Below are positions 1-24,000 of a stretch of DNA of 24,000 nt, in pieces; position 1 is the stretch's first letter, and each line of letters opens with the position of its first letter. The translations under genes were made by a program, and so were the position numbers. The notes below the pieces were generated by a model. It did no database searches. It was not told where the DNA came from and was given only the letters and a program-made list of their open reading frames with translations. This DNA is from Actinomycetota bacterium (GTDB taxonomy: Bacteria; Actinomycetota; Thermoleophilia; BMS3ABIN01): positions 246,733 through 270,732 of the forward strand of contig JACRMB010000005.1 in NCBI GenBank assembly GCA_016235065.1, written 5' to 3'.

Positions 1-1640
1 TCAGATACGGCGGCGTGGTCCAGCCCTGGCAGAACAACTTCGCCGGTATCGGCGCCTTCGACGCTCAGCACCCCGGCTATTCCTGGCCCAGCGCTGAACG
101 GGGCGTGATCGGCCATTATGCCCATCTTTCCTGGTTCATCTATCCGAATCACATCAATGGCTGGTGCAGCAGTTACTGGGATCCCGGCCACGGCAGCAGC
201 CACCGCAACTCGGCCCGCACCCTCAACGACCTCAACGGCCAGTGGGCGGTTCCCGGAGTCGGTTACGGTGACAGACTGGCTAAATATGCTTCCGAGTTCT
301 ATTACTTCACGCCCGGCGGCCACTGGCGCGGCAACTTCAATGAGGTGCCCGGGTCGCCACTGGCGGCACTGGACACCGTTTTCTATTTCCCCTGGTACGA
401 TTCCAGGCCCGGGAACGGCATGGGCGGCAACTGGATAATAGTCGGCAACCAGGGCACCGGCCCCGCCACAGTCGAGATCTGGATCGGCGGTCAGCGGATG
501 AACGACCCGGCCAATCCGGCCAACCAGTTCTTCGTCATCCCTGAGGGCGGCAGGATCACGCCGTCATTCGCAGGGGTGATGGGAGGCCCGGTCAAGGTCG
601 TCTCGCTGACGGGACAGCAGCTCAATGCAGGCCAGAGGGTCATCTACCGCGAGACTTTCAGCGAAGTGCCTGGTACGCCCGCTAGCGGACTCAGCGATTC
701 GCTGGAATTCACCTGGTACGATTCCACCCGGGCAGGCTACATGTTCGGCAACTGGATAATGATCGCCAACATGGGTTCACTGGCGGCCGACGTAGAAGTC
801 TGGATCGGCGACTCGCGAATGGCTGAGTATAAGGCCGCTGCCGGCACCGCCCTCCAGCCTGGAGCCATCGTCACCCCCATGTTCATGGAGACCATGGGTG
901 GCCCGGTCCGGGTCATCTCCACCAACCACCAGCCGCTCATCGCCAGCCAGAGGGTCCTGTATCAGGAAAGCTTCAACGAGGTGATGGGTTACCCGACAGC
1001 CGATCTCGCCAGCCGTTATTTCCTCTCATGGTATGACTCGGAGCATACCAACGGCATGAAGGGCGACTGGCTGGTGATCGCCAACCGGGGTTCTGTGGAC
1101 GCCGATGTGGAGGTTTATGTCGGAGGTATCCAGAAGGCGAGCTATACAACGGCGGGCGGCAACGCGGTCGCTTCCGGCGGCATCGTCGCCCCGTCTTTCA
1201 TGAGCCTTACTGACGGGCCGGTCGAGATAGTCAGCACCAACGGCCAGCCGCTGCTGGTCTCCCAGAGGGTCCTGTTCCGCGACAGCTTCGAGGAAGTCCA
1301 GGGCGTGCCCGATTCCGGCCTGGCCACTGACCAGTACTTCCCCTGGTACGACTCGACTGCCGGGAGTTCCATGGGCGGCGACTGGATCATGGTCACCAAT
1401 CCCGGCCCCGGCACCGCGCGGGTGGAGATCTGGATCGGCGATGTCCTGGTTCACGATCCGGCCCATCCGGGGACACCATATTTTGATATCCCCGACGGTG
1501 GCAACATCACCCCGTCATTCGCGAGCACCATGGGTGGACCAATACGCGTCGTATCTCTCACCGGACAGCCGCTGCTGGCAAGCCAGCGGGTGCTATATAA
1601 ATATAACGTCATCTATTGTGGTAGCGTTCCCTGCGGCTGA
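1..1640 (+). CDS. GH73-like peptidoglycan N-acetylglucosaminidase, 5'-truncated by the window edge, with four C-terminal ~105-aa repeats
   Basis: ORF 15..1640 remains open upstream to nt 3 (..RYGGVVQPW), so the N-terminus lies outside the window. QNNFAGIGA / YAHLSWFIYP / WAVPGVGYG align with SQNNFAGIGA / YAHLAWYAYP / WAVPGTTYG of the downstream paralog. Four tandem repeats start at nt 336. Stop TGA at 1638-1640. Confidence 0.8.
   Translation, partial: RYGGVVQPWQNNFAGIGAFDAQHPGYSWPSAERGVIGHYAHLSWFIYPNHINGWCSSYWDPGHGSSHRNSARTLNDLNGQWAVPGVGYGDRLAKYASEFYYFTPGGHWRGNFNEVPGSPLAALDTVFYFPWYDSRPGNGMGGNWIIVGNQGTGPATVEIWIGGQRMNDPANPANQFFVIPEGGRITPSFAGVMGGPVKVVSLTGQQLNAGQRVIYRETFSEVPGTPASGLSDSLEFTWYDSTRAGYMFGNWIMIANMGSLAADVEVWIGDSRMAEYKAAAGTALQPGAIVTPMFMETMGGPVRVISTNHQPLIASQRVLYQESFNEVMGYPTADLASRYFLSWYDSEHTNGMKGDWLVIANRGSVDADVEVYVGGIQKASYTTAGGNAVASGGIVAPSFMSLTDGPVEIVSTNGQPLLVSQRVLFRDSFEEVQGVPDSGLATDQYFPWYDSTAGSSMGGDWIMVTNPGPGTARVEIWIGDVLVHDPAHPGTPYFDIPDGGNITPSFASTMGGPIRVVSLTGQPLLASQRVLYKYNVIYCGSVPCG
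336..1637 (+). repeat. Four in-frame tandem coding repeats (336-656, 657-971, 972-1286, 1287-1637), each encoding one ~105-107-aa module
   Basis: Each unit begins F-(N/S/E)-E-V-x-G. It contains F-x-WYDS, G-(N/D)-W-(I/L), N-x-G, a V-E-(I/V)-x-(I/V)-G strand and G-P-(V/I), and ends (S/G)-Q-R-V-(L/I)-(Y/F). Boundaries were counted by hand from the translation. Confidence 0.85.
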
Positions 1641-3649
1641 TGAGGCGATTCATGATGGACACACGGATCATTCATTCCAGAAGTAAAAGCGGCTTTTCCG
1701 TAATGAGCTTTATTTTCAGGCCAGCGGGAGCGGCTATCCTGATGGCGCTGGCTACGATAATTGCCTGCGCACTGCTCCTTGGTATCACAACTCCACGCGC
1801 CGAGGCGGTCACGGAAAACGACCAGATCGCCGGGGTCTCCGGCGTCACCGCGGCCCAACTGGAAGCCGAGCTAGCCACTGTCAATCCCAACCATATCCAT
1901 CCGGAGATAGCCCAGCTATATGTCGAGTGGGGCTACCGCTTTGGCATCCGCGCCGATATCGCCTTCGCCCAGATGCTGCTGGAGACAAATTATCTGCGCT
2001 ACTGCGCTTCGTGTGATCCAGCCCACTACGTCCCCGGCGACGTCCATCCGTCACAGAATAATTTCGCCGGAATCGGAGCCACCGGCGGCGGCAATCCTGG
2101 CAATTCTTTCGCCACGGCGGAGCTCGGCGTCATCGCCCAATACGCGCATCTGGCCTGGTACGCCTATCCCGACCATCTGAATGAGTACTGCAATACGATA
2201 TACGACCCACGCCATTTCGGCAGCGGTCATGTCTTCACCGCCCCGATACTGCGCGAGCTGGGAGGCAGATGGGCGGTCCCTGGAACAACCTATGGCCGCG
2301 ACATCGCCCGGCTCGCCAACCAGATCTGGCGCTGGCGTCCGTCGGGCCACGCGCTGGGCAGTTTCAACGAAGTCACAGGCGTTCCGGCCGCAGTTCTGGC
2401 CTCGTCCTTTTATTTTCCCTGGTACGATTCGCTTGCCTCGCACGGCATGGGAGGCAACTGGATCCTGGTCGGCAACCAGGGTAGTGGTGAGGCGCGGGTC
2501 GAGATCAGGATCGGCGATTCCCTGATGCGCGACCCGGCCAATCCCGGCAACGAGTTTTTCACCATCCCTGAGGGCGGCCAGATCACGCCCGCCTTCCCCA
2601 ACGTCATGGATGGACCTGTGATGGTCATCTGCACGACCGGTCAACCGCTGATCACCAGTCAGCGGGTGCTCTACCGCGACTCGTTCAGCGAAGTCCCCGG
2701 GACACCCGTGCACAGGCTTTCGGAATCCTATGAGTTCACCTGGTATGATTCGCTACCGCAGAACGGCATGGGCGGTAACTGGATACTAGTGGCCAACCCT
2801 GGCCTCGCCGCCGCCGACGTGGAGATCCTTGTCGACGGGGAAGTGAAGGCCGCGTATAAAGCCGAATATGGCAACGCCCTGGCCCCCGGCGATATTGTGA
2901 CTCCGTATTTCCCAAACCTGGCTGCAGGGCCGGTGCTCGTGCGCTCGACCAACCATCAGCAGCTGATCGCCAGCCAGCGCGTCGTTTATCGCAACAGTTT
3001 CAATGAGGTCATGGGCTTCCCGACCGGACTGCTGGCGAGTGATTTCAGCTTCGCCTGGTATGATTCCGAACCTGCGAACGGCATGGGCGGCGACTGGCTG
3101 ATGGTGACCAACCGCGGCAGCCTGCCGGCCGATGTCGATATCTATGTGGGCGGCGTTCTCAGGGCTAGATACAGCGCCGTGGCTGGCAACCCGATCCTGC
3201 CCGGAGAAATGGTCTCGCCGACGTTCCCCCATCTGACCGCAGGACCGGTGCGGGCGATCTGCTCCAACGGCCAGCCGATCATGGCGTCTCAGCGGGTTGT
3301 ATACCGCGAGAGCTTCGAGGAAGTGCAGGGGACGCTTCCTGCCGACCTTTCAGACAATCACTTCTTTACCTGGTACGATTCAACCCTCTTCGATTACATG
3401 TGGGGAGACTGGCTCATGATCTCCAACCTCGGAAGCGGCACTGCGACGGTGGAGATCTATACCGGAGAAATCAGGATGCATGACCAGCAGCATCCCGGCT
3501 ACACTTACTTCACGATTCCGGAAGGCGGCACCATCACCCCCTACTTCTGGAATCACAAGGGCGGTCCCATCAGGATCGTCTCCACCACTGGCCAGCCATT
3601 GTTGACCAGTCAGCGAGTTCTTTACAAGGAAGGTCTCACGAGGTGGTAG
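1640..3649 (+). CDS. Secreted GH73-like peptidoglycan N-acetylglucosaminidase with four C-terminal ~105-aa repeats (full-length paralog)
   Basis: The N-terminus has a hydrophobic signal or anchor (AAILMALATIIACALLLGITTPRAEA/VT, an AXA-type site). FAQMLLETNYL provides the GH73-type catalytic Glu context; QNNFAGIGA and WAVPGTTYG follow. ATG 1640-1642 overlaps the upstream stop (TGATG). Alternative starts exist at internal Met codons up to nt 1703. Confidence 0.85.
   Translation: MRRFMMDTRIIHSRSKSGFSVMSFIFRPAGAAILMALATIIACALLLGITTPRAEAVTENDQIAGVSGVTAAQLEAELATVNPNHIHPEIAQLYVEWGYRFGIRADIAFAQMLLETNYLRYCASCDPAHYVPGDVHPSQNNFAGIGATGGGNPGNSFATAELGVIAQYAHLAWYAYPDHLNEYCNTIYDPRHFGSGHVFTAPILRELGGRWAVPGTTYGRDIARLANQIWRWRPSGHALGSFNEVTGVPAAVLASSFYFPWYDSLASHGMGGNWILVGNQGSGEARVEIRIGDSLMRDPANPGNEFFTIPEGGQITPAFPNVMDGPVMVICTTGQPLITSQRVLYRDSFSEVPGTPVHRLSESYEFTWYDSLPQNGMGGNWILVANPGLAAADVEILVDGEVKAAYKAEYGNALAPGDIVTPYFPNLAAGPVLVRSTNHQQLIASQRVVYRNSFNEVMGFPTGLLASDFSFAWYDSEPANGMGGDWLMVTNRGSLPADVDIYVGGVLRARYSAVAGNPILPGEMVSPTFPHLTAGPVRAICSNGQPIMASQRVVYRESFEEVQGTLPADLSDNHFFTWYDSTLFDYMWGDWLMISNLGSGTATVEIYTGEIRMHDQQHPGYTYFTIPEGGTITPYFWNHKGGPIRIVSTTGQPLLTSQRVLYKEGLTRW
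2363..3646 (+). repeat. Four in-frame tandem coding repeats (2363-2683, 2684-2998, 2999-3313, 3314-3646), colinear with the repeats of the upstream paralog
   Basis: Same motif skeleton as 336-1637. Repeat n here is most similar to repeat n of the upstream gene. Confidence 0.85.
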
Positions 3650-3653
3650 CTCG

Positions 3654-3727
3654 GGCGGGACGGGTTGTTCCCGCCGCAGCGTTTGCCGAAGGCGCAGTCA
3701 GTGGAGGCAGGAACAACCCGTCCCGCC
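3654..3727. terminator. Inverted duplication of an 18-nt GC-rich sequence between convergent genes; putative bidirectional terminator
   Basis: ggcgggacgggttgttcc (3654-3671) is the exact reverse complement of 3710-3727. Local hairpins are possible on each strand: + strand GGCGGGA(3654-3660)/TCCCGCC(3669-3675); - strand GGCAGG/CCTGCC (3726-3731 / 3706-3711). The U-tracts are weak. Confidence 0.4.
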
Positions 3728-3733
3728 TGCCTG

Positions 3734-4612
3734 TCACCTGCCCGGCTCGATGTGGATGATCACATCCGTCTCTTCCCCGAAGAAATTCTTCAGCCGCCGT
3801 TCCACGTGTGAGGCGATATCGTGTGAACGCCTGGTGGTGATGTCGGGCTCCACCAGCAGATGCAGGTCTATCCAGTAACCTGCCTCGCTGCCGCGGGTGC
3901 GTATCTTGTGACAGCCGAGGATCTCCTCCTCGCCGCCGCTTAAACAGATCTCCTCGATCTGCTTTGGGTCGACCACAGCGCGGTCGAGCAGCACAAAGGA
4001 GGCTTCCTTCATGATCCTGAATGCCGCGTAGGCGATTACCAGGGCGATGGCGCCGCCCACGAACGCGTCCACCATCGGGTAGCCCAGGCGCACGGCCACA
4101 AGGCTGCCGATGACCGACAGCGAGACGAAGACATCGCTCATGGTGTGACGGGAATCCGCGACCAGGAAGACGCTGGACAGTTTCTTCCCCTGATTTCGCT
4201 CGTATAGGCTGACGCTGATGTTGACAGCGATGGTCACACCCATGACCACGAATGCCAGGGTGCCGATCTCGGGTACGCTGGGATTTTCCGCGGTCAGCCT
4301 GCCGTAGACGCTCTCGCCGATCTGCAGTGCCGTTATCAGCAGGAGCAGCACGATGCCCATGCTGGCGAAAGTCTCGAACTTGGAGTGGCCGTATGAATGG
4401 TCTTCATCCCTGGGGCGGGAGGCCAGGCTGATGCCGATAAGACCGATGATGTTGGATGAGCCGTCCATCAGGGAGTGGAAGGCGTCGGCGACCATGCCGA
4501 TCGAGCCGTCCATCCAGCCGACCACGCCCTTCCCCAGTGCTACCGCCACATTGGCGAAGAGTACATAGATGAGCACCCGGCGGATCCGGTGATAACGATC
4601 AAGGCTGCTCAT
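3734..4612 (-). CDS. Cation diffusion facilitator (CDF) family divalent-metal efflux transporter
   Basis: DAFHSLMD (TM2 metal site) and SRHTMSD (TM5 H-x3-D), six hydrophobic segments and a C-terminal cytoplasmic domain. ATG 4612 overlaps the upstream stop (ATGA). Confidence 0.9.
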   Translation of the reverse strand: MSSLDRYHRIRRVLIYVLFANVAVALGKGVVGWMDGSIGMVADAFHSLMDGSSNIIGLIGISLASRPRDEDHSYGHSKFETFASMGIVLLLLITALQIGESVYGRLTAENPSVPEIGTLAFVVMGVTIAVNISVSLYERNQGKKLSSVFLVADSRHTMSDVFVSLSVIGSLVAVRLGYPMVDAFVGGAIALVIAYAAFRIMKEASFVLLDRAVVDPKQIEEICLSGGEEEILGCHKIRTRGSEAGYWIDLHLLVEPDITTRRSHDIASHVERRLKNFFGEETDVIIHIEPGR

Positions 4613-5883
4613 CCCCGCCGGCCCAGTCTGGAAAGCGCACCCGCCCCCAGAAGCATGACTGCGGCTGCAGCTATTAGTGGCGACTTACCTTTCCCTTGCC
4701 GGTCAAGGGAAGCATTATCTGGCAGGTATTCCTGGAATCTCTGTCCCCAGGTGGATTCGGCGATGCGGTTGAGACGACGCCAGCCGATCCACGGATACCA
4801 GATGTTATCCCGGCAGAACCTGCCAAGCGGAGCAGAAAATGACCGGCAGACATTTTCGAACCTGCTTTCCAGGCCTCCATAAGGACCGCGAAAACGGAAG
4901 TCGATGGCGGCAAAGGCATCGCCGCCGCCGTGCGGTGAGCTGCCGACGTGCGGTGAGCTGCCGACGTTGGTGTGCGGCGAACCGCTGGTGTCTCCTGCTG
5001 CCGGCTTCATGCCAGCTCCCGGCTCATCATCCTCACCTATGACTACAACATCGATACCAGCGGTATCGGCGCAACCCAGGCCTCGTTCGTGCGCCAGGCG
5101 AATATGGCTGATCGATAATGGCTCCAGACCCATCATTCGCGCAATCACAGCATCGACAGCAACCGGATCCGCACCGGCTGCGATATAGCCCTTCTCATAA
5201 GGCGTCAGATAATACGGCCCGGGGCCGTCGCCGCAAAATACCCCATCGCTGACGGCAAACAGTCCCTCGTGCAGCTCAAGCTGCAGCGCCAGCAGATCGA
5301 CCAGCAGCTCATCGGGCGATTCGGCCGCAGCCAGGCGCAGATTCTCGTTCTCCCTAAGGAACGCCGACAGGGCGTTTTCCACGGCGCCAGCGATGACGCC
5401 CCTGGCGCTGGTCTTCATGGTAGGAAGATGGATCATGTTGCTGCCAGGAAAAAAATCGGGCACCAGGATGCCGTCGCCACAATATCTGCCCAGAACCGCC
5501 AGCTCCGCCTGTGGCTCATATCGCACCCATTCAACCGGCGGCTCTTCCAGGCAGGTGATGCCGAGGCCGGCACGCTCCGCTGCGACAGTAAGGCCGTTGT
5601 TGCGTTCCCCCCTGCGGGGATCGATATGGCCACAACCGCTCTCAACAGGCCGGATGGAAGCCGCGTCGAAACCGTCTTCGAGCATAGTCCTGGCGACTCC
5701 CTCCAGCTGCCAGGGAGCTGTAGAGCATCCAGGGTACCAGAGGTCCCAGGGAATATTTATATTCAGGACGGTATCGCGGCCAGGCTTTACCGTCTCAGCA
5801 TATCCGGCCGTGCGGAGCAGGTAGCCATAATCCTCGACTACAGTCTCCGGACTGGTCTTCATCACTGTCACCCGAGCGTTCAT
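4609..5883 (-). CDS. DUF362-domain protein with a C-terminal extension and a predicted C-terminal transmembrane anchor
   Basis: Typical DUF362 features are present: a VTVMKTSPE start and ADPVAVDAVIARMMGLEPLSISHIRLAHERGLG...IDVV. The tail ends in GKSPLIAAAAVMLLGAGAL. I prefer ATG 5883, 4 nt after the recN stop, over the ORF maximum at 5937, which would overlap recN by 50 nt. Confidence 0.75.
   Translation of the reverse strand: MNARVTVMKTSPETVVEDYGYLLRTAGYAETVKPGRDTVLNINIPWDLWYPGCSTAPWQLEGVARTMLEDGFDAASIRPVESGCGHIDPRRGERNNGLTVAAERAGLGITCLEEPPVEWVRYEPQAELAVLGRYCGDGILVPDFFPGSNMIHLPTMKTSARGVIAGAVENALSAFLRENENLRLAAAESPDELLVDLLALQLELHEGLFAVSDGVFCGDGPGPYYLTPYEKGYIAAGADPVAVDAVIARMMGLEPLSISHIRLAHERGLGCADTAGIDVVVIGEDDEPGAGMKPAAGDTSGSPHTNVGSSPHVGSSPHGGGDAFAAIDFRFRGPYGGLESRFENVCRSFSAPLGRFCRDNIWYPWIGWRRLNRIAESTWGQRFQEYLPDNASLDRQGKGKSPLIAAAAVMLLGAGALSRLGRRG
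4930..4965. repeat. 18-bp perfect tandem duplication inside the DUF362 gene
   Basis: gtgcggtgagctgccgac occurs at 4930-4947 and 4948-4965, followed by a degenerate third copy. It is in frame (6 codons) and encodes VGSSPH VGSSPH on the minus strand. Confidence 0.85.
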
Positions 5884-5887
5884 CACT

Positions 5888-7633
5888 TCACCGCTTTCGT
5901 CCCAGCAGCGCCATGGCATGGCCGCGTGCTTTCGCATCTTCCGGCTTCGAACCCATCATCCGGCACAGCTCGTCCACAACAGCATCACCTTCAAGCCGCT
6001 CGACTATGGTGGTGGTGCTGCCGCCATCAGAATTCTTTACCACACGGAAACCGGCATCGGCGCAGGCGGCGATCTGCGGAAGATGGGTTATGCAGATAAT
6101 CTGGGCGTTACCGGCCAGGCTCTTCAGCTTTGCACCGACAGCGGAACCGGTCTCGCCGCCGATGCCGGCGTCGATCTCATCGAAGACCAGGGTCGTCGTC
6201 TCCCGGTTGTCAGAGACTGCGCTTTTGATAGCAAGCATGATGCGTGACATCTCTCCGCCTGAAGCCGTCTCGCTCAGAGGCGTCGCCGGCATGCCGGGAT
6301 TGAGCCTCACGAAGAATTCGACGGAATCGGCGCCGTTCCTAGCAAGCGGCGAGACATCCGTGAGCCGCACCTCAAAACCGCAATCGTGGAATGCCAGTTC
6401 ACGCATATGCTGTCCGGCTTCTTCCTCGAGGCGCAAGGCAGCTTCGCGCCTGAGCCCAGTCATCTTCCCGCCAAGGTCAAGCAGTTCGGCGCCTGCTTCA
6501 GCGATCTTTTTTTCCAGAGCCGGCCGCCCTTCGGCCACGCCGGTCAAAAGTGAAAGCCTCTCCCCCGCTTCACGGGCGTATGCCAGGATATCGCCGATAC
6601 CGCCAGCTGTGCCGCTCGTGTTTGCGGAACCGGAGCTGGAACTCTCTTTACTGGTACTCATGCCCGCGCTCGTGCCACCGCCATATTTCCTCCTGAGCTG
6701 CCCGATCAGATCGAGCCGTTCTTCGATCACAGCCAGCCGCTCAGGATCGTCCTGCACTCCTTCAGTATAATCGCGGGCGGCGCGTCCGGCTTCTTCCAGT
6801 TCATAGAAACTTTTTTGCAGCCGCTCGGTTATTTCGTCCAGCGTACTATCGACACCAGCCGTGCCTTCAAGCCTGGCGATGGCCTGGGAAAGAGAGTCAA
6901 GCAGGCTCTCACCACCCTCGCCACCAGCAAGCGTAGCTGCGAGGTCGCCGCTGGCTTCACGCAGTTCACGGGAACCGAGGAGCCGGCGGCGCTCATCATC
7001 AAGCTGCTCGTCCTCGGCTTCTGCAAGTCCAGCCGCTTCGATCTCATCCAGCTGAAAACGCAGCAGTTCAGCCTCGCGCGACTGTGCATCTTTATCCCTG
7101 GCTATCTCCTCCAGCTGCGCCATCATCTCCTCGCGTTGGTCGAACAGCAGCCGGAACTCATCGAGCAGCGCCGCCAGCTCCGTACCGGTGAAATCGTCGA
7201 GTATATCAAGCTGCCGCGAAGACATCATCAGCCGCTGCTGTTCATGCTGCGCTGAAAACGCCAGCAGCCTGCCGGTCAGTTCCCCTAGGATGCCAAGCGT
7301 GACCGTGCGGCCGCTGAGATAGGCGCGGCTTCTGCCATCTTTGGAAATACGGCGGCGGACCGCGAGCAGTTCGCCTTCGGGAATATCGAACTTGCTCTCA
7401 AGGTCGATGAAACATCCTTCTGGCACTGAGAAAACAGCCTCCACGGAAGCTTCGTCGGCTCCAGGCCTGATGAAACCGCTGTCGGCGCGGGCGCCAAGAA
7501 GAAGGGAGATGGCATGAGCGAGGATGGTCTTGCCCGCGCCGGTCTCGCCTGAGATCACATTGAGGCCCGGCTCGAACATCAGGTCGGCCGAATCGATGAC
7601 CGCCAGGTTTTCGATGTGGAGTTCCCGGAGCAA
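5888..7633 (-). CDS. recN: DNA repair protein RecN
   Basis: N-terminus MLRELHIENLAVIDSADLMFEPGLNVISGETGAGKTIL (Walker A), a long coiled-coil middle, and C-terminal SGGEMSRIMLA...LVFDEIDAGIGG (signature and Walker B). TTG start at 7631-7633. Confidence 0.95.
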   Translation of the reverse strand: MLRELHIENLAVIDSADLMFEPGLNVISGETGAGKTILAHAISLLLGARADSGFIRPGADEASVEAVFSVPEGCFIDLESKFDIPEGELLAVRRRISKDGRSRAYLSGRTVTLGILGELTGRLLAFSAQHEQQRLMMSSRQLDILDDFTGTELAALLDEFRLLFDQREEMMAQLEEIARDKDAQSREAELLRFQLDEIEAAGLAEAEDEQLDDERRRLLGSRELREASGDLAATLAGGEGGESLLDSLSQAIARLEGTAGVDSTLDEITERLQKSFYELEEAGRAARDYTEGVQDDPERLAVIEERLDLIGQLRRKYGGGTSAGMSTSKESSSSGSANTSGTAGGIGDILAYAREAGERLSLLTGVAEGRPALEKKIAEAGAELLDLGGKMTGLRREAALRLEEEAGQHMRELAFHDCGFEVRLTDVSPLARNGADSVEFFVRLNPGMPATPLSETASGGEMSRIMLAIKSAVSDNRETTTLVFDEIDAGIGGETGSAVGAKLKSLAGNAQIICITHLPQIAACADAGFRVVKNSDGGSTTTIVERLEGDAVVDELCRMMGSKPEDAKARGHAMALLGRKR

Positions 7634-7650
7634 GAGCGTCTGCCCCAGCC

Positions 7651-8448
7651 TCAGCCGGTCGGCTGGATGAACCGGTCGCGCAGGGTACGGTAGAAATCCG
7701 CCCCGGGCGGCTGGACAAGATGGGCTTTTTGCGGCGCCATTGAGAGTCTGAGGGAGGCGCCTGGTTCCAGGAGGCCACCGTTCCGTCCATCCACATAGAC
7801 CGCAGCAGAAACGCCGATTGTATCATTGCGGATACTCAGGCTCTCCCGAGGCCCGAAGACCATGGCGCGAAACTGAAGGGTGTGGGGCGCGATCGCCGTC
7901 AGCACCATGGCGTCCAGGGATAGCGATACGAGTGGCCCGCCATTGGAAAGGTTATAGGCAGTCGATCCTGCGGGCGTCGAAAACACCATGCCGTCGCAGC
8001 TCAGAGGCGCGAACTCGATGCCGCCGATGCCATAGGCCAGCCTGATCACCGAGCCGCCGTCGGGCTTATGCACCACGATGTCATTGATGGCCAGCTCCCG
8101 CAGGCCGCCATTTTCCATTGCGATCAGGGAAAGGTCGAGGATCTCGTGGCTGCCTTCCAGCAGGACGCGCAATCCTTCAGGGATCGCCTCCGGACCGATG
8201 GCTGAAAGGAAGCCGACGCGGCCGAAGTTGACGCCGAGTACCGGCGTACCCATGCCGGCGAAGCGGTTGAATGCCCTGAGGATGGTGCCGTCACCGCCGA
8301 GGGCGACACAGAGATCGACCTGTGAGCCGTCCAGCTTCGGAACGACAGTAGCGAGGCTTCCCGCATCTTCCAGGGAATATTTTTCCACTTCCCGCTCGGG
8401 AAGGATGACTTCGATGGAGAGCTCGCTGCAGAGTTCGAGGACCTGCAT
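7651..8448 (-). CDS. nadK: NAD+ kinase; the true N-terminus is probably ~20 codons further upstream
   Basis: GGDGTILRA, PVLGVNFGRVGFL and TPAGSTAYNLS motifs. The frame stays open upstream to the tlyA stop and encodes ..VTRIAVISHRQSAATRDAL before the first ATG. Confidence 0.9.
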   Translation of the reverse strand: MQVLELCSELSIEVILPEREVEKYSLEDAGSLATVVPKLDGSQVDLCVALGGDGTILRAFNRFAGMGTPVLGVNFGRVGFLSAIGPEAIPEGLRVLLEGSHEILDLSLIAMENGGLRELAINDIVVHKPDGGSVIRLAYGIGGIEFAPLSCDGMVFSTPAGSTAYNLSNGGPLVSLSLDAMVLTAIAPHTLQFRAMVFGPRESLSIRNDTIGVSAAVYVDGRNGGLLEPGASLRLSMAPQKAHLVQPPGADFYRTLRDRFIQPTG

Positions 8449-8538
8449 GAGAGCGTCTCGCGTGGCCGCGGACTGGCGATGGCTGATGACTGCGATTCTG
8501 GTTACCAGGACGATCCCCCTGAAAAGCTTTTTCCGCTG

Positions 8539-9345
8539 TTACCGCTCCGCCAGATTGTCGATCAGTGCGGCGATCACGCTGTCCGCATCCCCTGGTGGCA
8601 GAGCTTCCGGCCGGTCCCTGTCATCAGCCAGATGAATCAGGAATTCGACATTCCCCTTCGGTCCACGTATGCCCGATTCTGCCAGGCCCCGAACCGTGAG
8701 CCCCAGTGATTCGGCGTACTCCCAGAAATCGGTGAGCACCCGCCGATGCGTCTCCGGATCACGGACTACACCACCGCTACCCACCTTGCCCTTGCCCGCT
8801 TCGAACTGCGGTTTAATCAACGCCACCAGCTCGAATCCGGGCTTGAGGCATTTTATCACAGGCGGCAAGACTTTCTTAAGAGAGATGAAAGAGAGATCGA
8901 AAGTGGCAAAACCCGGCGCCTCTGACAAAAGCCCGGGCTCGATACCACGGATATTCGTCCGTTCGTGGACCTCGACCCGGGGATCGTTCCGGAGCTTCCA
9001 GTCCAGCTGGCCGTAGCCGACGTCGACTGCTATGACCTTGCGGGCTCCATGCTGGAGCAGACAGTCGGTGAAGCCGCCAGCGGAAGCGCCGGCGTCGATG
9101 ACGGCGGCTCCAGTCACATTCAGGTCGAACTGCTCAAAGGCCGTCTCCAGCTTGAGACCACCACGGGAGACGAAACGGGGTTCCTCCTTCAGGCTTATCT
9201 CAACATCGGGGGCCACCATCGCGCCAGCCTTGGAGACTGGCTGCCCGTTGACGCTCACCTCGCCAGCCAGCACCGCCGCGGCTGCCTGCGACCGGGAAGA
9301 AAAAAAACCCCGCTGGACGAGGACCGTGTCGAGGCGGGTCTTCAA
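8539..9345 (-). CDS. tlyA: TlyA-family rRNA (cytidine-2'-O)-methyltransferase (S4 plus FtsJ domains)
   Basis: MKTRLDTVLVQRGFFSSRSQAAAAVLAGEVSVNG (S4-like) followed by DAGASAGGFTDCLLQHGARKVIAVDVGYGQL (SAM-binding). TTG start at 9343-9345. Confidence 0.9.
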   Translation of the reverse strand: MKTRLDTVLVQRGFFSSRSQAAAAVLAGEVSVNGQPVSKAGAMVAPDVEISLKEEPRFVSRGGLKLETAFEQFDLNVTGAAVIDAGASAGGFTDCLLQHGARKVIAVDVGYGQLDWKLRNDPRVEVHERTNIRGIEPGLLSEAPGFATFDLSFISLKKVLPPVIKCLKPGFELVALIKPQFEAGKGKVGSGGVVRDPETHRRVLTDFWEYAESLGLTVRGLAESGIRGPKGNVEFLIHLADDRDRPEALPPGDADSVIAALIDNLAER

Positions 9346-9349
9346 ACAG

Positions 9350-9428
9350 CCCTCACCCTGGGGACCCTGGGGGACACCCTCACCCTGGGGGACACATTAC
9401 TTAATTGGTAGATAAGTGCACACATTAA
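9350..9428. repeat. Left REP-like repeat cluster downstream of the transposase gene
   Basis: The full copy cctgggggacacattacttaattggtagata (9384-9414) is the exact reverse complement of 10255-10285. Outer partial copies are ccctcaccctgggg (9350-9363, 9377-9390) and ccctgggggaca (9365-9376). An inner degenerate half-copy is acacatta (9420-9427). Confidence 0.85.
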
Positions 9429-9461
9429 GAATCTCCACCTGTCATCATCGTAAAAAACTCC

Positions 9462-10151
9462 TCACCACGGCCGCGACGCCGTAACGCCCTGTGGTCCAGG
9501 CTTACCCTTCCGGAGCATCCTTCCCGTTTCCTGCTCCAGTTGCTGGATAAAACTATCTCCGCCCAGCGGCCTGCCCGTACGCTCATGCTTTCTAAGGATA
9601 CCGGCCAGCTCTAAAGGTATATCATTTTCCGCTTCCGCATCGAGAAATCTCGACCAATCACCAGCGACAATCAATGGCAACGATGGCCTGGCAACCAGCC
9701 TGTCTGCCCTGTTTTGTATATTTGCAGCCGCGCTGCTCCAGGGATATTCCTCAGGACGCCCGACCAGACCGGCCCGGACAGGATTCAGTTCGATATAACG
9801 GGCGGCCTGAAGGAGATGACTGTCGTCCATTGGAAATGAGAAGAATCGGCCCTGCCAGAGATAGCCCTGCCAGCTATTACGCCGGTTGATCCTCAGGGAA
9901 TACCTTCTGTGGGTCTCTCTGAATACAACACTGAAACCGGAGGTAGTTTCCGGAACCGCTACAAAGTGCACATGATTCGGCATCAGGCAATAAGCCCATA
10001 TCTCTACAGCGGAACGATCACACCATTCCGCCATGATCTCAATATATGCCCGATAGTCATCATCATTGAAGAATGTCCGCTGTCGACGATTTCCGCGTTG
10101 CGTAACATGATGAGGAACTCCGGGCGCAACTACCCGCGCTATTCTTGGCAT
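9462..10151 (-). CDS. Y1 HUH transposase of the IS200-like / REP-associated tyrosine transposase (RAYT) type
   Basis: HUH motif in LMPNHVHFV and the catalytic Tyr context ARYIELNPVRAGLV. The C-terminal HERTGRPLGGDSFIQQLEQETGR tail is common in this family. The gene is visibly less GC-rich than its neighbours, with AAT/GAT/TAT/ATA codons frequent. Confidence 0.85.
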   Translation of the reverse strand: MPRIARVVAPGVPHHVTQRGNRRQRTFFNDDDYRAYIEIMAEWCDRSAVEIWAYCLMPNHVHFVAVPETTSGFSVVFRETHRRYSLRINRRNSWQGYLWQGRFFSFPMDDSHLLQAARYIELNPVRAGLVGRPEEYPWSSAAANIQNRADRLVARPSLPLIVAGDWSRFLDAEAENDIPLELAGILRKHERTGRPLGGDSFIQQLEQETGRMLRKGKPGPQGVTASRPW

Positions 10152-10159
10152 GAATAAAG

Positions 10160-10188
10160 CTTATACTCATCGAAATAAAACAAGTCAA
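10160..10188 (-). promoter_or_regulatory. Putative sigma70-type promoter giving a leaderless or near-leaderless transposase mRNA
   Basis: On the minus strand: TTGACT (10188-10183), 17-nt spacer, TATAAG (10165-10160), then 8 nt to ATG 10151. No Shine-Dalgarno sequence precedes the ATG. Confidence 0.35.
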
Positions 10189-10239
10189 GAAGGAACTTGT
10201 CTGATGTCCCAATTTCCGCAATTTTTGTCAAAGGGATCG

Positions 10240-10332
10240 AGTAATGTGTCCCTTTATCTACCAATTAAGTAATGTGTCCCCCAGGTTCTACCCCCCAGGT
10301 TCACCCAATTAAGTAATGTGTCCCCCAGGTTC
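10240..10332. repeat. Right REP-like repeat cluster upstream of the transposase gene, overlapping the dxs 3' end
   Basis: ccaattaagtaatgtgtcccccaggttc occurs twice as a direct repeat (10261-10288 and 10305-10332). There is a partial ccccaggttc at 10293-10302 and an inner half-copy gtaatgtgtccc at 10241-10252. All are inverted relative to the left cluster. Confidence 0.85.
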
Positions 10333-12321
10333 GCCGGAGACTTTGCGGTGGTCTGTTGTGATTATCTTTTTTGAAAGCAGCTTCTCTGAGACGTAACCGG
10401 CGACCGCTTCCGGGGTCAGGCCGATGTCGCGCAGCAGTTTGCCGCGGTTTCCATGCGGGATAAAGCTGTCGGGGATGGCGAAGCTCTTTACCGGCACCGA
10501 AGCGTCTTCGGCGAAGAGTTCGCGCACAGCGGCGCCGAAACCGCCCATCGCCGTGCCTTCCTCCACAGTCACAACCAGCTGGTGTTCCGCCGCCAGGCTA
10601 CGGATAAGCTCTTTATCCAGCGGTTTCATGAAGCGGGCGTTGACGACGGTCGGCCGCAGTCCGTGCTCTTCCACCAGCATCCGGGCAGCCCTGCTGCAGA
10701 TAGCTACGCCGGTGCCGATTCCGAGCAACAGCGCCCCCTCGCCGCTATCCAGGACCTCCGCCTTACCAACGGGCAACGCCTCGAAGACCTCAGGCAGAGT
10801 CACGCCCCGTCCCGCTGCGCGCGGGTAGCGGATCGCCGCGGGCGAACCCAGCGTCAGCGCCGTGAAGACCATATTCTGCAGCTCCGCTTCGTCACGGGGA
10901 GCCATGACCGTCATCCCTGGGATCAGGTTCAGATAACCGAGATCGAAGGCGCCGTGATGGGTCGGGCCGTCGTCGCCGACCAGCCCGGCACGATCGAGGG
11001 CGAAGACCACCGGCAGCTCCTGGAGAGCCACGTCCTGCACCAGCATGTCAAAAGCACGCTGCAGGAAGGTCGAATAGATGGCCACCACCGGCTTGAAGCC
11101 GCCGATGGCGAGGCCGGCGGCAAAAGTCACCGCGTGCTCCTCGGCGATGCCTACGTCGAAGAACCGGTCAGGAAACTTCATCTCAAAATGGTACAGGCCG
11201 GTACCGCTGGACATGGCCGCAGTGATAGCGACGATCTTCTCGTCATCTTCCGCCATCCGCGCGAGCCCCTGGCCGAAAGCCTCCGTGTAGGTGATCGGGC
11301 CCGGCTTCTTGATAGCCTTGCCAGTCGAGATCGAGAACGGGGCGATACCATGGAAAGTATCCGGACGCGCCTCGGCGGGTTCGTAACCCTTGCCCTTGAC
11401 CGTGCTGATATGGATCAGCACCGGCCGCTCGATCTCCATTGCGGCCCTGATGCTCTTCCTCAGCGCCTTGACGTCGTGGCCGTCGATGATACCGATATAG
11501 GCGAAGCCCATCTCCTCGAAAAGCATCCCCGGCACCATGAACGCCTTCATACTCTCCTTGATGGAACGGGACGCGCCGCGCAGGCCCGGGATCTTCTCGA
11601 TGATGCCGTGCTCGAACTCCTCGCGCAGTTTGTAGAGGGTCGGATCCAGGCGCAGCCGGTGCAGATACTGGGATATGGCGCCGACGTTGGACTTGATCGA
11701 CATCTCGTTGTCGTTGAGGATGACGATCAGCGGCGTCTTCAGATGCCCGGCCTGGTTCAGGGCTTCGTAAGCGATTCCGCCGGTGAGGGCGCCGTCGCCG
11801 ATCACGCAGGCCACATGGCCCGGATGCCGTTCGGAGTCCGAAGCGGCCTCATCCCCCCACTGCCTGCCTTCGACATCCTCAGCTATCGTCGCGTCGATCC
11901 CCGCGAGCTCCTTCTGGGCAGTCGCCAGCCTGATCGCCTCCTGGATCCCGACCCCATAACTGATGGAAGTCGAGCTGTGCCCGGTGCCGACGATGTCGTG
12001 GTCAGATTCGCATTTATTGGGAAAGCCTGAGAGGCCGCCATACTGGCGGATGGTATGGAAATCCTCGGCGCGTCCCGTGATTATCTTGTGGGTGTAGCAC
12101 TGGTGGCCGACGTCCCAGATTATCTTGTCGGAGGGGCTGTCCAGAACGCTATGCAAAGCCAGGGTCAGTTCGACGACGCCGAGGCTCGGCGCCAGGTGGC
12201 CGCCGACCTTGGAGACGGCGCCGATCATGAATTCGCGGATCTCGTCAGCAAGTTCCTGCAGCTGGCTGTCACTGAGCTGCTTGAGGTCAGACGGCGAATG
12301 GATTTTTTCTAGCAGAGACAA
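10309..12321 (-). CDS. dxs: 1-deoxy-D-xylulose-5-phosphate synthase
   Basis: MSLLEKIHSPSDLKQL..., GHLAPSLGVVELTLALH, WDVGHQCYTHKIITGR, and the GDGALTGG...NDN ThDP motif. TTG start at 12319-12321. The last 7 codons and the TAA stop lie inside a REP-like copy. Confidence 0.96.
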   Translation of the reverse strand: MSLLEKIHSPSDLKQLSDSQLQELADEIREFMIGAVSKVGGHLAPSLGVVELTLALHSVLDSPSDKIIWDVGHQCYTHKIITGRAEDFHTIRQYGGLSGFPNKCESDHDIVGTGHSSTSISYGVGIQEAIRLATAQKELAGIDATIAEDVEGRQWGDEAASDSERHPGHVACVIGDGALTGGIAYEALNQAGHLKTPLIVILNDNEMSIKSNVGAISQYLHRLRLDPTLYKLREEFEHGIIEKIPGLRGASRSIKESMKAFMVPGMLFEEMGFAYIGIIDGHDVKALRKSIRAAMEIERPVLIHISTVKGKGYEPAEARPDTFHGIAPFSISTGKAIKKPGPITYTEAFGQGLARMAEDDEKIVAITAAMSSGTGLYHFEMKFPDRFFDVGIAEEHAVTFAAGLAIGGFKPVVAIYSTFLQRAFDMLVQDVALQELPVVFALDRAGLVGDDGPTHHGAFDLGYLNLIPGMTVMAPRDEAELQNMVFTALTLGSPAAIRYPRAAGRGVTLPEVFEALPVGKAEVLDSGEGALLLGIGTGVAICSRAARMLVEEHGLRPTVVNARFMKPLDKELIRSLAAEHQLVVTVEEGTAMGGFGAAVRELFAEDASVPVKSFAIPDSFIPHGNRGKLLRDIGLTPEAVAGYVSEKLLSKKIITTDHRKVSGEPGGHIT

Positions 12322-12324
12322 ATC

Positions 12325-13203
12325 TTACTTCTGTCGTTCGTAGATGTAGTTGGTGATTCCGGCAAGAGCTTCGGTGCTCCCTCCCACCCGGTCGAGAGCC
12401 TTGAGGGCTTCGTCCCGGGAACGGTGTGCCAGGCGCTCCGCCTCGTCCAGGCCGTAGACACTCACATAAGTGTGCCGCTCAAGCCTGGCGTCGGTGCCCG
12501 CCTGCTTGCCAAGGACAGCGGTCTCACCGACAACATCCAGAATATCGTCTTTTATCTGGAACAGCAATCCAAGCTCTGAGGCGAAGACCCGCAGGTTTTC
12601 CAGCTCATCGACAGGCGCTCCGGCCAGCAACCCCCCGCAATGCACACAGGCCATGATCAGCCTGCCGGTCTTGAGGGAATGGAGCAGCTTCAAGGCAGCA
12701 GGATCCTCGTCGGGTATGCCGGACACATCGAGATACTGGCCGCCGACCATGCCTTTCAACCCGGTGGCGAGAGCGATCTCGCGGATGACGGCCAAGAGTA
12801 CGGCAGGCTCTCCCTCCTGCTTCTCGCAGATCAGACGGAAAGCCTCGGCGAACAGGGCGTCACCGGCCAGGATGGCGACGTTCTCACCGAATTTGACGTG
12901 GCAGGTGGGCAGTCCGCGCCTCAGATCATCGTCATCGAAAGACGGCAGGTCATCATGGATCAGGGAATATGTGTGGATCATCTCCAGCGCCGCAGCGGTC
13001 GGCAGCATCTTTTTGGGCTGGCGCCCGAACGCCTGGACGGTCGCCATCAGCAGGACCGGCCTGATTCGCTTGCCACCGGCAAGCAGCGAGTACTGCATAG
13101 CCTCAGCCAGCGCCGTTACCGAAGTCTCTTCCCCGTAGTCAAGTTCCCTCAGGAACCCATCCAGCAGGAGAGTCAGGTCGTCGGGATAGCTCGGGCTGGT
13201 CAC
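12325..13203 (-). CDS. ispA: Polyprenyl (farnesyl/geranylgeranyl) diphosphate synthase
   Basis: First Asp-rich motif LIHDDLPSFDDDDLRRG and second motif FQIKDDILD. I prefer GTG 13203, 4 nt after the xseB stop, giving ~293 aa. The 346-aa ORF maximum (to 13365) would overlap xseB by 158 nt. Confidence 0.88.
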   Translation of the reverse strand: MTSPSYPDDLTLLLDGFLRELDYGEETSVTALAEAMQYSLLAGGKRIRPVLLMATVQAFGRQPKKMLPTAAALEMIHTYSLIHDDLPSFDDDDLRRGLPTCHVKFGENVAILAGDALFAEAFRLICEKQEGEPAVLLAVIREIALATGLKGMVGGQYLDVSGIPDEDPAALKLLHSLKTGRLIMACVHCGGLLAGAPVDELENLRVFASELGLLFQIKDDILDVVGETAVLGKQAGTDARLERHTYVSVYGLDEAERLAHRSRDEALKALDRVGGSTEALAGITNYIYERQK

Positions 13204-13207
13204 TTGC

Positions 13208-13561
13208 TCAAAGCCCCGGGATCCGGTCCTGTTCCTGTTCCTCTTCGTCGCCGGACGAACCGTAGACGACATCCTGCACAACCCGGTCCAGCTTCTGGCT
13301 GCTCTCCATGGCAAGATCATTGGCCTCGGAAAGCAAGCGCACCGATTCTTCCCAGTCTGAATCACCTGACTGCAGGTTCCGGACGATCGCCTCCATGCGC
13401 TCGATCGACTGGTTGAGGCTGTCGAGAGTCGATGAGAGGGCGCTTGTCAGGCCGCTGTTGTCAGATGGGGAACCGGTAGGTCCAGGAGTGTTAGAGGATT
13501 CATCGGGTTCCGTGACCGGAACATTCTCCGATGCCTGAGCCATCTCGCTTTCTTCGTTCAT
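13208..13561 (-). CDS. xseB: Exodeoxyribonuclease VII small subunit with an acidic/Ser-rich N-terminal extension
   Basis: The core LNQSIERMEAIVRNLQSGDSDWEESVRLLSEANDLAMESSQKLDRVVQDV matches the XseB pattern (LE.IV..LESGD..LEES...). It occupies the conserved position just upstream of ispA. GAGG lies 6 nt upstream of the ATG. Confidence 0.75.
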   Translation of the reverse strand: MNEESEMAQASENVPVTEPDESSNTPGPTGSPSDNSGLTSALSSTLDSLNQSIERMEAIVRNLQSGDSDWEESVRLLSEANDLAMESSQKLDRVVQDVVYGSSGDEEEQEQDRIPGL

Positions 13562-13611
13562 GGATTACCTCGCTTCCTTGCTGGTGGAAGTAATATCCGT
13601 AGCCCTGCCGT

Positions 13612-14025
13612 TCATTTCTTCGATTCGCCGGCTACGTTACTGAGTATGCCATTCACCAGGGATCCGGCTTCATTGGAACAGAACCGCCTGGCGAGCTCGA
13701 CCGCTTCGTCGATGCTCACTTCGGCGGGGATGTCGTCGCGCTTCCGGATCTCGTAGATGGCCAGGCGGAGGATATTCCGCTCCAGCGCCGCCATCCGGCT
13801 CGCCGACCAGTTCTCGGCGCTGGCGTCGATCATCGCGTCGATCTCTTCCTGCGAGGCCAGTACACCTTCCACGACCTCACGGGTATACGGTTCCAGCTCC
13901 CGCTCTTCCTTGCCTTCCAGGTTCTCGTATAGATCTTCTAGTCCGCCACCGGTCAGATCGCGCTGATAAAGCAGCACCATGGCGTCGCGGCGGGCCTGGC
14001 GGCGTGATGTTGAAGGCAGATTCAT
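13612..14025 (-). CDS. nusB: Transcription antitermination factor NusB
   Basis: RRQARRDAMVLLYQ..., ERNILRLAIYEI and IDEAVELARRFCSNEAGSLVNGIL. Size is ~137 aa, and it sits downstream of accC as in Firmicutes. Confidence 0.9.
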   Translation of the reverse strand: MNLPSTSRRQARRDAMVLLYQRDLTGGGLEDLYENLEGKEERELEPYTREVVEGVLASQEEIDAMIDASAENWSASRMAALERNILRLAIYEIRKRDDIPAEVSIDEAVELARRFCSNEAGSLVNGILSNVAGESKK

Positions 14026-14034
14026 GGGATTAGC

Positions 14035-15384
14035 CTAGATCTCCAGCAGTTCCAGGTTCTCTTCTATAAACGCAGTGGTGTATTCCCCATCCCGGAAAGC
14101 GGGAGCTTCAAGGATACGAGCGCAGAGGTCCTTGTTGGTCACCAGGCCCTCGATCACATACTCGTCGAGAGCCCTCAGCGCCCGGCGGATAGCCGAGGGC
14201 CGGTCCAGATCCCAGACGATCAGCTTCGCCAGCAGCGAATCGTAGAAGACCGGGATCGTGTAACCCTCGTAAAGATGCGAGTCTACGCGGATCCCTGGTC
14301 CTCCCGGAGTCACATAGCGGCTGATGGTGCCGGTGTTTGGACGGAAATCGTTTGACGGATCCTCGGCGTTGATCCGGAGCTCGATAGCGTGGCCGCGGGT
14401 CTGCAAAGCGCCGGTCATGGTCAGCAGCTCGCCCCGGGCGATGCGTATCTGCTCGCGGACGATATCGACGCCGGTGACCATCTCGGAAACGGGATGCTCC
14501 ACCTGCACGCGGGTGTTCATCTCCATGAAATAAAAGTTCTTGTCGTTGTCCACCAGGAACTCCAGGGTTCCGGCATTGACATAGCCGCAGGCGCGGCAGG
14601 CTGCCATCGCCGCCTCGCACATCTTCTGGCGGGTCTCGGGGTCGAGCAGCGGCGAAGGTGATTCCTCCACAAGCTTCTGGTGCCGGCGCTGCACTGAGCA
14701 GTCGCGCTCGCCCAGGGTCAGCACCGAGCCGGCGCGGTCAGCCAGCACCTGCACTTCCACATGATGGGGGCCGACGATGGCTTTTTCCAGATACATGGTG
14801 CCGTCGCCGAAAGCGGTCTCGGCCTCGCTTGAAGCCATGTTGAAAAGGCTTTCGATCTCATCGGGGGATTGGACCAGCCGCATGCCGCGTCCGCCGCCGC
14901 CTGCAGCCGCCTTGACCATAACCGGATATCCAAACTCATCGGCCAGCTTCGCAGCTTCGGCCGCGTCCGCAACCGCTCCCTCTGAACCGGGAACCACCGG
15001 GATACGCGCCTGCTTCATCGTCTGCTTGGCCAGAGACTTGTCCCCCATGCGGCGCATCAGGTCGGCGCCGGGGCCGATGAAGACCATGTCGTTATCCTCG
15101 CAGGCGAGGACAAAATCGGGATTCTCGGCCAGAAAACCGTAGCCGGGGTGGATGGCGTCACAGCCGGTGATCTCGGCGGCGCCGATGATATGGGGGATCT
15201 TCAGATAACTGTCGATCACCGGGCCAGGACCGATACAGATGCTCTCGTCGGCCTCGATCACATGCATCGAGTCCACATCGGCCTCGGAATACACCGCTAC
15301 CGAGGGGATGTCCAGCTCCTTGCAGGCCCGGATGACCCGCAACGCCACTTCTCCGCGATTGGCTATCAGTATCTTGGAGAGCAT
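14035..15384 (-). CDS. accC: Biotin carboxylase (AccC/PycA type, ATP-grasp)
   Basis: MLSKILIANRGEVALRVIRACKELDI..., GYGFLAEN, GGGGRGMR, and EMNTRVQVEHPVSE. 449 aa. The start is 3 nt after the upstream stop. Confidence 0.93.
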   Translation of the reverse strand: MLSKILIANRGEVALRVIRACKELDIPSVAVYSEADVDSMHVIEADESICIGPGPVIDSYLKIPHIIGAAEITGCDAIHPGYGFLAENPDFVLACEDNDMVFIGPGADLMRRMGDKSLAKQTMKQARIPVVPGSEGAVADAAEAAKLADEFGYPVMVKAAAGGGGRGMRLVQSPDEIESLFNMASSEAETAFGDGTMYLEKAIVGPHHVEVQVLADRAGSVLTLGERDCSVQRRHQKLVEESPSPLLDPETRQKMCEAAMAACRACGYVNAGTLEFLVDNDKNFYFMEMNTRVQVEHPVSEMVTGVDIVREQIRIARGELLTMTGALQTRGHAIELRINAEDPSNDFRPNTGTISRYVTPGGPGIRVDSHLYEGYTIPVFYDSLLAKLIVWDLDRPSAIRRALRALDEYVIEGLVTNKDLCARILEAPAFRDGEYTTAFIEENLELLEI

Positions 15385-15387
15385 GGG

Positions 15388-17223
15388 CTACGCTTCAAGC
15401 GGTTCGATGTAGAGCAGCCTCTGCCCGTACTCGACCGGCTTGGCGTTATCCACCAGGATGCGCCTGACTGTCCCATCTACCTCGCAGGTGACCTCATTCA
15501 TCAGCTTCATGGCTTCAAGGATGCAGAGCGTCTGCCCCTCCTTGACCTCGTCGCCTTCTTCGACGAATGGGTCGCTGGTGGGTGAAGCGGCGCGGTAGAA
15601 AGTTCCGACCATGGGGGATTTGACCACATGATAGTTGCCGGCTTCTTCCTCTTCGGCGGCAGCGGCTGCGGCCTTTGAAGCACCTGCGCCTGCCGGAGCC
15701 GGCGTGCCCGCTTCAGGCTCGCTGCTTTTCCTGACGGTGATGCGCGTGTCACCTTCTTCGATGGTTATCTCAGCAATCGAGGATTCTTCCACAGTAGCAA
15801 TCAATTCCTTGATTTTATCTAGATCCATTTCGACCCCACTTTTTTCCTCCGTTTCCTGTATCAGGAACACATCCTCCTCGACCCGGTGCTGACGTTTCTC
15901 CAGGAAGCTGCGTCCCGTGGCAGGGAACATGGCATATGTAAGGACATCTTCTTCGTTATGGGCCAGGTCGCCGATCTCCTCGGCATACTGCGCCAGGGTC
16001 TCATCAAGCAGGTCAGCCGGGCGGCCTGTCATCGGCTTCTCATCACCCAGCACCTTCTGCATGACTTCGGGGCTGATCGGTCCCGGCGCCTTGCCGTACC
16101 GGCCCCTCAGGTAAGATTTCATCTCGTCGGGAACGACCTGCCATCGCTTCCCTGAAAGGACGTTCAGCACAGCCTGGGTGCCGACGATCTGGCTCATGGG
16201 AGTCACCAGAGGCGGATAACCGACTTCTGCCCGCACGATCGGGATCTCCAGCAGCACTTCCGGCAGACGGTCGAGCGCATTCTGTTCCGTCAGCTGGCTC
16301 TCCAGATTGGAGATCATGCCTCCGGGGACCTGGTGTGAATACACCTGCATATGCGTTAGCGAAGTGACGCCGCGCTCGTGGCCGCCGCGAATGCGGACCC
16401 CTTCCCAGTATTTCGCGATCCTGAACAGCTGGTCGAGGTCGAGACCTGTGTCGTATGGCGTTCCGGTCAGAGCGCTTACTACCATCTCAGTGGCAGGATT
16501 TGAGGCGCCGAACGCTAGCGGGACCGAGGCAGTATCGACTACGTCCACACCCGACTCGATGGCCTTCAGATACGTCATGGGAGCCAGTCCGCCGATGTAG
16601 TGACAATGCAGCTCCAGCGGCAGGTCGATCTCTTCCTTGAGTCTCTGGACCAGCTGCAGCCCGTGATACGGCGAAAGCAGGGCGGCCATGTCCTTGATGC
16701 AGAGCGAGTCGGCGCCCATGTCGGCGTAGACGTGGGCGACCTCCATGTAATGGTCGATAGTATGCACCGGGCTGATCGTGTAAGAGATGGCGCCCTGAAA
16801 ATGTTTACCTGATTCCTTGATCGCCTCTGCGGCGACGGCCACGTTTCGGGTGTCGTTCAACGCGTCGAAGACCCGGAAGATGTCGACGCCGCTCTCAGCC
16901 GCGCGGGCCACAAAATGACGTACTATGTCATCACCATAGTGGCGGTATCCGACAAGGTTCTGGCCGCGCAGCAGCATCTGCAGCGGCGTCTTGGGGCAAT
17001 GGTGCTTGATGGTTCGCAGACGTTCCCAGGGATCTTCATCCAGAAAACGGATGCAGCTGTCAAAAGTAGCGCCGCCCCACACTTCGAGGGAAAAATAACC
17101 GATATCGTCCATGGCCTCGAGGATCGGCAGCATCTCGCTGGTGCGCATGCGCGTGGCCCAGAGCGACTGGTGGCCGTCCCTCAGGGTCGTATCGGTTATC
17201 AGGATTTTTCTCGCCTTGGCCAT
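15388..17223 (-). CDS. Fusion of a 5S/OadA/PycB-type carboxyltransferase (aa 1-~465) with a full-length AccB-like biotin carboxyl carrier protein (aa 466-611)
   Basis: N-terminus ILITDTTLRDGHQSLWATRMRT...EVWGGATFD (HMGL-like/PYC_OADA). The C-terminal 146 aa MDLDKIKELIATVEESSIAEITIEEGDTRITVRKS...SPMVGTFYRAASP...GQTLCILEAMKLMNEV...VEYGQRLLYIE parallel E. coli AccB over its whole length, as recalled from memory. Confidence 0.88.
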   Translation of the reverse strand: MAKARKILITDTTLRDGHQSLWATRMRTSEMLPILEAMDDIGYFSLEVWGGATFDSCIRFLDEDPWERLRTIKHHCPKTPLQMLLRGQNLVGYRHYGDDIVRHFVARAAESGVDIFRVFDALNDTRNVAVAAEAIKESGKHFQGAISYTISPVHTIDHYMEVAHVYADMGADSLCIKDMAALLSPYHGLQLVQRLKEEIDLPLELHCHYIGGLAPMTYLKAIESGVDVVDTASVPLAFGASNPATEMVVSALTGTPYDTGLDLDQLFRIAKYWEGVRIRGGHERGVTSLTHMQVYSHQVPGGMISNLESQLTEQNALDRLPEVLLEIPIVRAEVGYPPLVTPMSQIVGTQAVLNVLSGKRWQVVPDEMKSYLRGRYGKAPGPISPEVMQKVLGDEKPMTGRPADLLDETLAQYAEEIGDLAHNEEDVLTYAMFPATGRSFLEKRQHRVEEDVFLIQETEEKSGVEMDLDKIKELIATVEESSIAEITIEEGDTRITVRKSSEPEAGTPAPAGAGASKAAAAAAEEEEAGNYHVVKSPMVGTFYRAASPTSDPFVEEGDEVKEGQTLCILEAMKLMNEVTCEVDGTVRRILVDNAKPVEYGQRLLYIEPLEA

Positions 17224-17235
17224 GGGCGGGAGCGC

Positions 17236-17796
17236 TCAGACCCTTTCCACGTAGCTGCCGGTGCGGGTATCGATCTTTAGCCGGTCGCCGGTCTTGACAA
17301 AGAGCGGCACATTGACGACGGCTCCGGTCTCGAGGGTCGCTGGCTTGTTGCCGCCGCCGCTGACTGTGTCACCCTTGACGCCCGGCTGGGTGTCAGAGAC
17401 CTCGAGCTCGACGAACATGGGCGGTTCGATCTGGGCCGCCTTGCCGTCGATCATCTGGACCTCGACCTCCATATTGTCCTGGATATACTGCAGGCTATCG
17501 CCCGCCAGCGCCGGCGCCAGGGACAGCTGCTCGTAGCTCTCGTTGTCCATGAGCACTACCTCGTCGGGAGTCGCGTAAAGGAACTGCATCTTCTTACTCT
17601 CCACCCGGACGCGGCGAAACTTGTCCACCGGCCGGAAGGTGCGGTCGATCACAGCGCCGGTCTCGATGTTCTTTAGCTTGGTACGGACAAAGGCGCCGCC
17701 CTTGCCGGGCTTCACATGCTGGAACTCGACGATGGTGAAGATGGTTCCCTCCACCTCGATGGCCATTCCGTTTTTAAAGTCACTAGTTGAAACCAA
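17236..17796 (-). CDS. efp: Translation elongation factor P
   Basis: MVSTSDFKNGMAIEVEGTIFTIVEFQHVKPGKGGAFVRTKLKN..., 186 aa. TTG start at 17794-17796, preceded by GGAGGA. Confidence 0.96.
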   Translation of the reverse strand: MVSTSDFKNGMAIEVEGTIFTIVEFQHVKPGKGGAFVRTKLKNIETGAVIDRTFRPVDKFRRVRVESKKMQFLYATPDEVVLMDNESYEQLSLAPALAGDSLQYIQDNMEVEVQMIDGKAAQIEPPMFVELEVSDTQPGVKGDTVSGGGNKPATLETGAVVNVPLFVKTGDRLKIDTRTGSYVERV

Positions 17797-17852
17797 GAGT
17801 CCTCCGAAGGGTCAATCGAACATCACAAACAGGGGCAAGTAGGGATTTTACA

Positions 17853-17892
17853 CTATAAACAGGCACCGGGGGAAGCGAAGCCCCGCAGTGCC
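17853..17892 (-). terminator. Putative intrinsic terminator after the aminopeptidase gene
   Basis: Minus-strand RNA GGCAC-UG-CGGGG-CUUCGCUUC-CCCCG-GUGCC (17892-17862) gives 10 bp in two helices. It is followed by UGUUUAUAGU. It lies 65 nt downstream of the stop at 17957. Confidence 0.45.
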
Positions 17893-17956
17893 AGGGGATG
17901 GCCATCATGCAGGCTGCACCTCGGCTGGAGGCGTAAGATAGCGGTAATGGAGACGC

Positions 17957-19006
17957 CTAGTGTAGCGTGATCAGCTCTCTGGGGAACTCCGTCAGCGGCC
18001 GGACACCGCGGGATCCTACCAGGACGGTGTCTTCTATCCGGACCCCGCCTAGCCGCTCCAGATAGATGCCGGGTTCGACGGTCACGGTCATACCTGCTGC
18101 CAGGCGCTCGCGGGAAAGGCCCGAAAGCACCGGCCTCTCATGGGGTTCCAGGCCTACTCCATGCCCCAGCGAATGGCCGAAAGCGTCGCCATATCCGGCA
18201 GCGGCGATATGCTCGCGGGCCAGCCGGTCAGCCTCGGAGCAGGCTGTTCCGGCTTTCATCCCATCCATTGCCAGCTGCTGCGCGGTGAGCACAGTCTCAT
18301 AGATTCCGGCCAGCTTTTCGGGCAGCGGACCGGTCGCGAAGGTGCGCGTGGCGTCGGAGCAGTAACCGTCGACGCTGGCGCCCATATCGATAACCACGAG
18401 TTCTCCGGGGCGGATCACCCGTCCCGTGGCGACGCCGTGAGGCATGGCCGAGCGCGGGCCGGAGGCGACGATGATATCGAAGGGCATCGGACCGGACCCG
18501 GCCTGGCGCATGAAAGACTCAAGCATCCAGGCGACTTCCCTCTCGGTCCTGCCCAGCACTTTCGAGCGAACCAGCCTGGCGTAGGCGGCGTCGGCGATCT
18601 TCGCCGCCCGCCTGAGTTTCCCCAGCTCGGCGCGGCTCTTCACCAGTCTCATCTTCTCGACCTCACCTGCGGCATCACAAAGAGGCCGCCCCTTCAGCAG
18701 CTTTTTAACGAGCTGGTGATCGCGCAGACCGATGTGGGCGCCGTCGAAGCCGACCATGCCGGTCTTCAGTTTCCTGGAGACGATGAAACGGCAGCAGCCG
18801 TCGAGGGCGCCGCCGCGGACGATCCGGACATCGAAGCCCCGCACTTCTTTCGCAGCCTGGGCTTCATAACGGAAATCAGTGAAGAGATATTTGCGCCTTG
18901 GGGTGAGCAGGGCACATCCCGAGGAACCGCTGAATCCGGTCAGATACCGGACGTTGGGGAGATGGGTGACCAGCAGCGACTCGTGGTTGCAGGGCTTTCC
19001 AGCCAC
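17957..19006 (-). CDS. M24-family Xaa-Pro aminopeptidase (YqhT/PepP-like)
   Basis: VRYLTGFSGS and DFRYEAQA (N-domain). Metal ligand contexts VIDMGASVDGYCSDATRT, HSLGHGVG, VEPGIY and GGVRIEDTVLV. GTG start at 19004-19006, 1 nt after the aroQ stop. Confidence 0.9.
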   Translation of the reverse strand: MAGKPCNHESLLVTHLPNVRYLTGFSGSSGCALLTPRRKYLFTDFRYEAQAAKEVRGFDVRIVRGGALDGCCRFIVSRKLKTGMVGFDGAHIGLRDHQLVKKLLKGRPLCDAAGEVEKMRLVKSRAELGKLRRAAKIADAAYARLVRSKVLGRTEREVAWMLESFMRQAGSGPMPFDIIVASGPRSAMPHGVATGRVIRPGELVVIDMGASVDGYCSDATRTFATGPLPEKLAGIYETVLTAQQLAMDGMKAGTACSEADRLAREHIAAAGYGDAFGHSLGHGVGLEPHERPVLSGLSRERLAAGMTVTVEPGIYLERLGGVRIEDTVLVGSRGVRPLTEFPRELITLH

Positions 19007-19007
19007 A

Positions 19008-19472
19008 CTAACCAGCCGGGTTCAGCCGCTGCGCCAGTACTTGCAGCGCCTCCATGTAGCCGTCGACGCCCTTCCCGGAGATGGTCTGGTCGCAGACGTC
19101 GCTGACGACGGAATGGTGCCGCCACTCTTCAGCCCTGGAGGCGATGTCGGAAAGATGGACTTCGATGACCGGACCCTTGACCATCTCCAGCGCATCGCGG
19201 ATCGCGTAACTGTAATGGGTCCAGGCGCCAGGGTTGATGATCATGCCGAGCGCCCTCAGCCGCAGTTCCTGGATCTTCTCAACCAGCGCGCCCTCGTGGT
19301 TGGTCTGGTACGAGATGCAGACAAGCCCCAGCTTGCGGGCTTCAGTCACGACCTGGCCTTCCAGCTGGTTCAGGGTCAGAGTGCCATAATGCTCCGGATC
19401 GCGCTGTCCGAGCATATTGAGATTAACGCCATGCAACAGGGCTATATTAAGGATCTCCCGTTCATGATACAT
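19008..19472 (-). CDS. aroQ: Type II 3-dehydroquinate dehydratase
   Basis: LLHGVNLNMLGQRDPEHYG, QTNHEGALVEKI, IINPGAWTHYSYAIRDA and IEVHLSDI. I prefer ATG 19472, preceded by GAGAGGAA, over the ORF maximum at 19538, which overlaps aroB. Confidence 0.9.
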   Translation of the reverse strand: MYHEREILNIALLHGVNLNMLGQRDPEHYGTLTLNQLEGQVVTEARKLGLVCISYQTNHEGALVEKIQELRLRALGMIINPGAWTHYSYAIRDALEMVKGPVIEVHLSDIASRAEEWRHHSVVSDVCDQTISGKGVDGYMEALQVLAQRLNPAG

Positions 19473-19482
19473 ATGTTTCCTC

Positions 19483-20574
19483 TCAGTCTCCTGAAACCAG
19501 GCGATCGACCTCGCGCCTGAGCATGGCGGCGTCGACATCGCAGTTGATGACCGGCTCGCCGGCAGCCTTGAGCAGGACCATGTTCGCCGAAAGGTCGTCG
19601 GCCTTCTTGTCGCTGGACATGGTGGCGATGACTTCCGCGGGGTCGATGCCCTCGAGCCTCGTCGGCAGGCCGAGCAACTCCAGTAGCGACTTCAGCCGGG
19701 CGGAATAATCTCCGGAAAGGGAATAGACCTCTTCTGATATGCGTACGGCCGCCAGCAGCCCGAGCGCCACCGCCTGGCCATGGGAATAAGCCGTGTATCT
19801 GCCGGCTGTCTCGATGCCGTGGCCCACGCTATGCCCGAAGTTGAGGACGGCGCGGCGGCCATAGTCGCGCTCGTCGTCGGAGACGACTCCGAGCTTGTAC
19901 TCGATACAGCGCCGGACCATCGGCTCGACAAACGCCATGTTCAGCACCAGAAACTCCTCATAACTTGATTCCAGGGCGTCGAACAGATCCGCGCCGGAGA
20001 GCAGGGCGTATTTCACGACCTCGGCCAGGCCTTCCACCAGTTGCCCCCGTGGAAGTGTCTTCAGCAGTTCCGGATCGGTGATGACCATGTCAGGCTGGTA
20101 GAACGAACCGACATAATTCTTGGCCTCGGCGATGTTGATGCCGACCTTGCCGCCGATACTCGAATCCACCTGGGAGAGCAGGGTTGTGGGAATCTGCACC
20201 AGGCCGATCCCGCGCATGTAAGTGCTGGCGATGAATCCGGCCAGGTCCCCAACGACGCCGCCGCCGAGGGCACAGACGGCATCGCGCCGACGCGTCTGCA
20301 TGCGGAACAGCTCCGAGTACAGCCGGGTGGCCTCCGCCAGGCTCTTGGCTTCTTCGCCGGCGTCGACGACTATCGCCTTGACCGCGAAGCCAGCCCTGGT
20401 GAAGGCGGTCTCCACCTGACCCAGGAACAGGTTGGCCACATTACTGTCAGTGATCAGGACGATCTTGCCTTCCCGGCCGCGGGAACGCCAGAGGTTTCCT
20501 GCTTCCTTCATGGCGCCGGCACTAAGGAATACTGGATACTCCTTGCTGCGGGTGTTTGCCAGCAGCTGTATCAA
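19483..20574 (-). CDS. aroB: 3-dehydroquinate synthase
   Basis: GGGVVGDLAGFIASTYMRGIGLVQIPTTLLSQVDSSIGGKVGIN and LNFGHSVGHGIE. 363 aa. Confidence 0.93.
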   Translation of the reverse strand: MIQLLANTRSKEYPVFLSAGAMKEAGNLWRSRGREGKIVLITDSNVANLFLGQVETAFTRAGFAVKAIVVDAGEEAKSLAEATRLYSELFRMQTRRRDAVCALGGGVVGDLAGFIASTYMRGIGLVQIPTTLLSQVDSSIGGKVGINIAEAKNYVGSFYQPDMVITDPELLKTLPRGQLVEGLAEVVKYALLSGADLFDALESSYEEFLVLNMAFVEPMVRRCIEYKLGVVSDDERDYGRRAVLNFGHSVGHGIETAGRYTAYSHGQAVALGLLAAVRISEEVYSLSGDYSARLKSLLELLGLPTRLEGIDPAEVIATMSSDKKADDLSANMVLLKAAGEPVINCDVDAAMLRREVDRLVSGD

Positions 20575-21098
20575 ATCTTTCCCGTCCTTTCATGTACCAG
20601 TTCGACGATCCTGTCTACGACCTGGTCTAAATCCATACCGCGGGTGTCGACGATATATTTGGCGACACTGCGATAGATACTTTCCCTTTCCGCATACAGA
20701 TTCCTGAACTGATCGATGTCGCGGGCGAGCGGCCGCTTGCTGCCCCCGGCCCGTTTGTAAGCCATGTCCACATCTTCGTCTAGAAGGACGACCAGCGGCT
20801 CCTTCATCAGGCGCTCATAAAGGGCTGGTATTGTCACAGCGCCGCCGCCGAGCGAGACGACAGCGCCCGATTCTGACCTGGAGGCCTCGTCCAGCAGGCT
20901 GCCGACAACGGCTTCCTCGGCCTTACGGAACCCGGGCTCGCCATGGATCTCAAAGATCTCGTGGATCGGCATCCCCATGTGCTCCTCGACCAGAGGATCG
21001 GCATCGAAAAAATCCCAGCCAAGCCGCCGGGAGAGCCTACTGCCCACCGCCGTCTTGCCGCTCCCCATGAAGCCTACCAGGATCAGTCGATCGGCCAA
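20571..21098 (-). CDS. aroK: Shikimate kinase
   Basis: LILVGFMGSGKTAVGSRLSRRLGWDFFDADPLVEE, and GGGAV. TTG start at 21096-21098. The stop overlaps the aroB start (ATGA). Confidence 0.9.
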   Translation of the reverse strand: MADRLILVGFMGSGKTAVGSRLSRRLGWDFFDADPLVEEHMGMPIHEIFEIHGEPGFRKAEEAVVGSLLDEASRSESGAVVSLGGGAVTIPALYERLMKEPLVVLLDEDVDMAYKRAGGSKRPLARDIDQFRNLYAERESIYRSVAKYIVDTRGMDLDQVVDRIVELVHERTGKI

Positions 21099-22261
21099 TT
21101 TCCCCTCAACCGCCTGAGATATGCCAGGTATGCTTCCTTTATATCTTCCATGGAATCGCTGCCGAACTTCTCCAGGAATGCACGGGCGAGCTCGATGGCG
21201 ACCATGGCCTCACCGACGACCGCAGCCGCCGGTACGGCGCAGACGTCGCTGCGTTCCTTGAAAGCCAGTTCCTCCTGCCCCGAAGTCACGTCAACAGAGC
21301 GCAACGGCTTCGTCAGGGTCGGGATCGGTTTCATGCAGGCGCGCACGACCAGCGGTTCGCCGTTGGTCATGCCACCCTCGAGGCCGCCGGCGTTGTTCGT
21401 CCGCCGATGATAGCCGGTATATTCCTCAAAATAGATCTCGTCGTGAACCTGGGAGCCGGGCATTCCAGCGAGGCTGAAGCCTCTACCGATCTCGGCGCCC
21501 TTGATCGCAGGGATGCTCATGAGGGCGCCACCTATGCGCCCGCCCAGGCGGCCGGGTCCGGTGGTATATGACCCCAGCCCCGGAACCAGGCCGAACGCCC
21601 TCACTTCAAAGACGCCGCCCAACGACTCGCCGCCCTCACGGGCCCGGTCGATCGCGGCGACCATCTCACCAGCCGCCTTCTCATCGAGACAGCGCACCGG
21701 CGAGCTGTCGACCTCGGCGAAATCGTCCTGCATCGGCTCGTTGGCGAGTTCAGCCGTTGTGCCTCCGATGCTGACCACATGGCTCACTATCTCGATCTCG
21801 AACTCAGCCAGCAGCTTCCTGGCAACAGCACCTACCGCGACTCGCGCGGCAGTCTCACGGGCACTGGCCCTCTCGAGGACGCTGCGAATATCATCCAGAC
21901 CGTATTTCTGGATCCCGGAGAGATCGGCGTGGCCCGGCCGCGGGACTTTCAGTGCTTCTCCCCTGCTGCCGGCCTCAGGCTTTCCAGCCGCCATTGCCTC
22001 ACTCCAGTTCTTCCAGTCTGAGTTCTCGATGCGCATGGCTATAGGTGTTCCAAGCGTCAGCCCGTGCCTGACGCCGCTGGTAATCCGGACGGTATCGGTC
22101 TCGATCTTCATGCGCCCGCCGCGGCCATGGCCGAGCTGGCGCCTGCCGAGATCACGATCGATGTGAGCCGCTTCGAGGGGCAGGCCCGCAGGGACGCCCT
22201 CGGTTATCGCAGTCAGTTCCGGACCGTGGGATTCGCCTGCGGTCATATACCGAAAAGACAA
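21083..22261 (-). CDS. aroC: Chorismate synthase
   Basis: SFRYMTAGESHGPELTAITEGVPAG, RPGHADL and GRSSARETAARVA-like segments. I prefer TTG 22261 (CAGGAGCG 7 nt upstream), giving an MSFRYMTAGESHG N-terminus like homologs. The ORF maximum starts at TTG 22291. Confidence 0.93.
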   Translation of the reverse strand: MSFRYMTAGESHGPELTAITEGVPAGLPLEAAHIDRDLGRRQLGHGRGGRMKIETDTVRITSGVRHGLTLGTPIAMRIENSDWKNWSEAMAAGKPEAGSRGEALKVPRPGHADLSGIQKYGLDDIRSVLERASARETAARVAVGAVARKLLAEFEIEIVSHVVSIGGTTAELANEPMQDDFAEVDSSPVRCLDEKAAGEMVAAIDRAREGGESLGGVFEVRAFGLVPGLGSYTTGPGRLGGRIGGALMSIPAIKGAEIGRGFSLAGMPGSQVHDEIYFEEYTGYHRRTNNAGGLEGGMTNGEPLVVRACMKPIPTLTKPLRSVDVTSGQEELAFKERSDVCAVPAAAVVGEAMVAIELARAFLEKFGSDSMEDIKEAYLAYLRRLRGNWPID

Positions 22262-22365
22262 GAGTTCACGCTCCTGTTCTGGAAGATTCAATGATCTGAA
22301 AACCCGTGTAAGCCCGGCCTGGATATTGCCGGCATGAAGACTTTCCGTTCAGGCTTTCCACGAGG

Positions 22366-22926
22366 TTACTTTACAGGGGGAGGCGTATAAGTTCCACTGG
22401 TCCCGCTGGTGCCACTCGTACCGCTGGTCCCGCTCGTACCGGTTGTGCCGCTGGTTCCGGTCGTGCCGGTGGTACCCGTGGTGTCATCCGTCGTGCCATC
22501 GTAGGTATACGAAGTAGTTCCGGAGGTACCCGTCGATCCGGTAGTCCCGGTGGATGGCGTAGTGGAAGTACCCGTGGTGCCGCTGGTTCCCGTGCCGCCC
22601 GAAGTCTTTGAGACCTGCTGCTTGAACGGGTCTTTGCGGAAGAATGCTGGTTCCCACATGTTGCCGGCACTTTCAAAGCTGTCGCTGGTGCCCGACACCG
22701 AATAGCCATCGTCGGTCTGGGTCAGTGGCTTGTTAGTCTTGGTCGTACCGGTACCAGTTGAGCCTGAAGGTTTGGTCTCCGCCTTCGAAGATGTCGCCGG
22801 CGGGTTCTCTTCGCCGCCGCATGAGACTGCGAGGGATACCGAGAGCATCACCAGCAGTATGGCAGCTACCGCCGCCAGTAAAGGCGAACCCTTGAAATTC
22901 TCAAATTTTCTTACTATTTCTTTCAT
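22366..22926 (-). CDS. Membrane-anchored or lipoprotein-like pilus accessory protein (PilP-like position and motif) with a Thr/Gly/Ser-rich C-terminal half
   Basis: Signal/anchor LLAAVAAILLVMLSVSLAVSCGG (Cys36), an FRKDPF motif, and low-complexity (T/G/S)n from aa ~108 to 180 (nt 22387-22605). It sits directly downstream of pilO. The function call is tentative. Confidence 0.5.
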   Translation of the reverse strand: MKEIVRKFENFKGSPLLAAVAAILLVMLSVSLAVSCGGEENPPATSSKAETKPSGSTGTGTTKTNKPLTQTDDGYSVSGTSDSFESAGNMWEPAFFRKDPFKQQVSKTSGGTGTSGTTGTSTTPSTGTTGSTGTSGTTSYTYDGTTDDTTGTTGTTGTSGTTGTSGTSGTSGTSGTSGTYTPPPVK

Positions 22927-22969
22927 CGTTATACAGTTCCCTGCTGGCGGTTATTCCGAAACAGCCGGC

Positions 22970-23602
22970 CTAGCCGCCGGCTGTAGCAGCCGATTCATCC
23001 TTCGCCTTTGACGCCGTCTTCGACGGTGGCGCCGGGCTCGTCATGTAGGCATTCGCTCCTATCTTCGCGAGCACATCCGGGAAGGAGCCATCGATGTCAG
23101 GCTCAACCAGTTCCAGTGTCACCACGCTGATCAGACGGCCGGTCACATTCACGTCCGTTCCCTCCATCCGGGCGAAATTCTCGACCCTGTAGAGGAAATC
23201 GGCGACTTCGTAATACCCGCCCTGAAATTCGAGCTCAAACGGGACGATAGTGCCGCCTTCGGTCCCGGCTACTGGTGTATCGGGCACGATCTTCATAAAT
23301 TTAATGCCGGCGGAATCCGCTGTCGATTGCATCTCGACGATCATCGATGGCACCTGACTATCCGGAGGCACCAGTTTGTTCAGCTTGAGCAGGTCTCCAG
23401 CCGCCTGTTTGGCTGCCGAGCGCTCCTCCTCGATCCGCTGCACCTTTGCCAGCGACTCGTCATAGCTTTTCTTCTCCGTCTGATATTCGCTGGCCTTCGT
23501 TGAGGCCTCTTCTTTCTTGGGGCTTATTATCAGGAAATACCAGGCAACGAGCAGCACCACTATTCCGAGGCCTATAAGTATGCCGATGTCGCGCTTTTTC
23601 AC
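22970..23602 (-). CDS. pilO: Type IV pilus assembly protein PilO
   Basis: N-terminal TM (ILIGLGIVVLLVAWYFLI), a coiled-coil segment, then a ferredoxin-like core (PSMIVEMQSTADSAGIKFMKI...FELEFQGGYYEVADFLYRVENFARM). GTG start at 23600-23602, with GAGGAG 6 nt upstream. Confidence 0.75.
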   Translation of the reverse strand: MKKRDIGILIGLGIVVLLVAWYFLIISPKKEEASTKASEYQTEKKSYDESLAKVQRIEEERSAAKQAAGDLLKLNKLVPPDSQVPSMIVEMQSTADSAGIKFMKIVPDTPVAGTEGGTIVPFELEFQGGYYEVADFLYRVENFARMEGTDVNVTGRLISVVTLELVEPDIDGSFPDVLAKIGANAYMTSPAPPSKTASKAKDESAATAGG

Positions 23603-23617
23603 CTGTTACTCCTCAGG

Positions 23618-24000
23618 TTACCTGGTAGTCCCGGTAGTCCGGGGGGTAGTGCCCGTAGGCGTAGTCGAGCCGGTGGTTGGCGTCGTCGAGGTTCCCGTCG
23701 TCGGAGTGACCGACGATGGCCCATCCTCGCCGGTTACCGGCGCCACCGATGGACCCTGGGTCTCGCCTGTCTGCTTCAGCGTTGCGGCGATCTTGAAATG
23801 AGTGATCATCTGAGATGCGACTTCTTCTTTCTCGGCGCTGACAAGAGTCACATCAGTCATCGAAGGGATCAGTCCGAGGCGGATCAGGAAAATAGCCACT
23901 GAAGGCATGCTGCGGGTATAACCATCGATCTCGATATCTCTGGTCTCACCCTGGGACGAGGAGCTACTGCTTGATGAACCTGCTGTCTCCACGCCAGGGA
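23618..24000 (-). CDS. pilN: PilN-like pilus assembly protein, C-terminal part (5' end outside the window), with a Thr/Gly/Pro-rich tail
   Basis: The frame is open to nt 24000. IEIDGYTRSMPSVAIFLIRLGLIPSMTDVTLVS resembles the PilN C-terminal core (G.a.s...va.f...L). It sits immediately upstream of pilO. Confidence 0.55.
   Translation of the reverse strand, partial: PGVETAGSSSSSSSSQGETRDIEIDGYTRSMPSVAIFLIRLGLIPSMTDVTLVSAEKEEVASQMITHFKIAATLKQTGETQGPSVAPVTGEDGPSSVTPTTGTSTTPTTGSTTPTGTTPRTTGTTR

Follow-up and report, generated by a model that had tools for sequence, protein, structure and literature searches.

The 24,000-nucleotide stretch analysed here (the window) opens with two adjacent genes, A and B, which are predicted from their sequences to encode secreted, wall-cutting enzymes of an uncultured Thermoleophilia-type actinobacterium. 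We consider it likely that A and B are co-transcribed, Sec-secreted GH73 N-acetylglucosaminidases held at the wall by a closed pseudo-tetrameric ASRAH-like module. This reading is based on the paralogy of the pair, on its architecture, conservation and synteny, and on predicted folds and a fixed repeat number, all of which were observed; from these we infer that the proteins are secreted and enzymatically active, and that the module binds a glycan, closes into a ring and anchors them to the wall. Both proteins consist of a probable signal peptide, followed by a catalytic domain of ~180 aa and four C-terminal beta-sandwich repeats of ~105 aa each. The gene pair itself is ordinary, and the four-repeat module is the more interesting part.

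The tandem gene pair

ORF A (3..1640, + strand) is the A-type paralog, with its 5' end cut by the window edge. Its reading frame (frame 3) stays open from base 3 up to TGA 1638-1640, a run of 545 codons with zero internal stops, and the protein ends in ...YKYNVIYCGSVPCG*. Approximately 103 N-terminal residues (309 nt) lie outside the window, the signal peptide and catalytic Glu among them. ORF B (1640..3649, + strand), the B-type paralog, extends from ATG 1640 to TAG 3647-3649 and ends in ...YKEGLTRW*, giving a length of 669 aa, or 648 aa if ATG 1703 is the start. The junction sequence, ...GGCTGATGAGG..., contains a TGATG stop/start overlap (1638..1642, + strand) in which TGA 1638-1640 and ATG 1640-1642 have one base in common, as an earlier note on this DNA had stated. 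Alignment of A and B revealed 57% identity over 531 residues with a single gap, and four colinear repeats in each, in agreement with the note's description of paralogs with the same four-repeat architecture; the segments it listed as common to both (QNNFAGIGA, YAHL.W..YP and WAVPG..YG) were found in the alignment. Every other Pfam-supported gene of the window lies on the minus strand, so the pair are, as claimed, its only + strand genes.

The earlier note further proposed that the pair is co-expressed and translationally coupled. Co-expression is plausible, as at most ~60 nt separate A from B, both in the window and in each of the five related loci with A followed by B in tandem (L001, L002, L006, L009 and L011), and no terminator was found between A and B. 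With respect to coupling, the overlap itself is present, and coupling through it is uncertain. L002 has a TAATG overlap of the A stop and B start, of the same kind as TGATG in the window. The overlapping ATG of L001 is not in the frame of B, whose start there is equivalent to window ATG 1703; the A-B gaps in the other tandem loci are 1-35 nt. The stop/start overlap is thus not kept across relatives, leaving translational coupling through it unproven. No clear Shine-Dalgarno sequence was found upstream of either candidate B start ATG. A long hairpin between the convergent B and cation-efflux genes (3641..3739; RNA fold -66.7 kcal/mol, z = -6.1) is probably a bidirectional terminator.

L001 and L002 share the gene order ferredoxin, A, B and CDF transporter, with exactly two copies of the paralog; the ferredoxin gene left of A is divergent and is followed by pyrG. 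A and B are unlinked in two MAGs. A is 92.5% identical to its full-length 648-aa ortholog in L001 (dN/dS 0.095), and 88% identical to a second full-length ortholog with a signal peptide (dN/dS 0.066). For B and its L001 ortholog dN/dS is 0.106, and the range over both copies is 0.07-0.12. The dS between A and B is 1.5. These sequence comparisons indicate that the duplication is old, not recent, with A-type and B-type proteins forming separate conserved ortholog groups of a Thermoleophilia/Gaiellales-like clade. The full-length orthologs with signal peptides and the purifying selection argue that A and B are both functional, presumably with divided roles.

It is highly improbable that A is a decaying duplicate or belongs to a longer tandem array extending leftward. 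The only point in favour is that A runs off the window edge with its start out of view; against this stand its 545 codons without an internal stop, its high identity and low dN/dS with respect to the full-length orthologs, and the two-copy arrangement of L001 and L002, with ferredoxin and pyrG genes to the left of A. The earlier note's suggestion that more copies may lie to the left is therefore unlikely. The pseudogene fragment that the note had named as grounds for refutation was rejected on the uninterrupted frame, the full-length orthologs and a dN/dS of ~0.1.

Predicted catalytic domain and probable signal peptide

Residues ~60-240 of B (1817..2359, + strand) were assigned as a GH73-type N-acetylglucosaminidase domain on the basis of PF01832, the TftA profile, invariant residues and Foldseek. 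The match of B to PF01832 (Glucosaminidase; 24.2 bits, E 5.9e-5) is below the gathering cut-off of 30.2. PF01832 is precomputed for 34 of 42 full-length homologs, which carry the NCBI name 'glucosaminidase domain-containing protein [Thermoleophilia bacterium]'. B also matches NCBIfam TftA (NF050040; E 8.7e-25, 87.3 bits) at profile positions 287-443 of 450, which is the glucosaminidase end. The C-terminal two thirds of the equivalent domain in A (3..335, + strand), containing QNNFAGIGA, YAHLSW and WAVPGVGYG, were recognized by alignment to B and by the TftA profile (positions 349-440, E 1.1e-6); no Pfam match was found in the A fragment.

The candidate catalytic Glu of B is E115 (1982-1984), which lies within AFAQMLLETN and is followed by the NN(F/L)xGI motif, as in GH73. 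Residues E115, Q139, N140, N141, A143, G144, G146, W211 and Y218 (B numbering) are invariant in 43 sequences. In A the corresponding Glu falls outside the window, 5 residues upstream of its start, and the orthologs P0030 and P0032 have it (...MMHETGSLRYGG...). An AF2 model of full-length B (pLDDT 88.5, pTM 0.75) was compared with BFVD using Foldseek, revealing matches to a Bacillus phage G peptidoglycan hydrolase (E 7.6e-11, 183 columns), to UPI001E7C418E (rmsd 2.3 Å over 171 columns, TMt 0.67) and to two 'endo-beta-N-acetylglucosaminidase' entries; these matches point to the lysozyme-like alpha-helical fold of GH73. The PDB Foldseek list for the same model was dominated by repeat matches, and sequence and profile searches found no GH73 structure in the PDB. 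The sub-threshold PF01832 match, its occurrence in the homologs, the similarity to the TftA end and the predicted fold together uphold the GH73-like catalytic domain proposed by the note. From sequence and model, we assign the domain of A and B to GH73-type N-acetylglucosaminidases, in the subfamily of the TftA C-terminal domain. E115 would serve as the general acid, and the domain would cut the GlcNAc-beta-1,4-MurNAc bond in wall turnover, growth or cell separation.

TftA is a hormogonium tapered-terminus morphoprotein of Nostoc punctiforme, with a glucosaminidase end belonging to pfam01832 (PMC10710843). Although its C-terminal glucosaminidase domain is the nearest relative of the A/B catalytic domain, A and B have neither the amidase_3 domain nor the beta-sheet linker, and TftA, which is cyanobacterial and thus from a different phylum, does not have the tetrad. 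Identification of B as a true TftA was rejected, given 87.3 bits against an equivalog cut-off of 500, a match to positions 287-443 of the 450-position profile only, and no amidase domain.

A probable Sec signal peptide of B (MSFIFRPAGAAILMALATIIACALLLGITTPRAEA/VTEND; 1703..1807, + strand) is indicated by a helix at residues 28-49 of the AF2 model, by family conservation and by the ortholog N-termini. A54 and A56 of the A-x-A site are nearly invariant within the family, and Sec secretion of B by means of this peptide is probable. Inspection of the N-termini of the full-length orthologs of A indicated that they also carry signal peptides. An internal IIAC in the signal region of B resembles a lipobox, and is not kept in all orthologs.

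The four-repeat module

The ASRAH-like tetrad modules of A (336..1604, + strand; repeats 336-656, 657-971, 972-1286 and 1287-1604) and B (2363..3631, + strand; repeats 2363-2683, 2684-2998, 2999-3313 and 3314-3631) each comprise four consecutive repeats of 105-107 aa. A recount of the first repeat of A against that of B gave exactly the 68 identical positions of 107 in the earlier note. Its statement that repeats within one protein share little beyond a motif skeleton is overstated, as they are 39-59% identical, compared with 54-64% when a repeat of A is paired with its positional counterpart in B. Out-of-register BLASTP alignments of A and B reach E = 2e-88 and 2e-81, so the repeat similarity is not due to chance. 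In 44 family members, the closest relative of every repeat (176/176) is the repeat at the same position in another protein, and the four-repeat module also occurs in many unrelated proteins. These observations support the order of events proposed in the note, in which the repeat array formed before the whole gene was duplicated, and indicate that the array is older than the A/B duplication.

The module of B is all-beta in the AF2 model, with pLDDT above 90. A single-repeat model (pLDDT 85.7) gave an eight-stranded beta-sandwich superposable on ASRT chains 2ii7, 2ii8 and 2iia (TM 0.52-0.66, rmsd 3.0-5.3 Å) and on TM1070 (1nc7, TM up to 0.58), with a Foldseek probability of 1.00 but an E of only ~1e-2. 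The model also matches CBM51, CBM36, CBM6 and CBM35, these jelly-roll CBMs scoring like ASRT. All 46 diverse repeats that were compared have the same Asn at position 40 (N40, in WILVAN-xGxxxA-xVEI), which aligns with the hallmark Asn of ASRT (TVCILN-AGDEDA-HVEI) in both hmmsearch and hhalign; in the ASRAH superfamily this almost universally conserved residue ends strand 2 and forms the tight turn into strand 3. ASRAH domains also have a conserved Trp that follows a polar residue where strand 1 begins; W22 of the repeat (T/S/P-WYD) is conserved in at least 90%, and both alignments to ASRT stop short of it. No significant sequence-profile relation to ASRT was found, with E 0.4 for ASRT in an hmmsearch of the PDB with the repeat profile, a weak hhalign alignment to PF07100 (probability 29.7%, P 5.6e-4 over 46 columns) and no PF07100 match in the 46 repeats. 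Membership in ASRAH thus rests on the fold, the hallmark Asn and the tetrad organization, and the most likely assignment of the repeats is to the ASRT-like (ASRAH) superfamily, as extracellular members.

There is no Pfam model for the repeats. Their number is exactly four in 116 of 117 homologs and eight in the remaining one, consistent with the dyads and tetrads of extracellular ASRAH forms. At E ≤ 1e-3, a search with the repeat profile detected the module in at least 1,732 protein clusters, and the number of matched stretches was mostly 4 or 8. Of 144 representatives, 110 carry four repeats and 7 carry eight, the rest being mostly permuted tetrads or truncated proteins, and the module is at the extreme C-terminus in 127. 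It is fused to a wide variety of secreted enzymes (CAP, GH26, GH5, GH16, S8, M4, M6, M14, CHAP, SpoIID and amidase); an ABC ATPase domain, which is ill-suited to a purely extracellular role, occurs in one of the module proteins. Chloroflexota (Ornatilinea, Anaerolineales) and amidase/SpoIID proteins of Thermoleophilia carry the module as well.

The repeat number of 4 or 8, the wide occurrence with secreted enzymes and the permuted forms suggest that the module is a closed pseudo-tetrameric surface anchor. Ring closure is proposed because circularly permuted tetrads exist, consisting of a part-repeat, three full repeats and the complementary part-repeat, and because the first strand, FSEVPG, is disordered in the single-repeat model and ordered in the full-protein model. 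The four repeats would then fold together into one closed unit, and the tetrad would bind a glycan of the cell's own envelope, holding the enzyme at the wall.

Related systems and interpretation of the module

A close described counterpart is the "ASRAH tetrad" of Chloroflexi N-acetylmuramoyl-L-alanine amidases, which was described computationally by De Souza, Iyer and Aravind in 2009, with the amidase-fused domains occurring as tetrads that are predicted to bind sugar or peptidoglycan (PMC2739507). Both cases combine a secreted peptidoglycan hydrolase with four tandem ASRT-like beta-sandwich domains, predicted to form a hetero-tetramer-like binding unit, and in both the second strand is followed by a hallmark Asn. 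According to the 2009 paper the published family is 'always fused to an amidase', whereas the partner in A and B is a GH73 glucosaminidase, and the present module is found on dozens of enzyme types. The likeness is drawn at the level of the published description, and in sequence the repeats are tied to ASRT only weakly. ASRT (Anabaena sensory rhodopsin transducer, 2II7) and TM1070 (1NC7) of PF07100 are the best structural matches of the single repeat, and share with it an Asn-turn-strand core (xhhhN-x5-A-x-V-x-I). As stand-alone proteins they form homotetramers, TM1070 having been reported as a tetramer (PMC2739507), which parallels the four fused copies in A and B. Unlike the A/B repeats, they are intracellular single-domain proteins. 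Their ligand residues (H and C of SHEshChhN) are replaced in the A/B repeats.

Modular GH73 autolysins with C-terminal wall-binding repeats include LytB (choline-binding repeats), Auto (GW modules) and AcmA/AtlA (LysM). Their design follows the logic proposed for A and B, in which a signal peptide and a GH73 domain are combined with non-catalytic repeats that keep the enzyme wall-bound, but the A/B module has another fold and a fixed four repeats rather than a variable number. In the SLH and CWB2 triads of Bacillota surface proteins, tandem repeats in fixed number pack into a single unit with pseudo-symmetry, which attaches many different secreted proteins to a secondary wall polymer. The A/B module resembles them in fixed repeat number and broad partner range; they consist of three helical or alpha-beta repeats as opposed to four beta-sandwiches and are unrelated to it in sequence and fold, and anchoring is proven there and inferred here.

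Retention at the cell's own surface was weighed against two other roles for the block. As a classical, substrate-targeting CBM or as a lectin, it could be directed at the walls of other organisms, making A and B exo-enzymes that forage on or attack foreign peptidoglycan or chitin-like glycans instead of own-surface autolysins. The CBM matches of the repeat fold, the glycanase partners GH5, GH16 and GH26, and the origin of the MAGs in communities of sediment and the subsurface, settings in which recycling of necromass is plausible, agree with such a role. We regard it as unlikely, since the same module is carried by S8, M4, M6 and M14 proteases, CAP and Ig-like proteins, which have no common glycan substrate, a pattern typical of surface retention, and since position-specific conservation and the fixed four indicate one structural unit, not additive CBM copies. 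Still less probable is a non-binding scaffold that does no more than display the catalytic domain, whether as a spacer, a stalk or a self-assembling element of a surface layer: spacers usually vary in copy number, the best structural relatives bind small molecules or sugars, and the usual position at the extreme C-terminus is that of wall anchors. Faint similarity to Ig-like/CARDB-type sandwiches, the S-layer protein Slr4, PLipase_C_C and endospore-appendage folds, together with ~550-aa proteins that contain little beyond a signal peptide and the module, speaks for the scaffold.

For the surface anchor, we put forward a broader proposal, which we hold only tentatively and at less than even confidence: that the block is a distinct, so far unmodelled surface-anchoring module in which the ASRT-like sandwiches of a single chain form a closed pseudo-tetramer, and that it serves Thermoleophilia and Anaerolineae as a general envelope device. 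If true, the tetrad would bind a lineage-specific wall glycopolymer and hold secreted enzymes much as the SLH or CWB2 triads do in Bacillota, and the A/B pair would be two clients of the anchor module, with divided autolytic roles.

Layout and expression of the tandem pair

ORF A is open on the plus strand (frame 3) from base 3, where the window edge cuts its 5' end, to a TGA stop at 1638-1640, comprising 545 codons without internal stops, and is followed on the same strand by ORF B, which runs from an ATG at 1640 to a TAG at 3647-3649 and encodes 669 aa. The A stop and ATG 1640-1642 overlap at the positions reported in the earlier note, as read from GGCTGATGAGG. BLASTP aligned A and B over 531 residues with 57% identity and one gap, and recovered in both proteins the shared motifs QNNFAGIGA, YAHL.W..YP and WAVPG..YG that had been picked out by eye. 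The pair are indeed the sole plus-strand genes of the window. The remaining genes, all on the minus strand, encode a CDF transporter, DUF362, RecN, NAD kinase, TlyA, an IS200-type transposase, DXS, polyprenyl synthase, a NusB-like protein, biotin carboxylase, an oxaloacetate-decarboxylase-type subunit, EF-P, an M24 peptidase, aroQ/B/K/C and PilO.

The earlier note took A and B to be co-expressed and translationally coupled. Co-transcription is likely, since A and B are closely spaced both in this window and at each of the five related tandem loci (-1 to ~+60 nt), a search for a terminator-like site between A and B found none, and a hairpin follows B. The hairpin (3641-3739, -66.7 kcal/mol, z = -6.1, with a ~20-bp perfect core stem) separates the convergent B and cation-efflux genes and probably acts as a terminator in both directions or represents a repeat element. 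Coupling through the TGATG overlap is no more than possible, because the overlapping ATG is out of frame in the related locus L001 and the 21-residue extension that starts at ATG 1640 lacks conservation in the orthologs. L001 has the same TGATG, but reading from its overlapping ATG meets a stop, and its B begins with MSIIFR, at the position matching window ATG 1703; a second related locus, L002, has a TAATG overlap at the A/B junction. ATG 1640 is doubtful as the true start of B.

Most A-type and B-type orthologs carry a lipobox-like (L/I/M/F)-x-A-C motif within the hydrophobic region of the signal peptide, located in the window at 1763-1768 (B residues 42-43). Lipoprotein processing at this IIAC/LLAC motif is less likely, since the homolog P0029 has no Cys at the site and yet keeps the conserved A-x-A|V site.

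Catalytic domain and age of the duplication

The catalytic domain of B is accepted here as a divergent GH73 domain, in agreement with the earlier description of the pair as GH73-like wall hydrolases. B scored 24.2 bits against PF01832, below the 30.2-bit cut-off, and most homologs have a precomputed PF01832 assignment. The NCBIfam model TftA matched B residues 60-229 at profile positions 287-443 of 450 (E 8.7e-25); this C-terminal part of TftA has been identified as its pfam01832 glucosaminidase domain, in which a Glu is conserved (PMC10710843). In an alignment of 43 sequences, E115 (within AFAQMLLETN), Q139-N141, A143, G144, G146, W211, G215 and Y218 are invariant. Compared with BFVD, the AF2 model of B (pLDDT 88.5) resembles peptidoglycan hydrolases of phages as well as endo-beta-N-acetylglucosaminidases (E 7.6e-11; an rmsd of 2.3 A across 171 columns). 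Searches of PDB sequences by phmmer and profile hmmsearch, with B and the family alignment as queries, gave no GH73 match. Identity with TftA itself was rejected: its cut-off is 500 bits and the score was 87, and the amidase domain is missing.

A scan of GTDB genomes with the family alignment, which recovered mainly catalytic-domain relatives, located the catalytic subfamily at 407 places in Bacillota (Halobacillus, Metabacillus, Aneurinibacillus, Selenomonadales) and Actinomycetota; it is joined to the four repeats in just about a dozen species. Paralog-specific cysteines distinguish the two types: in B-type proteins the candidate catalytic Glu is directly followed by an additional loop that contains Cys (YCASCDPAHYVPG) and has low pLDDT (window 1988-2030, B residues ~117-131), and A-type proteins are without this loop and instead carry the two-Cys tail YCGSVPCG (window 1605-1637).

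The nearest proteins, named 'glucosaminidase domain-containing protein' by NCBI, come from Thermoleophilia, Gaiellales and Actinomycetota MAGs. L001 and L002 share the gene order ferredoxin(-), A(+), B(+), CDF(-), DUF362, RecN, NadK, TlyA, DXS, and the A-then-B tandem is present too in the related loci L006, L009 and L011. The A-type and B-type genes lie on separate contigs in two MAGs, SURF_19 and SKS1.bin55. The types also differ in their tails, which read YKYNVxYCGGVPCG or a related YKY tail in A and YK(E/D)GLxR in B. Ortholog dN/dS is 0.07-0.12 for both genes, and dS between A and B is ~1.5. Synteny, the separate A-type and B-type groups and these rates together indicate that the duplication is old and conserved, with selection acting on both copies.

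The truncation of A at the window edge had left two matters to the flanking sequence. That A might be a pseudogene fragment is ruled out by its dN/dS and by the close, full-length A orthologs P0030 (648 aa) and P0032 (650 aa), each with a signal peptide and a complete catalytic domain. A longer tandem array to the left of A, which the earlier note had allowed for, is unlikely: L001 and L002 have exactly two copies, and nothing similar lies farther left. Elsewhere in the window, an IS200-like Y1 transposase gene (PF01797, 9462-10151, minus strand) separates the tlyA-like gene from dxs; it appears to have been inserted recently in this genome, since these two genes adjoin in L001 and L002.

A four-repeat module and its predicted fold

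With boundaries anchored on F.EV, WYDS and SQRV, each protein contains four repeats of 105-107 aa, encoded on the plus strand at 336-656, 657-971, 972-1286 and 1287-1604 in A and at 2363-2683, 2684-2998, 2999-3313 and 3314-3631 in B. The internal repetition also appears in BLASTP as shifted A-B alignments (E = 2e-88 and 2e-81). The first repeats of A and B share 68 of 107 residues, reproducing the earlier hand count; the accompanying statement that repeats within one protein share little beyond a motif skeleton was wrong in degree, as their identity is 39-59%. All 176 of the 176 repeats in the GH73 family are nearest to the same-position repeat of another protein, so the array predates the A/B duplication, as had been proposed; it is older even than the fusion to GH73. 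Among the window repeats (336-1604 and 2363-3631), repeats 1 and 4 average 54% identity and have a common DPANPGN..F.IPEGG loop, repeats 2 and 3 also average 54%, and the other pairings 45-49%, a palindromic likeness that would not be expected from simple dyad duplication.

No Pfam or NCBIfam family covers the repeats, and weak Pfam matches to PLipase_C_C, CARDB, Slr4 and Enas were rejected as generic beta-sandwich pattern similarity. Of 117 repeat-bearing homologs, 116 have four copies and one has eight. A profile built from 46 diverse repeats matched at least 1,732 representative clusters (50% identity) at E <= 1e-3 and 715 at E <= 1e-30, mostly with four matched stretches and in some cases eight. 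The module forms the C-terminal end in 127 of 144 proteins, and its partners include CAP, Big_7/Big_13, GH26, GH5, GH16, subtilase, thermolysin, M6, M14, CHAP, SpoIID and NosD/beta-helix domains; one Thermoleophilia amidase/SpoIID protein of 1,770 aa bears eight repeats. Chloroflexota (Ornatilinea, Anaerolineales) commonly carry the module as well, and a search for Roseiflexus/Chloroflexus amidase tetrads found many Chloroflexota 'hypothetical proteins' and no named amidase among the best 120 matches to the Ornatilinea module. DUF5719 was matched by three of 77 module proteins in one alignment (best E 1.1e-12), and a set of ten scanned individually did not include these three; this Pfam family might be the actinobacterial ASRAH dyad lipoprotein family.

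The AF2 model of B predicts an all-beta repeat block (pLDDT >90; whole-protein pTM 0.75). In the model of a lone repeat (pLDDT 85.7) the first strand, FSEVPG, is disordered, and probably packs on the neighbouring repeat. Foldseek searches of the PDB with the full-length model returned only low-TM (~0.1) multi-sandwich chains such as Vip3, complement C3/C5 and CBM51 tandems. A single repeat matched ASRT, the transducer of sensory rhodopsin from Anabaena (2ii7, 2ii8, 2iia; TM 0.52-0.66), its Thermotoga ortholog TM1070 (1nc7) and jelly-roll CBMs 51, 36, 6 and 35, all at E ~1e-2. In BFVD, FirrV-1-C4 (Q6XLX4) of Feldmannia irregularis virus a, a brown-alga phaeovirus, aligned with the full-length B model over 449 columns (rmsd 4.9 A, E 9e-10), spanning the entire four-domain module.

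The ASRAH superfamily, defined by De Souza, Iyer and Aravind, is marked by a strand-1 Trp and a nearly invariant Asn closing strand 2; TM1070 is tetrameric, secreted amidase-fused versions in Chloroflexi are tetrads, and sugar or peptidoglycan binding has been predicted (PMC2739507). The invariant N40 and strict tetrad organisation of our repeats match this description. In hmmsearch of PDB sequences, the repeat profile found ASRT at E 0.4, aligning WILVAN-x6-VEI with TVCILN-x6-VEI, and hhalign gave the same register with a probability of 30% (P 5.6e-4) against an ASRT alignment of low-diversity fragments. These values fall short of a statistical demonstration of homology and, the sequence link being weak, we call the repeats ASRAH-like with moderate confidence.

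About 20 representatives, including P0179, P0180, P0214 and P0257, carry a circularly permuted module consisting of a part-repeat (the last ~60%, profile positions 44-103), three full repeats and a C-terminal part-repeat (positions 1 to ~25-40); in P0179 the two part-repeats are complementary. Such a split repeat could fold only if both ends come together, which argues that the module ends meet. Together with the constant count of four, the swapping of the first strand and a high pTM, these permuted forms argue that the module probably forms one closed pseudo-tetrameric unit. P0180 (662 aa) joins its permuted tetrad to an ABC-transporter ATPase domain, an odd partner given that the module is elsewhere borne by secreted proteins.

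Predicted role of the module

The module is best read as a surface-retention unit that would bind an envelope glycan, since one module occurs, in C-terminal position, on enzymes with unrelated substrates; that it is a substrate-specific CBM, suited to foraging, is less likely, as is the rival reading of an inert scaffold. SLH and CWB2 triads follow a comparable surface-retention logic. As proteins retained in this way, A and B would be wall-tethered N-acetylglucosaminidases serving turnover or cell separation.

The observation and main interpretation of the earlier note stand. As a gene pair, A and B are ordinary: GH73 autolysins of modular build are common, as are their duplicates, and the proteins are already deposited. 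New here is the recognition of a widespread, unannotated four-repeat ASRT-like module, noteworthy for lacking a Pfam model, for its poorly known, mostly uncultured lineages, for partners that span proteases, glycanases, CAP proteins and peptidoglycan hydrolases of several classes, and for a copy number fixed at four or a multiple. Should the module prove to anchor proteins to the wall, it would define exoproteome display in these bacteria, offer a handle to predict surface proteins from MAGs, and put to experimental test the sugar binding by tetramers of ASRT-like domains that was predicted in 2009.

Follow-up and report, generated by a model that had tools for sequence, protein, structure and literature searches.

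REPs are 20–40-nt imperfect palindromes that are recognised as hairpins and usually carry a GTAG-type tag; in a REPtron in the strict sense, they accompany a single-copy gene whose flanking 16-mers are strongly over-represented across the genome. For the RAYT/REPIN systems that serve as our comparison, we take the relevant descriptions to be those of Bertels and Rainey (2011) and Bertels et al. (2017). Di Nocera et al. (2013; BMC Genomics 14:522, PMC3733652) set TIRtrons and their TIRYTs apart from REPtrons; according to the available text of that paper, GGGGWSAS is the motif of the TIRs that flank TIRYT genes of the majority type, and the TIR is a repeated family in its own genome in only some TIRtrons. 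Twenty of the 26 published TIRYTs fall within TnpA_Y1 subclass 2.1, in which a C-terminal extension is present, and Quentin et al. (2018; BMC Genomics 19:475, PMC6006769) regard this subclass, the second largest in their study, as probably equivalent to TIRYT. TIRYTs represent a large share of Y1/HUH genes, and the available text of the two papers (PMC3733652, PMC6006769) reports no substrate or reaction for them. Our own search found no biochemical evidence that any TIRYT acts on the TIR around it, a point that the same text leaves open.

Here, we describe a locus in a 24,000-nt stretch (hereafter, the window) of contig JACRMB010000005.1 from Actinomycetota bacterium GCA_016235065.1. The locus adds one more example to the TIRtron/TIRYT kind described previously, and it probably belongs to subclass 2.1, which it resembles in its C-terminal extension, its lack of REPs, and the link to TIRYTs stated by Quentin et al. 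(PMC6006769). Together with its relatives, it supplies a candidate substrate that is conserved to the nucleotide across phyla, as well as filled and empty versions of a single site, with sequence scars at one repeat end.

A RAYT-like gene bracketed by inverted repeats

The gene at the center of the locus (Table 1) encodes a Y1/HUH protein with the HUH motif H60-V61-H62 and a candidate catalytic tyrosine, Y119, within RYIELNPVRAGLV. The protein matches Pfam Y1_Tnp with 57.5 bits and marginally passes the NCBIfam RAYT equivalog REP_Tyr_transpos (NF047646; 82.3 bits against a cut-off of 80), whereas it fails the IS200 equivalog NF033573 (21.1 bits against 55). A PDB sequence search returned E. 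coli TnpA_REP (4ER8, E 6e-7) as the sole match, with IS608 and ISDra2 absent up to E 1, and a Foldseek search with the AF2 model (pLDDT 85) placed 4ER8 first (E 5e-8), followed by IS608, ISDra2, and IS200 at approximately 5e-5. Together, these results support classification of the protein as RAYT-like, not as an IS200 TnpA. H60, H62, and Y119 are unchanged across 35 homologues, and the invariance of these residues suggests that catalysis has been retained. Synonymous codon changes outnumber non-synonymous ones in comparisons of the Y1 gene (47/27, 59/31, and 61/33). The C-terminal extension of about 90 amino acids is also conserved in the homologue alignment. It has no Pfam match up to E 10, including to Bac_DnaA_C, HTH_23, and HTH_28, and nothing better than E 0.18 in the PDB, and the isolated domain is poorly modeled by AF2 (pLDDT 65), so that a DNA-binding role for the extension is unsupported. 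Homologues on plasmids, considered as a vehicle of spread, are distant only (no more than 42% identical).

Table 1. Coordinates of the Y1 gene, its neighbours, and the surrounding repeats in the window.
Feature	Position	Strand	Description
Y1/HUH gene (RAYT-like, TIRYT type)	9462..10151	minus	ORF, 229 aa
dxs	10309..12321	minus	Upstream neighbour of the Y1 gene
tlyA	8539..9345	minus	Downstream neighbour; S4 and FtsJ domains
Putative promoter of the Y1 gene	10160..10188	minus	TTGACT (10188-10183), 17 nt, TATAAG (10165-10160)
Terminator-like hairpin and T-run	9463..9486	minus	Overlaps the end of the Y1 gene; consensus match only
Distal full repeat, dxs side	10305..10332	minus	28-nt direct copy, 100% identical to 10261-10288
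Reiterated flank unit, dxs side	10289..10304	minus	GTGAACCTGGGGG / GTAGAACCTGG; flank plus truncated repeat start
Gene-proximal full repeat, dxs side	10261..10288	minus	Unit GAACCTGG-GGGACACATTACTTAATT-GG; upstream arm of the inverted repeat, reaching 10242
18-nt core of the dxs-side proximal repeat	10263-10280		GGGACACATTACTTAATT
Inner degenerate copy, dxs side	10235..10252	minus	GGGACACATTACTCGATC; half-copy AGTAATGTGTCCC at 10240-10252
Inner degenerate copy, tlyA side	9417..9427	plus	GTGCACACATTA; half-copy ACACATTA at 9420-9427
Full repeat, tlyA side	9384..9414	plus	Downstream arm to 9427; 18-nt core 9389-9406
Reiterated flank units, tlyA side	9350..9383	plus	CCCTCACCCTGGGG x2, ACCCTGGGGGACA; flank plus truncated repeat start

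The original prediction, made from this DNA alone, placed the gene inside a perfect 31-nt inverted repeat. This is correct (9384-9414 / 10255-10285), and the arms extend further, to 44 nt at 93% complementarity (9384-9427 / 10242-10285). The additional elements that it listed are likewise present: inner degenerate half-copies on both sides, a second 28-nt direct copy toward dxs (Table 1), and extra outer units toward tlyA, namely CCCTCACCCTGGGG at 9350 and 9377 and ACCCTGGGGGACAC at 9364 and 9382. Units of CCCCCAGGTTC lie at positions 10278, 10292, and 10322. On both sides the inner copy lies 28 nt from the full copy, measured between their starts (on the tlyA side from the core at 9389), and the start of the dxs-side inner copy falls within a 7-bp stem, AAAGGGA...TCCCTTT. 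All full copies of the window, like those of three related lineages that carry the gene (L001, L006, and L008), have at their outer end GGGGACAC, which fits the GGGGWSAS motif. With up to three mismatches allowed, AGTAATGTGTCCCCCAGG occurs three times in the window compared to 0.02 expected, a count reached in 0 of 100 shuffles. Beyond the flanks of the Y1 gene, the 24 kb contain no copy of the repeat.

A RAYT accompanied by REPs had been proposed, and only the first half of that proposal stands: the RAYT model is passed and the IS200 model failed, but the repeats are TIRs, not hairpin REPs. The repeat unit GGGGACACATTACTTAATT is not self-complementary. The repeats are not REPs: no single unit is palindromic, and predicted folding of the flanks does not surpass that of shuffled sequences (z 0.2 to 1.7, with no significant hairpin). 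The contrary outcome named at the outset, an IS200 TnpA with subterminal hairpins, is not what the locus contains, given the failed IS200 model and the lack of hairpins. An Rfam scan of 9000-10700 returned nothing relevant, and a literature search by repeat sequence retrieved unrelated primers only.

The genes ispA, dxs, the Y1 gene, tlyA, nadK, and recN are all encoded on the minus strand, in agreement with the predicted co-orientation of the Y1 gene with its neighbours. The distal repeat overlaps the dxs ORF, covering the last eight codons and the stop (10309-10332), and the C-terminus of dxs is altered by the repeat, ending in VSGEPGGHIT where relatives end in VSGDE. On the other side, the TTG start of tlyA is located 4 nt beyond the last flank unit. 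The segment is AT-richer than its surroundings, as had been noted (GC 0.45–0.56 over 9400-10400 vs 0.60–0.68 in the flanks), and GC3 is 0.53 in the Y1 gene compared to 0.71–0.79 in tlyA, dxs, and nadK. In all four lineages that carry the gene, its GC3 is below that of its neighbours.

The Y1 gene has a putative promoter of its own, which ends 8 nt ahead of the ATG, and an alignment shows that the TTGAC(A/T)-17-TATAAG layout is kept in L008 and L001. A consensus promoter scan did not report the proposed TTGACT-17-TATAAG element because the scanner accepts only second hexamers that end in T. Terminator-like consensus matches number two in the region, compared to 1.0 expected.

Filled and empty versions of the dxs-tlyA site

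Orthologues of the Y1 gene occupy the position between dxs and tlyA in three other lineages, with proteins that are 65–78% identical overall: L008 (78% identical to the protein in the window), L006/L007 (72%), and L001/L049 (70%). These filled sites have the same core, the same inverted layout, and a common flank, AACC(A/T)GGGGG. Four relatives lack the gene. In three of them (L134, L138, and L139), dxs is followed directly by tlyA, with spacers of 6, 18, and 76 nt, and in the fourth (L136) a different gene lies between the two. L134, the sister lineage of the window's, presents a clean empty site that reads dxs TAG, gaaaat, GTG tlyA. The Y1 unit really is an insertion at the dxs/tlyA junction, as first proposed.

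The insertion does not look recent, given that 65–78% identical orthologues reside at the same site in three other lineages. This divergence bears on the possibility that the unit is an ordinary IS200/IS605 insertion sequence that arrived recently in the operon. The Y1_Tnp domain and the AT-rich composition of the segment would fit such an origin, which we nonetheless consider scarcely credible in view of the orthologues and of the dispersal of the repeat without the gene (see below). An ordinary IS200/IS605 element was rejected as a candidate, with an IS200 model score of 21 vs 55 bits, no subterminal hairpins, long TIRs, and no tnpB.

Mapped onto the host tree, occupancy is patchy: four lineages have the gene and four do not, the closest relative among the latter. 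By event count, this pattern favors repeated gain (three gains vs one gain plus four losses). It could arise if the TIR-gene-TIR unit were an active, site-specific mobile element that entered dxs/tlyA repeatedly or alternated between entering and leaving it. Under that scenario, the dispersed repeats would be by-products, such as solo ends or MITE-like derivatives, and not the main substrate of a resident enzyme. Such mobility would also agree with the clean empty site of L134 and the absence of the gene from L136, L138, and L139, with a Y1 gene GC3 under that of its neighbours, and with the resemblance of the native dxs end TCCGGGGATGAATAG to flank plus repeat start CCGGGGACAC. We nevertheless judge it unlikely. 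In a set of 5.8 billion proteins, the four same-site genes are one another's best matches, and their identities follow those of host genes (Y1 protein/tlyA: 78/81, 72/73, and 70/73). Moreover, the four share their upstream flank, whereas in MAG SKS1.bin55, where the orthologue resides at dxs/tlyA (L049), the other repeat copies have flanks specific to each locus. The Y1 gene was seen once among the 16 repeat loci of this MAG, and the exact 229-aa protein is on record from one contig alone.

A repeat family dispersed across phyla

The 18-mer core GGGACACATTACTTAATT was found in at least 120 stretches of GTDB species genomes; it is dispersed, mostly extragenic, and present in at least 10 phyla plus one related genome. 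The 806 kb of matching stretches hold 232 copies at up to three mismatches, compared to 0.55 expected. Among pairs of copies, 59 face inward, none face outward, and 19 are direct; 85 copies are singlets. Stop-to-stop ORFs cover 85% of the DNA and contain only 23% of the copies. A homologue of the Y1 protein adjoins a repeat copy at approximately 10 loci, and homologues from other phyla that are 58–62% identical have the flanking variants GGGGACACCTTACTTAATT, GGGGACACAATACTC, and GGGGACACCATAC, a case of co-variation. The repeat is associated with this protein clade. Viral contigs, a second candidate vehicle of spread, lack the exact 18-mer. In SKS1.bin55, copies occur on at least 15 other contigs and are mostly 28-nt direct doublets, as in the flanks of the window's gene. 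A metagenome scan with the lineage-specific 23-mer GGGACACATTACTTAATTGGTAG gave one match (L129); it belongs to a different organism, in which an inverted doublet separates glnA from glnB, and does not bear on the source of the window.

That the 18-nt core is identical in at least 10 phyla is unusual, since selfish repeats normally diverge with their hosts. One reading of this conservation is full domestication: the protein would have ceased to move DNA, and the repeats would be protein-binding or structural sites useful to the host (operators, terminators, or nucleoid sites), with the copies flanking the gene serving autoregulation. The many copies that are singlets or direct doublets with a fixed 28-nt spacing, neither of which can form hairpins, are compatible with this reading, as is the position of an inner copy some 45 nt upstream of the putative promoter. 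Yet neither the HUH histidines nor the tyrosine vary among homologues, and copies are located at different, non-orthologous places with locus-specific flanks. In addition, reiterations of the flank plus truncated repeat start accompany 41 of 191 copies, compared to 4 of 191 in the control, and resemble traces of DNA processing. Full domestication is quite improbable in our estimation.

Proposed mode of action and comparison with known systems

The explanation we consider probable is a TIRtron in which a resident TIRYT acts in trans on cognate dispersed repeats from a long-held dxs-tlyA site. It builds on the observed protein family, anatomy, site orthology, and empty sites, and on the repeat dispersal and orientation rules seen in other genomes; we infer from these that the protein binds and cleaves the repeats, where it cuts, and that the repeats are mobilised. 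The TIRYT, RAYT-like and extended by a conserved C-terminal part, would be a Y1/HUH endonuclease/ligase for single-stranded DNA that is encoded between inverted cognate repeats. The repeat unit would consist of a variable 7-nt flank, GGGGACACATTACTTAATT, and, 28 nt inward, a second, degenerate copy. The TIR-gene-TIR unit may have entered a 6-nt dxs-tlyA spacer in the ancestor of a Thermoleophilia-like clade, and the Y1 gene, with its own promoter, would have been retained in several lineages by purifying selection. Most likely, the repeat is what the enzyme recognises, and H60/H62 and Y119 serve to cut and rejoin one strand at its GGGG-side boundary. By acting in trans on repeat copies, the enzyme would both generate and sustain a dispersed, extragenic family comprising singlets, direct 28-nt doublets, and inverted doublets that face inward and are able to fold as hairpins. 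The same chemistry on both arms around the gene would explain the scarless loss of the unit in relatives. The RAYT score barely over its cut-off, the patchy site, and the low GC3 in four lineages sit less comfortably with this explanation.

A broader proposal is possible, if doubtful: that the TIRYT clade and the near-invariant AATTNNG-GGGACACATTACTTAATT make up a cross-phylum repeat system, that the unit leaves scarlessly, and that the reiterations, which are always on the GGGG side, record the register of cleavage and rejoining. If true, few short DNA repeats in bacteria would be shared as widely as this one, and the reiterations would make the TIRYT mechanism directly testable. As for annotation, the ‘transposase’ gene has probably resided for a long time, under a promoter of its own, in the dxs-tlyA-nadK-recN operon; the Y1 unit has changed the last dxs codons and does not look like a recent disruptive IS.

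Among described systems, IS200/IS605 elements (IS608 and ISDra2 TnpA) share with this locus the HUH/Y1 catalytic fold and a seamless excision chemistry that could account for scarless empty sites. They differ in that the protein here fails the IS200 model and the locus has long TIRs, no subterminal hairpins, no tnpB, and no sign of multiple copies. The RAYT/REPIN systems (4ER8 and the Pseudomonas RAYTs) are closer. As in those systems, the gene is apparently single-copy, the inverted flanking repeats are over-represented extragenically, inverted doublets occur, and there is a signal of vertical inheritance; 4ER8 is also the closest solved structure. In contrast, single units here are non-palindromic and folding is confined to doublets, the protein has some 65 additional amino acids, and the repeat is common to many phyla instead of being lineage-specific.

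The locus resembles subclass 2.1 in its class-2 (TnpA_REP-like) core, in the conservation of its C-terminal extension, in lacking REP hairpins next to the gene, and in a broad, patchy taxonomic spread (subgroup 2.1.2). It differs in that the extension does not match Bac_DnaA_C, HTH_23, or HTH_28, and in its dispersed repeat family, where Quentin et al. found no repeats (PMC6006769). TIRYTs are longer than RAYTs and have sequence signatures of their own and an HTH-like C-terminal extension; the protein here has 229 amino acids vs 165 in 4ER8, with 90 conserved C-terminal residues and no HTH or DnaA_C match. The likeness to TIRtrons comprises a RAYT-like Y1 gene with flanking TIRs in place of REP hairpins, an arm start of the GGGGWSAS form (here GGGGACAC), an arm that may overlap a neighbouring ORF, and, according to the available text of PMC3733652, TIRs that in some genomes are moderately abundant as singlets, dimers, and clusters. 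To the features covered by that text, the present locus and its relatives add an exact 18-nt cross-phylum core, strictly inward-facing pairs, the 28-nt direct doublet, flank reiterations, and orthologous filled and empty sites, in a TIRtron that resides in the dxs-tlyA operon of an uncultured Thermoleophilia-like actinobacterium.

Architecture of the unit between dxs and tlyA

The 229-aa Y1 ORF is bracketed by the 31-nt perfect inverted repeat of the original prediction, which forms part of longer arms. Each arm consists of a full copy (flank plus GGGGGACACATTACTTAATTGG) followed, 28 nt inward, by the degenerate copy that had also been foreseen. The predicted outer copies are likewise present: a second full copy on the dxs side, with short stretches of flank joined to the repeat's initial G's lying between it and the first, and comparable flank and repeat-start pieces on the tlyA side. 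The repeat's 18-mer occurs three times in the 24-kb window (0.02 expected) and nowhere in it beyond the flanks of the Y1 gene.

Features of the dxs–tlyA region, in window coordinates
Feature	Position	Strand	Remarks
ispA, dxs, 229-aa ORF, tlyA, nadK, recN		minus	gene order
dxs	10309-12321	minus	
Y1 ORF	9462-10151	minus	229 aa
tlyA	8539-9345	minus	S4 and FtsJ domains
Inverted repeat arms bracketing the Y1 ORF	9384-9427 and 10242-10285		44 nt, 93% complementary, 31 nt perfect
Second full 28-nt copy, dxs side	10305-10332		100% identical to first copy
End of dxs, running into the distal copy	10309-10335		final eight codons and stop supplied by that copy
Flank reiterations	9350-9388 and 10289-10304		both sides of the Y1 gene
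Terminator-like hairpin with T-run	9463-9486	minus	overlaps Y1-gene stop
Terminator-like hairpin with T-run	9308-9322	minus	inside tlyA 5' end

The dxs frame enters the distal copy and ends there. Its product terminates in ...VSGEPGGHIT, whereas in relatives without the insertion and in the filled loci L008 and L007 it ends ...VSGDE or ...GEE upstream of the repeat. The dxs of L001, another filled locus, likewise runs into the repeat, in a different frame (...QGDTLLNS).

The Y1 segment is AT-richer than its flanks, as predicted (GC 0.45–0.56 vs 0.60–0.68). In all four lineages the Y1 gene has a lower GC3 than its neighbours, and its value climbs with host GC3 (0.53 vs 0.71–0.79 in the window, 0.60 vs 0.72 in L008, 0.62 vs 0.80 in L006, and 0.70 vs 0.79–0.86 in L001). 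The number of terminator-like hairpins, two against 1.0 in shuffled sequence, is not above expectation.

A dispersed repeat family with a strict orientation rule

A scan of species-representative genomes with GGGACACATTACTTAAYT returned at least 120 stretches. Among the matches listed, carriers belong to Omnitrophota, Actinomycetota, Pseudomonadota, delta-proteobacterial groups, Planctomycetota, and Acidobacteriota, as well as to Elusimicrobia, WOR-3, Desantisbacteria, and Bacillota-like MAGs, and include the cultured Sedimenticola hydrogenitrophicus SB48 and Candidatus Nitrotoga sp. M5. In 806 kb of fetched stretches there are 232 copies with at most three mismatches (0.55 expected), with the extended consensus AATT[C/A][C/A]G-GGGACACATTACTTAATT-C. 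Adjacent copies form 59 pairs with their TTAATT ends toward each other (spacers 2–126 nt) and none in the opposite arrangement; 19 pairs are direct, mainly with a 28-nt period, and 85 copies are singlets. Stop-to-stop ORFs, though they make up 85% of this DNA, contain 23% of the copies. In these other genomes the repeat is dispersed in extragenic DNA under a strict orientation rule, and gene and repeat co-occur: a Y1 homologue (47–72% identical) adjoins a copy at about ten loci, with none at the others. In the window, the Y1 gene is itself enclosed by a pair that has the usual orientation. Beside homologues of 58–62% identity (from Bacillota, Myxococcales, and another lineage) stand the variant cores ACACCATAC, ACACAATACTC, and ACACCTTACTTAATT; thus protein and repeat vary together. 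The MAG SKS1.bin55 has copies on at least 15 contigs besides the one at dxs|tlyA, the majority consisting of an outer full and an inner degenerate copy 28 nt apart, the arrangement of both window flanks.

Directly outside the GGGG end of full copies, the flank heptamer and a truncated repeat start (GGG, GGGAC, GGGACAT, up to GGGACACATTACTT) are tandemly repeated, mostly with periods of 9–17 nt, at 41 of 191 copies compared with 4 of 191 control positions. Such reiterations occur in stretches L009–L128 (e.g., L033, L036, L053, L085, L094, L117) and in the window; among the copies examined, none was seen at the TTAATT side. They may be a trace of repeat processing by the enzyme.

Several further observations concern the family. 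Actinobacterial MAGs (L013, L032, L048, L085, L091, L092, L102, L106, L121) usually carry direct doublets or triplets of 28-nt period, the outer copy conserved and the inner degenerate, and inverted doublets are typical of Omnitrophota and Proteobacteria, some being perfect 40-nt palindromes (L015, L039, L052). Short-read contigs start exactly within the first copy, and N runs lie beside copies in two GTDB contigs (L003, L004, starts of L005 and L006, L009 5685-5785, L078 3890-), which fits with assembly breaks at the repeat. Two MAGs labelled archaeon (L073, L077) hold the bacterial-type 18-mer and Y1-gene fragments on short contigs, which could be mis-binning or real transfer.

Filled and empty sites in relatives

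Among the matches listed in a BLASTP search of 5.8 billion proteins, the closest homologues are 76, 76, 71, and 69% identical. The three homologue lineages that could be placed (L008, L006/L007, and L001/L002) all have the gene between dxs and tlyA, as does L049, from SKS1.bin55, the same species as L001. Every filled site has CCAGGGGGACACATTACTTAAYT on the upstream side and the inverse of it on the downstream side; the remaining spacer has diverged, and conservation of the repeat far exceeds that of the DNA around it. A motif kept in three lineages, TTGAC(A/T)-17-TATAAG, ends about 8 nt upstream of the ATG and is the gene's own putative promoter. Very large RHS/YD-repeat protein genes adjoin the Y1 region at two loci unrelated to each other, L006 (1934-5851), where one follows tlyA at the expected place of nadK, and L131/L132 (1-2459).

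The gene is missing from dxs|tlyA in four relatives. In L134, sister to the window (89% identity over dxs, tlyA, nadK, and recN), the junction reads dxs TAG, gaaaat, tlyA GTG start; the spacer is 18 nt in L139 and 76 nt in L138; and L136 (4640-6000; GCA_030650885.1, JAUSDE010000013.1) has an unrelated gene there, oriented the other way and coding for a 426-aa PQQ-repeat (PQQ/beta-propeller) protein. The unit is thus an insertion into a short operon spacer, which upholds the predicted insertion at this junction. The L136 dxs end, ...ATGGGGACAGTTAG, faintly resembles the repeat start, and its MAG has copies on further contigs (L012, L106).

The gene has a patchy distribution over the host tree. 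Independent gain on three occasions at one and the same nucleotide would take fewer events than one gain and four losses. One ancestral gain followed by four scarless losses is supported in that the four genes are mutually closest relatives, share a flank, and diverge in step with their hosts (Y1 protein/tlyA identities in pairwise alignments of 78/81, 72/73, and 70/73). We favour a common origin, with loss aided by seamless Y1-type excision; re-insertion or allele exchange is less probable. We infer that the enzyme would recognise the repeat, nick and rejoin one strand near its GGGG end, and so spread or maintain the family in trans, the mode of action suggested for RAYTs and REPINs; by working on both arms that bracket its gene, it would also excise the unit without a scar.

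The protein and its relation to described systems

The protein has a Y1_Tnp domain (Pfam) and is RAYT-like rather than IS200-like, as anticipated: it narrowly passes the NCBI REP-associated tyrosine transposase equivalog (82.3 bits, cut-off 80) and fails the IS200/IS605 model (21 bits, cut-off 55). Escherichia coli TnpA_REP (4ER8) is the sole solved structure matched by sequence (E 6e-7) and the best structural match of the AlphaFold model (pLDDT 85, pTM 0.83; E 5e-8, TM 0.72 on target), followed by IS608, ISDra2, and IS200 transposases, thousand-fold weaker. H60, H62, and Y119 are unchanged across 35 homologues, as are W166, HERTGRPLG, F201, E206, and KPGPK, all in a C-terminal extension of about 90 aa. 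This extension matched no Pfam family and no PDB sequence; it folds poorly when modelled alone and packs on the core in the full-length model. The family is very large, with at least 8000 scored candidates, all but one significant; the best 120 have at least 54% identity, and many phyla are represented. Synonymous codon changes outnumber non-synonymous ones, and the sequences show a Y1/HUH enzyme that is predicted to be catalytically intact and is under purifying selection.

The prediction that the flanking repeats are REPs did not hold. Both flanks, on both strands, show no stronger folding than shuffled sequence (z 0.2 to 1.7), and the unit lacks self-complementarity; the arms begin with GGGGACAC. 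RAYT-like genes with terminal inverted repeats in place of REPs are described in the text of Di Nocera et al. (2013; PMC3733652), where GGGGWSAS is common to many of these repeats, the units are named TIRtrons and their proteins TIRYTs, and some repeats form moderately abundant families of singlets, dimers, or clusters. The text of Quentin et al. (2018; PMC6006769) assigns 20 of 26 TIRYTs to TnpA_Y1 subclass 2.1, in which a C-terminal extension is present and REPs were not found. In the texts of these two papers, which this comparison covers, there is no mention of filled and empty orthologous sites, of flank reiterations, of direct doublets with a 28-nt period, of an orientation bias of 59:0, or of a single core that many phyla share to the nucleotide; absence from the text is no proof of novelty.

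The observation is real and its documentation good; the class to which it belongs has been described before. The element would resemble RAYT/REPIN systems in its way of working but differs in lacking their defining REP hairpin. It has the class features of a TIRtron and fits that kind on every tested feature, leaving aside the HTH nature of the C-terminal extension, for which Pfam and PDB gave no match, and so belongs to an already described kind.
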